A stretch of 63,997 bases of DNA, the filler included, from Ionaspis alba (lineage: Eukaryota), in NCBI GenBank assembly GCA_964255285.1. It is 6 parts of 6 records of this genome, joined end to end, with 100 filler letters (N's around TTAATTAATTAA, not from the genome) between each part and the next. Parts side by side here need not be neighbours in the genome. Positions count along the whole stretch, not along the records: positions 22,365 to 33,428 come from CAXUUL010000573.1; 5 more parts are not named here. One strand, given 5' to 3'. A program made the translations under genes and the position numbers. The notes under the pieces were generated by a model. It did not search any database. It was not told the origin of the DNA and saw only the letters and a program-made list of their open reading frames with translations. Positions 1 through 63,997 of the stretch are shown piece by piece (the stretch's first letter is position 1; each line of letters begins with the position of its first letter).

Positions 1-3
1 AAA

Positions 4-816
4 GTGTTTCTATGTCAAGTTGAAATCCAGCTGATCTTTGCCCTGTGCTCACGCACCGCCTGGACCACGGCCAAAGAACACCTACTTCAGCTCAAGCAAA
101 TAGCTGCAGATCTTCCAGATGAACCAATCGACACTATTGGACCTTTTATGAACTATCTCGAAGGACTCATCTGCCAAGGGACAGGTGATATCGTCACCGC
201 TCTCTCCATTTACCAAAGCCCTCTGCTTGCTCTCCCAGGCTCAGGAGATGCCTCCCCTCCCAACCAGATCCGCCGAGACATCTCTATCCTCTCAGCTCTA
301 AACACGCTCTTCATCATCCGCTCTCCTACGCATCCCTCACATTCTCTCATGAACTCGCTGCTCTCCACCCTTGAGCCTCTAGCTCTCTCCAACCCATCGA
401 AAAACATCCACTCCGCATATCACCTCGTCCGTGCCACGTCACACCCGGACGACAGAACTGGAATCGTCAAAACAAAACAGTACTTGCAATCCGCATTACA
501 AGCAGCCAAGCACTGCGCCAATAACCAGCTTATGTGCATAACATTGAACTTCATGAGCTGGAAGTTTTTTCGTGGCGTCGTGGCCGAGCAGGCGGAGAAG
601 AGCGCGGTCGCAAGTCAAAGCCTGGCGAAGAAAGGCAGAGATAGTCTGTGGACCAGTGTCGCAGATGGGGTGTTGGCGGACACTCTAGATATGCAGGGTA
701 AGGGTGCTGAAGCGGAAGCTGTGAGGAAGGAGGGCAGAGAGATTGCCGGGCGATTACCGCTGGTCATGCAGAGGGAGGTTGAAGGGAGTGGAGAAGCAAG
801 GGATGGGGACGGTTGA
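4..816 (+). CDS. Cohesin loading factor (Mau2/Scc4/Ssl3 family), C-terminal part, 5'-truncated
   Basis: Helical TPR-like ORF ending ...LMCITLNFMSWKFFRGVVAEQAEKSA...LWTSVADGVLADTLDMQG, typical of fungal cohesin-loader C-termini; open from the window edge. Confidence 0.7.
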   Translation: MFLCQVEIQLIFALCSRTAWTTAKEHLLQLKQIAADLPDEPIDTIGPFMNYLEGLICQGTGDIVTALSIYQSPLLALPGSGDASPPNQIRRDISILSALNTLFIIRSPTHPSHSLMNSLLSTLEPLALSNPSKNIHSAYHLVRATSHPDDRTGIVKTKQYLQSALQAAKHCANNQLMCITLNFMSWKFFRGVVAEQAEKSAVASQSLAKKGRDSLWTSVADGVLADTLDMQGKGAEAEAVRKEGREIAGRLPLVMQREVEGSGEARDGDG

Positions 817-928
817 AAGGCATCTTTTGCGACGCAAAGGAAGATGACTGCTCGGCTTGGACAGGGCTTAGATAGCCTATGTGATAATATCTGTGCCTAT
901 ATTGAGTGAGGCGCTGGGATGGAGCTTC

Positions 929-963
929 GGGTCTTGGGTCTTGGGTCTTGGGTCTTGGGTCGT
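929..963 (+). repeat. Heptamer tandem repeat (GGGTCTT)4 plus one degenerate unit
   Basis: gggtctt x4 then gggtcgt, in the convergent 3' intergenic region. Confidence 0.9.
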
Positions 964-1359
964 GGGTACGGAGCTCGGTTTGGCTGGCATTTACAAAAGC
1001 ATCATACGCATATCGCACGTCGCTATTGGACTTGCTAGGTGGACTGGCTTGCTTCTCGGAGTATCCTGGTCTCGGAAATCTCATTACTTATTCTCGACAT
1101 TGTGGACCCTATAATAAATGACTCGTCCACCTGGAGTGCACACCACGTGTCTGAGCGGCTGACCCGGAAGGGCGTTCAAGCCTGACACGCCCATACTCCA
1201 TGGCTCACGCCCTTACGCCGATGGCATAACAACCCATATTGAATCCTACTGACCAGACGTAAAAGAAACAAAGAATTTGTAGCCCTCCCTCCCAATCATA
1301 GCCCTCAGATCTTACTCCCACTCCCATTCCCAGAGCTTTTCGCATCAAGTTTCCGAACA

Positions 1360-2091
1360 TCATCCCAATCCACCCCAAGCCCCTCTGATCCTCCGCGCAA
1401 GCTGAATATCCTTCTGCATAATTGTCACCCGCTTTGCGTGTATCGCACACAGGTTCGCATCCTCGAACAAATGGACCAGAAACGCCTCTGCACTTTCCTG
1501 CAGCGCCTGGATCGCTTGCGATTGCCAACGCATCGGTTCATTGCCAATATGTACGAAGCTGAGAGCAACTTCGCGGACCTGGTTTTGAGAGGGGTTAGCT
1601 TTGATGGCCTTACAGAATGAGAGCAAGAAAGGCGCATAGTGGGGAATAGATAGCAGGTGGAATCGAGAGGGAGGAACTCACGAGGCGGGAGAAGGGTAGC
1701 TTAAGAAGGAGGAGGTCGGTCGTTTTCTGGTACCGGCGAATCTCTCGCAATGCGAGCGTGCCTGGCCTGTAGCGGTGGGGTTTGCGTGGTCGCTGGACGG
1801 CATCGCCTGCTATAAAATGTAGTGCGTAAGTCAGTCATGGTGTTTTTGTCAACAGCGATGTCACTTTGCGCTGGAATCATTAGGGACTGCGCTCCCGATC
1901 TGGAATCGATGCGCGTCGCTGGGCTTCCTGTGCCTTCAATGTCGCAGGCACAACAATTGGCGAGGGAGAAACTCACGCTGTATATTCGTTGATCTCCGTT
2001 TGCCGGCTTTCGAGGGAGTGCCTTTGCTTGGTCTTCCTGCTGAGGGTCTACCGGCCCCACTGCGGCGGGGAGTAGCTTTCTTTGGCGGCAT
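1360..2091 (-). CDS. CSE4: Centromeric histone H3 variant CenH3 (3 exons: 2091-1977, 1809-1682, ~1578-1360)
   Basis: Spliced product [11 protein letters not shown]...[37 protein letters not shown]...[24 protein letters not shown]...[12 protein letters not shown]; divergent tail and histone fold; GTGAGT donors. Confidence 0.95.
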
Positions 2092-2206
2092 GGAATCCGA
2101 GAATTAAGAGCCGAGTGGGCTCAATTGTGGTTGCGCGCTTTGTCGCCCCGTTATTTCGAGCCCAAAGGAAGAGTACCGCGGGTTTCTTCTGGATATCGAG
2201 GAGCAA

Positions 2207-2223
2207 GACGCGCCAAGACGCGT
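2207..2223. promoter_or_regulatory. MCB-like cell-cycle boxes (ACGCGc and ACGCGT) upstream of CenH3
   Basis: agacgcgccaagacgcgttg about 120 bp upstream of the CenH3 ATG. Confidence 0.5.
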
Positions 2224-2629
2224 TGAGGTCCTATAACGCTTATGGGAATACTTGAAGCTGAAGATTTAGTTGTACAATAATTGTTGCTATGCAACAGAGA
2301 TTGCTTTGGTAGATTATAACAGGAGAAGAATTCGTGGAGGGGGATTGATGATTGTGGAGGCGGGAATGAGAGCTGCCCCAGCCTTCGAATTCTCGAAGGC
2401 AGATGGCTTGTTGATATTGACTAGGATCGTCCTCGCTTATGGCAACTAGCGCGAGGTTATGCAGCAGAGGCTCACGTGTCAGATAGGGCATCTGAAAGGC
2501 GCTGAGGTTAACTCATGCACATTACGATGGTGATAGCCAATACGTTTGATCTCTGCTGCTTTCTTGACATTGACGTGTATTGAGTATTGAGTTCTATCTA
2601 ATTGTTCCTTACGCTGCTGTCAAATTATG

Positions 2630-3802
2630 CTAGAGCTTCCAGACCTCCCACCCTGGGTGGTCGATCTGAGCCAACAGACCCCGAAGCTGCCCTTGCATTT
2701 CCTGACCATTCTTCCAGACCTTAGGGCCGGCAATGTGATCGACAAAGCCATCCGGCCCTGATACCAAAACGATCTTTCGACCGGCCATGCTCCGTTGGGA
2801 CTTCTCAGTTGTTGGAATATTTGCGAGGCATTTTCGCAACTGCTTCCTATCAATGAATCGTTTCTCATCATCCACAAAATAGTCGACGACCAGTCTGCCC
2901 TGATATCTCTCGCACAACTGGTGCAGCATCCTCACAATGGGCGAAGGAGCTGTCCCTGGCGAAGAACCGTGTGAAAGCTGCGTCAGCTCCGCACTCCAGA
3001 ACCCAGCCCAAGTGCCTAGCCAGGATTGGGAAGCGTCCGGAGTATCATTAAATCCACCTTCACAATCTTGCCTTCTCCTGTTCGCCCATAGGATGCGGAT
3101 TCTAGGTGGTATGCCGCCATTCTTTCTCTTTTTAAGCAAAGCGTGTGCTATTTGCAAGGCAGGAGCTATTCCAGTCCCGCCAGCAAGGAAAAGGACCTCC
3201 TCGATATCATCCTGGATCTGATATTCAATATGTGGACCGCGAAGATCAATATTTGCCCCCTTTGGCAGCTTGTGAAGATAACCTGATAATTCTCCTTTCG
3301 GGTCATGTCGTATCAGGAAACGCAATTCGCCCCTTGGAAGTGCCTCCTCCTTGCATTGTAGTGGTGGTAGTGGCGTATATGCTCTGGCAATCTGTAGTTG
3401 CGGCTGTTTCACCTGCACACTCCAGATGCCTTTTTCCCATATCTCATCATATCGTTGTTGTGTAGGTTCTGCAGGCGACAATGTGAAGATGCTGCTAGTT
3501 TCCGACACTTGTTCTTTAGATCTGAGGATGAAAGTTGAGAAGACCTTGCCATTTAAGGTCGGCGTGGAGTGGTCATCTTGAAGCAATGCATACGCAGTAG
3601 AAACTCCAAAGCCTAAGCCGAAAACCACTGCGTAATGTAACCAACGAGGACCTTTGAGTGAGATCTGACCAGATTGTCGGCTCAAGGAGCGCAGTCCTTG
3701 CGGACGGCACACTCCTGAACAGCACAACTGTGGCAAGAGAAGAGGCGCCCTTCTTGTAGACAATACTGCGCTGCCATATCTCCGGACTGGAAGATTGTGC
3801 AT
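2630..3802 (-). CDS. CYC2: Mitochondrial FAD/NAD(P)-binding oxidoreductase, cytochrome c maturation factor Cyc2-like
   Basis: QIARAYTPLPP, GELSGYLH, FLAGGTGIAPALQ and VSGPDGF motifs; N-terminal presequence plus TM segment; ATG 3802 preferred over TTG 3847. Confidence 0.85.
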   Translation of the reverse strand: MHNLPVRRYGSAVLSTRRAPLLLPQLCCSGVCRPQGLRSLSRQSGQISLKGPRWLHYAVVFGLGFGVSTAYALLQDDHSTPTLNGKVFSTFILRSKEQVSETSSIFTLSPAEPTQQRYDEIWEKGIWSVQVKQPQLQIARAYTPLPPLQCKEEALPRGELRFLIRHDPKGELSGYLHKLPKGANIDLRGPHIEYQIQDDIEEVLFLAGGTGIAPALQIAHALLKKRKNGGIPPRIRILWANRRRQDCEGGFNDTPDASQSWLGTWAGFWSAELTQLSHGSSPGTAPSPIVRMLHQLCERYQGRLVVDYFVDDEKRFIDRKQLRKCLANIPTTEKSQRSMAGRKIVLVSGPDGFVDHIAGPKVWKNGQEMQGQLRGLLAQIDHPGWEVWKL

Positions 3803-4059
3803 CTGCTGCAGGAACGTGGCAATGATTGACGGGACGATGAAGCGCAATACGCTTGTTCATTGACCTGGAGCTAGCCTCGATACGGAAATATCGCCAACTC
3901 CAACGTTCTTTCCCCTTCCGCCATACCTTTCCACAATGATTGCGCCGTAAGCAACATGTCTTTTCCAAAAGCGAAACCAAGGAGGTAGCATTGGATCGAC
4001 TATCACACAATGCTCATACTCTGAACACAGACCATACACTTCGAAAACAGGCGGCCAAC

Positions 4060-5907
4060 ATGCCACGAAATGGCTACTCCAAGCTCAGCGCCGTCTCCCC
4101 TCTCCCCCCACGCGACTCTCTCGAGCTGGCCTCTCTCGCCTCCTCCACGCCCACAGAGACCGGGTCCCCGTCATCCTCTCTTTCGGGCACATCTTCCTCG
4201 CGCAAACTCTCCCTTTCGAACGACGATCCCCTGGCGAACACCACGTCCTCCCGCCCCAGCCTCCCCCTTCGCGACCACTCCCGCTCCTACTCCATAACCT
4301 CCGCCTTCGATTTTGCCTCAAATCTCTTCCCACTTTCCACCACCGCAGCGGGCTATACGGCTCTCGGAACCCCGATCGCGAACCCTCTCGACCTAAATGG
4401 ACCCTCCCTCGAGAAACACAAATCCCTGACTTACCTAAATGGCCTATCTCTCATTGTTGGCCTCATCATCGGCTCGGGCATCTTCTCCTCGCCTAGTCAA
4501 GTTAACCTGAATGCGGGATCGCCAGGTGCGTCGCTGATAATATGGGCTATAGCTGGGGTCCTGGCCTGGACAGGCGCAGCGAGCTTTGCGGAACTTGGTG
4601 GAGCCATACCGTTGAATGGAGGGGCACAGATATACCTGTCGAAGATCTTTGGGGATCTTGCGGGTTTTCTGTTTACGTGGTGTGCTGTCTTCGTACTCAA
4701 ACCGGGCTCGGCGGCCATCATTGCTATCATTTTTGGCGAATACGTCGTCCGTGCTGCGGTAGGTGCGGACGCAGAGAACGTGAATGTCTGGATTAATAAG
4801 GGAGTCGCGCTTGCTGGGCTCATGGTGGTCACTCTGCTCAATTGCGTGTCGACGAGGTTGGGCACAAGGATGGGAGATATGTTTATGTTCTTGAAATTTG
4901 TCGCTCTTCTCGGTGTAACCATCATCGGTATCGTTGTTGCTGCGACGGGGTTCTCTTACAAGGGGAATATCACCACGGAGTGGAAGACGACCAACTGGTT
5001 TGAGGGAACGAGTCATGACCTTTCGAGTTGGGCTGTTGCTCTCTATGCTGGGTTGTGGGCTTTCGATGGTTGGGATAACACAAATTACGTCGTTGGCGAG
5101 TTCGTTCGTCCAGATCGGGATCTACCTCGCGTTATACATACCGCTATGCCTCTGGTTATCATCTGCTACCTCCTAGCAAATACGGCTTATATCTTCGTGC
5201 TCCCAGCCGAAGTCATCGACTCCACGAATACTGTAGCTGTGCACTTTGGCTCCGCTGTCTTTGGTCCTATAGGTGCTCTCTGCCTGGCTCTTATCGTTTC
5301 ACTGTCTTGTTTCGGCGCTTTGAATGCCACAACGTTCACCAGTGGACGCTTGGTTTATGCGTCGGGAAAGGAAGGCTTCCTACCGAGCGTCTTGGGACGC
5401 ATTGGGATGCCAGGAACTACACCAGGTGGCACATTTGGAACTAGTACACGAGAGAAGAGACGCAGTCTATGGGGCCGATGCAAGGCGTGGTTTGGCGACG
5501 AGGACGGCAGGGTTGGCTTCACGCCCATCAATGCAATGGTATTCAACGGCCTCTTGACCATGCTTTACGTCCTTGTCGGCGAGTTTGGTACTCTGGTCAC
5601 CTTCTACGGAGTCGCTGGATATACGTTCTACTTCCTGACAGTGCTAGGATTAATTGTGCTGCGGGTAAGGGAACCGTACTTGGAGCGCCCTTACCGGACT
5701 TGGATTACAACGCCGGTTATATTCTGTTGCGTCAGCCTGTTCCTGTTGACGAGAGCTGTGGTTGCAGAACCAATCCAGACGCTGATCGTGGTAGCCTTTG
5801 TTGGACTGGGTGTACCGGTGTATTGGTGGCGAGTTCGGGGAAGGGGAGGTAGGCGGAAAAGTGAGAGTGGTAATTGGAAATTTTGGAAGTGGTGGAGTAG
5901 GAGCTAA
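4060..5907 (+). CDS. APC-superfamily (LAT-type) amino acid permease, intronless
   Basis: GLIIGSGIFSSP, AELGGAIPLNGG and LWAFDGWDN motifs; about 12 hydrophobic segments. Confidence 0.93.
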   Translation: MPRNGYSKLSAVSPLPPRDSLELASLASSTPTETGSPSSSLSGTSSSRKLSLSNDDPLANTTSSRPSLPLRDHSRSYSITSAFDFASNLFPLSTTAAGYTALGTPIANPLDLNGPSLEKHKSLTYLNGLSLIVGLIIGSGIFSSPSQVNLNAGSPGASLIIWAIAGVLAWTGAASFAELGGAIPLNGGAQIYLSKIFGDLAGFLFTWCAVFVLKPGSAAIIAIIFGEYVVRAAVGADAENVNVWINKGVALAGLMVVTLLNCVSTRLGTRMGDMFMFLKFVALLGVTIIGIVVAATGFSYKGNITTEWKTTNWFEGTSHDLSSWAVALYAGLWAFDGWDNTNYVVGEFVRPDRDLPRVIHTAMPLVIICYLLANTAYIFVLPAEVIDSTNTVAVHFGSAVFGPIGALCLALIVSLSCFGALNATTFTSGRLVYASGKEGFLPSVLGRIGMPGTTPGGTFGTSTREKRRSLWGRCKAWFGDEDGRVGFTPINAMVFNGLLTMLYVLVGEFGTLVTFYGVAGYTFYFLTVLGLIVLRVREPYLERPYRTWITTPVIFCCVSLFLLTRAVVAEPIQTLIVVAFVGLGVPVYWWRVRGRGGRRKSESGNWKFWKWWSRS

Positions 5908-6097
5908 GACATGAGTAATGAGTTCTGGGTACGAAAATGCATTGGTGGTTCAGCGTTTGGCTACATCTCAGCGAGCGAGTTGAGTGTGTTTATATATATA
6001 CTGGCGGATTGCATGATACCCCGTTGAAATTTGAGTCTTCAATTATCACAAGATTTCATTTACTCAGCTAATACTTGCTGTAAATTGCGATTGCGTG

Positions 6098-7256
6098 CTA
6101 CCTTCCAAGCCATCCCTGACCCTCTCCTCGCCAACAGACGACTGCTCGTGCGTTTCTACTGCCGAGTATGCTATATCTGAAAGGTTCCTCGTCTCTACCT
6201 GGGAGGTCACAACTGATACGCCCTGCAGGAATACTGTCATCGATATCTCTAGCTTGGATGTCATCGTGCCAAATCTCAGCCCCAGCCCAGAAGCAATCCG
6301 TTTCGTCACGGACTAATTTCAGCACGCGCTCTGCTTGCGCAAAATCGGCCACTTCAAGAACCATAATTTTGGCATCGCTTGTTTGCGCTATTTTGATGAG
6401 CGAGCTATAGAAGATGTCACCGTCTTCTTCAGATCCTTCACCAACCGAACGTTGATGCTCGATACTCATACTCGATTGCTGGGGTACAAGGGCTAGCCTT
6501 GGCTCATAATTTCGCACAGATCTCGAGGTATCTTTATTGAAGCTGGATGACGAGATATACGGCGGGTTCGATATCAGAATATCCCACCCACCCTCGACTA
6601 CAGCCTGGTCATTCAGAACATCGCCGTATAAGAAGCGAACCTGCGCCTCCGCCTTTCGGTCAAGGAGCCCATGAGATAGATTCCAATATAGATTCTTCCG
6701 GGCTAGCATCAGAGCTTTTGTGGAGATGTCAACGCCTCTGATAGAAAGATCTGAGACGTGTGTGGAGAGAAGAGCTTGTAGTTGTAGCGAAATGCAGCCA
6801 GTACCGGAGCAGAGATCTAGAATCCGAAGACATAGAAGTGGACTCGCTTTAGTATGCTTGATCAAAGTCCAAGCAAGAAACGTAGTATATGTTTCCGTCT
6901 CTGGCCTGGAGCTGGACATCAGCAACTGTTCAAACAGTAGAGTGGTTTGCGGCGTACCGTGGAATCAACACGCCTGGCTTACACAAAATATCGAGATCAC
7001 CAAACGGTTGACTTCCCAGGATGTACTGTAAAGGCTTGCCCCTCGAGCGTTGGAGGCATGCTCGATATAGGCTTGGCGCTGTCTTTCGAGACACATGCTG
7101 AGGTCTCAAGGTTCTTGAAGTGGCAACGACATGTTCACGTAGCCAGCGGAGCTCATTCTGAGCCGAGGGTAGATCACGACATGAGCGGAGAAGAAGTGGA
7201 AGGAACGGGTCGAGATGGTAAGCTCGTCGGATGAGGGAAGTAGACAGACGTGGCAT
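6098..7256 (-). CDS. MTQ1: HemK/PrmC-family N5-glutamine methyltransferase, mitochondrial (2 exons)
   Basis: GKPLQYILGSQPFG, VLIPR/PETE across a GTACGC..CAG intron, LDLCSGTGCI, SNPPYI, EPRLAL. Confidence 0.88.
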
Positions 7257-7489
7257 TCATGCCAGCCGGCTGGAGGGAGAACAAAGTCCCAATTACGGTC
7301 GCCGAATGTTGAAGGTCTTTTTGGTCGCAAGAATTAAGCTTCGAGTCGCGAGACTAGGATTATTGTTGACTTTGGTGGCCTCCGGTATCAACGGCAACGG
7401 TGACGTTATGTACGTGACAGCCTTCGTGATGCTTCCTCACTTCGCAGCAGGCAAGCCATGTCACAACGATCAAGACGAGTCAAACAACG

Positions 7490-7928
7490 ATGCTACGACA
7501 AACTTCATCGTCTAGTCGCTTGACTCTTATCAGTGCGTGGTCGTCCAGAACAAGTTCCACACAAACCAAAGCTTTTTCCATCTATTCCAGCCTGCAGCGT
7601 GTCTCGGAGCCACTTCCAGACATCAAAGCTCCGGTAGTGGAACAGAATGCCGCAAAGGTAAGACATGATCCTAGTGGAAGCTAGGCGAGCAGGAGTCTAT
7701 AAGCTCATGGGCCATCAGAGCGAGCATCTAAACAGCGCATCATCTAGCACACCCAACTCGGCAGACCCGCAACCACGGAGGAAGACCGTGGCTGAGGAGG
7801 ACGAAGAGCTTCGGTTGAAGCTTGAGGGGATCTCAGGAGAGGGAGGAGAAGCGGGTCTTGAACTTGAGGGTGGAAAGGCCGTGGCTATGAAGAGGGGCGT
7901 GAGGGAGAACATGTTTAGGTTAATCTGA
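7490..7928 (+). CDS. Small uncharacterised protein with a mitochondrial-presequence-like N-terminus (exons 7490-7657, 7719-7928)
   Basis: Phase-0 GTAAGA..CAG intron joins two ORFs; R/S-rich N-terminus; C-terminus KLEGISGEGGEAGLELEGGKAVAMKRGVRENMFRLI. Confidence 0.7.
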
Positions 7929-8180
7929 AGTCAGACTGGATATATTTGTGGGCGGAAAATGTATGAAATATGCTCGTGACCCCAGAGACAGTAGCTCCCA
8001 CCCCTCTAGAAATAGCAGAGCTATTGCTTGCTGCCTGTGGCCTAATCAATGATCTTGTATTTGCAGTAGATGTAGCAAGGTGAACATTCATCCAGTTTCG
8101 GGTTTAGTAATATACTATTCCGACCTTTACCTAGAGATCCACGTTTTCGAACTTCAAACGAGTCCTTTTGAGCTTTCCTG

Positions 8181-9216
8181 ATGCTGCGTACTATTGCAGT
8201 CAGATGTAAACCACATCGGCCATGGTATCCTACCAAACGGCACATTGTGTTGCGTCCACTTACATCGCCACCAGCCAATGCTGTTCCCTCCATCCCTATG
8301 ATTGAAAGCTGCCCAGAACCTACCTGTGCCTGTATATCAACTCCCGAAGGACTAGAGATTGATAGAACATCATCATTGGCTGGTGTGATGTTTCAGTATG
8401 ATATCCATGTGGTCGTATCAACAGGAAAGTCGAGTTGGAAGTCACGCATTGAGAACGAGACGTGGCCGAACCTCGCCAGGTCCCTGAAATCCCAGATTGG
8501 TCCTGGTGGAAAATTGCTGAGTGTGTGTCTAATAATCTTGGGCTAGGCTCTCTTTTCTATAGAAAACCTGAACTAAATGGTGTATCTAGTCCACTCGAAC
8601 TGTCCTCGTCACAAATTCGGATCATCCGGTGAATTTGAACGAGAGAGGCAAGCCTACGGATACAACCTCAGTGCTTCTATTCCCATCATTTAAGCGTATC
8701 GCACAGATGAAGGATGAAGTAGGCTGCGTCGTGAAATTTGTCCTACAAAACCTTCTGCCTGTTTCTCAGGGAGGCTGTGACGATCGTCAAGACCCATTGC
8801 AAAGCGAGGAAGTGGACTACATCAATGTTTTCATCTGTGGTCATAACAAAAGAGACAAGCGCTGCGGTATTATGGGACCCCTTCTGAAGACCCAATTCTT
8901 GAGACTCCTACCTACAGCAGGCATCCGAGTCCTTAAGGGCGAGCAACCTCGACGAAAGGGACTTGACGAGTTGCCCGAGCTAGCAGCCAAGGTCAATCTA
9001 ATCAGCCACATTGGTGGACATAAGTTCGCTGGCAATGTCATTATCTATATCCCACCCGCAATCATGACGAACTCGCCACTCGCTGGAAAGGGCATCTGGT
9101 ACGGCCGTGTAGAGCCTAAGCACGTTCAAGGCATTATATATGAAACCATTCTTGGCGGTCGAATAATTCAAGAGCTCTTGCGAGGCGTAAAGCATCATGA
9201 TATTGAGGCTGCCTGA
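8181..9216 (+). CDS. Sucrase/ferredoxin-like (Aim32/Apd1 family) 2Fe-2S protein (2 exons)
   Basis: FICGHNKRDKRCG, ISHIGGHKFAGNVIIY and GIWYGRVEPKHV motifs. Confidence 0.88.
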
Positions 9217-9361
9217 TCATTGTTCTTAATACTAACGGTCAACACATCGCTTGGGCCAGCGGATATGACGGTGGCAATTGCGATAATAAAGGTGATGCAA
9301 AGACGTGGAGTTGTGAATTACACTTCAAGAATGCCTCCCCGTGGACATGGTACAAAATGTA

Positions 9362-9943
9362 TTAAAGAGTAGATACGGAGACAACAGTCGTTGCTCCTGG
9401 GAATTCATTCCACTCCTCGCTCTCGAGCAGCGCACTGGCGAACGCCTGGCCGAGCCTCTCAATATCATCAACGTCATACGTCTCTTGGTTCATCTCAATT
9501 CCCCTCATGGGCAACCATATCCCTTCGTTGTTAATGCGATAGGTAGCCTGCAAATCCCAAATACCCAGGCCTCGGTCCTGGTAGACGCCGAACTGATCTC
9601 AATTCAGCCGATAGTTGTCAAATCTGCTAGGGTGGGCACCTACCTTGACCACGTTCCCGCTGCGTATAACCACCCAGTTATTCCACTCATCCGAGTTCTG
9701 CTGACGATCGAATTCGAAGGTGTAATTGCCAAAGTCAAGAAATCTGTAAAGGACGGCACGATCGTATCTGTATAGCATCGTCGTGATGGCGTCAGCTGGG
9801 TGAAACATGGGCTGGGATAGCGCTGTTTGAAACACGGTCTGAGCATAGGCTGCCGGCTGCAGGATATGCGGATATCCAAACGGTTGGTTTGCAGGAAGGG
9901 CCGGTTCGGAATCGATGTAGCGTGTCTGGGCTGATGCCTCCAT
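9362..9943 (-). CDS. Hypothetical protein, 176 aa (exons 9943-9644, 9592-9362)
   Basis: 51-nt GTAGGT..GCTGAA..CAG phase-0 intron joins two ORFs in frame. Confidence 0.65.
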
Positions 9944-11028
9944 GATGTTATGACCTGTCCTATCTTGGTTCTTAGTTAATAGGTTCTAAGAGAATCTACC
10001 TCTCCAATAGATGTTTACTGTCAACCGAATACTAATGCTGGTGGATGGTTGGCACTGCCAAGCACACTCACAGTTAGAAACCCTTAGATGACACAAGAGC
10101 AGTTGTCTTCAGCACAGCAACAGATGGGGGAGGACAAGGATTCTCGGGGAGTTGATGGAAAAAGATTAAAGAGATGATGTTGATGCGGTGGATACCGTAG
10201 TAGCCAGCGCCTGTAAGGTTCGAAAGTTGTCTGCGGTCTGATGTTGTAGTGTAACGAAGGAAGAATCGTTCAGCAAACGTCAATAGTGGAATTACACTTG
10301 CAAAACCAGTCCACCAACTAGGGCCCTCTCACCACATGACTCAAGGGCGTTGCTGGTAACGTGAACGCGTAATATTTGAGGCTAGCCAAACAAAGCAGAA
10401 AGTAATATTGTACGGAAACAGGATAACCGTCAGCATGCAGCGATTATGACATGCCCCATGGGATCTAGGAGAGTCAACTTTCAACTTAACGCAAGACAGG
10501 CATCATGATCACACATTCCATCAAAGAGCAGTTTGTAATGAAGTGTGATGGGGACACATGGACGATGATCCTGAAAGCAACAGGAAAGACAGACTTGTCT
10601 TGGTCCAATGCAGCAATCGGCACAAGATCCATAGACAGACCAACAAAGAACACACATTCAAGAGGAAAGAACACGAGGTTCAAGAGCAAAATGAATGGAG
10701 CATTAGAGCAAGTACGAGAACACACAGAGAAGTCCCAAGGTCCTAAAATTCGAAGAACCTTCGTACACCGTGACAAAGAGCATCCTCGCCATAGAAGTTG
10801 ATTCCATCATAAGCAAGCTCTTGACAAGATGAATAGCGGCCACACGTCCTCAAGCATGTATCAGAGGTAAGCCCACCATAATTCGACTTCACGTTGGAAG
10901 TCTGTCAGTAGAGCTTTTGTCAACAACCTGCCTTAGACTCCCGCGTCTAAGACGAAGCGAACAAACGCCATAGCCGCGCTCCTGCATATCCCTCATGCAA
11001 TTATCTTTACCAGACTGGAGCATGCACA

Positions 11029-11065
11029 ATGGTCGTCTACTCTTTCTACATTTTCGACCGTCATG
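11029..11065 (+). CDS. BET5: TRAPP subunit Bet5/TRAPPC1, first exon only (rest lost at scaffold end)
   Basis: ATG exon encodes MVVYSFYIFDRH followed by a GTACGT donor; matches the sybindin-family Bet5 N-terminus. Confidence 0.75.
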
Positions 11066-11092
11066 GTACGTTTCTCTTCTTCCGTTGCCGCG

Positions 11093-11192
11093 NNNNNNNN
11101 NNNNNNNNNNNNNNNNNNNNNNNNNNNNNNNNNNNNTTAATTAATTAANNNNNNNNNNNNNNNNNNNNNNNNNNNNNNNNNNNNNNNNNNNN
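11093..11192. other. Artificial scaffold spacer N44-TTAATTAATTAA-N44
   Basis: Six-frame stop linker flanked by 44 N on each side. Confidence 0.98.
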
Positions 11193-11621
11193 TGCCACTT
11201 CTATTGGCGGGCTGGTCCTCGTACTTTTCAAAGCATTGCCAGGAGATTGGGCAAAAGCTGTTGTATCAAGAAACTTCAGACAAACGTTTGGTTCTACCCG
11301 AATTAATCAGACCAATCTTCTACCTCTCATCCGAATACGTCTGTCCTGGTAGTGAGATCCCTGTCTCCTTTGGCATGGACAATGCCAGTTGAGTTTGGGA
11401 ATCAATTGGTTGGCCCGATTAGGCACGGTGACCATTGCCCATCTCGTAAAATCCTTGCTAAAGTACATGATAAACACTTTTCGGGAGCTCAAGTCAATCA
11501 TAAAATGCGCCGTTGATTAAACATTGGCGGCATCATATTTCGTGGTGCAAGTGTCTAGATATCTTTCCAGCGACCTCCTCCACCTAAACTTTCATCAACC
11601 GCGGCCCGAAACCCTGAAATT

Positions 11622-13045
11622 ATGTCTGATCGTTCCCAAGATCCACCAACCTCAAGTGGCTCTACACCAAGAGATAGCAAGGGATGGGATGGGAAGCTGC
11701 GAGTCGATAGGAAAGCTGTGGTTGTCAATACTGATGCTCTATCCGACCCTGAATACTCAGATGAAGATGCCCCACCAGTGGAACAGATTGGAGCAGATGA
11801 AGGCAGGTTTCCGGTGCACATTGTCCTTTGCATTCGCTGACATGAGGTTTGGCAGACTTACTGGACGAATATGGCACAGACACGGATGTAAGGTCAATAT
11901 ACGCGGGGCATGTCGCCGCCGCCCAGCATGGACTGACCAAATTGTTCAGGACATCGATCTCGTTCACTGTCGAATCTCATCCATACCTGCTCTCGATCTT
12001 GGTCGATTTACAAAGCTAGAGGTATGAAGATCCTGCGTTATACCTATCGGATACTCGAGATCTGACGTCGCTGGTACAGAAATTATGTCTTCGTCAGAAT
12101 CAAATATCCCATGTTGAAATCCCGGAACCATTGGCAGAGACATTGCAGGATCTAGATCTGTATGACAACCTAATCTCCCACGTTAAAGGACTTGATCATC
12201 TGGTGCGACTGAAGAGCTTGGACCTCAGCTTCAACAAAATCAAGCATATAAAGAATATCAGTCACCTTCGGGAATTGACAGATCTATATTTCGTGCAGAA
12301 CAAGATTCAGCGAATAGAAGGACTAGAGGGATTGACAAAGATCAGGAACCTTGAGCTCGCAGCCAACAGGATTAGGGTATACTGATTTGTTTCTAGTGGA
12401 CAAAGTTGATACCTAGCTAAGCTGAATCTAGGAAATCGAGAATCTCGAAACTCTTACCGGTCTGGAAGAGCTATGGTTAGGCAAGAACAAAATCGCTCAA
12501 CTCAATGTAACCACGAACTTCCCCGAGAACTCTAGTATTACCTTGCTAAGCCTCCACAGAATCTGTCATCTCTCACCTCTCTTAAGATCCTGTCTGTCCA
12601 GTCCAATCGCCTCGCCGCTATCACGGGGCTCACAGCCCTCACGTCGTTAGAAGAGCTCTATGTCTCGCACAACGCGCTGACGTCCATCTCCGGCCTCGAG
12701 TCCAACTTCCGCCTCCGTGTCCTCGATATCTCCAACAACGAAATCTCGCACCTCACCAACCTCTCCCATCTGACACAGCTGGAGGAGGTATGGGCATCGG
12801 GAAACCAGCTAACGTCGTTTGACGAAATCGAGAAGGAGTTGGGTGGATGCGAGGAGCTTTCGACCGTATACCTTGAGGGCAACCCCTTGCAGTTGAGGCA
12901 GCCGGTGCTATACCGGAACAAAGTGAGGCTGGCAATACCAAGGGTTAGGCAGATTGATGCTAGTATGTCGTCCCTCATTCGTGCTGTTGAGCATAACGGC
13001 GAGGCCGCTGCTGATTATGGAATAGCTTTCGTGCACGTTTCTTAA
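11622..13045 (+). CDS. SDS22: Protein phosphatase 1 regulatory subunit Sds22 (LRR), multi-exon
   Basis: GWDGKLRV, DIDLVHCRI, repeated LxxLDLSFNKI / LEELWLGKNKI LRRs, VYLEGNPLQ...YRNKVRLAIP. Confidence 0.95.
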
Positions 13046-13559
13046 ATACGGGGAAGTGATTTGAATGTGGTGGACAATGTAAGAATTCGAAGAATGTATT
13101 GCACGGCCTTGCCGTACTAGAGAATTGTGACAGTACTGGATACGCACTCGGAGTTTATCAGAGGCAGGGAGCATACGTCCATGATGGCCAAGAATGTCTA
13201 ACACTGTTGCAGTACGTATGACGTTCAGGATATTTTGGGTAACTGTGCACCACGCCCAGCCTGAGAAGCAAGACGTGTTTCGACCCTGGTAGCAGTACTA
13301 CGTATCATGTGTGGCGTCTCGAAAGGTTTGTAGATTTTGCACAATACCATTAGATTTCATCAACCTCTAGACAAGCTTTATATGCTTAAGAGCGCTTGTC
13401 TTCTATTGTGGAGTTGTCTTTTATCTTGGAGCATTTACATTCCATTTAAATACAGGACCGCAGCTGAGGCAAGGACCATCCAAGCGGACGAGATCCATTC
13501 TCGACATACTTCTCCCGCCGAATCTGCCTCAAATTTGCCTGGCCCGTCAAGACCGTGAT

Positions 13560-14631
13560 CTAGACCCAAATGGGGATAGGAACGCCGTACTGGAAATTAT
13601 CAGCAGACAGCTTGTTGGTAAGTAGTGAAGAAAGACTGACATTGAGAGGGTCATTGAATCTCAAGTTCTGATTGAGCCCGCTAATCTCATCTATTTCACC
13701 TTTCGTCAAATCGAAGCTTGTGACATCCAAGTTTTGTGCAAGCCGATGTTGGTTGTTGCTCTTGGGAATTACGGCCACATTTCGCTGCGTCGCCCATCTC
13801 AAAAGAATTTGCGCAGGTGTCTTTCCGTGCTTGTCGGCGATTTTCTTGATGGTTGAATTCTCCATCAATAAGGGAGTGTCTTTTGCTTGCTTCATGTCCA
13901 ATTCGAGGAAAGACTGTGGGCCAAAGGACGAATATGCGGTGATAGCTATTCCTTTGCTCTGAGCAAAGTCGACGAGTCCCTGTTGTGTCAGATATGGGTG
14001 GTGCTCGATCTGGAGGGTAGCAGGCACGATCTTGGCATAGCGGAGGATGTCCAGGATCGTTTGTCCGTTCATGTTGCTGATACCAATACTCTTAGACAAT
14101 CCCTTCTCGACCAACTTCTCCATCGCCGTCCAAGTCTCTTGAATCGTGGCTTTGCCTTCGACGACGTTCTTGCCGTCGTAGGTGAAGCCCGGTGGGTAGC
14201 GATCCGCAGGGTCGACATACTTCAGAGAAATGGGGAAGTGGACGATGTAAAGGTCGAAGTAGTCGATGCCCCAATCCTGAAGCTGCTTCTTGCAGATGGG
14301 CTCTACACGGTCGTGGTCGTGAAAGGAGTTCCAGAGTTTGGAGACGATGAAGAGGTCAGAGCGATTGACGAGGCCTTCTTTTATGGCACGGGCAACTCCC
14401 TGACCGGACTCGACTTCGTTCCCGTAGTCTGAGTCAATATTAGAGGGAGCATTTGACCATGCCGGGTAATGGCTCGCTAAGCATACCACATGCGCCGTCA
14501 AACAGCCGGTAGCCACTCTTGATGGCATTGTAGACCTGGTCGGCACAAGTGTCATTGTTGACTTTCCAGAGCCCAAAGCCTACCAGAGGCATGGGGTGGC
14601 CGCTGTTCAGCTTGATGGTTGGAGAAGTCAT
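13560..14631 (-). CDS. XYL1: NAD(P)H-dependent D-xylose reductase (aldo-keto reductase), 3 exons
   Basis: [60 protein letters not shown]. Confidence 0.93.
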
Positions 14632-14687
14632 GCTGGCGTATGTTCTGAAGAGTGATTGTTTGGTCTTGATCGGAGAATTGAGTACGC

Positions 14688-14850
14688 GTGGGGTGAATAT
14701 GGATATGCTGCACGGTTACGTCAGCGGGGTGGAGTCTCACAGATCAGAGCAAAATTGTACTGACCGGAGAATTGGTCTGACAGCGTTCATGTGAAGTGCT
14801 GATTCTGCAGAGGATGATTTGGATTGGAAGCACTGATGGTGTATGGCTAA
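14688..14850. promoter_or_regulatory. Candidate CreA (SYGGRG) and XlnR (GGCTAA) sites in the xylose reductase promoter
   Basis: Overlapping GCGGGG/GTGGAG at 14724-14734, GTGGGG near 14688, GGCTAA at 14845-14850. Confidence 0.45.
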
Positions 14851-16109
14851 TAGATCACATAGAAATTCTTTTCAGGCCTATGACGACAAGTGTGGTGTGT
14901 CAATCGATACCCCACACGGGTACCGGCTGCGGAGACTGACCGATCTACATACCACCGAGGACTTCTGATAATGGCCTGCAATGTCATGCATTCTCACTAG
15001 AATAGCATCACCAATCATACATGATCATTGGATGGTCGGAAACCGTCGAGTACAAGGTATCATGTTGGACAGCATGGCATGAAAGCAATATTGCGATGCT
15101 GCTCTACAATCATGGATTATGGGAATCGGTATAGCATGTCACTATCGGCTTCTGGCCTATTTTTCTGTTACCAAAAAGATCCCGCGTCTGACCGCGTTGA
15201 CTGTCCGGCGGTTCTCTTTAACCATATCGTCTGAGCCTGCAACGGAGCATATTTCATTCCTAGATGATGAGACTGTGAGATCCGCAGAATCTTCCATATC
15301 AGCACCCAAAAGGTCCACCGCAGTGCTTGAAGTTTCTTGTGCCCTAGTCCATATCCAGAATCATGGTCTGACATGCGAGCAGCACCTTAGAATGTCTAGC
15401 CAAGAGTAGTAGTCTACCCATGTTGTCAAGCACAGTGTCCTCAATATTGGAGTTCTAAAACGTCCTCCGCCGCGATGTTTTCAAGTCGCAGAACTTGGAG
15501 ATCCTCCAGTCTCATTTTCCTCCTCTTGATGACAGCTGCAAAAGAGGTGAAGGAAGACGTGGTTGTCCCATCCTGCCCGAGAGGGTTGTCCTTTCCTAAT
15601 GGGTAGCATATGAACTTGAAACCGTGATGCAAGGTGCACTCTGTGTCAGCTGTTTGCTGGCTTGTCCACAACACCATTATCTTCAAAATTCGAGTAACAT
15701 TATACATGTATTCGTCATTCCGAATTTTAGAGTGTATCGGTTCCGCTGCTGGTGTTGAGTCTCAAAGCTACACCAGCCACCGTTAGCAAAATATTGATTC
15801 ACTGTTTCGATATCCCGCATTTGGAGCCCTAAGTGCCTTTGTTACCCACGTTGAGATACGAGACCCTTCCATTTATTGCCATCACACTCGAGCTTCAACG
15901 TCTGTGACAAGCTCTTTTCATTTCCAGAAGTGCCTCTGATTGCTCAAAACAAACCACATTGTGAGAATACTGCCATTCATATGTAATGTTTGAGTGGTAT
16001 TTGTCTGATGCAATCCCAGATTACAAGACAATCCAAAACACATCCTCGCCCAGTTTTGCCCTGCCCAGAGAAGTGAGATAGCAGTCAGTGACAGGTTGTG
16101 TCATACACG

Positions 16110-17902
16110 ATGTCACTCCAGTCGACGGTACGACTTTCAACAACTGATACATGTATGCAAAGTGATTATGGCTGACAATCGTACAGGGAGAAGGCAAGAA
16201 CGCTATAGCTTTCGGTGCTGAGGATGGAGTGCTAGACATGTGCGTCACGGAGACTACGGCAGCAATTCCCGGGGTGGCAGGACTCCAGTTGGCAGACGAA
16301 CATCTCGCCAATGTTGTAGCTACAACCACCAGAGGTACCACGGGCGATGTAGCTGAGACAGGAAACACTGAAGTTTTGTCGACAACCGTTAGACAACCCG
16401 TGCAAGCCGTGGCCAGTGTCGTCTCGAATGCAAATCCAATCAAGGTTCCAGGAGTCGCGGATGGCTACTTTGCTGATACCGAGTCGACGGAAACCTCATC
16501 GGCAAGAAGCTCAAACGAGGATCATGACAAGGACACTATCAGTGGTCTTGGCGACGGACAAACATCGTGGCAAACATCTAGAGCACATAGCGAGTGCGAT
16601 TCCTTATGGGAAAGTATAACATCTAATGGAAGTCTTCGACAGCATAACCTATGCCCAGCTAGATGTTCTGGCAGTGACGCTGAAACAGCTGATAATGCTG
16701 TCGAAGCTGCAAGTCAAAATTTGAGTGATTCACAAGCAGCAGAGAACGGCCTGCTTGAGACCTATACTGGAAATGGGAGTGAAGGATTTGGCGTGCGGAT
16801 AATGGAATCTCCTGCCAGGTTCAACCAAGTCAGCAAAGCTATTTCACCAGACCACTACAGTGCGGACTCGAAACCAGAAGCGCAATGCACATCTGTGTTC
16901 GAACTTGGAAGGAACGGGCTCGGAAGCTCCCAAAATATTGAAGACGGTGTATCACGTCGCAGTGCTTCCACAGATAGAGCAAAGAGCACTGTGAAAGCCG
17001 CTCCAGACTCTTGCAATAGTCTTGCGGAGCAGAAGGAGCCCGAGGCAGGCCGAGAAGGCTCTACCAAGGAAGACCAAGGCCATGATATCGCTATGATGAA
17101 GAATCCTGACTTTCCACCAGGAGAGTGCATTACAAGTCAAGAAGTAGAGGTAAGTTTGGGTTCACCGCACGCAGATATTCGGACTTCCATGGCTTCTCCG
17201 AATAACATTCTTGAGAAGGTTAAGAAATCCTTCGAACCGGAAGCAGATCATACGACGGTACCCGCCTCACGGTCTGACCAGACTAATCAGGCCGAGTATT
17301 TTGGCTATTATTTCCTTCAGACGAAGCTAGATGCGCATCAGCCTGGTTTGCAATGTTCATATGGCACATACGGGGCCTGGGAAGTTCCATATCATTCATG
17401 GCAACCAGAGTCGTATGAGTTCTACGATCAGATGAAACTCGCGTCCAATGCCAGATCAGCGTCTGTCAGATGCTCGCCACATAAGAACAAGAAGCGCAAA
17501 GGGAAGCAGGTCAACCAATACTACGAGCCCGACGCACAGAGGCAGAGTAATACCTTGAGCCATCTCGATGCCCAAACTAGGGAGCATCTTGCAAGACTTG
17601 AGTATTCCTACCAGTTGGAGAACTTCCAGTCTCAGAAGAGAGAATGGTACATCCAATTCCAGGAACAGCTGCAGCGTAAAAGTCGGCTTCCGGCGCCAAA
17701 CGAGCCTAGCAAGGACGACGAGCGGCCTGGCTTATCAAAGCAGTCGAAGTTGAAGTCGTCGAAAAAAGCCAAAGCTGGGAGAAAAGGGCATCCCAAAAAG
17801 ACATCCAGCGGCGAGAGTGAGAGATCGGCAGAGCAGATAGTCTCCGAAACTCACCGATCTAAATCCGCCAAGAACAAAGTAGGAATTGTGGAGGGAAAGT
17901 AG
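16110..17902 (+). CDS. Hypothetical low-complexity protein with a basic C-terminus (exons 16110-16127, 16187-17902; 3' end may be further spliced)
   Basis: Micro-exon MSLQST plus a 59-nt GTACGA..GCTGAC..CAG intron in frame with the long ORF; NLS-like KNKKRK. Confidence 0.6.
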
Positions 17903-18825
17903 AAACGAACGACGAATGAAAGAGAAACTTGACAGCCCGAGGGCAGAGGAGCATACCCTAGAAGAGAAGGTATGATGGCACAGCTTCATTCGTTCATTCA
18001 TTCCCTGTCGACTTTTTCCCTGCCGGAACAAGACGTAAACTTGATCTCCTTACTCGGGACGGCTAAGGCAGACCATTGAGGGCCCACAAACAGGGAAAGT
18101 CGAAAAGGCCGTGGCTGTGTTGTATTCCGGGAAGATTATGGGCTTTCGAGGCGAAGGGTGACATATCTTCATTCCTTGCGTTACGACCTCTGCATTCTTG
18201 TTGATTTCCTTGGTTGTATTGGGACGTAGAGGTCATGTAATTTCTTTTTGGCTGGTTGTACTGCTGTCCTCCCTGCCCGAGCTTCGCATTTCAAGGTGCG
18301 AGAAGCGGCGCAGGATTGCCCATTATTTCTAGTGTCAGCTACGTCATGCTCGGCGGATTGACAGGGGCGTCGACTGTTCAGAGCAGCGAGAAGCCAAATC
18401 GACAATGCAATGTCTGATTACGAAGACAGCGAGTGGATGATTCAAAACCTGTGAATGCTCTGGAGACTAGGTCAATGTCTTACTCCCAGAAGCTAGAATT
18501 TAGTTGAAAACAGCCCGTGCCACTGCCCTACTTTTGAAGACATAAAATAGCCATTTCGTTCCAGCCAGAATACCTGATTTGCGTGCTTAGAGTTCCAATT
18601 CTGCAGAACAACTTTGTCTAGAACTGGTCATTTTTCTCAGACACCTATGATTATCCACTGTTTGAACAACGCCATAATACTCAGATGACGAATTGTCAAT
18701 TCCCTCCTTGAGTCCGTGGCTTGCGCGTCGTTTGATTGTTAGGCAGCCGCCTTGGGAACAAATTCTAGCGGTATCAACATTGCGAAGCTCGCACTTCAAG
18801 ATCAGTGATCAGCCAGAAATTCGAA

Positions 18826-21800
18826 ATGTCTTCCCAAGATCCGAACTCCCAGCAAGTTGAACAGCAGAACATGGGGGTCCCTCCTGGCGTCGTTGCCCAA
18901 GCTGAAGCAATTGCAGCTGGTGATGAAGGCAGGGAGAATTCATCCACAGCTTCGCAAGACATACCTGCATCTGTTTCAGGGCAAACCAATACTCAGGTCT
19001 CTGCGGCCCCAGAGATGAGCTCTAGAAGGTCAGGAAAGAGCAAGCATGGGTTCGTTCAGTCGGTCTGGCAATATTCCATGCACTGATGAGGTATTAGGCG
19101 GTCCTCGAAGAATTCTGGTAGCCAAAGGGGTGATCCCAGCAATGTTTCCATACACGACACACCCATTGAGGACGTCCCACCGCCAGCTTACAGCGAGACC
19201 TATGGTCAGGTGGACATGGACCAGGAGGGCCTAGATACAAGAGCGAATATTGCCAGTGAGGAACAAATTACTGCGCGCTAGGAAACCGTGGCTGACATCA
19301 CTCAGATGACGGCCGTATAAACATTAACATCAATCAAAAATCGCGCAGGCTGTCCAACCTTCTAGTTCCTGCCCTCCGAAGTCAACTGAACCTTCAGCAT
19401 GTTGAAGAGCCACCGGCCCCGCCTCCGGGCTATATTCCTCCGTCTCTTGGGGGGCTTCCTGGCCAGAAGCCTCCACCTCCGATGAACGTGGTCATTCATG
19501 TGGTCGGTTCGCGTGGTGATGTCCAGCCCTTTGTGTCGCTAGGCCAGGTTTTGAAGAGCACGTACGGGCATCGAGTCCGGTTAGCAACCCATTCAACTTT
19601 CAGAGACTTCGTTGAGGAGAATGGTCTGGAGTTTTTCAGTATTGGAGGCAACCCTGCAGAGTTGATGGCTTTCATGGTGAAGAACCCAGGTCTAATGCCT
19701 GGAAAGGATGCTCTTCGCAGCGGCGATATTGGCAAAAGGCGTAAAGGCATGTATGAGATCGTCAAAGGTTGTTGGAGATCTTGTTTCGAAGCTGGTGACG
19801 GTACTGGCGTCGAAGTTTCAGACAGCCAGCAAAGTCCACAACGCACAAGCATTGATAGCGGCGTCTCACTCGGTGCCGATCTAGCCGACAAGCCCTTCGT
19901 TGCCGACGCGATTATTGCAAACCCACCCAGCTTTGCTCATGTTCATTGTGCGGAGAAGCTTGGAATCCCGCTTCACTTGATGTTTACGTGAGTGGAGCCG
20001 TATAGCGTTCAATCAAATCATTGACCATACGAGCAGCATGCCATGGTCTCCGACACAAGCATTTCCCCACCCTCTCGCAAACATCCAGTCGTCAAATGCG
20101 GACGTCAGCATGACCAATTTCATCTCCTATGCTCTGGTCGAAATGATGACCTGGCAAGGGCTTGGAGATGTAATTAACAGATTTCGAGAAAAGAGCCTTG
20201 GGCTAGACCCAGTAAGCCTCATGTGGGCACCAGGCATGGCAAGCAGGCTTCGCATTCCATACACTTATTGCTGGTATGGTGATTTCTCCTATCTCCTGTC
20301 TGCTGCCCCGTTATTAGGCATGCTCTGAGGAGTAATTTAGGTCACCCGCTCTGATACCCAAGCCCAAAGACTGGGGATCTCACATCTCAGTGTCTGGCTT
20401 TTATTTCTTGTCGCTAGCCAATAACTACACACCCTCCCCGGAACTCAAAGCGTTCCTGGATGCAGGTCCCCCTCCGATATACATCGGTTTCGGTTCTATT
20501 GTGCTTGACGACCCTAACGCAATGACCAAGCTCATTTTTGAGGCTGTAAAGTTGACCGGCCAACGAGCTCTGGTCTCCAAGGGATGGGGAGGATTCGGAG
20601 CAGATGAATTAGGCATACCAGAAGACGTTTTTATGCTCGGGAACGTTCCTCACGATTGGCTTTTCAAGCATGTCTCGTGCGTTGTCCATCACGGTGGTGC
20701 CGGAACCACCGCCGCCGGAATCGCCACCGGAAAGCCTACCGTGATTGTCCCTTTCTTTGGAGATCAACCATTCTGGGGTGCCATGGTCGCCAAAGCTGGT
20801 GCAGGACCTCAGCCAATACCAAACAAGCAGCTGACTGCGGAAAACCTAGCCGAGGCAATACAAGAAGCTCTGAAGCCGGCTGCACTGGAGCGAGCTCAAG
20901 AGCTTGGTGCTAAGATCAGCGAGGAAAAAGGTTCAGATGTCGGAGGGCAAAAGTTCCACGAAGCTCTGAACCTTGATAGACTTCGTTGTTCTCTGGCTCC
21001 CAGTCGTGCCGCTGTATGGCGCGTCAAAAGGACCGAGATTCGGCTCAGTGCTTTTGCCGCAGCAGTTCTGGGCAACGAAGGTTTACTCAACTTTAGTGAA
21101 CTTAAGCTGTGAGTAGCTAGAGGTCGAAGGGTTTTTGGATTACTGCTCATACTTAATAGCTACCGGCCTCGAGAATACGATACAGAAGATGGGCCATGGG
21201 ATCCCATCTCTGGTGGAGCATCCGCGCTACTCGGAACAATGGGTAGTATGATGATGGGCGTGGCGGATTTCCCTATTGAAATATTCAAAGCTTTATCAAA
21301 GTCGACCTCCAGTTCCTCCACTGGTGAAGATAACAAGCCATCTTCCTCGACCAGCCCTTCGACCTCCACCCTAGGACTCACTACTTCCCAGTCTTCCTGC
21401 ATCCTCCCTTCCGGCAGTCGTTCTCCGTCCACCAACGCATCCACCACAACCCTTAGTGACTCATCCCAAAACAGCAGTGACCCTACGACACCAGTTCCGA
21501 ATTACGCGATTGCACGAAAACCTCTATCACCATTGGCATCGAACCAACAAAGGGTCGACTACGTATCGACAGAACCTACTTCAGGCCAGGGGCAGACCGA
21601 TCCTTATGAAAGATCTCCACCGGCGTCGATCCTCTCGTCGTCGCCTTCAAGTATGCCGTCCCAGCAGCAACGTCCGGACCGGTCTCCTTCTCGTGGTAAT
21701 CAGATGACATTCGAAACAGCCCTTGCGGGTGGCAAAGGTGTTGGTCGAATTGTCGGTGCAGGATTGAAGTCGCCTTTGGATTTCACACTAGGTATCGCCA

Positions 21801-22264
21801 AAGGTTTCCACAATGCACCAAAGCTCTATGGCGACCAAAGTGTGAGACAGGCGGACAAGGTTACCGACTTTCAAAGCGGTTTGAAAGCCGCAGGCAGAGT
21901 ATGTGAATCTATTGCAGAGCGTTTTTCAGCCATTTTGCTGATGAAGTAGGAATTTGGATTCGGATTCTACGATGGCATATCGGGACTTGTCACGCAACCA
22001 ATCGATGGTGCTAAAAAAGAAGGTATGGTAGGGGCGTTGAAGGGGTTCGGCAAGGGAGTTGGAGGAATGATTTTAAAACCTGCTGCTGGTAAGCTTTCCA
22101 TTCCACTGGCAGTGTCACAGGTCTGATTGCTGCAGCTATCTGGGGTCTGCCCGGATATACGTTCCAAGGCATATACAAAGAACTTCAGAAACAGTCTGGG
22201 TCCAGTGTGCAGAATTACATCATCGCAGCGCGAACGGCCCAAGGCTACGAAGACTGGCGAGGCT
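18826..22264 (+). CDS. GT1 UDP-glucose:sterol glucosyltransferase-like protein, multi-exon, 3'-truncated
   Basis: VVGSRGDVQPF, HRVRLATH, AIIANPPSFAH, IYIGFGS, VVHHGGAGTTAAG and VPFFGDQPFWG motifs. Confidence 0.92.
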
Positions 22265-22364
22265 NNNNNNNNNNNNNNNNNNNNNNNNNNNNNNNNNNNN
22301 NNNNNNNNTTAATTAATTAANNNNNNNNNNNNNNNNNNNNNNNNNNNNNNNNNNNNNNNNNNNN
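22265..22364. other. Artificial scaffold spacer N44-TTAATTAATTAA-N44
   Basis: Same linker. Confidence 0.98.
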
Positions 22365-23558
22365 TAGTAGAGAAAAGACCCACCCATCAAGTAAAAATAA
22401 ATACTATGATCCACCAAATAATCCATTCCCGGCTTCACTCCCTGTGGCGTACTGAAGTACACCCTATACATCTTGCAAACAGCCTTGATCTGGTCCCACG
22501 TCCCCGTCAAGCCGACCATGTTCTCGTGGAACTCCTTCAGATAAGTCTTCAGTACCGAGGGAGTATCGCGAGCTGGATCGCATGTGATGAATAAAGGAAG
22601 TAGAGTTGGGTTGGAGGGATTATTAGCGGGAAGTGCCTCGTTCACGAGATCCAGCATGCTGGCCATTTTATCGAGTTCTTCGGGGCAGATGTCGGGGCAG
22701 TGGGTAAAGCCGAAGTAGACCTGTTCTCGGAAGAAAAGTATCAGCATTTCCACCACCGCCATTCTTCCCTTGATGTCCTAGGACCACTCCCCAATGACTC
22801 TCACACCACTCTTTGACCTGCAATAATATTCGAAACCCTATTCCTCCTCTCGCTACTCATCGGTACCGCCGCTTCCCTCAATGGGGAATACCAAAAGCTC
22901 ACTCACCAAGCTAAACCTCCCCCGCATCTCCTCCTCACTCTTCCAGACCTTTCCATCCTGATCCACGAGCTCAAATTTCCCTCCTACTTTCGGCTTCCCA
23001 ACCCCCTTCGACGCATCCGCTATCCGTTTTCGCTCCATCCGCGCCTTCTCGTATCGGAAATACATAATCATTCCCAGGCCTGTGGAGAGGAAGACGACGA
23101 CGGAGAAGATAGAGAAAGGCTATGAGGTAGGAGAGTCAGCTTGATTATTGCGAGATATGGCGTTCCACGAACAAGGAAGGGATAAGAACAGGCTCAGAGG
23201 CGAGGAGAGCGGAGTGGCATACACCTATTTTGTATCTCGAGCGAGCTTCTTCCACGGTTTTGTAGCCTCTTCTTGTCTCTCTGGCGGCTAATTCGGGCTG
23301 GAAGTTGAGTCGGAGTGATGGTTGACGCCGGTGCTGTAGTATAAAGTGGTAGCATCTTCTGATAGGGTATCTCTTTGTGTACGGTGTCCGGTGCGAGGCG
23401 CATCTTATGTTAGATGCTTGCGGTCCCTGGTTGGCTGATGAAGAGGAAAAAGGCAGGCGGAAAGTGGCGTAGGGGCATCGAGAGCCATTTTCCGCAGCAG
23501 GTGACCGTGTAAATATCTTTGAGGTGGAGCTTAGTGCTCGACTTACTGGTGGAGGCAT
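22365..23558 (-). CDS. SCO1: Cytochrome c oxidase copper chaperone Sco1, multi-exon, 3'-truncated
   Basis: GKPKVGGKFELVD, YFGFTHCPDICPEEL (CxxxC), FITCDPARD, DYLVDHSIYFYLM. Confidence 0.95.
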
Positions 23559-24038
23559 GATACAGGTAGAAGACGGGAAAGTCAACAGTACCTGCCTCCG
23601 AGCTCGCTGACTTCCAATAATTTTCTCAAAGTGGCTAGCGCGGCTCTGCCCAGTCTACGAATTTTGACATAGCGAGCGTATACCAGAAAGCAGGAAATAT
23701 TCTGTGGAGGGTGATACAAGACAAAGATCCATTCATTCTCTCCCTACTTCTATGCTAGAATACCTCTCCAGTAATAGAACATCTTTTTTGACACCAGATT
23801 CCCCTTTCCTCCATCCTCGGGGCACGCTTCGAACCGTGTAAAGAGTCCTCAATCTAAAGACCAATGCTGCGTAATATGCACACGAGAAGGATAGAGGTGG
23901 TGAGAGGTGTCACACCGCCACGCTTAAAAACGCATGCGAAGCAGAAATGGTAGGCTAGCAAAGCATAGGCCTGGGAGATATTGGTTAGCACATTGAGTTG
24001 GCTTAGCCTCATTTCCAGTCGCTACTCCGATGGCCGGC

Positions 24039-26297
24039 TCAGTGCAATCCTCTGCTTCGTTCACTGGCCCGAGATGGACTGGTCCTGCTCCTCTCATCCT
24101 CCTCCAACACATCGCTGAGTCGAGTCGGATGGTGATGTCTCGGTACGCCTTCCCAGCCATATCCACTTCCGCTGTAATCCGCCGGTGCGCCTTGCCCATT
24201 ACTCGAGTACACAACGCCAGATGGTCTTCCTCCTCCCGCAGTGGCCGTGGAGCCTCGTCCATATTCGACACCACTGACACTACTTCCATAACGTTGGCCA
24301 TACATACGTTCTCGGTCAAGCGCTTCTTGAACATCGTACTCGTCGCTGTCTTCGCTGCGAGTGCTGGTTGGGAAGATGAGGGGTCGACCTTGTGCATCTC
24401 GGCGAATCTCGCCACGCTCATCAAGGAGATATTCTGCCTCTTCACTGAGGTCGTCGTCTACTGAAGGAACATAAGACCGTTCGTCAGCTTCGGTGATCCG
24501 AGGTTGAGTGGCGCTTTGTCCGAGTAGAGAGGTAGCGGTGCCTTGCTGTTGATAAAAGGGGCCAGAGGATGGGGTTTGAAGCGCCGCCCCTCCCGGACCA
24601 TAGGCCAAGTAGGTTCCTCCACTCGCAGGAGCAGTCGCGGTAGCTTGCACACCAGGCCCTTGGGGAGCCGCGGACAGTGTACCTGTGGCTGCTCGTGCAG
24701 CTTGTATTGCGGCAGCAGATGTGCTCGAAGATTGCTGGTGCGGCTGGGACGAAGCTTGTCCGAGTGGTACACGTGAAGAAGGGTCATGCCCACCCTCGGT
24801 GAATGGATCGGTATCAGTTTCAGATCTTGCTGGATCGTAATTAGTGTAGCCCACTTCGCCTTCCCCGGGACTTTCCACATCTTGCTGTGCCTGCCGGAGT
24901 GTGCTCCCACCTAGACTTGTTGCTTCCCCCGATGGGCGGGCTGTGCTCGTTTGTCGACTGATATTTCCTTGCACCATCGGCACAACCTGAACACCGCCGA
25001 CGAAGATCGGCTCTCCTTTTTTCAAAGATGTGGTCCGGTCCCGTTCGGCTTGCTCAATTCTTCCGATCTCCTCCCACCCTCTCCTCGCTTCATCCCTTGA
25101 GATCTGGAGCTCACGTCTCATCTCTTTGACCATCTGTTCTGCGTTGCGTTTGATTTCATCCGCTGAAGCCCTTTCAGCTTGCACAACCGCACCTCCATTC
25201 ATTTCCGCACGAGCGCGCCTTTCTTCCGAAAGGGCGGCCTCTAGCTGCGCAATCCGTTCCTGTGTTTTTTCTTGTTCTGATCTAGTTTCATAGAACCACC
25301 TTTGGAATTTGCGTTCGGACGATGCTCGTAGTCTTTGCAACTCAACCACAGCATGAAAGAGATTTGCCCCTGCAGCGGAGAGATCCGTAACTTGGCGCGC
25401 CAATTGTTGGTTGAGTGGCTGACCGCTCATCTCGTCGCCATTACCTTCGAGTCGCTTGATCCAATAGTTTGTAAGCCCTTCCCAGTGTGACGAAAGTGTC
25501 TCCCATCTTTCAAACGCATGAGGAAACGATGACGTGTTGGTACGCGGCTGTTGTCCCGAGGATGGTGCAACTTGGGGGCGTTGCGAAGACGCAGCCGCCG
25601 ATTGCCCTGGTTGAGCTTGATTAGTTCCACCGGGCACAGAAGTCAGTCGGGTTTGTGACTGTTGCTGTTGGGTACTATATGTTGCTGATGCAGCTCGGGA
25701 GTTCTGGGGTTGCACTGGTCTTGGGACAGGCTGTGTTGCCGAGGCAGCCCTGTTCCTGGTTGCAGTTTGTGGTATATTGCTATTGTCCAGGGTTGTGCGT
25801 GCGACGTTCGAGAATTCCTGTGTACGGCTACCACTTGGTGGGTACGTGGCTGGTTGCACACCCGGAGGAGGATTGGCTCGAGGTGCGTTCCCACCACTCA
25901 CTCTCTCACTGCGTCGTCGCTCGTCCGCGTCCCGTGACGTCGACGCTTCTACCGTGGTTCTCCTGCCTCCGCCGGCTCTTACATTGCCTCCTCCAGCCCC
26001 AGTGATACCACCAACATCCGCAACGCCAGCAGCGGCAGCTCTTCTCTCAGCACTTATTCTCCTTTCTTCTTGTATTCGTCTCTGCTCTGCCTCTTGTTGT
26101 TCTTTTTGTCTTGCTTCGATCTCTGCCTTTTTCTCATCCCGCTCCCTTCGTCGTTTCATGATGTCAGTGGGGGTAACGACACGGGCAGCGGCTTGTTGGG
26201 GTACTGGCACAGGTCCAGCAGCAACTCGAGAGCCGCCATTCTGGGCGCGCGCGCTCCCGCTGCCTGGCACCGCTAGTCCGCCACCAAGGTCGGCCAT
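24039..26297 (-). CDS. Uncharacterised coiled-coil/disordered protein, 752 aa from the first AUG; frame stays open upstream to 26828 (see findings)
   Basis: Long ORF with an ordered core FPHAFERWETLSSHWEGLTNYWIKRL...AVVELQRLRASSERKFQRWF and terminal HHHPTRLSDVLEEDE. Confidence 0.85.
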   Translation of the reverse strand: MADLGGGLAVPGSGSARAQNGGSRVAAGPVPVPQQAAARVVTPTDIMKRRRERDEKKAEIEARQKEQQEAEQRRIQEERRISAERRAAAAGVADVGGITGAGGGNVRAGGGRRTTVEASTSRDADERRRSERVSGGNAPRANPPPGVQPATYPPSGSRTQEFSNVARTTLDNSNIPQTATRNRAASATQPVPRPVQPQNSRAASATYSTQQQQSQTRLTSVPGGTNQAQPGQSAAASSQRPQVAPSSGQQPRTNTSSFPHAFERWETLSSHWEGLTNYWIKRLEGNGDEMSGQPLNQQLARQVTDLSAAGANLFHAVVELQRLRASSERKFQRWFYETRSEQEKTQERIAQLEAALSEERRARAEMNGGAVVQAERASADEIKRNAEQMVKEMRRELQISRDEARRGWEEIGRIEQAERDRTTSLKKGEPIFVGGVQVVPMVQGNISRQTSTARPSGEATSLGGSTLRQAQQDVESPGEGEVGYTNYDPARSETDTDPFTEGGHDPSSRVPLGQASSQPHQQSSSTSAAAIQAARAATGTLSAAPQGPGVQATATAPASGGTYLAYGPGGAALQTPSSGPFYQQQGTATSLLGQSATQPRITEADERSYVPSVDDDLSEEAEYLLDERGEIRRDAQGRPLIFPTSTRSEDSDEYDVQEALDRERMYGQRYGSSVSGVEYGRGSTATAGGGRPSGVVYSSNGQGAPADYSGSGYGWEGVPRHHHPTRLSDVLEEDERSRTSPSRASERSRGLH

Positions 26298-28720
26298 TGA
26301 GGCGTTCTCTTCGACTTGGTCGGCCGTGAAAGGGAAGGGAGTCCTGATGGCCTCCTCAAGGGCGTAGAGTATTGCAGAGGCTGTACGCCTAGAGATATGT
26401 GTACTTCTTCGCGGCCAATATGAAGGGTCAGGTGAGGTTCGCGGTGGCCCTGGTGTGGTAGATCCGTCTCCTTCGTCACTGAACGGTTGTGGAGGCTGTA
26501 GCGGTTCGGCGACAATTGGTGGAGGTATGCGTTGCTCAGGTGCAGCAGCAGAAGCTGCGCGGCGTCGTGTTGGGATCTGTTCTTCGAATCTTGGAGTTCG
26601 TCGAAGAGTGTGTGCGCTTCCTGATGAGCTCGAAGGTCTTGAGGGTAAGCGTGAAGATGGTTGGTGCTGCTGGCGTTGCGGTAACGGTTGCGTAAATGGT
26701 TCGTAAGCTTCGTAGATCTCGTCACCGGGTCGTGGAATTGGACGAGACAGAGCTGACGATTGCTTCGGACTGAAAACGGGAAACTGATACAGTGCGAATA
26801 ATGTACAATTGTTTTGAGTAGATTTGTGTTAACTATACAAAACCCGAGTGGATGTTGAACCCGGCAGAGTTGCAGTGAGGGTCACCAAGACCGTGTGACT
26901 GAGACGGCGCAAAGTGGGAAATGTGGATTCTGTGCAGGCATCGTAAGAACAGATTGGAAAAAGCCTGGCAGAATAGACAATGCGCAAGACTTAGTGACTT
27001 CGCAATGAGGCTGGGAGTTTTGTGGTGGCTAGACGAATAATCTTGTGTTTCGCGAAGCTATCGATATTGGGGGGTTGGGGATTTTGGAACCACGCACCAT
27101 TGCATGACAACACAGCCAATTGATTTTTCGATTTCCAGTTTTAAGCTCCCATCAAGCTCGACACTGTCCTGGAGTTGCCAAATGGCTCAATTGCTGCTGT
27201 AGAATCGACAGATTCCAAGTGGTGCCCGTTTGCTTGTCCAACACCGCTCACAACCCCCATCCACCACCACCTACCGGCCTACTTCGAAGTGCCAATTTGG
27301 CCTGGGTTGGTGAATTGATGAGAGAAGAATGGCAGGATTAGATCTTTCTCCAAGACCGGGCTTCGTCTGTTTGAATTTCTGCAGTGCTCGAATTGGACCT
27401 TCGTTGGCGACAAACTCGTCAGACCCCAGACATTTGCGACCGCAGGCTAACGCTCCTCGCAGTGAGCCAGCGTAGACCTGAGGAAATATGGCCTTGACTG
27501 CATAGTCGTCATTGAAGTCGAATATGAGACAGATCCGTCAGAAGGGATCAAGAAGTCCTCGAGATCATTGAGAAGACCAAGTCGACATTAATGTGCGTTT
27601 GCGGAACCAGCTCCAAAGGCTGGCGGGCGATGTGTTGGCAAATAAGCACCCCCCTGCTGCATACATGTATGCTCTAGCAGGCCAACCGCCAAAGCACCAA
27701 CGACATTCATCTTCCATTTTCCTTCGTGGTCGGGTCGTCGTCCGTTCAACATTAAGGAGAATGCGATGCTAGACCTCTCCGAGACTTGGAGAATGAATGC
27801 GTGCTCTTATCGGGAAGAACGAGATGAACAGTGCGACCAACTGGCAGAGAGGCTTTTGCGGGGACGGCACTATGGGGTTCATCCATGGTTCTTGCTTTCA
27901 ACGTCAGACCCAATCATGTTGCTGGGAGCTACCCAGTCGTTTCTCCCGACACCACACGTCGACCAGCTGGCCCTCCCACCTACCCCCGCGCACAGTTGAC
28001 AGGTCTCACTCATGCGTGGGGCAGCCATCTGTGTAATAAATGTTGGCAACGGCGTGGATGGTTGTCCTGGAAGCTCGGTATGCACGGAGACATTCTCAGC
28101 CACTGGCTTTATGGAATGCAGGTACCCCGGATGTCTAAGACGTCTTTTCCCAGTTTGATAGAACCCGCCATCGAGTACTGACGATGATCTGGGTCTCGAT
28201 CGAGTGTTGTCCCTGACTACCTCAAGGAGACTGCACAAACCAACTGTATTCCTGTGGTGCAATGAATGCTGTCTGTCCAAGCAATACACCTTGGGATCGT
28301 TTTGACATGTGGCTTTTGTACTGGTTCACGGTGCTCTGAAGTCGTGCTAGGCCGTTACCTGTTATCGCTTTGCACACAAATTCCTGCAGCATCACCAGAT
28401 ACTGGCAAGTCATGAGTGAGACAATGAGATGCATCCTCTGACTTGTCGTTGCGACTGCAGATGTCAAAATCTCGTTACCCTTGCATAGATCTTCAACATT
28501 CCCCCGATTGTCTTGCATAGTAGGCCGGGTTTCCTTCCTATTCGTGGTGACCAGGACATTTCTCTCTACTACCGGCCTCTACTATGGCGTTCGTGCGGAG
28601 AGTAGCTCCCCAAATCGTGAAAAGATGGCCATCAAGAGTGCCATGGTTTGATTAGCCGCTTTTATCGCTGATCCTTAAGATGCCGTGCCCTCGTCCTACC
28701 TGTTCCTACCTTCTCAGAAG

Positions 28721-29794
28721 ATGCCAATCATGTTTCAGCCACATGTTATGACAACTACCTCCGAAATGCTCAAACTTGTTTCCTCTATCCAGGAATTTGA
28801 TCGCCCACCTCCTGACCTGAACCACATTCACGATAGCCACTTCACCCATGGATGGCGCTGTGCCCGAAGATCAACTTCGATACCTCCACCTCCTCCCCCT
28901 TCACGACATTCACCTACTGTAACACCGAGTCCACCAAATGTCCAGCCTTCTAAGCCTGGTACATGGCCTCTTTGTCAGGCTTCGAATCCATTTCTGTCAT
29001 CGCCAATGGATCGTACTAAAGGACCTGGACTGCCTCCGATGGAGAGCATGACTTTCACATATCGGAGCCAGGACCATAGTCGTGACTATTCGTTCCCGCT
29101 TCCAGGTCAAAGCCATCAATCAAGAGCCAGCGATGAATGCATATCTATTTGCTCGTGGACCAAAGGCGATGACTCGACAGAGATAGGCACACGCAGTCCC
29201 GGAAGGTCACTATGTAGTGAAGCGGACACAGTCATAGATGGAGACGCCATGATTAGCCAGAACTACATCATGTGCAAGAGACTCGCTCAGCAATCGCAGT
29301 CCAATACGAGTCCTGTGTCTCGAGCTTCTACAAAGGCCGCTTTCCCTCCACGTACCTCCTCAAACTTTCAAGTCGTCAACAATGAGTCAATCCGCTTCTC
29401 TGATGCGATTGGACCGCCATCAGGATTTCCGTCTGGCGGTGGTACACCCAGTCGAATCCAGGAAAAAGGCATCTCCCCGAGGCGTCCAGGGCTGTTTGCA
29501 GATATATCGAAGGAGCAAATACCAAAGTCCCCTACATCTCCCACTTTCGATGCACTCCCTTTGTTGCTAGCTTCGGCTTCTCCGCCTCACCGCTACGAGA
29601 CACTTCCAGCAGTTTTACAATCTAACGAAGTCTCTTGCATGGATTGGTCCGAGGATGAAGACGATAATAACGATGGCTTGGCCAGGAGCTCCCTTTTACC
29701 GTTTCTGTCAGGTAAAAGAAGTAAAGGACGAGGTGGCAAACCTTTTCGAAGAAGCTTGACTGGTGCCTTCAGGCGACTATCTTGTTCTACCTGA
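28721..29794 (+). CDS. Hypothetical Ser/Pro-rich disordered protein
   Basis: ORF of about 357 codons; C-terminal EVSCMDWSEDED and basic tail; start uncertain. Confidence 0.6.
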   Translation: MPIMFQPHVMTTTSEMLKLVSSIQEFDRPPPDLNHIHDSHFTHGWRCARRSTSIPPPPPPSRHSPTVTPSPPNVQPSKPGTWPLCQASNPFLSSPMDRTKGPGLPPMESMTFTYRSQDHSRDYSFPLPGQSHQSRASDECISICSWTKGDDSTEIGTRSPGRSLCSEADTVIDGDAMISQNYIMCKRLAQQSQSNTSPVSRASTKAAFPPRTSSNFQVVNNESIRFSDAIGPPSGFPSGGGTPSRIQEKGISPRRPGLFADISKEQIPKSPTSPTFDALPLLLASASPPHRYETLPAVLQSNEVSCMDWSEDEDDNNDGLARSSLLPFLSGKRSKGRGGKPFRRSLTGAFRRLSCST

Positions 29795-30613
29795 GCTTCG
29801 TCGGACTTGGGATTTACGACGATTGCCTATAGTCCGAAGTCGGGGGAGCCAGAGTTGGGTGCTTACATCTCACAAGGCAGTGTGGCGGGCATGCTAGCTG
29901 CATCGAACATGTCCTTCTCTTCAATCCTAGTTACATCTCACGATATCATGATCTTACGACATTAACGCTATCCGCAGCCCCAGCATAGGCATTACAAACG
30001 GCGTAGTTATCCTCACGGCACTGACTACGTCGAGCGTCAGAAAAACATTACCACAAGCATTTCGGGCTCAACGAGTTTTTAATTCAGCAGCATAGTGGAT
30101 AGAATAGCATCTAGAAACATCTCGGAACCATAACCTCAATGAAGCCGATAGAGCATATGTGCGACTATTTCACCTCCACTCAATCTCACAATGATTCTGG
30201 CATCCCAAACTTTCTACATAATGATCTTCTAACCATTCAACTCTATCACATGACCCTTACCGCTCATTGCTTGCTCCTAGAGTAGACTGTTCTTCCACGA
30301 TTGTGCAGCATCCAAGCACTTAGTAGAGTCGTTAGCTCCGCATAATACTCCACCCTGCCACGAACCGTCATGCAGCACGCTAGGCGAGGTCTTTAGGCAA
30401 TGTTCCATCGTGCAAGGCATGTTCTATGCTCTATGCACCCATAGGACTTGGAGAATCACGGAGGCCGAAAGATCCGGGAAGAAGTGAAGAACTCGTTTGA
30501 AATGTTCGCAGAGTTCACTGCACGCGGAACGATCAGTAGCGACGACGGAATCTTCCTTCCTATTCATGGCTTCCAGACTCTTTGCTTGTGTTGAGCTCCT
30601 CTGTTGAGGCTTC

Positions 30614-32381
30614 TCAGGGCCGAGTACCGGGCTGAGAGAGATCTAGGGACTTGATAGTTGATGCTTCGTCCTCATCGCTAGCATTCACCGTCTGGGTTAT
30701 GCATTCGGTTCCGGCGCTCAAGGAAGATTCATTCGAGGTAGTCATTCGGGGGTCCAGGGGTTCTTCCAATTTAGACTGCTCCGTTGTAGACTTGTCGAAC
30801 ATAGAGTCCTTCAGTGATATTACTCTAAGGCTGGAGTGCTCTATCGAAGTATCGTCCATCGTATAAGCCTGGAGTGTCGTTCTGTTTGCCGCTGCGCCAT
30901 TGGTATCAGCTTCGGTCAAGGTGGAGTCTTTCTCAAGGTCTCCTCCAAGATTAGCATTGTACCATGGGTGTGCCAATGATTCGGCTATTGTCATTCGCTC
31001 TTCCGGATTGTACTTCAGCATTTTCAGTAGCAGGTCGGCAAAGACTTCCATCTCAGCCATCGATGAAATTGCTCTTCTGCGATAACGACTTCTGACACCC
31101 GGTCGATCTGGGTCATCTCGGAGCGGTGTTCCAAGCAGCGCGACGGGCGTGCTCATCATCTCTAGCAAGTAAGGTCTCCCTCTAACCGGGCTTGTGCCAG
31201 TATGTACTTGGAGCGACTTGGCTTCATGGTCAAAGCAGGCTGAGCGACCTTTCCACGCTTGCCACCATTGATCAGGTAGTCGACCAAGAAGTCTCACAAA
31301 CTCCTTTATAATCTCGGCAGGATTACCGTTGAACATCTCAAACAGTGGAAGACCAGTCCGAATAGTATATATTGTACAGGCAAGGGCCCAAACTTCGGAT
31401 CCCAAACCAAGCTTAGATTCGAACATCAATTCAGGCGAGCAGAATTCGAAAGGTGCTCCGGAGCCGTTGGGAGGGGGGTCTTCGAGATAGAACGCTTCTC
31501 CGAAGTCTATGATTATAATCCGACTGGTCCAGTAATGAGGATCGACCTTATCCAAGAGTGCCGCGTTCACTATATACGCTGGCCCTGTGGGCTCAACTGG
31601 GCCGTCATCCAACCTTCGAAGCGGGTTAATTATCGGCTCACCCAGTCTTTGAAGTACTTCCTCCTCGCTCCATGAGTCGAAGTTTGCTAAGCAGAGAAGT
31701 ACATTAGACGGCTTCAAATCTGAACCATAGTACAGTTAGAATTTGATATTAGAGGAATCGAGGTGTAAGCGTACCGCCGTGGCCTACTCCGTTACTGTGG
31801 AGAAACTGCAACCCTAGAGACACTTGCAAAGCCATCTTACGTGGAAGGTCGACCGGTAATTCATGATGGAGCCAAAGCTCTGAGACTCTAGGTCCTCCCA
31901 CAGGCATGACAAGACATAGATGCCTGCCATTTGGGCCGTCGATCCAGAAGTGATGCAGTGGCCAAGCTATGTGGTCTCGTCCCGGATGCTGTTCGCCAGA
32001 TGCAGTTGAAACTGCCGCCTTCAACGACGCAAGGAGCTTCAATTCTCGGGAATCTTCCACTGATACCTCGGCCATCATGATCTTGAGCGCAACATAGCCG
32101 TCTTGGCCATGGGCTCTTGCAAGCCATACAGTAGCAAAGCCTCCATGCCCAAGTTTGTGAATAATACGGTAGCGCTCGCTGTCTCCGTACGTATCTCCAA
32201 GATGCACTGGGTGGAATCCCCCACTCCGGTAATCTTCTATATTTTCTTCATCATCCCATGGACCAGGCTTATAGATCCGTCGAGACGGATTGAGATTGGG
32301 CAGAACTCGAGGACAGTCCTCGTTGGATGTTTGAGTGGAAGGCGTGGATGATGAAGCCGACTGTGATGGTGAGGACGACAT
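30614..32381 (-). CDS. SRPK-like (CMGC) Ser/Thr protein kinase, 2 exons
   Basis: EDYRSGGFHPVHLGD, KLGHGGFATVWLA, VALKI, HG/DLKPSN across the intron, IIDFGEA, SPELM. Confidence 0.92.
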
Positions 32382-32909
32382 AATGACACTAAGAAGTCCC
32401 GGTGCCTCACTTAAGGAGGACGCTTCCAGGGGAAGCTGAGGATAGGCAATCTCTCTGCCAGAATTGTTGTGGAAACCTTGTTCAGAAATGCGAGGTTGAG
32501 GGTAAACTATCTTAACACGTGACACGGATAAGTAACACAATCGAGCAAAGGTTCTTGCTGTTGAGACAACGGCAGCACATTGAAGCACAGTACTCATAGA
32601 GAAAAAGCTGCTCCTCTCCACGTAGTGTTGAGATAGTGGCTTTTGAGATGCTTACTTCTCATTCTTGCCTTATTCGGAAACACAAGCCCACCGGATCGCG
32701 TGATTGAAATCGCTTACCTGCCTTACTTTAGGGTTAGGCGAATTGGTGACAACACACTTTCAGTCATTTAACTTTGCTTTATTAGATTACCAATGTCGCA
32801 GGGTCAAGTAAGTCTTTTTTCAGTGACCTGTCGTGCTGCAAGGTTCATAGACTCTCCTCCTTGTTACTCAGTTTGCTGGATTCTGCATTCTTGCCCTCCG
32901 TTCAAAGCA

Positions 32910-33428
32910 ATGACCGTGTACAGAGAAGATAGCATTCGGGACACGAAGGGGACTGGTACTGTGGAAGACCCATTTGTGTGCAACCTTGTGTCTTGTCATA
33001 TGGTAGCTAGTGCTTTATATTGTTTGATTCAAATTATGATTTTAAAGAAGCTAAATGAAAACAGATCTATTGGCTGATCGGGAGACCATCTGGCACAAAA
33101 GAGCCTCGCGCTGAAGGGAATGAGAATGTCGTACGAGGAGCTGCACGAGCTGATGGTTATACACATATTTGGATTCGGTATGTCGAACAGAACCAATCTG
33201 GACACCGTATGACCATCTGTCTAAACTGACGCGTTCCTCAGCCATCTGAATCACAAAACCACTCACTCCGTGATAGCAGGACGCCATGTTTGGACTCCCG
33301 TTGACTCCTGTATCACAGTCTATTTCAGCACCGACCCGGCTAAACCCGCAAAAGAAGGACATGTATATTGCGTGGAGGACGACAATGTGCCAATCCGGAT
33401 GATGACTGCTGAGGAACAGCAGTCTGCA
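32910..33428 (+). CDS. Hypothetical spliced protein, 3'-truncated (exons 32910-33002, 33065-33177, 33242->33428)
   Basis: Two GT..AG introns (62 and 64 nt) with consistent phases give one continuous frame. Confidence 0.6.
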
Positions 33429-33528
33429 NNNNNNNNNNNNNNNNNNNNNNNNNNNNNNNNNNNNNNNNNNNNTTAATTAATTAANNNNNNNNNNNNNNNN
33501 NNNNNNNNNNNNNNNNNNNNNNNNNNNN
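33429..33528. other. Artificial scaffold spacer N44-TTAATTAATTAA-N44
   Basis: Same linker. Confidence 0.98.
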
Positions 33529-33807
33529 CCAAACGTCCCTTTCACCTGATTAGCCTCACAGAATTACGGTCTCTTCTCATTCGGGGCAGCAATACAAGCT
33601 TTCCATATCTATTGAGTGCATGAAGAAGTCTAGTCACGCCACGTTGTTTAGTCTCCGGGGGCTGAAACTGGCTCAACCACACTTTCTTTTCGCACTGCCA
33701 TGTAGGTGAAAGATGTCTTCGGACGTTTCCAAGGCATATGTCCAAGTCCTTTTCTCCTGTGTCATTCCGTCGAAATGAGTCGGTAAGGTATCCAGAAAAA
33801 GCTCATC

Positions 33808-35550
33808 ATGCCTTCATTTCCTTATCGTCCGCTACTAGAAGGACAAATACGGCTCATTGAGATTCAAGCAGGCTCATCGCTGAACTGCAAGGTTCACCAT
33901 GCGAGCATCGATAACCCTCCTCCATACGTAGCACTATCGTATACTTGGGGCGCGCCGGTGTTCCCAAATGCTATCATGCTTGATGGTCATCTCTTCCCTG
34001 TCACTAAGAACCTACACGAGGCTCTCCACGCTCTTGGCGCCGGATATAGAGCCTCTGGCCGTTTCCTATGGGTAGATGCTATCTGTATCGACCAAGGAAA
34101 TCTAACAGAGAGGAGTAAGCAGGTCTTGCTGATGACAAAGATTTACACAAAAGCGGTTGTAGTGGAAGCATGGTTAGGCGAGGCTGCAGATGACAGTAAT
34201 CTGGCATTCAAGAAGATGATGGATTTTGATAATCACTTGCGTGCTTTGGCGAGAGCCAACAACAACGATGCGGTTGCCGCCCTGGCGACGATCTCTGCTC
34301 ATGACCCAGAAGTGTTTGGTCCGCCTGGTTCGGAGGCCTTTCGTGGTTGGAGAGCCATCTCTGTCCTTTGTCGAAGGGAGTGGTGGCGCCGGGTCTGGAT
34401 TGTGCAAGAGGCAAGTGGCATACCCGAAACCGAAGTGTGGTGCGGAGGTATGGGAGTCCCGTGGAGAGCCATCCAGGCAACGATCTTCATCTCCATGGAA
34501 CTTGCAAAGTATCCTGGCCTTGAGAGGATGTACAATTTCGACGGAAGTGGTGCAAGACTTCTTGATGATATCCGCATTCGACGACAGAATGGCAAGCGAT
34601 TGGAATTACTGAGTCTTCTACAGCAAATGCGGTCATACGATTGCACGGATAAGAAAGACAAAGTCTATGCTGCTCTCGGGTTTGCATCGAACGTACCGGC
34701 TGGGGGAATTGTGCCTGATTATACAAAATCGATCGAGGAAGTCTACACCGACGTGGTCCGATTCTCCCTTACTATGCCACCCCTTCATCGACTGGATTTT
34801 CTAGGCTACGTAATGCGTACAGCTGAGGAGTCGACTCGACTTCGGAATTTAGATGAGTCAATGCCCACTTGGCTCCCAGATTGGCGTGCTCGTATCGCCG
34901 TCGAAGAATTTGGGAAAACTATCACTGGCGGCGAGAACGATGGGCAGAGAGTCTACGCTGCAAGTGGGGACTCCGAGCCAGATGTTGAGATCAAGGGGCG
35001 TCAATTGCACCTGACTGGCTTTTGCATCAATCAAATAACTGCTGTTCTAGCTATTGCGGATGATTCGATCGGTACGAACGTCGAAAAGACCTGGACACCA
35101 GAGAACCCCACAGATGAATATCCTTCGGGCGGAACTGTCGACGAGGCGTATCTACACACTTTGATAGTGGACGTCAAACGTGGAATGGGCACTGTAATCC
35201 AACGCGGCCATACGATGAACTGGTCATATGAGGATCGCCGTGCCGCTACGCTTTCGGGGGACGAGAATTACAACCGTCACCAAAACAGGGCCTCAATGCG
35301 GAACGCAACCTTCGGACGTCGATTCTTCTGGGCTGCAGATGGGTATATGGGCTTGGGTCCTGCTGCGGCTAAGGTTGGCGATAAGATTTGTATATTTTAT
35401 GGTGGACAGGTGCTATACGTGCTAAGGCAGAAGAATGAGAAAGAGCACGAGTTTGTGGGGGAGTGCTACGTTCATGGGCTTATGGATGAAGAGGCTCTGG
35501 GTCTCAAGATGAGCATGGATTTGCCTGACGAGAAGTTCGTGCTCATCTAA
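33808..35550 (+). CDS. HET-domain protein (HET-6-like), intronless
   Basis: YVALSYTWG, LWVDAICIDQ, ERSKQVLLMTKIY, WWRRVWIVQE, PTWLPDW, FVGECYVHGLMD. Confidence 0.93.
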   Translation: MPSFPYRPLLEGQIRLIEIQAGSSLNCKVHHASIDNPPPYVALSYTWGAPVFPNAIMLDGHLFPVTKNLHEALHALGAGYRASGRFLWVDAICIDQGNLTERSKQVLLMTKIYTKAVVVEAWLGEAADDSNLAFKKMMDFDNHLRALARANNNDAVAALATISAHDPEVFGPPGSEAFRGWRAISVLCRREWWRRVWIVQEASGIPETEVWCGGMGVPWRAIQATIFISMELAKYPGLERMYNFDGSGARLLDDIRIRRQNGKRLELLSLLQQMRSYDCTDKKDKVYAALGFASNVPAGGIVPDYTKSIEEVYTDVVRFSLTMPPLHRLDFLGYVMRTAEESTRLRNLDESMPTWLPDWRARIAVEEFGKTITGGENDGQRVYAASGDSEPDVEIKGRQLHLTGFCINQITAVLAIADDSIGTNVEKTWTPENPTDEYPSGGTVDEAYLHTLIVDVKRGMGTVIQRGHTMNWSYEDRRAATLSGDENYNRHQNRASMRNATFGRRFFWAADGYMGLGPAAAKVGDKICIFYGGQVLYVLRQKNEKEHEFVGECYVHGLMDEEALGLKMSMDLPDEKFVLI

Positions 35551-35701
35551 TCAGAGAATTGATATAATCGTACTAATACCGGAATGCTGAAATGCCACTT
35601 GCTCTCAAATCCTCCCAAAAGCATGCGTGGGATCCAAATATCTCTCTATGCACCTCAGAACGCCGACGCTATGCAATCCAAGATCAAGCCTTCACATCAC
35701 A

Positions 35702-37113
35702 TCATGAGGAGTATTGCACCTCGAGTCCAACTCCTCTAAAAATCTGTTCGCGTCTCCTCAAGTCCACCACAAGCCCGCAAGTATACAGGAGCTCCTTCAC
35801 CCTACCCTCCCACAGCAATCCAATACCCCAATCTTGGTTCACTCGTGCCTTCAAGACTCCAGACGTATCTTTGTCATCCTTAGCTTCACTTCCCAGTCCT
35901 AGCCCTTGAACGGCCGGCTCGGCAATCTTAGAGACAACACTCTCGCCCCATCCTCCGATCCCGGGCGTCTTCAACTTCCGGTATACCCATTCCAAGTCAT
36001 CCTCGCTCTTTCGTCTTCGTCTCCACAGCTCCATACCGAGCTGCAACTCACTTTCATAGCTGTAGACATTAAAATCAAAGCGCGAGCACAACGCCAGGGA
36101 AGAGCTAGCCTTGACAGCGTAAGTGCTAGACAGATTACCCATCAGCGGGTTTAGAGTTAGCGTCATTGTATATGGGAATCCAGTATGGCCTGGCAGCGTC
36201 GTGAATCGAATGCCTGTGCTGACACCACCCGATTTGTTCAGCAAGCCATAATAGACCTCTGCGCCAGCAGAGAATCGACCTTTCGGTCCAGCAGCCTTCT
36301 TCCCCGCTGCTGCCACACCTACGCTAGGAACCGCACCAGAAGATGATTCAGGAATCATGATTTCAACTTCTTCCGGAGAAGCGGGACCGACACGGGGATC
36401 AGCCCCGAAATTATAGAGCCCTCGCACACCGAGCAGGGCGCTGTCTGTGCTGTAGAGGTAGTCTGTGGAATACTTGCCGACGTCGCGCTGGAGAAGGAAC
36501 AAAATCGACCCGCCGGATTTGAGCGCTGAGGAGACACAGGAGATCTTCAGTTGAGAGGTTGGCGAAAGCCGTCGCAGGTAGAGCGCTTCAAGATGAGAAG
36601 CGGGGAGATAGAGTCGGCCGTAAAGCAGAGTGTCTGTGTCGATGCTGTTAGGGGCGGCTTGCAATGTGAATGAGGGATCGTTCCATACCCCGTCGATCTA
36701 CCCGTTTGCCCTGATGCCATACCTCCCACCACCAAGGCTCGTCAGGCCTACGGAGCTCGCGCAGCTGTCGGTAGCCCTGAATAGTCGTACGAAGAGGTAT
36801 AGCATTGCTCCTTGAAGGAATGGTGAGTTGTAAAGAGGAATAGAGGTAGGAGAGGGAGCCGTCAACGGCTCCGATGCTACCAAGACTATAGGACGTTGCG
36901 AAGTTCGGGGAGGAGAGAGAGGAAAGGTTGAGGCGCAGGCCATCGGGGGTTGGGAAGTCGAGGAGAGCTGGAAGGTGTCAATACATACAATATCAAGGGA
37001 CGAGAGGCAAGTCTACCGCGCGCCGTCGCAGTCAAAGAACCATAGGAATTATCAGGGCTCCAATGAGAGGCGGAGAGGAAGGCTTGTTGGACGTAGTCCA
37101 TGAAGCCCAGCAT
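35702..37113 (-). CDS. MDM10: Mitochondrial outer-membrane beta-barrel Mdm10, multi-exon
   Basis: [12 protein letters not shown]...[49 protein letters not shown]. Confidence 0.95.
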
Positions 37114-37358
37114 GCTGGGCGACTATGATTGGGAGAACCGGAGAATCATCTTGTGTACTTGTGATGCATTATAGGTAACCCACGACCGCCGCTCGAGTCG
37201 CGGAGCAAAACCCGCCGCAGGCCTCCGGCGAAATGCCAAGCATTTGCGCGCCAAGCCCTACAACTTTCACATCGAAATTATTTCTCGAGTTTGCCCGTTC
37301 CTGTAGGCATCGTCAACAAACACTTTCATTGCCATTGATCCACTGTGGTACTGCAAAG

Positions 37359-38099
37359 ATGCCCAAATCCAAGCGCGCGAAAGTGGTCCACCTTTCCAAG
37401 GTTACAAAAAAAGGCAAAGAACTAACTCTCAAAACCTTCGCCAATATCCAAGAAAGTGTTCCCACCTACCCATACCTCTACGTCTTCGCTGTTCACAATA
37501 TGCGCAATACCTACCTCAAAGACGTCCGTACGGCGCTCTCGGACAGTAGGCTCTTCTTTGGCAAAACGAAAGTAATGGCAAAAGCGCTTGGGCAGGATGC
37601 CGCTACAGAACCCGCACCGGGGACATCAGGGTTGGCGCGCTATCTGGCGGGAGATGTAGGACTGTTGTTTACTCCCAGAGACCCAGAGGCTGTTAAAGAG
37701 TTCTTTGAGGACTTTCATCCCTCTGATTTTGCAAGAGCGGGGATGGTTGCGACGAGGGGGTTCACACTACCCGGAGGAACGTTATATTCACGGGGCGGAG
37801 AGATCCCGGCAGAGGAAGATGTGCCGCTGGCGCATACAATGGATCAGGCGCTGAGAAAGTTAGGCGTGCCAACCCGGCTGGTGAAGGGCAAAGTGGAGCT
37901 GGATCAGGAACATGTTGTGTGCTCGGAAGGGGAGGTTCTGAGCAGTGGGCAGACAACGTTGTTGAAGATGTTTGGAGTTGCGATGGCGGAGTTTAGGGTT
38001 GAGGTCAGGGCGTGCTGGAGAAGGGATAGTGGGGAGGTCGATGCGTTGGGAGAGGTGGAAGGGAGTGGGATGGACATCGATGGAGAGCTTTCGCGCTGA
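37359..38099 (+). CDS. MRT4: Ribosome assembly factor Mrt4
   Basis: MPKSKRAKVVHLSKVTKK, NMRNTYLKDVR, FFGKTKVMAKALG, DFARAG. Confidence 0.95.
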   Translation: MPKSKRAKVVHLSKVTKKGKELTLKTFANIQESVPTYPYLYVFAVHNMRNTYLKDVRTALSDSRLFFGKTKVMAKALGQDAATEPAPGTSGLARYLAGDVGLLFTPRDPEAVKEFFEDFHPSDFARAGMVATRGFTLPGGTLYSRGGEIPAEEDVPLAHTMDQALRKLGVPTRLVKGKVELDQEHVVCSEGEVLSSGQTTLLKMFGVAMAEFRVEVRACWRRDSGEVDALGEVEGSGMDIDGELSR

Positions 38100-38710
38100 G
38101 CAACCCAAAAGTTGATGTGAAAATACTGGTTACATTACTGGCGTTCCGGATTCCGAAGTCTCTGAGCCTCGACTTGTACGGGACCATGCATATGGCGACG
38201 ATGTCACGACTGGAAGCGCAAGCTCTACCATAGATTACTTCTGGTGCTTAGGTCCCCCTAAGGTCAAGCAAGTAGTACAAAAGAAGAAGAAGAAAATCGC
38301 TCTTACCCTCCCAGGTTCCAGCTTCAAAGATCAGATGTCCTTACCTGACCTCACCTAATTGCATCCTGCAACATCTATCTAACGTACATGAATACTTACT
38401 AACACAAATTGAAAAGTAATAAAGAAGGATCCGCCAATCCTTTTGGACCGTGGTGTTCTGGACTTGATGATCTGAGCCTCTCGTTACCTCTTCGAGCTGG
38501 CGAATGATTGAAACCTGGACGTGAGTGCTGCAAGCACAAACAGTAACGACGAGACCTGATAGCGCAAAGTCCGGTTTACCTTCTGAACAAAGGTTGCTGA
38601 TGTGGAAGAAAAAAGCAATGTCACATCGACTCCGCTTACCCTGGAGGTGGGGGCGAGATGGAATGAGAGTGAGAGAACCCACCCAGGAAACCGACAGTGT
38701 AGTCAAGTGA

Positions 38711-40285
38711 CTAGTATCTTCGTTTACTGCGTGGATCATCGTAATCATCACCCTCATGGTACCGTTTCCTGCTAGCGTAGTCGTCTTCTCGTGGATCTCT
38801 AGGACGGCTGCCGTATCCTCGGTCCCGGTCCCGGTCACGATCTCGGTCTCCACGATCTCGGTCGCTATACCCACCCTCTCTTGGTCTTACCGGCTCACGG
38901 TTGCCACCAGTGAAGCCTCCTGAGCGGCTATCACCTCTGTCACCATAGCCACGACTACTTCCTCCACCGCGATAAGAGGATCTGTCGTCATATGAGCCAT
39001 TTCGTCTTGGATCACCATACCCACCACCGTTGATTGGTTCCGGAGCCGGGGATGAGCCGTTTATGCCGCCATTTGCGGGAGGCCCGCCGTAGCCTCCACC
39101 ACCGTACCCACCACCGTAACCACCACGATTGCCGCCTGGACCGGAAGGAGCATTTGCAGGGGGTACAGAGCCATAACCATTAGGACTACCACCATATCCG
39201 CCTCTTCCTCCGCCACCGAACCCACCTCCACCTTGGTATCCAATACCTCCTCTTCCACCTCCGTAGCCACCTCGATCTCCGCCACGGAAGCCTCCTCTAA
39301 ATCCTCCGCCACGGTCACCGAAACCACCTCGGAAGCCGCCTCGGAAGCCACCCGGCCCGGCAGGAGCGGCAAATCCACCAATTCCGGAAGGACGAGCCGG
39401 CATTGTTTTCGTATATCCTCTACCACCGAAACCACCTCCGAATCGCCTAGGTCGCCATCCCTTAACGGTTCGGCCGCGCTCGACATCGACGACAACGCGG
39501 CGATCTTTGATACGTATACCATCGGTTTCTTTATAGGCAGCTGTAGTAACGCAAAGAGCAAGGCCCTCGTGTCAGTCAAGCAATTAAGGACATTTACCTT
39601 GTAGATGGGGAGGTGAGGGGAGTCGCTGTTTCAGCTGTGATGATGGATTTTAGGGAAGCTTTACCCTTCATATCTTTTTCTCGCTCATAAACCACAAATG
39701 CGTAGCCCCGATGTGGCTTCTTTTTCTTCTTGGATTTCTCGCCACTTTCAGGCTCATGGGTGTCGGTAACGATCCGTATCTAGAGCCGTGAACATATTAG
39801 CAGCAGTGCACATCGAGCAAGGTCAACGCTATTTCCTACCCTTTCAATAGGTCCAAATCGTCCAAACTCTCTTTCCAAATCCTGCTCTTTGGTATCATAA
39901 CTCAACCTCCCCACAAACAATGTCTTGAGTGCATCGCCTCGAATATTTGGATCCTCGCTCGGCCGATCTATGTTTGTGTCATCAGTAATCATCCAGTGTT
40001 GTATGCAGAGATCCGATTTCACATACAACCCTTTGCATCTTCACCAGACACCTCCTGCTGTTTCTCCCTCTTCTCTGCCTTGATCCGAAGCTTTCTTTCT
40101 AGCCAGCTCTCTGTAGGTTCATAGGGAATTTCCGAGTAGTCTTCTATTGCTGAGAGGAATTGCGCAACCCCACTGATGTTGTTTGTCTTGCGTTCTTCAG
40201 GCGCATGATCACTTGGAGGGAGATAGCGGAGGCCGGGGCGTGCAGCGAAGAGGGCAAGGAGATTGGGCGGGAGCTTATCTGTCAT
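38711..40285 (-). CDS. SNP1: U1 snRNP 70K protein (4 exons)
   Basis: [54 protein letters not shown]- and RD-rich tail. Confidence 0.96.
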
Positions 40286-40529
40286 AGCTGCGGCGACATG
40301 AGAATGAAGAAAAGGATTAGAAGACGGTGGTACTAGGGTCGAAGGCAAACGGTGGAGTCCGATAAAGTGTGTTCAATCATCTAGTCGTCGCGTTGAAGCT
40401 CCAAAATTCACTCCTTTCATTTGCTTGGCGGATGAGTCAGCCAAGGATGCCCCCAATTTATGGAACCCTTCATCCATACAAAACTGGACAGAAACATCAT
40501 ATCAAACGACATGCTCCAGATACGATAAC

Positions 40530-41193
40530 ATGACCATTTCGGCCATACCAGCAGTCTCAACCGCCCGTGTAAGCTTCAACTCGCATAATCCTCAAGCTCA
40601 AACTGACATAGCTCTCAGAATGGCGTCGGGGCCTTCATTCTGCAATGCAAACGGATCGACTTTCACTACTGCGACTGGGCAGGTAGCTCGAAAGGGATGA
40701 AGTGAGTGCCACATCAATTTAGAACCCATCTGCAATATGGCCCTAGCTTTATATGCCTTCGACAATTTCACATCATTCCTCCCCAGTCTCACAATTCGAG
40801 GCCATTGCTGATCTATACCTGAATAGACAATTCCTCACCCAAACCCTCCCCAGCTTCGCTCGTGCCAACCCCCAAATCGAAATCCACGTATCCCCGCGCC
40901 CACACGCTCATCCTATCATCCGCGGTCACTACATCTCGTCTCCCTCCCATTCTGCCACCAACCTCGCCTCTTCACGCTCCACTCCCGTGCCCCAAAAGGC
41001 GATATGCGTTCGGAACCTAGAGAAAGAGCAGATACTACAAAAGGTTGAGATTCTGCGCGATGGCAGTGGGACAAAGAATAGGAGGGTGAAGGGCGGGAGA
41101 GTGGTTGGTAGCTTGAATGAAGGTGTCAGAGGTGTATGGAGCCCGATGCACGGTGGTAGAAGTCCATTGGAGGGGATGGGACGATGGGGTTGA
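40530..41193 (+). CDS. MRPL51: Mitochondrial ribosomal protein mL43/MrpL51 (3 exons)
   Basis: Spliced NGVGAFILQCKRIDFHYCDWAGSSKGM...FARANPQIEI...HPIIRGHY...ICVRNL...VRGVWSPMH. Confidence 0.92.
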
Positions 41194-41426
41194 AGGCTAT
41201 AAAGGAGGAGATTTGGGCGGAATCATGGAAATACCAATATTCGATGGCGTCAACTGTTCGTCTTAAGTGGGATACAGGTCAGGAGAGCATGTATAAAGCT
41301 TTATGCATAAGACTATTTGTACAGGAGTTCACATTCTTTTCTGGCCCTGTTCATCGCCGCCATGTCAGCGTGTCCTGATCATGTATCGTCATGCCACGAA
41401 CCCGTGAGTCGACTCCGGCTTCTCCT

Positions 41427-42716
<1,290 letters not shown>

Positions 42717-42717
42717 G

Positions 42718-42817
42718 NNNNNNNNNNNNNNNNNNNNNNNNNNNNNNNNNNNNNNNNNNNNNNNNNNNNNNNNNNNNNNNNNNNNNNNNNNNNNNNNNNN
42801 NNNNNNNNNNNNNNNNN
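42718..42817. other. Within-scaffold assembly gap (100 N)
   Basis: Plain N run. Confidence 0.97.
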
Positions 42818-43145
42818 ATTCAATCCTCATTGCTGACTAGAGCCCATGCTGATGATAACTGACCAGCTCAATCTATCTCGTTGGCATCATTATAATGAGC
42901 AGTTGGATCAAGTTCTTAAGAAAAGAACTTTCAGACATCGACATTCAATGAAAGCAAAGAGTTATAGCTCCCGACGGGAAGGCTTTTATGATTGTCCAAG
43001 CTCTTCTATTCATTGCTTTAATCTACAAAACTCCTGAAGATCCCCTTGTCGCTTCCTCTGATCGAAATCTACTCTTTCCATTTCCGTCAAGTCTTCAAGC
43101 CAGCTTGTGGCTCTCCGAAGACTGAGACAGAATAAGAGGAAACTG

Positions 43146-44324
43146 TCAGGGCATTACACCACTATTGGCGTGCCAAAGAGCAAACCAGAACTTGATAGTT
43201 CCTTCGTCAACCGCACATATCTTTCCATCTTTGTCATGCTGGTAATCCTGGTATACACGTTTGATCACAGCTTGACCGCCCTGCGATAGGTCTGTGAGAG
43301 CTTTCGGCAGGGAAAGCTTCACGTTGACGCAGTGCCCGGTCTCCTCACCGTTCGTCGATCCACTCACTGGCGTCATGAAACCACACGCAACTCTCTTAGC
43401 TCGTTTAGTGAGCCGGCTGGTCTGTGAGCTGTTCGAAAAGATGAAATCTTGACCGAGGGCATCGAAGCTGTCGTAGAATTTCCAGAACCAGATATTGGCC
43501 GCTGCTTTGGGGACTTTCTCCGAGTTCAAACATTTGATGAGAAACTGGACCTCAGCCATGGAGAGGCCGATTGATGGCTCTGCTGTACCAATTTCATTTG
43601 CAAGTTGATCGGTGTTGAACTTTGATCGTCTTGTGTCGCACACGAGTTTTGCTGCGGAGCAGAAGACGCAGTTGAAGTTGCGGTGTGAGGCGTTGATCGT
43701 GTACGCTTCGGATGTGGAAAGGGTTGCGTAGGTCAAAGAGGGCTTGTGAGATGGTTGAAGAGGCAGCTGAACCGATTCCACGTAGCCTCCTTTCGAAGTG
43801 TTCGACGATCTTATTTCGACTAGCGACTGCACTCCTGCTAAAGGGTTCCACGGTGCCTCATGGATGCTGGAGATAAGTCCGTTTTTTTCACCTTTCTTGA
43901 AGGCTTCAACCGTTTCATCAAGGATTTGGTTTCCCAATTCCTCCCACATCAATTTCTCTTTACGCTTGAAGTTTTCGAGGGTGTGGAGGACTGCCTTCCG
44001 CAGATCCCGCATGTCAATGCCTTCAGACCCCTCAACCAGCTCGCTCACTCGAACGAGGTCGTCCCGAATAGCACCAACTAAGGCTCGATATTCTTTTCTA
44101 CTCCGGCGCATTTTGTCACTCAAGCCATCAATGGTAACGGGATTAAAAAGGCCTGGGTTCTTCCTGAGAGGCCCTATGGTAAGCCTAGTCAACTATTTTG
44201 TCTCGTTCAAAGGTGCTGACCAGTATTCCAGCCACAAATTCGGGTCATATGTGCTCGCAGAAATTTCGAATTCAGACATCGGCGACTCGAAATCCTCGAT
44301 ATCCGACACATCAACGTCGGACAT
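43146..44324 (-). CDS. Hypothetical protein; both ends uncertain (probable short introns at both ends, or a disrupted gene)
   Basis: 348-codon ORF; upstream in-frame segment MSDVDVSDIEDF...WLEYW separated by one TAG; TATA-like TATAAATATATA around 44402-44413. Confidence 0.55.
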
Positions 44325-44568
44325 TTGGTTCGCCAAAGGGTATGCGGAAAAGCTTTGTAATATGAATGCGTTGTTGTTTGCCGGGCTACCACCAACTCTC
44401 GTATATATTTATAAACAAATGGGAGTGCTGCCTTGCTCAATTCCACGCGTCAAAAAAACACAATTGCACGTCGCCTACTCTTGGCACAGCGACCCCCTCA
44501 AGCCTACATGGACGCCTTGTTTGCACAATTGTAACAACGGAATCTATTCAAATGCATAAAACCTTCGT

Positions 44569-44668
44569 NNNNNNNNNNNNNNNNNNNNNNNNNNNNNNNN
44601 NNNNNNNNNNNNTTAATTAATTAANNNNNNNNNNNNNNNNNNNNNNNNNNNNNNNNNNNNNNNNNNNN
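44569..44668. other. Artificial scaffold spacer N44-TTAATTAATTAA-N44
   Basis: Same linker. Confidence 0.98.
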
Positions 44669-44830
44669 GGGAGGGCGAGGGTTGTGCTGCAGCACGGGGT
44701 CGGGGATTGGGTACGGCAAGCGGACTATTCTGGTGTCAAGGGAGTAGGTAACAGGGCGGAGGGGATGAGGAAGATGCTAGTGGAGTTGGGAGAGGGAAGG
44801 GAGGTGCTCGAGTATAGTCAGAAGGACTGA
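44669..44830 (+). CDS. Probable C-terminal fragment of an unidentified gene cut by the scaffold start
   Basis: Open frame from the edge: GRARVVLQHGVGDWVRQADYSGVKG...REVLEYSQKD*; G-rich like other gene 3' ends here. Confidence 0.4.
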   Translation, partial: GRARVVLQHGVGDWVRQADYSGVKGVGNRAEGMRKMLVELGEGREVLEYSQKD

Positions 44831-44900
44831 CCCGTAGGTACCAGAACACTGGTAAGCTCGAAGAGCCTTCGATATTTGACGTCTTGAATAGCTGGGCCTG

Positions 44901-46148
44901 TCATAACTGGAACTTCGTCCTCGTTTTCTCTATGCCGCCTCGCCATTCCCATTCTTGCCCACTGCCCCTCTGTATACCCTTGTCGATTCGCCGTAGCTTC
45001 ATCGTGAAGCGTGGTCCCAATTCTTGCAGACCAGCCCGGATACCTTCTACGCCTTTGACTTCTTTGCCATCAGGTCCAACTATGCTCTTTTCCGTAGCTC
45101 GCTTCTCCCGGAAGACGTATCGATGCCGGCGTAGGAAGATATAATCCCTTTGGTTGTGTAGTGTAACCACCTGACGACCTTGGAAGTCAGGTTGAGGAGG
45201 AAACATGGTTCGGAAAAGGTGGGCTGTGAGCAGGCCAAGGGGAGTGCGGAAATTATTGAGGATTAGTTCTGGGTGATGATTCGTAGGGTTGCCATGACCA
45301 GGCAGCTTTTTGCCTTCGACCCAGTTGCTGATGGAGAAGTGAAACATAGGTCCGGATGGCAGATGCACGAAATCCAGGCCCGTAGGGATTTTCTGATCCT
45401 CTTTGAGTACTATCACCGCCGTATATTTCCGATTCGTTGCAAAGGATGAAATTTCTCGTATTGAGAACTTGTGGCCGTAGCGGTGAGCTGAACGGGGGAT
45501 GTAGACACTATTTGGAAAGAGTGTAGTAAGGAGTCGAGCTTCGTTGTGCAGGTTGGAGTTTATGGATGTTGTGACAAGAATCTTAGGAGTCGAAGGTGCT
45601 TCCATGGAGAAAAGGGATGGAAATCGTGCTGCTAAAGCCTCAGGTGTGAGGTCAAGATTGGTACTCGTTGTGGAATGAACTGGACTTGTGGCTCGTTCTG
45701 TTGCTGTCCGTGGTCCTGTGCGTTTCTGGGGCTGCTCTTTTGTCCGCCCTTCCCCCTCATCGTCACTGGCCGAGTCAACCATGCTGTCATGGTCCTCATC
45801 TGTGTCATCCTCCATTCTATTCTCTACTTCATCCTCTGCTGCCTGCTCGAGCTTCTGCCTCTTCAGGCGCTCTGCATCGACACTCACGCCCAGTCCATCT
45901 CCTGTATCCCTGTCGACATCATCCCAGACTCTTTTCCTATCGAGAGTCAAGGGTATATTCCGCTTGACCCTCTCTTCCCTCAAATTTGGGTCCTTGTCTT
46001 CCTCTCGCCTTCGCCTGAATCTTTCATCACGTCTTGTTAATTCCCTAGCTTTTTTCTGCTTTACATGGAGATCTTGTCGTTTGTGTTTATTCGCGGTCTT
46101 GAAAGGGAGGGAGGCCTTGGGAGACGGCTTGAATTTCTGGGAGGCCAT
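44901..46148 (-). CDS. RPF1: Brix-domain ribosome biogenesis protein Rpf1
   Basis: PELILNNFRTPLG, RQVVTLHNQRDYIFLRRHRYVF, GLQELGPRFTMKL. Confidence 0.93.
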   Translation of the reverse strand: MASQKFKPSPKASLPFKTANKHKRQDLHVKQKKARELTRRDERFRRRREEDKDPNLREERVKRNIPLTLDRKRVWDDVDRDTGDGLGVSVDAERLKRQKLEQAAEDEVENRMEDDTDEDHDSMVDSASDDEGEGRTKEQPQKRTGPRTATERATSPVHSTTSTNLDLTPEALAARFPSLFSMEAPSTPKILVTTSINSNLHNEARLLTTLFPNSVYIPRSAHRYGHKFSIREISSFATNRKYTAVIVLKEDQKIPTGLDFVHLPSGPMFHFSISNWVEGKKLPGHGNPTNHHPELILNNFRTPLGLLTAHLFRTMFPPQPDFQGRQVVTLHNQRDYIFLRRHRYVFREKRATEKSIVGPDGKEVKGVEGIRAGLQELGPRFTMKLRRIDKGIQRGSGQEWEWRGGIEKTRTKFQL

Positions 46149-46308
46149 GTTTCTAATGTGTACTCCTAAGCAAGAGATAAAGGGAGGTCGCAGGTTGTGC
46201 TTAGGGCTTTTCCACCTTGAAGTACCGTTGAATTGAAGATGCTGGAAATATTGATTGAGCCGGATATCGCTTAACTATCTTAGCGTGAAATCGTTACTGT
46301 CGCGCCCA

Positions 46309-46315
46309 TGAGTCA
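46309..46315. promoter_or_regulatory. Gcn4/CpcA response element TGAGTCA in the RPF1/GRS1 divergent promoter
   Basis: Perfect TGASTCA about 90 bp upstream of the first GRS1 ATG. Confidence 0.55.
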
Positions 46316-46401
46316 GAGCTCGAGTTAACGTGTCACACCCTACCCTACCATCACAGAGTCACTTTTAATAAGTCAAAGAAGCCAATTGAGTTAATTTTTT
46401 G

Positions 46402-48571
46402 ATGACCAGACTTTCTCCACTTCTTCGATCTCTAAGGAATTCCAAGTCTTTCCGATACAGGCCGGTTCCTGTGCGACGAACCTTTTGCGCGACGCCTCAG
46501 ACATTCAGATACCAAGTCTTGAGACTCCCCGAAAACATGGCTACTACCACTACAAAAACTGGCCAACCTCTCGATAGACAAGTGCTAGACTCCCTACTCC
46601 GTCGTCGTTTGTTCTACACCCCTTCCTTCGAACTCTACGGGGGCGTTTCTGGTCTTTACGACTACGGTCCACCAGGCTGCTCGCTACAAGCAAACATCAT
46701 TGACATATGGCGGAAACACTTTGTCCTGGAGGAGGATATGCTCGAGGTTGACTGTACTGCCCTTACGCCACATGATGTGCTCAAGACAAGTGGGCATGTA
46801 GATAAGTTCGCAGATTGGATGTGCAAGGACCCCAAGAGTGGGGAGATATTCCGAGCAGATCATTTGGTCGAAGAAGTCCTTGAATCGCGTCTCAATGGCA
46901 ACAAGGAAGCTCGAGGTCAGAAGGTCGAGGTTGACGAGGAGAAGGACGCCAAAAAGAAAAAGAAGAAAGTCAAGGATACGAAGGCCATCAAGCTAGACGA
47001 TGCCGTGATCAAGGAATATGAGGAGGTGCTGGCCAAGATCGACAACTACAATGGCGATGAGCTTGGCGAGCTCATCACAAAGTACAGCATCAAGAACCCC
47101 ACCACTGGTGGCGATCTACAACCTCCCAAAGCTTTCAACCTCATGTTCCAGACCGATATTGGCCCTACTGGACAACTCAAAGGCTACCTGCGTCCCGAGA
47201 CAGCTCAAGGCCAATTTCTTACTTTTCAAAAGCTGCTGGAATTCAATCAGCAATCGATGCCCTTCGCGTCAGCATCGATTGGCAAGTCATTCCGAAACGA
47301 GATTTCGCCTCGATCAGGTCTACTTCGTGTTCGGGAATTCTTGATGGCTGAGATCGAACATTTTGTGGATCCCGAGGGTGGGAAGAAACACCCGCGGTTC
47401 ACCGAAGTGCAAGACATCGAGCTTGTCCTACTCAATCGTAAGGTACAGCTTGAAGGACGAACGGACGTCGAGAAGATGACCATAGGTAAGGCAGTATCGA
47501 CGGGTCTGGTGGACAACGAGACTCTTGGCTACTTTCTTGCGAGAATACAACTCTTCTTGAAGAGGCTGGGTGTGGATCAAGAGAAGGTCCGATTCAGACA
47601 GCATATGGCCAATGAAATGGCTCACTACGCAGCGGATTGCTGGGACGCTGAGCTTTTGACTAGTTATGGCTGGATCGAATGCGTTGGTTGCGCAGATCGA
47701 AGTGCGTATGATTTGACCGTTCACGCGAAAAGGACTGGAGCCCCGTTGTGTGTCAGAGAAACACGCAGTGAGCCTTTGAGAATCGAGGAGTGGCAGATCG
47801 ACCTAGATAGGAAGAAATTTGGCCCCAAGTTCAAGAAGGACGGCAAGGCGGTCGAGACCGCAGTGGATGCACTATCGCAAGATCTTCGAGAAAAGCTCTC
47901 GTTAGAACTGAAGAAAGATGGGAAGATTGTGATCGATGTACCTGGAGTTGGAGACGGTAAAGTGGAAATAGAAAAGGACTTGATTGGTATAGAAAAGCGG
48001 ACGCGCATCGAGCATATCCGTGAGTACACTCCCAACGTCATTGAGCCGTCGTTTGGTATTGGACGAATATTCTATTCTCTAATGGAACATGTCTATTGGT
48101 TCCGAGAAGGAGCTGAGGAACGAGGGGTAAGTGCTCATAGATATCATGCATTGACCAGTTGGATCGAGTTGACCAACGTCCCAGGTTCTATCGTTTCCTC
48201 CGCCCGTTGCACCTACCAAGGTACTCATTGTTCCTCTTTCGAATGACACACGCTTCAAGCCCTTGATAAGGACTGTGGGATCGAAGCTGCGTCAGCTCGG
48301 GATTTCAAACCGTGTGGATGACTCCTCTGTCAGCATCGGCAAACGATATTCCAGAAATGACGAGCTTGGCACGCCGGTCGGCATTACAGTCGACTTCCAA
48401 TCTATTGAAGATAACACTATCACCCTCCGCGACCGGGACACAACGAAGCAGGTACGGTCAGATGTTGGCACGATATGCAATGCTATCAAGAGTATGGTGG
48501 AAGGGCAGAAGTCATGGCAGGATGTGCAGAAGCAGCTCCCGGAGTTCACAAAGCAGGAGGTCGCGGAATGA
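46402..48571 (+). CDS. GRS1: Glycyl-tRNA synthetase (intron 48127-48184); second in-frame ATG at 46537
   Basis: GLYDYGPPG, KTSGHVDKF, YLRPETAQG, FRNEISPR, GWIECVG, VIEPSFGIGR, SIGKRYSRNDELG. Confidence 0.97.
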
Positions 48572-50295
48572 TGAGCGCTTTCCGCAAGCGAAATCTACCA
48601 CTACAGCCAAAGAGGATGAAGCGAGTATCCGGGGAAGCCGGAATGAGAGTCGCTAACGGAGACGAGACTACTGTTGCATGTTGATCCCCCAACTTCAATT
48701 TCTGACTCTCTTCCAAAATCTGTGGGAAGGCGGTCAGACGGGGTCGCCTTTGGACGGAAGAGAGCTGCGTACCAATATGCTGTGCTGAAGACGAAACACC
48801 ACGTGGAATTGCAGCTCAGGGATAGAATCTGACAGGGAATTACATGGGAGAAGCTCATGTCAGGGCTTCTAGTCACTTAGGCGTAGAATGTTCCATCGGG
48901 ATGGAATGAATAGAGTTGCCCTGCTACAGCTTCAGTGATTGGCTCCCAAACATCCGACAATGCTTACAATGCCGGGCTCGATGTAACACCATCCATGTGT
49001 CTGGCATCTTTCTTACCGGGAAAAGGGATGTGGGCTATGCAGAACAGGGGGTCTGAACGCTGAACCATATCCGTGTGGGCGGTAGCATATGCATACTCTA
49101 CAGTGTAGCAAAACAAGCGCGCTTCATCCCTTGACACAATTGAGTGGGCGGCAGAAGGAGCTGAAGACATGAGAGAGCATAGGGCCTCTTGTTCTTGCAC
49201 TCGCTGCCGTCGTCGCTTTCTCTCATGCTGGTTCTGATTCTGAATCTCTGATACACATGCATGCACATACATATTAAGGAATTTGACTGGTCTTCACATG
49301 CCTTCACATTCCCCTCAGGTTTCTCAACAGCCCCACCTTTGCTGAAGAAAATGCCCTGCGCTGCACTGTGATGGCGGGTAGAACCACTGGCTTGGAACGA
49401 TTACCAGCAGATCGGTGACATGTCATGGCAGCCATGCGGCATTTCGGCATGAGACTCCTGGAAAGGAGTGCATCACTCTACCTGCTTGCAACAAATGGCA
49501 CCAAGTAAAAGGGCTTGCGTTAGTCACCGCCTTTAGTCCATGTTGCAATATCCGAACCCGTCAATCTCTGATCGTCGGAGGGGAAGGGAGAGAAACAGAC
49601 CCAAGCAATTCCCAGCTTCCTCCGGGCTCCTAACCCCTCGAAAAGGCTGCGACTAAAGACAGCTACTGAACGGCGAACTTCGAAGGAACTGACTAGTCCC
49701 AACCGTGCAGCAGTCTATTACTATTACTGTCCTTGACTCTGCCACTCACCCACATGCATGAAGCCTCAAACTTCCTCCTGCATATTCGCTGTAAACATGA
49801 GGTTTCGAAAGTGTCAATTGGCGTCATGGGCTTGCTACTAAGGGACCGCCGAATGGTCTACCAGCCTATTCTCGTTTCTGCCTATCCTATCCTATCCAGC
49901 GTCCTACTTTTCCTTGATCAATTCCTCTCCTCTCGTTTCCTTTCCTCCCTAATTTTTTCTTTTCTTTTCCTTACTTACGTTCCTCGCTCTTTCTTTCCTT
50001 CCATTTCCTCGGTGGCAACCTCGTTTGTTCCGGCAGCGAATGCTGCTTATCGTCTAATCCCCTCAATCACCCCACGCTCAACCTTTCCTTGCTGTTATGC
50101 GAATCGTTTTAGTTTTATTCATACATAGCTCTGACGTATTTTCTTTTGTGGTCAAGTCAATTGCATAGGAGCCTGGACGTCCTCCAATTTTACGCTCTTT
50201 TCAGCACATACATCAGAACGATTTGACGACCCTCAATTTGCTGAACGAGACTCATGACATAACATACGAATCGAACAACGCACGAATGTTTCTGT

Positions 50296-50420
50296 ATGGC
50301 TGAAACAATTCCCGAAAGTGGCCCTCCTGCATCCCACAACTCTGACGACGACGACGACGATAACGACAACGAAAACGACGGCTCCGAAGTTGAGAACATC
50401 GACAGCGAAGGAGAAGGAGG

Positions 50421-50456
<36 letters not shown>

Positions 50457-51441
50457 CCCCTCAGGATCTGACGGCAATGGAACCATCTCCGGCAGGTCCG
50501 TACCATCTCCCGCCATCCCTCCGCAAACCATGACTAAACGCCTCACGCACAGAACCTCCACCAAATCCCTCCCCGGCTCCCTCCTCCAGCAGCGCATCCA
50601 CGAAAACTCCCGCTACTATGCCAACGAAGACTACCACATGCCCAGCGACGATGCCGAAGCAACTCGCCTCGCAATCACCCACCAAGCCTACCTGCTCATC
50701 CTCGACAACAAGCTCACCCTCGCCCACATCCCCCCCAAAACCAAACGCATCCTCGACATCGGCACCGGTCCCGGCGACTGGGCCATCGCCATCGCCGAGC
50801 GCTATCCCAACGCCGAGGTCATCGCTACGGACATTAGTTCAACTTACCAGCCCGGAGCCGTTCCTCCGAATGTGGTATTCGAAATCGACGACGCGATGCA
50901 GGAGTGGACGTACACCGAACCTTTCGATCTCGTGCACATTCGGGGCCTAGCAGGCGCGTTTGCAGACTGGGGGAAAGTCTACAAAGAAGCTTTTCGTCAC
51001 CTGAGAAAAGGCGGTATATTAGAGGTCGCGGATTTCGGCCCCATCACTCTCGCGGAACAGGCCACGCACTCCTATGTCAGTATCTACAACGGGGCGTTGC
51101 AATCCGCGGCCGAGAAAGCGGGCACGTCGCTTGGGCTGGAGCATTTGAAAAAGCCGGTGCTGGACGCGGCAGGGTTTAGTGTTGCGAAGGCGAAGGCGTT
51201 CCAGGTGCCGTTGGGGGAGTGGGCGGAGCAGCCGCAGATGAGAGTTATTGGGAAGATGACGCTGATCAGTGTGCTGGAGGGTCTGGAGGCGACGAGTTTG
51301 AGGTTGTTGACGAGGGAGTTGGGGTGGACTGAGGAGGGGGTGAGGGAGCTTTGTGGGAAGGTGATGCGGGAGATTACGGGAGCGGGGAGGGCGAGGGTAG
51401 AGGTTAGATTTGTGGTGGCGAGGAAGCTGATTACGGAGTGA
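50296..51441 (+). CDS. SAM-dependent methyltransferase, LaeA-like family, with an acidic N-terminus
   Basis: ENSRYY...YHMPSDDAEATRL, ILDIGTGPGDWA, VIATDIS, PPNVVFEIDD, FDLVHIR; poly-D/poly-E from GAC/GAA repeats. Confidence 0.9.
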
Positions 51442-51468
51442 TGGCTATGAATCATGAGATATTTGGGG

Positions 51469-51568
51469 NNNNNNNNNNNNNNNNNNNNNNNNNNNNNNNN
51501 NNNNNNNNNNNNNNNNNNNNNNNNNNNNNNNNNNNNNNNNNNNNNNNNNNNNNNNNNNNNNNNNNNNN
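51469..51568. other. Within-scaffold assembly gap (100 N)
   Basis: Plain N run. Confidence 0.97.
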
Positions 51569-52451
51569 GCATCGCCATTTCTACTACGGCCTCGCGGAGG
51601 TACCCTACGACTATTTTAAATCAGATCGATGGCCCTACAGCAGTCGTTTGAATCCTAATCGTCACTGGGGTTCTTCTTTGTAACAATTTAGCAGAACATT
51701 CAGTCTTGTGGTCGGACCAGGCTTTCCCCTTATGAGTCTGAAGGTATAAGCTGTGATGCTATCAATGACGTAGCTTATGGCGGAGGTAATGCAGTGATGA
51801 GCCTGAATGGCACCAGTGGAGGAGGATGGATGCAACAAGGAGTCAGGACGACCTTGCCATGATTGAGCAGAAAGTTGGAGGCTTGCACGATGCAGACAAC
51901 AATAAAAGACCAATTGAATAGCTATAACCATTGGACTTGGAATTGCTTTGGAGACTTTAAGCTGAGGCGTAGTCATTGTGTAACATCCTTACGACAATAC
52001 TGAAAGACTCAGGCATAAGATGACGAGAGAGGGGAGGGATGGATTGCAAGTGGTGTCATTCCATGTAGTGGGCGGGAAAACATATAGTGAATTGCATCGG
52101 AGGATCTCTTGAAGCCCGTGGTTTACTTGTATCTCCATAGCATTTGATCAGCATCAGGCCATACAGCAATCAATATGTTGCAATCCATTTTGTCAATCGC
52201 ATGGTGTTTGGTTCGTGAAGGACGGCTCTGATCCTATGGTCGGGATGCAAAGTACAACAATTTGCGTATATCTGGGCGGCCAATCATAACACTCTCAGGC
52301 GTGGTACTTTCTCTTGGACAAAGTACCATATCTTTGTCTGAGCTGTACAGCGCATGTTTTCTTGTACATATTTTGGAGAGACTAGAAGCTGTCTTCCTCT
52401 ATCTTCTCATCCAGGTCATTCCTTTCTGCAGACTAATAATTGTTGCGGAAA

Positions 52452-54696
52452 ATGGCTCCTCCCGTCGCCAGTGCAAAGCTCACTCTAAGCTATCCTCTAT
52501 ATGCTGCCGATTTCGACCCTCAAAACAACAGCTTCTTGGTGGTAGGAGGTGGCGGCGGTGAAGGCCGAAGTGGTGTTGGCAATAAGATCGTTAGCTCTCC
52601 ATTTCAGCAGGCATAACTCGGGCAGCTGCTAACGTCGCAAGGAAGACTCTGATAAATACTTCGCGCAAGCAAGAGATTTCTGAAGTCGTCGAGGTAGCTC
52701 TCTCTCGTGACGAGGACTCAGTGACTTCATTGGTGGTTGCGCAATCAAACGAGACGTCTGCGACAGTGTTTGCCGGCATCAACTCCTCGAATGCGGACCA
52801 GCAAGCAGGCAAGAATGAACATTTCAGGTCCTTTCGATTGGGATACCCACCGAAAAAGCGGAAAGAAGGCTCTGCGGCTGACGGCAAGGAGGAAGACAAG
52901 CAGGTTACGCCTGAGACCAGAGCGTTAGGCAAGGTTTCGCTTTTCAGAACAGGCTCGGAGACCGAGAAAGAGGCATATCAAAGAGTGCTGAGGCTATCTC
53001 CAGCGAATAAGGATACCGGGGCTAGAGTGGGGGCAGTTGCTACGGGCCTCGCTCCAGAAGGAGAGATGGTCGTATTCGATGCGAGGAAGAGCAGTCCAGA
53101 CCAAAGCGACATCCTGAAACGCATACAGCTTAAGAAGGGCGAAGAAGCAGCAGACGTCGACATCATCGGAAATAGCGAAGGCGATCATCTTGTCGCATAT
53201 TGTACAGACTATGAGGTCTATCTCTATAAACAATCCTCCAANNNNNNNNNNNNNNNNNNNNNNNNNNNNNNNNNNNNNNNNNNNNNNNNNNNNNNNNNNN
53301 NNNNNNNNNNNNNNNNNNNNNNNNNNNNNNNNNNNNNNNNNATCTTGTCGCATATTGTACAGACTATGAGGTCTATCTCTATAAACAATCCTCCAACCCT
53401 TCCTCCAAATCCGCAGAAGCTCTCTTTATTTACGGCACACCACACCCAGACATCTTTGCCGACAAGAAACGACCCACCTTCCGCTTCCTCCGGTTCCTCA
53501 CCCCTACTCTTTTGCTTCTTCTCCAGAACCTACCCTCTCGCAAAGGCGCCTCTCTACTTTTACTCTCTGTGCCACGAACCCGCAATCTCGGCGAGGTTCT
53601 GCTCATCAAAACCCTTCCGAAAACCCTCAAGGCCGCAACAGCCCTCTCTACCACCCTCCTCCCTTCATCACACCCGTCTCAAAACATTCAGCACGCCATC
53701 GCAATCGCCGGTCAAGATATCTCCCTCATCATCCTGACCCTCGATTATCCGCCAGCTGCCTCAAACCCTACCCTTCGCTTCCGCACCCACACCACCCTCC
53801 CATCCGTCCACCCTTTCCAAATGACCGCTCTCACCTTCTCGTCTTTCAATCCCCCTCCAAACCCCGCCACCGCCGGTCCACAATATCTCAAGCTCGCTTC
53901 CTGCAGCATGGGCAACACCATCGTTGTACACACCTTCCCACTAACGCCTTCCCCTCCTCCATCTTCCAAGTCTAAGTATCCGCCACGCTACGTCCTCCAG
54001 TCATCTGGTTCCGAACTCGCCCAAACAAGCTTCAGCATCCTCATCTCTATCGTCGTTATCGCCATCGGAGCTTTCTTGCTGCAAGCGTGGACGGAGATCA
54101 GAGGCGGGACGCCTGAGTATCTTGGAGCAAAAGGCTGGTTGAGCCAGCGTGTGCATGATTATATTGCACTACCGTACATGTTTGCTGATTCGCAGGCACC
54201 TGTTATTGTGCCGGATATGCCAGGTGTGGAGAGTCTGAGGGCGAAGGTGCCAAGTGCGGCGGAGGTCAAAGAGAAGGTTTTTGAGACGACGCAGGATGTG
54301 AAGGATGCGATTCCCAGTGTAGAGGAATTGAGAAGTCCTGGTTCGTTGAGAAGGTTGCTTTCCCAGCGGCGAGATGCTACTTTTGCTTCCGCTTCTTCTC
54401 CTGAATCGGCAGATGAATCAGCTCTCGTGCCTGCCACGGAAGCTAAAGCGCTTGTCGTACATCATGACGGCGATTCGTTGTCTACGGAACTGCATCATGA
54501 CGAAGTGGATGCTGAGCGACAGGGTAGAAGATGGGAAGAGCTGGAACACGAGGAGAAAGAGAGCTGGAAGAGAAGGCTACTAGATGCCGGCGAATGGGCC
54601 GTTGAGGAGGGAGAGACGGTGTTGAAGGGAGTGTTCTTTTCGGAAGTTGCCGGGTTTGTTGGTGGAGTTGTGGGTGGATTGGCTGGAGGTGGTTAG
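52452..54696 (+). CDS. SEC12: Sec12/PREB-like Sar1 guanine-nucleotide exchange factor (one intron; interrupted by a false gap)
   Basis: LSYPLYAADF...VVGGGGGEGRSGVGNKI K-loop; beta-propeller-like body; single TM FSILISIVVIAIGAFLLQAW. Confidence 0.85.
53242..53341. other. False gap: 55 bp duplicated on both sides
   Basis: 53187-53241 is identical to 53342-53396. Confidence 0.95.
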
Positions 54697-54879
54697 AAGG
54701 GATAGGAGAAGGGAGAGCGATGCGATGTCAATGGAAGTCGTTAAACAATTGTAGTAATGGGGGAGGCTGCTATACATTAGTGCGAGCTCCAGTGGAGATG
54801 CTGCTATAGACGGAGGATGTTGATACCAATTTGTGTACTCGCAGTCTCGTCGCAATAGATATAGCATTTATGGTCGGAT

Positions 54880-55704
54880 CTAGCGATCACAGATTGTCCG
54901 ATCACGATCTCAGACGATGAACTTGAAAATAACAATAATCGAGAATGTGAAGATGAGATTAAACGCCTGCGGAACCTGCTATCGCAATTTTTTAGTTTGG
55001 ATTTTCGGATAGCGAAAACGCCGATGATATAAACGAAATTAGATATTATCAACTCGCTTTCGTAATTACAGAATTATTTAAAGCCTAGTTTATGGATATC
55101 GATAACATCGAGTCAAAATTAAAACCAAAAACCTTAAACAATAAAAACGATAATAGAAGCAGGAATATAGTTTTTTTTTAATCTTATATCGGTCGTGATA
55201 AAAATAGTGGGTATATGTCATGGTTTGGCCCCGGGAGAACCTCGGGACCCGGAGAAACTTTATTTCGATTAATATTTAGCTGGAGGAACGTTGCGCCGGT
55301 TAATATCTAGACCTTCAATATTTTATTTTATAATTAAATTATACAGTGAAGAAGGTGGAAATCACTACTATAAAAATCGATTAATTAAAAATTACGGAAG
55401 CTAGTCCTCGAAAACAACTAAAATATTAAAAATTGTTGAAATAATATCGGGTAAGGGGTACCGCGATTAGGCGGAAGGAAATCTGCTAGGCTGAAATAGG
55501 CTAGTAAGATATTTGAATGAATTGATGGTTGACTTAATTTCAATTTAGGTGGGCTTAAGGCCCTTATTTATAACCAAATTAGGTGGCAAAATAGCTGATA
55601 AATCAAAAGATTCCAGCTAATTCCACCTGATTCCACCTGATTCCACCCCTAAATTATAACTCATAATAGGTGGATTTATAATCCTGATTATAAATCAGGA
55701 TTCT
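54880..55704. mobile_element. AT-rich degenerate repeat relic with RIP-like mutation pattern
   Basis: Abrupt fall in GC, TpA excess, decayed frame broken by TAA/TAG, short subrepeats and a palindrome at the scaffold end. Confidence 0.6.
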
Positions 55705-55804
55705 NNNNNNNNNNNNNNNNNNNNNNNNNNNNNNNNNNNNNNNNNNNNTTAATTAATTAANNNNNNNNNNNNNNNNNNNNNNNNNNNNNNNNNNNNNNNN
55801 NNNN
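55705..55804. other. Artificial scaffold spacer N44-TTAATTAATTAA-N44
   Basis: Same linker. Confidence 0.98.
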
Positions 55805-56005
55805 GGAGAGCTACGCTAAAAACCGCACCATAAGTCCGGCCGAGTGACTCGGAAACTCAGGTACGCCAAAGCTAGGCATAAACAGCAGCTCAACATTGTC
55901 AGTGAATTAGAGAATCTCTCGTCGAGTGCCGCTCGGACAAGAGTGGTTCGTCATTCAACCATGGGTCGATAGTATCCAAAGTGGTCGATCCACTTCTTGC
56001 GCAAC

Positions 56006-56860
56006 ATGTCGAGCATTACGCTGAAGATTGGGTCCCTGGTCATCAGAACCCTCTCCAAGCCAATCGCAGTACGTCCAAGAGAACGATTTCCCCTGCTCAG
56101 GCTGTAGCTTACTCTGCTGTTCAAGAACTACATCAAAAGTCAAGCTCGAGAGCATGATAGGTTTCGCCGCTTGTGCGTCTCCTTTGCGCAATCTTTGCAT
56201 CGGGTCGACATGCGGATGCGCCTAGGACTATTGCAGGATCATGCAGCAATAGATCGGCAGATTGCACGAGAAGCTGCTGAAGCTCAAGCCAAGAAAGCAA
56301 AAGCCGACATCCCTACAGTGAAGACAGAGGCACAGACGAAGGCAGATGAGGCGGCAGCTGCCAGGGCGAAGGAAAAGGGTTCAGAGAAGCTGAAGTCTAC
56401 TTCGCAGTCAAAGCCCAAGATTCGACCGCTCTCCGAGGCAAAAGCGATTGACTCTGGAGCCAATTTCATTAGTGAGACTTTTCTGTTCACTGTCGGCCTG
56501 AGCCTGATCGTGTTCGAGTCATGGAGAACGCGGAGGAAGGAGACTACTAGAAGGATAGACGTGGCTGCGAAGCTGGACGAACTAGAGGAAAAGGACAGGG
56601 CTAAGACCAAGTTGCTGGAAGACTTGGAGCACGAACTGCATGAGTTGAGGAGTAAGGAGAAGTCAGGCATCACGTCTTGGTTCAAGACCAAAAATGATCC
56701 ACCAAAGGATGGTACAAGTCAAGCACCTAATGCAACACCGGTTATGGACCAGCCATTACAGATACCTACGAATCGTGACAGATTAGTGGTGGCATCTGTG
56801 AAGTCCTCTGAGGATGCCGGGACTGCCCCAGCGGCAATACCCTCGAGCGCTTCTCACTAA
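56006..56860 (+). CDS. OPA3-like mitochondrial protein (exons 56006-56068, 56126-56860)
   Basis: LKIGSLVIRTLSKPIA/NYIKSQAREH..FR, IRPLSEAKAIDSGANFISETFLF, C-terminal coiled coil. Confidence 0.92.
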
Positions 56861-57142
56861 TTCAAGCGAGCATCATTCCACTTTTTGAGACCTTTTCGGC
56901 TATCATGTATTCTATCACGAGATGCTAGGATTCCCTAGCAATAACTCATCTCTTGTCAGAGTAGATAAAAACCACTTCTCTCATCAAGCGTCTTGCTTAA
57001 ATCTTGCGAGATGTTTTGCAGTTCATTGAGGAAGAGGGCAGATCTGAAGCCACTGGTCAATAAATTGTCCTCAACAACTAATCCTCGACTTAAGGGCAAG
57101 ATGAGCGCACCTCTATTGGGCCTGGAATCTAATCTTTGGCAG

Positions 57143-57799
57143 CAGAATCTGAGCTAGAAACTCACGATCTCGCTTTTCCACTTCCGACCACAAGCCCCAA
57201 TGACACTCTTTGCCTATTGGTTCTAACAGCGATCTCTTTGGAAGACACTGTCAAAGCCATCACGCTCGCTCGCATCGAGCGCCTCTCAACACTAAGTGGT
57301 GGCGACGGTATCGCGCTTGCGTACCTGCAGACGACGATCCCAGGAGAATCGCCAGATGCTTCGTCTGCGACTTATGCCTTCCTGAGCCTGCAATTGCTGT
57401 GATTCTTCCGAGACTCTAATCGGGAGTGTCTCGTGATATTGACAAGATTCTAGTATCTACAACCACGGCGGTCTCCCCATGATTCCTATCATCCAAATAC
57501 CTGAACCATCGCAACTACTTCAATGTGTTACTTCATACATCAAGGCACTTGAGAATCAGTACCCAATACCGCAAATCTCAGCACGTATAGAGCTGCTTCC
57601 ACACATAACTTCCACGGCACCCTCTCATCCGTTGTCTGAGCATGATACCAACATCCTCAGCGACATCACTCGTTCCGTCTCGGATATTGCAGGACTCGCT
57701 GGAAACCAGCGTGGTAAAATGAAATTAGAGGAATGGTTGGGGGAGGACGTGAGTCGGGCAATAGCAGAGTTCTGGGGGGATGAGTGGTACTGCGAGTGA
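57143..57799 (+). CDS. Hypothetical protein, possible ERCC1/Spo16-like fold (exons 57143-57398, 57454-57799; first exon unresolved)
   Basis: Phase-2 intron joins two ORFs; CTAAT..CAG acceptor at 57142; C-terminal LSEHDTNILSD...SVSDIA...LEEWLG....AIAEFW. Confidence 0.6.
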
Positions 57800-59065
57800 T
57801 GAGAGATTGCTGGTTATACAAAGACGCGCTCCCAGGCACAAAAATCAGTACTGCCAAAGAACCGCCAGTATTTCGCCACTGTGTTGCACAGTCATAGCCG
57901 ATATTGCACGAATATGTTTGATAATACGAGCACTCCTTTCCCCTCTCCCGCTAATATTATTCGCCACAAGGATCGGAAGTACACCCGTTTATTTGGGGAT
58001 TGTGCATATTAAGATCTCTTCTTATTGGCTGTTCGTGCAGCATGCGTGGAGATATGCATCTGAAGCACAAGATCACCGAAATTGGAGATAGAAAACAAAA
58101 GAGTTTGATGCAGCACGAATATCAAACCCCTGACCTCCACATTCCATCTTTCTCCGTGCCGTGTGCATGGAGATACCTGGCTGGAAGTTCTGGCGGCGAG
58201 ACGAACCGATGATCCGTGGCTTAGATCTGATGCGCTGGCAGCTGTCAGAAGGGAGACCTAATTGCCACAAGACCACGCTGTAGCGCGTTGTCAAGTCCGG
58301 CTCGAGTATTCGCTGATCATGACTTAGAGCTACAATAATAGTAATCATAGTTGTAAATAGCAAAAGTCAAGGAACGAAACATCAAAACGATTTCTCCGGT
58401 AGGCACCACATCCAGGCGGCAATCCCACGAGAATCTTCAGCGAGCGGTCGCCCCCTGCAGCCGCTGTCGGCCAGAAGCAGTTTAGGTGCAGCTTAGGGGC
58501 CTTTAAACCTATCAGGGTCCACGAATGGAGAGGGCGGATCCATGCCCAAACTTCTTAACACTGTTTGGGGATGAAGGCACCTCCTTTCAGATCGATTGTA
58601 ATTTCTAATTTTCGAAGTAAAACCGCCTTCCTCACCTTCGACCACACCTCCACCTTCCTTTCACCTTTCTTCAATACACCGGTTGATGGTTGTTTTTCTT
58701 TTGCACTGTCAGCGTCCTTCAGTCTGCGATCACCCACCCACAACGTCATTCAAGCGGTCCTTTTTTGCTAACCTGCATGACAATCCCAGCAACGGTGTGA
58801 GCGGATCCTACCTAAACTCAATTTATCCTGGGCCGACACGTCCATTTTGAGAGCGCGTCTTATCCTGTCAATTTTTTGATAAAGTCACTCCTTCTACAAT
58901 CCACCATTCAACCACTATCAGCACTCTGACCTCTGCCCTTCAACATCGACCTGCAGACCTCAACTGGTTGAGGTGACCGTTGGTCCATCGTCTCAGTGGG
59001 ATTCTAACGCTACAAATGCTCGACGGCAAGGCCCGCATGTGAACGTTGACTAATAGCCTCCGAAA

Positions 59066-62000
59066 ATGCCTTTCTTCTCGAGCATCTTCAAAGGCAGGGA
59101 TGCCGCAGCGAAGAAACATGCGAAGCAGAATGGCATGGTGCAGGCAGCGCCGCAGAAGCCCAGATGGGAGGATGCATGGCTGCGAACGGAGGTTGAGCCG
59201 GAGGAAATACAGGAACTGTTGAGGGAGTGCACGTTTGAGATCAAGTCTAGAGGTTCGAATACACTGTCTTTTGTGGTTTTCTAGGTTGGATATATGTGGT
59301 ATATAGATGTCATGCTGATTTGAGTTCCTACAATAGCTCTGGACATGCCTTTCTTGTTGCTACCGTTCAGACCGGCCTCAGATCCAAGCGCTGCTCGTAC
59401 CTTTATACGCAACTTCTTCAATCCGAGTCCTGGAAAAGGTGGACCATTGACAGGTGACCGTCTTGCTCAAGAATTGCGCTTGATTGAGCCCTTGGTATGT
59501 TCATCGCCCTATCGCAGCAGGCATAATTAACACCTCTAGGTACTTTGCAGTGTCTTGAAATGGTGCTGGAGCCGACTCGCTGGAGGTGTGGTGACATGGG
59601 AGGCTTATGAGCTGTTCAAGATCGGAGAACAAGGTTGGTTCATCAACGGTATCTGATGTAGAAACACGGGATGCTAAGAAACAGCTCAGACTCTAATACA
59701 GCCCGCGACGCCTTCGCAACCTTCATACCCATCAGTGTGGCCTCGGAGGCTCGGACGAAAATAATTTTCGACTTCTTCGATCTCATGGCAGCGATCGCAG
59801 CTCACGGGAAGACAAACGGGATGGGAGGACGCAAGTTATCACGACTTGGAGGCTGGTGGGCATTCGAACACACTGACACTGGCAACGGATTCGACGGAGG
59901 CTACAAAGTGTGGTCAAGGTATGGTGCTCACTTCGTTCAAAGAAGTCAGCGACTGATCGGAACCCAGCGCCGCGGATGCAACGAGCCATCTCTTCTTCGC
60001 CTACCTTCGCTCTCTATCGCCAGACTCAGTGCAGGGCACAAATGGCATTTCTGCTCTACCACTCTCGTTGCAAAATTTGCTTCAAACCACAGAATATCCT
60101 CCGATAGAGCACCACTCGACTCAATCACGCACTTCGAGGGTGGTCATGATTGTAGATACTGTGTCACCCACACCTTTTGCGTTATTGAGACGTGCGAAGC
60201 ATTTCGAGTACAGAGATGATGATCAAGTGCTGCAGCAATTTTCCGAATACGATGACCCGATCCAGGCATTAACGGAGGAGTGCAAGCGTGTATTGAAGAA
60301 CATCTCTTCCGCGAACGACTCTTCGACCTCGAAAGCTTCTACGAGTCTGAAAGATCCCTCTTGGTCGAGATTTGAGGATATTGGGTTTGGTGGCTTGGGC
60401 GATGATTCTGATCATGAAGATGAGATTGATGGACTGACTCTGGGGAGAAAGCGTCAACAGCAGCCGCAGGGACTGCGGACAACACCCTATTCAGCCACGG
60501 ATCTTGGTCGACCCACAACTCCATCATGGGCGGACTTTTTGTCGTCTGGATTCGTGGATGATGGCAACAAGACAACTGCGCCATTGTTACTTCCTCCCGA
60601 CAAGATTCTGCCACCAATCAATACTCGTGGTCAAAGTTCGCAGTCTCATAAAAGGCCGACAGAGAACGATTCCCACCTTGAGCCAGGAGAATTAGCGAGC
60701 ATCACTAGCTTCTACCTTGATGACGCTTTCTGGTGGGTCTGGATCACGAGTCTTGCTGGGGAGGAACCTGTCTTCCGCAAAGCTGTGTTTGGGAGATGTG
60801 CACTCATTGAGACGAGCATACGTGGCACAAATTGGCTGGTGATGGAGGAGATTATCAAAGGAGCTGCTCCGGAGCCAGATGCAGGAGCGTACATCGCGGA
60901 GAAGAAAAGCAGATTTGGATTCACCAAACGGGGCAAGCTTACTCGGAGCAAATCTACGACCAAACAGGTAGTACCTGCCGCAAGGGATGCATCCCAGAAG
61001 AATAATCGGACGCCGCTATTCAACAAGACGAATATTGCACCTGACCAGCATGCAAGAATTCAAGCAGCTGCCGCAGCGCTACAGCAGAAACAACATCAAC
61101 GAGAAAACGATCCTTCCAGTCCTCGTCGTGCAAGGCATGGTGACGGGACCGGTACCAAGACCAACAGTGTTTTCACTCTACAGCCTGTAATTATGAGCGA
61201 AGCAGCGCCAGCAATGCAATGGGCCAATAGCTACGACAAGGACGCAATTCGTGCGAAGTATTTGGGTGACAATTTCGCTGGTACGGGAACTGGATCAACA
61301 CACAACCTGGCCAGTACTACGAATGGGCTCACCAAGGCCAAGTCGCCTGCCACTAATGGCACTATCAGTCCTCCTCCACCATCGAAACCGGCTGCTACCA
61401 TTCCGAGGAACGAGTCGTACGGATTCCCTCAGCAGGATGCCGTTGCCGGAAAGGAAAATATAAGAAAAGAAGTTCCGCCGCCACGCAACCAGCAGGCTTT
61501 GCCACAATTACCGCAATCGGCTGTTGTCACGCCCATCGAAAGTCCCGCGCCCACTCCCATGCCTGCACCACCACCGCAATTTTCTGCTAAGCAGTTGCAC
61601 AATGTGAACGAAATGACTGCTGAGGCTTCAATGATACCTCTTCCGGCAAATACACCAATGGAGTACCCAAAGCAGATGGACAGGAAGCCTCTCCCTCCGC
61701 CAAAGCAAGTCACAGAACAAACTCCTCCTGCAGACCCAGAAGCATTCGCCTCTGGACCCGAGTATTCTGCCCAACGGGAATTTCCTCCTTCACCAGCATA
61801 TACCGCTATGCCAGAATATCCAGCCCCCACAACAAATGGTGCAACAACAATGGATCCAGGCCCTGAGAGTCAGCACGTTGGTGGTAAGAGACTGAAGAAG
61901 AAGGGTGGTCCAGGCGGTTTCAAAGGTCTCTTCGGGCGAAAGAAACCCGAACCGGTCAAGCCACCTGTGACCACCTCTCCAAGCAGCAAGCAAGCAGTCG

Positions 62001-62776
62001 CAGCCGCTCGCGCAGCGCTCGAAGGTAAATCACAGTTGCAGCAGAGTCCCACTTCTCCAGTAGACCAGCAAACGAAATCCGGTCGACGATTCTCTGGCAT
62101 ACCAAGAAGACAAGCTCCCGTGACTGTTCAATCAATATCCGCAGCTCCTCCCGCTCAAACCCTCGAACTGAGCGAGGAACCCCCAATGTCGACCGCAGAA
62201 CCCACCCCACAACCCTCTCCTCACTTTAATAAACACTACTTCGACTCCCAAGCCAGTCTCAGCCGCGTCAACACCAACGAAGAACGTCAAGCTGAGCGCG
62301 AATTCCGCACTTTCGACCAAGGACCCCTCAACGACCAGCCCGCTTTCGTCCCTGAGCACTCGGCCCGAACTTCCTCCGAGTTAGACGACGTCCCCGTACC
62401 CTATGAAGAGGCCCCCACCCCTCACGAGCAGCCGCTGCAGACAGTCCACGAGCCCGCTGACAATGTTTCCGAGAAGTCACTGGACTTGACGCGCCATGTT
62501 TCGCCGGTGCAGGATCGTTGGGCGCAGATCAGGAAAAATGCCGCGGAGAGGGCTGCGAGGCAGAGTGAGGAGCAGTCGAGGCAGACGGATAGGACGGAGG
62601 ATGGGGAGACTAGTGGCGAGGAGAGTGAGTCTACCCTTTGCATATATTGCAGATTGAGAAGTGGTTGGGCAGTTACTAATGAGTGCATAGCAATCGAATC
62701 TCGAGTCGCCCGCATCAAAGCCCGTGTCGCGGAACTCACGGGCAATATGGAAGCGCCGAGCCAGGGCCGTCGCTAG
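59066..62776 (+). CDS. MSB1: Msb1/Mug8 (DUF1708) domain morphogenesis protein, multi-exon
   Basis: PRWEDAW, LDMPFLLLPFRP, LKWCWSRL.GGVVTWEAY, IAAHGKTNGMGGRKLSR; C-terminal IESRVARIKARVAELTG. Confidence 0.88.
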
Positions 62777-63997
62777 TCGCTCTTTTCTCCATGGTCTCGA
62801 ACGTATATCAGAAGCACCGAGGAAATCAACATCTACCTCTCTTCTTCTTCCTCTCCTTTGTTCTCAGCCACCCCTCTATCTATCTCTTTAAGTGCACGAA
62901 ACTTCTCTTCCTTGATACCCCAGCTTTATAATCCATATATCCACCTTCGCAACTATCTCGGGGCGTTCTGACCGGTTCAGCGGCGCTTTCGATCAACTAG
63001 CTCCATGTCCATGGATCGTTCCCACATCCCCTCTTTTGTTGTTACTGTTGCTCGGAAATTGTTTTACATTGGCATGGTATATGCTTTGGTGCTGATCGTG
63101 GCTTGATAATAATTATTCCCCTCTTCACTTTCATTTTCGTCGAGATTGGCTGGGATGCGTGCTAGCGTGGTGTTGTGCGATAGAGGGTGGTGCACGCGCC
63201 GTCCGTTCGTTTTTCTGTGGTGGGATTATAGGGGATGGGGAAGAAGGGGGAAGGAGGTAATGGGCGGAAGGGGTATAAGGGGGTATGGGAGATGAGGAGT
63301 GGTGAGAGCGTGCGACTTGCTTTTCTGTGGAGATAGAGGGGGCATATGATTGAGATGTGCATAGCAATTCTTGTGCCATTGAATTGCTTCCATGGCTTAC
63401 TATTGAAATTGTTCATCCGTGTCGTTGCTCTCGGTATGATTTCTACCTACGGGGACTCCTAGATTGCGTTCCTGATTTTCCGAGAGACCGTTGCTATCCG
63501 CTTAAGGACGTGCTGCAAAGATCCGGGTTGAATGGACTTTCGAACATCATCGACAGCTCTTTTGATCGGACGGAAAGATCTGGCACTATCTACGTTGCCG
63601 CCTCATGCTTGAATCCTTCTCGCAATGCGAGGGTGAATGGTGGATTTTAGCCAGTCAGCAGCTATCGGATGTGGTTCGTGGCGCTTGACGTCCCGCCAGA
63701 CGAGAATCCTACAGATAAGGTCTCGATTGTAGAGCACTTCTCATTAGGCTACTAGGCTGTCTTGCAAGGAATCTTGTAATGTCTAGACCTCGAGGGAGGA
63801 GTGAGAGGATGTCCAATTCCCAAATCATTGTGCAAGTCTTGTCGTAGTATGATAGGGTATCAATTTCAAGGAGGAAATTGATTTTCCGGATTCTACCACC
63901 ACACAGACAGACCTCGCGCCCAAGACCCATGATATGTGATATATGATAGTCTATAAACACTGGGCGTGCATTGTATTTGGTAGATATCCTTACCTCA

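Follow-up and report, generated by a model that had tools for sequence, protein, structure and literature searches.

A conserved AUG-free N-terminal extension with candidate near-cognate start codons in a coiled-coil protein family of Pezizomycotina

Analyses of the window, a 63,997-nt stretch of DNA from Ionaspis alba (GenBank assembly GCA_964255285.1), indicated that a minus-strand gene whose coding span, including an N-terminal extension, is 24039-26792 is likely to be translated from more than one start codon (Table 1). We consider it probable, at about 0.7, that near-cognate initiation gives rise to forms of 917 or 903 aa and that leaky scanning to the AUG at 26297 gives rise to a form of 752 aa. 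The initial annotation of this DNA had proposed a CUG-started long isoform with leaky scanning to the AUG, and the comparative tests described below support that reading. If it is correct, cpc-1 would be joined by a second deeply conserved example of near-cognate initiation in Pezizomycotina, and one with an unusually clean signature, as about 0.5 kb is without AUG in any frame in dozens of species. The family's database models were also shown to be inconsistent. The conserved basic phosphorylation-like motifs are found only in the extension, which makes the true N-terminus important for functional study. Lichen fungi are experimentally hard, and the members of the family in Aspergillus, Penicillium and Alternaria make the prediction testable.

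Table 1. Features of the Ionaspis alba locus, in positions of the window.
Feature	Position	Strand	Remarks
Stop-to-stop ORF, 929 codons	24039..26828	minus	Ionaspis alba window
Upstream ATG and 19-codon ORF in another frame	26882..26941	minus	MPAQNPHFPLCAVSVTRSW, then stop
In-frame TAA closing the frame	26829..26831	minus	12 codons 5′ of CTG-1
NTG-1, in-frame CTG, first candidate start	26790..26792	minus	context ttcgcaCTGtat, G at −3; product 917 aa
NTG-2, second in-frame CTG, L of SALSRP	26748..26750	minus	context tcagctCTGtct, G at −3; product 903 aa
AUG-less N-terminal extension	26298..26789	minus	164 codons after CTG-1
Predicted helix, residues 135-150 of the 917-aa form	26343..26390	minus	in the RRTASAILYALEEAIRTP motif; AlphaFold2
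Conserved first AUG, putative start of the 752-aa proteoform	26295..26297	minus	context gcctcaATGgcc
Rest of the CDS including the stop codon	24039..26294	minus	common to all proteoforms

The AUG-free frame and its coding character

Read from the first in-frame ATG, the 752-aa product is identical to the database protein of the window itself (P0001). Inspection of the minus strand reproduced the features on which the initial annotation was built: the frame stays open upstream of ATG 26297 as far as the TAA at 26831-26829, the CTG at 26792-26790 has a purine (G) at −3 and would yield a product of 917 aa, and the ATG at 26941 opens an ORF of 19 codons. ATG is indeed absent from all frames between 26298 and 26938. 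The resulting minus-strand gap, from 26941 to 26297, is 644 nt, and no other stretch on either strand of the window is free of ATG for so long (the runners-up are 542, 470 and 465 nt). The window as a whole contains 1098 minus-strand and 1057 plus-strand ATGs. The expectation of about 10 ATGs originally given for this stretch stands under uniform composition; the local mononucleotide composition lowers it to 6.5. Another long ATG-free run, on the plus strand at 39063-39604, runs antisense to a minus-strand gene rich in Gly and Arg and was set aside as a composition effect.

The initial annotation had further suggested that orthologues be compared for an open frame, a bias to synonymous substitution, AUG depletion and a conserved near-cognate codon, and all four were found. 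The comparison began from 80 metagenome loci, of which 74 matched the N-terminal 260 aa and six were dropped for having no such match (L023, L032, L064, L065, L069 and L079). After an ORF filter of at least 400 aa, 70 loci and the window were reduced to 41 non-redundant loci. A 276-aa locus at a contig end (L050) was dropped, another (L035) is also cut by a contig end, and three loci (L021, L022 and L024) were removed by the ORF-length filter. The family was found in three classes of Pezizomycotina and includes members in Aspergillus, Penicillium and Alternaria.

The open frame was kept in the orthologues, and the first in-frame ATG was the same conserved Met in 41 of 41 non-redundant loci, with extensions spanning 107-215 codons. 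An intron breaks the extension in four loci, those that are shortest or oddly framed (L042, L044, L055 and L056). Only 21 out-of-frame ATGs were observed in the 41 extensions, which total 20,892 nt, compared with 85.7 ± 8.0 expected from codon-order shuffles and 141.9 ± 7.8 from synonymous resampling with each locus's own CDS usage; none of the 1000 replicates was as low in either case, and these figures, like binomial-type comparisons, overstate independence because the loci are phylogenetically related. The size-matched CDS directly after the AUG in the same 41 loci contains 141 out-of-frame and 78 in-frame ATGs. Depletion of AUG in the extension is thus strong in all frames, and for the out-of-frame ATGs (21 against approximately 86-142 expected) it is about 4- to 7-fold.

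The extension could be aligned as protein across Lecanoromycetes, Dothideomycetes and Eurotiales (alignments A1 and A2). It is rich in Ser, Pro and Arg and has the conserved motifs DE.Y..YE, QRQQ, RPSSSSGS..LRRTP.FE and ISRRTASAILYALEEAIR.P.FT.D..EENAS. Substitutions in the extension were biased to synonymous and third-position changes: dN/dS was 0.13-0.45 (computable in 16 of 17 locus pairs), with CDS values of 0.03-0.17 where dS was unsaturated, and third-position changes dominated, as in the pair L038-L039, for which the counts by codon position were 9/4/28. Structure prediction gave moderate support to the ordered helix that had been suggested near the end of the extension, as AlphaFold2 (with the 47-sequence alignment A2) placed helices at residues 135-150 and 158-166. 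The first of these has 10-residue block means of 65-74 pLDDT; outside the helices the extension is below 50. Five residues (S134, T137, A140, L145 and R150) are invariant in alignment A2. Comparison between loci confirmed that the extension is real coding sequence, predicted to be largely disordered.

It is very improbable, by contrast, that the extension is an untranslated leader conserved at the RNA level, with the 752-aa protein as the only product. For the pair L038-L039, pS is indeed lower across the extension (0.23) than across the CDS (0.52), which hints at extra constraint at the nucleotide level. However, an untranslated leader is at odds with a frame that is open in 41 of 41 loci, with dN/dS well below 1 and an excess of third-position changes, and with clear amino-acid motifs kept across three classes, and the RNA folds tested near the CUGs were no stabler than shuffled sequence (z = −1.3, −0.9 and −0.4).

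Candidate near-cognate start codons

Two in-frame columns of the orthologous loci, NTG-1 and NTG-2, correspond to the CTGs at 26792 and 26750. At NTG-1, the column of the CTG named in the initial annotation, an in-frame NTG was found 10-16 codons 5′ of NTG-2 in 32 of 37 orthologous loci (TTG in 25, CTG in 5 and GTG in 2), with a purine at −3 in 30 of these 32; by chance NTG would be met in 14% of 9-codon windows, a comparison that again treats related loci as independent. Exceptions in this column are TCG in L004, CTC in L001 and TTA in L074. The spacing between the two sites is exactly 14 codons in 15 loci; in the window it is 14 codons.

The NTG-2 column likewise has NTG in 32 of 37 loci (CTG in 17, GTG in 13 and TTG in 2), with a purine at −3 in all but one of the 37. 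In the DNA alignment A3, its T and G are either invariant or conserved at 90% or more, and the first base varies between C, G and T, changing Leu to Val, with the TG fixed. As background, in the same CDSs only 38% of the codons for Leu and 23% of those for Val are NTG. At least one of the two sites is present in 36 of 37 loci, and the remaining locus (L044) has a GTG in an upstream exon. At +4 the conserved NTG sites mostly have T or A in place of the preferred G.

Several observations bear on which of the two codons would be used. The choice of CTG 26792 as the start was borne out to the extent that its column has a conserved NTG, but the CTG at 26750, which the initial annotation did not mention, is conserved at least as well. 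An in-frame stop lies 3-12 codons 5′ of NTG-1 in 20 of 32 orthologous loci. In one lineage (L021, L022 and L024, the loci removed by the length filter) an in-frame stop falls between NTG-1 and NTG-2; L021, inspected afterwards, has its stop 4 codons 5′ of NTG-2 and so supports NTG-2. In the interval between the sites (10-14 codons) substitutions were without codon periodicity (26/25/23 by position, pooled from 7 pairs), and protein-level constraint therefore does not support translation from NTG-1 outside the Pleosporales. Conservation of the amino-acid sequence begins at NTG-2. Based on this onset and on the stop between the sites in one lineage, CTG 26750 is a candidate start at least equal to CTG 26792. 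In Ionaspis alba the start of the long form is most likely a CUG, at 26792 and/or 26750, with neither singled out.

A stem (GUCUCGUC/GACGAGAU) begins directly after CUG-2. A start-enhancing RNA hairpin was considered and rejected, as three folds around the CUGs were not stabler than shuffles (z = −1.30, −0.90 and −0.39).

Upstream ATGs, splicing of the leader and database models

An upstream ATG that is conserved within the clade was found in each major clade, 70-370 nt before the frame opens, with peptides beginning M[SPQ]AQN in Lecanoromycetes, MAPLL in Pleosporales and M.PET in Penicillium. The ORFs that follow vary in frame and length (19, 18 and 18 codons in the window, L004 and L017, and 33-69 codons in Pleosporales). 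The ATG at 26941 belongs to a motif, CTTAC..ATG...GC.CAG, that is common to the Lecanoromycete loci L004, L017 and L021; its ORF may function as a uORF or may fall within the last part (3′ end) of a 5′-UTR intron (ending cttacgATGcctgcaCAG/). The clade-specific upstream ATGs in general may sit in a 5′-UTR intron or 5′ of the transcription start. The upstream ATG of Pleosporales sits in a strong context (gcagcaATGg) and is flanked by a GTAAGT donor and a CTAAC...CAG acceptor, and based on these flanking signals we believe it is probably located within a 5′-UTR intron.

These ATGs raise the question of whether the extension is simply spliced to a short upstream exon with an ordinary AUG, such as ATG 26941, or ATG 27105 or 27100 beside a GTGCGT donor, so that the anomaly would be one of incomplete annotation. 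We regard this as unlikely. The conserved, clade-specific ATGs count in favor of such an exon, and several NCBI gene models do splice them into the main frame, with upstream exons used in the models of Xylographa, Pleopsidium, Alternaria and many Penicillium species. The window also has four AG acceptor candidates 3′ of the TAA, one of which (cccgttttcag/T, exon start at 26769) follows a pyrimidine tract, and an intron within the extension is present in four relatives (L042, L044, L055 and L056).

However, a splice-site check by sequence only, covering the 125 frame-compatible ATG/GT/AG combinations of the window, found a CTRAY branch motif 6-50 nt 5′ of any of the four acceptors in 0/125, in agreement with the original impression that no good ATG exon lies upstream. 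The better donors of the window would require introns of 314-1200 nt, and a 116-nt option has a weak GTGACC donor. Nor is the position of the acceptor conserved: there is no fixed-position conserved YAG 5′ of NTG-2, and 3 of 37 loci are without any YAG between the stop and NTG-2. The predicted first exons vary between species and join at different places. The upstream ATG of Pleosporales is probably intronic, and for the Penicillium models the donor would have to be a poor one, GTTTGG, and the intron, of about 290 nt, would contain the best-conserved leader motif. An upstream exon would, moreover, leave unexplained both the depletion of out-of-frame ATGs by a factor of about 4 to 7, together with the complete lack of Met codons, and the constraint on NTG with a purine at −3 at two columns.

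A further sequence, ATTGGCTGT, was considered as a shared promoter or exon-1 motif, since in three Alternaria-like loci, as in the window, it is found 5′ of a GT donor. The relaxed pattern ATTGG[CT]TG occurs in only 5 of 41 loci, and the resemblance was therefore treated as chance.

The discordance between first exons is part of a wider disagreement among the database entries for this family, whose starts are placed at the conserved Met, at prokaryote-style GTG or TTG codons, in models labelled partial, or on unrelated predicted first exons. A start classifier placed 47 among the 360 matches listed at or near the internal Met. Three Dothideomycete NCBI models (P0178, P0182 and P0187) have an apparently contiguous ATG about 20 codons 5′ of NTG-1, as read from the models alone, a point against the near-cognate reading. 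The start of P0241 is exactly the GTG of NTG-2. Based on these comparisons, most database models of the family are most likely wrong at the start or truncated. Starts annotated as M among the ena, lgn and jgi proteins were examined as a sign of interchange between ATG and CTG and were discounted: gene callers write GTG and TTG starts as M, so that "MQLPALSRP" in P0061 corresponds to "VQLPALSRP", with a GTG codon, in L003, and such starts are no evidence of interchange.

The first AUG, a possible switch and comparison with known systems

The Met at AUG 26297 is invariant in alignments A1 and A2, and its codon has a weak context: 37 of 41 loci have a pyrimidine at −3, and 35 of 41 have T at +4. 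Within the CDS downstream, residues 426-591 in the numbering of the 917-aa form make up a long coiled coil, which includes the invariant block DLSAAGANLFHAVVELQRLRASSERKFQRWF. Pfam searches returned no family above cut-off (ENT scored 17.4 bits against a cut-off of 28.5, and Dcc1 10.8 against 22.9), and in the ESM Atlas only clusters of "hypothetical protein" were matched.

On the strength of the AUG depletion and the invariance of this Met, we infer that the AUG is used to produce a short isoform of 752 aa. The alternative, that a near-cognate start yields one functional long protein, with AUG 26297 an internal Met codon, the short form a by-product and the depletion serving only to avoid out-of-frame initiation and mRNA decay, seems to us rather improbable. 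It would account for an AUG context unlike that of an optimised start and for the conservation, as protein, of the residues around the Met (EENASMSDL). Nevertheless, in-frame Met is absent over approximately 150-200 codons in 41 of 41 loci, whereas the size-matched CDS downstream has 78. Since in-frame AUGs would do mRNA stability no harm, their absence suggests that it matters where the first AUG lies. All of the invariant coiled-coil blocks would also be retained in the short product.

Under the reading that we favor, with near-cognate and AUG starts both in use, the N-terminal 150-165 residues or so would be encoded in a stretch of mRNA without AUG in any frame, and scanning ribosomes would first meet CUG 26792 and then CUG 26750, both with a purine at −3. 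A fraction of them would initiate at these CUGs with initiator Met-tRNA, giving proteins of 917 and/or 903 aa with a disordered N-terminal domain that is probably regulatory. Other ribosomes would continue for about 450-495 nt without encountering an AUG until they reached the invariant AUG 26297 and produced the 752-aa form. That initiation does occur at the NTG sites is suggested by their conservation, and the ratio of the proteoforms would be expected to follow how stringently start codons are chosen.

More tentatively, we speculate that the locus is a translational switch, common to at least three classes of Pezizomycotina and made up of an AUG-free leader of about 0.5 kb, two NTG starts with a purine at −3 and a deliberately weak AUG, in which stringency sets the ratio of long to short coiled-coil protein and the long form can be regulated by phosphorylation. 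The inputs to such a switch would be eIF1 and eIF5 levels, stress and possibly the short upstream uORF or a 5′-UTR intron. The long form would carry a phospho-regulatable domain with the conserved RRTAS and LRRTP motifs, and the short form would be without this domain. If this speculation is correct, initiation stringency in filamentous and lichen-forming fungi would have a natural in vivo reporter in this locus, the second such case beside cpc-1 and one without uORF overlap.

In the full-text literature searched, with subscription journals outside its coverage, there were papers on cpc-1 and on non-AUG initiation in general and nothing on this family. The closest parallel is Neurospora crassa cpc-1. 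As described in Ivanov et al. 2017 (PMC5487733), Pezizomycotina cpc-1 has conserved near-cognate-initiated extensions, and the context positions that matter most are A at −3 and G at +4. Both extensions are found across Pezizomycotina, with approximately 160-180 open codons 5′ of the annotated AUG and no in-frame AUG, and in both, purifying selection on the extension is weaker than on the main ORF (0.285 versus 0.144 in cpc-1, and 0.13-0.45 versus 0.03-0.17 here). Both also have several conserved near-cognate codons in good context, with CUG replaced by UUG in some species, and annotations that are discordant on the start.

The two cases differ in other respects (PMC5487733). The product of cpc-1 is a bZIP transcription factor, whereas the family described here is an uncharacterised coiled-coil protein. 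In the cpc-1 leader two uORFs, conserved and tested for function, lie ahead of the extension or overlap it, and the present family has clade-specific upstream ATGs as possible uORFs. Unlike in cpc-1, 450-650 nt are AUG-free in all frames here, and the conserved codons are NTG (CUG, GUG or UUG) at two sites rather than CUG, AUU and ACG. Initiation in cpc-1 is supported in vitro, by reporter and by ribosome profiling, and in the gene described here it is predicted from sequence comparison.

Two other sets of proteins offer partial parallels. In human genes, conserved non-AUG N-terminal extensions (Ivanov et al. 2011, PMC3105428) are recognised by the same comparative signature, a conserved open frame 5′ of the annotated AUG together with a near-cognate codon, and differ from the fungal case in belonging to mammals and to other gene families. 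The dual-localised proteins of yeast (Monteuuis et al. 2019, PMC6582344) are made as long and short proteoforms from one mRNA, through a near-cognate codon and a downstream AUG. Their extensions are short targeting peptides, whereas the extension in the family described here is of about 165 residues and is disordered, by prediction, with conserved motifs.

Open frame and coding character of the extension

The minus-strand frame of the gene spans 929 codons from stop to stop (24039..26828), and its first in-frame ATG, at 26297, opens the 752-aa protein that is the database model of the locus (P0001). From the ATG at 26941 to that at 26297, the minus strand contained no ATG in any frame. This 644-nt gap, for which local base composition predicted 6.5 ATGs, was the longest ATG-free run of the 64-kb window with both strands considered (ATG totals: minus strand 1098, plus strand 1057), followed by runs of 542, 470 and 465 nt. 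The frame coordinates and the gap confirmed the open upstream frame without ATG reported in the initial annotation, and the CTG at NTG-1, with G at -3, and the 19-codon ORF opening at the ATG at 26941 were present as described there. The 542-nt run, on the plus strand from 39063 (region 38711-39630), lies opposite a Gly/Arg-rich ORF of the minus strand, in which RGG repeats follow an RNA-binding-like N-terminus; the run is a composition effect that has no relation to the extension. A contig of near-identical DNA from sequencing run X1, probably the source sample, differed from the window at two bases (27304 and 27311; G>C, T>A), both located 470-480 nt before the frame.

Features of the extended gene in the window
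Feature	Position	Strand	Context or basis
In-frame TAA	26831-26829	minus	bounds frame upstream
NTG-1 (CTG)	26792-26790	minus	ttcgcaCTGtat, G at -3
NTG-2 (CTG, L of SALSRP)	26750-26748	minus	alignment column of orthologous loci
Conserved AUG context	26297	minus	gcctcaATGgcc

Many orthologous proteins covered 96-100% of the 929-codon frame and aligned through the extension, in which the motifs DE.Y..YE, QRQQ, RPSSSSGS..LRRTP.FE and ISRRTASAILYALEEAIR.P.FT.D..EENAS-M were evident. Orthologous DNA came from metagenome contigs, in which 420 stretches were pattern-matched, 187 encoded a relative and 80 were kept (L001-L080). Matches to the N-terminal 260 residues were present in 74 of the 80 kept loci. 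Requiring an ORF of 400 aa or more left 70, with L021, L022 and L024 excluded by this length filter and L050 owing to a contig end. The 70 loci and the window reduced to 41 non-redundant sequences (identity ≤90% across the 80 C-terminal residues of the extension).

The dN/dS of the extension was 0.13-0.45 (16 of 17 locus pairs computable), compared to 0.03-0.17 for the downstream CDS where dS was unsaturated, and third-position differences predominated in the extension pairs. Together, the ratios and the third-position excess indicate that purifying selection acts on the main frame of the extension, less strongly than on the core. Four Pleosporales-like loci (L042, L044, L055 and L056) had an intron of ~55-60 nt in the extension, between SLQLRQ and QQAAEFYR, with donors GTACAT, GTAACG or GTAATG, branch motifs CTAAC or GTAAC, and acceptor TAG; in L056 an ATG lay within this intron and none in the flanking exons.

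In all 41 non-redundant loci the first in-frame ATG fell at one conserved Met position (M[SA][DNG][LMIF]), and this residue was invariant in both protein alignments. The absence of in-frame ATGs from each extension is a consequence of its definition; the constant identity of the first ATG is not. Out-of-frame ATGs were almost lacking from the extensions as well, and their number was compared with several controls.

ATG counts in the 41 extensions and in controls; because the loci are related, the shuffle and resampling trials are not independent, a problem from which the comparison of extension with adjacent CDS within the same genes is free
Set	ATGs	Detail
Extensions, out of frame	21 in 20,892 nt	frame +1: 20; frame +2: 1
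Codon-order shuffles	85.7 +/- 8.0	0/1000 as low as observed
Synonymous resampling, each locus's own CDS usage	141.9 +/- 7.8	0/1000 as low
First-order Markov expectation, all frames	128	
Size-matched CDS directly after Met, out of frame	141	own shuffle expectation 134
Size-matched CDS directly after Met, in frame	78	

We consider the finding of a conserved, AUG-less extension real. The context of the conserved AUG was weak, with a pyrimidine at -3 in 37 of 41 loci and T at +4 in 35 of 41. Because the AUG-free path leads to this codon and no other Met codon lies upstream, we infer that a short form would start from AUG 26297.

Near-cognate start candidates

At NTG-2, 32 of the 37 loci with a residue in that column had NTG (CTG 17, GTG 13, TTG 2), and 36 of the 37 had a purine at -3. 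The first base varied among C, G and T (Leu to Val) with TG unchanged; in the CDS of these genes, NTG makes up only 38% of Leu codons and 23% of Val codons. A further in-frame NTG, NTG-1, was found 10-16 codons upstream of NTG-2 in 32 of 37 loci (TTG 25, CTG 5, GTG 2), preceded by a purine at -3 in 30 of these 32 and by an in-frame stop 3-12 codons upstream in 20. In 15 loci, the window among them, the two sites were exactly 14 codons apart; NTG-1 of the window is the CTG of the initial annotation. In-frame NTG codons were rare downstream of NTG-2 (1.67% of codons), and at this background the chance of an NTG in a 9-codon stretch is 14%.

NTG-1, NTG-2 or both were present in 36 of 37 loci. The 37th, L044, had neither, with an intron in its extension and a GTG in the upstream exon. 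Three loci excluded by the length filter (L021, with L022 and L024) had a stop between the sites, four codons before NTG-2; the ATG-free run of L021 was 684 nt. Substitutions in the interval between the sites were without codon periodicity (26/25/23, seven pairs pooled). The Alternaria-like clade was an exception in this respect: NTG-2 was absent (TTA/CTA), GTG/TTG was kept at NTG-1 and the peptide TSSDP.ELANI was conserved.

Based on these alignments, NTG-1 and NTG-2 can each plausibly serve as a start, and NTG-2 is the more general candidate of the two. The window has CUG at both sites, and CUG is the most efficient near-cognate codon in the Neurospora literature. Every comparative test proposed with the initial annotation supported its interpretation of a near-cognate-initiated extension, to which we add CTG 26750 as an equal or better start candidate than CTG 26792. 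Within a pair, the extension had a lower pS than the CDS (0.23 vs 0.52 for L038-L039), which together with the scarcity of NTG hints at a nucleotide-level constraint additional to ATG avoidance.

Upstream ATGs and leader features

Alternatively, an upstream ATG exon might be spliced into the frame, and several NCBI models are built in this way. Conserved upstream ATGs differ from clade to clade: that at 26941 in the window, in cttacgATGcctgcaCAG, with similar sequences in L004, L017 and L021 (Lecanoromycetes); gcagcaATGg, encoding MAPLL, in Pleosporales; and M.PET in Penicillium. However, we consider this arrangement unlikely, and it would explain neither the depletion of AUG nor the constraint on NTG. 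In none of the 125 frame-compatible ATG/GT/AG combinations in the window was one of the four possible acceptors preceded by a CTRAY branch motif at 6-50 nt, and the better donors would produce introns of at least 314 nt. No conserved YAG was found at a fixed position before NTG-2, and three of 37 loci had no YAG at all from the stop to NTG-2. In addition, the modelled first exons are not the same from species to species, and neither are the positions of their junctions. At least eight of the NCBI entries are flagged 'partial'.

In the Alternaria-like loci a canonical GTAAGT donor precedes the upstream ATG and a CTAAC...CAG acceptor follows it, so that this ATG is probably within a 5'-UTR intron. 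In L038, L039 and L052 this probable intron is located about -300 to -120 from the frame start, and the strong-context gcagcaATGg (MAPLL) within it is the start used by the NCBI Alternaria model P0121. The Lecanoromycete CTTAC..ATG...CAG could likewise represent a branch point and acceptor. The sequence around this ATG, CTTAC(G/GC)ATG...GC.CAG| (window 26930-26950, minus strand; L004, L017, L021), was conserved at the nucleotide level between distant Lecanoromycete loci, and could equally well be a short uORF beginning at this codon (M[SP]AQN..H) or the branch point and acceptor of a 5'-UTR intron whose removal would take out the ATG. The Penicillium models require a GTTTGG donor and a ~290-nt intron that holds the best-conserved leader motif, CCAGCCATCCCAATTAACCAGCCACC. 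Four Penicillium loci (L048, L049, L058 and L080) shared a strongly conserved leader/promoter motif, CCAGCCATC(C/T)CAATTAA(T)CCAGCCACC, with a CCAAT box, located ~190 nt before the frame opens and downstream of the upstream ATG used by the gene models.

Comparison with cpc-1 and the protein family

The closest described case to the proposed near-cognate initiation of this extension is Neurospora cpc-1 with its Pezizomycotina homologues. In that report (PMC5487733), the cpc-1 extension has ~160-180 codons and no in-frame AUG, dN/dS is 0.285 in the extension versus 0.144 in the main ORF, and CUG, AUU and ACG codons are conserved in good context. Relative to cpc-1 as described there, the present family encodes another type of protein, is without demonstrated uORFs, and has an extension that is AUG-free in every frame. 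The full-text literature searched, with few subscription journals covered, yielded nothing on this protein family, for whose annotation the extension has practical consequences.

All Pfam families fell below cut-off for the gene product, and the ESM Atlas matches were exclusively 'hypothetical protein' clusters of Ascomycota. The names of two family members in the databases, P0126 and P0245 ('Essential protein Yae1' and 'two-component sensor protein histidine protein kinase'), look like annotation errors, the sequences giving them no support. The closest relatives were from lichen-forming Lecanoromycetes (Xylographa, Lambiella and Ptychographa, 59-62% identity), with one further relative at 78% identity. 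Other members occurred in Dothideomycetes (Alternaria, Bipolaris, Pyrenophora, Parastagonospora and others) and in Eurotiales (many Penicillium and Aspergillus species, including A. fumigatus). AlphaFold2, run on a 47-sequence alignment, predicted a mostly disordered protein (mean pLDDT 49.6) with a long coiled coil spanning residues 426-591, numbered in the 917-aa form that would start at NTG-1, and placed helices within the extension at 135-150 (10-residue block means of 65-74 pLDDT) and 158-166.
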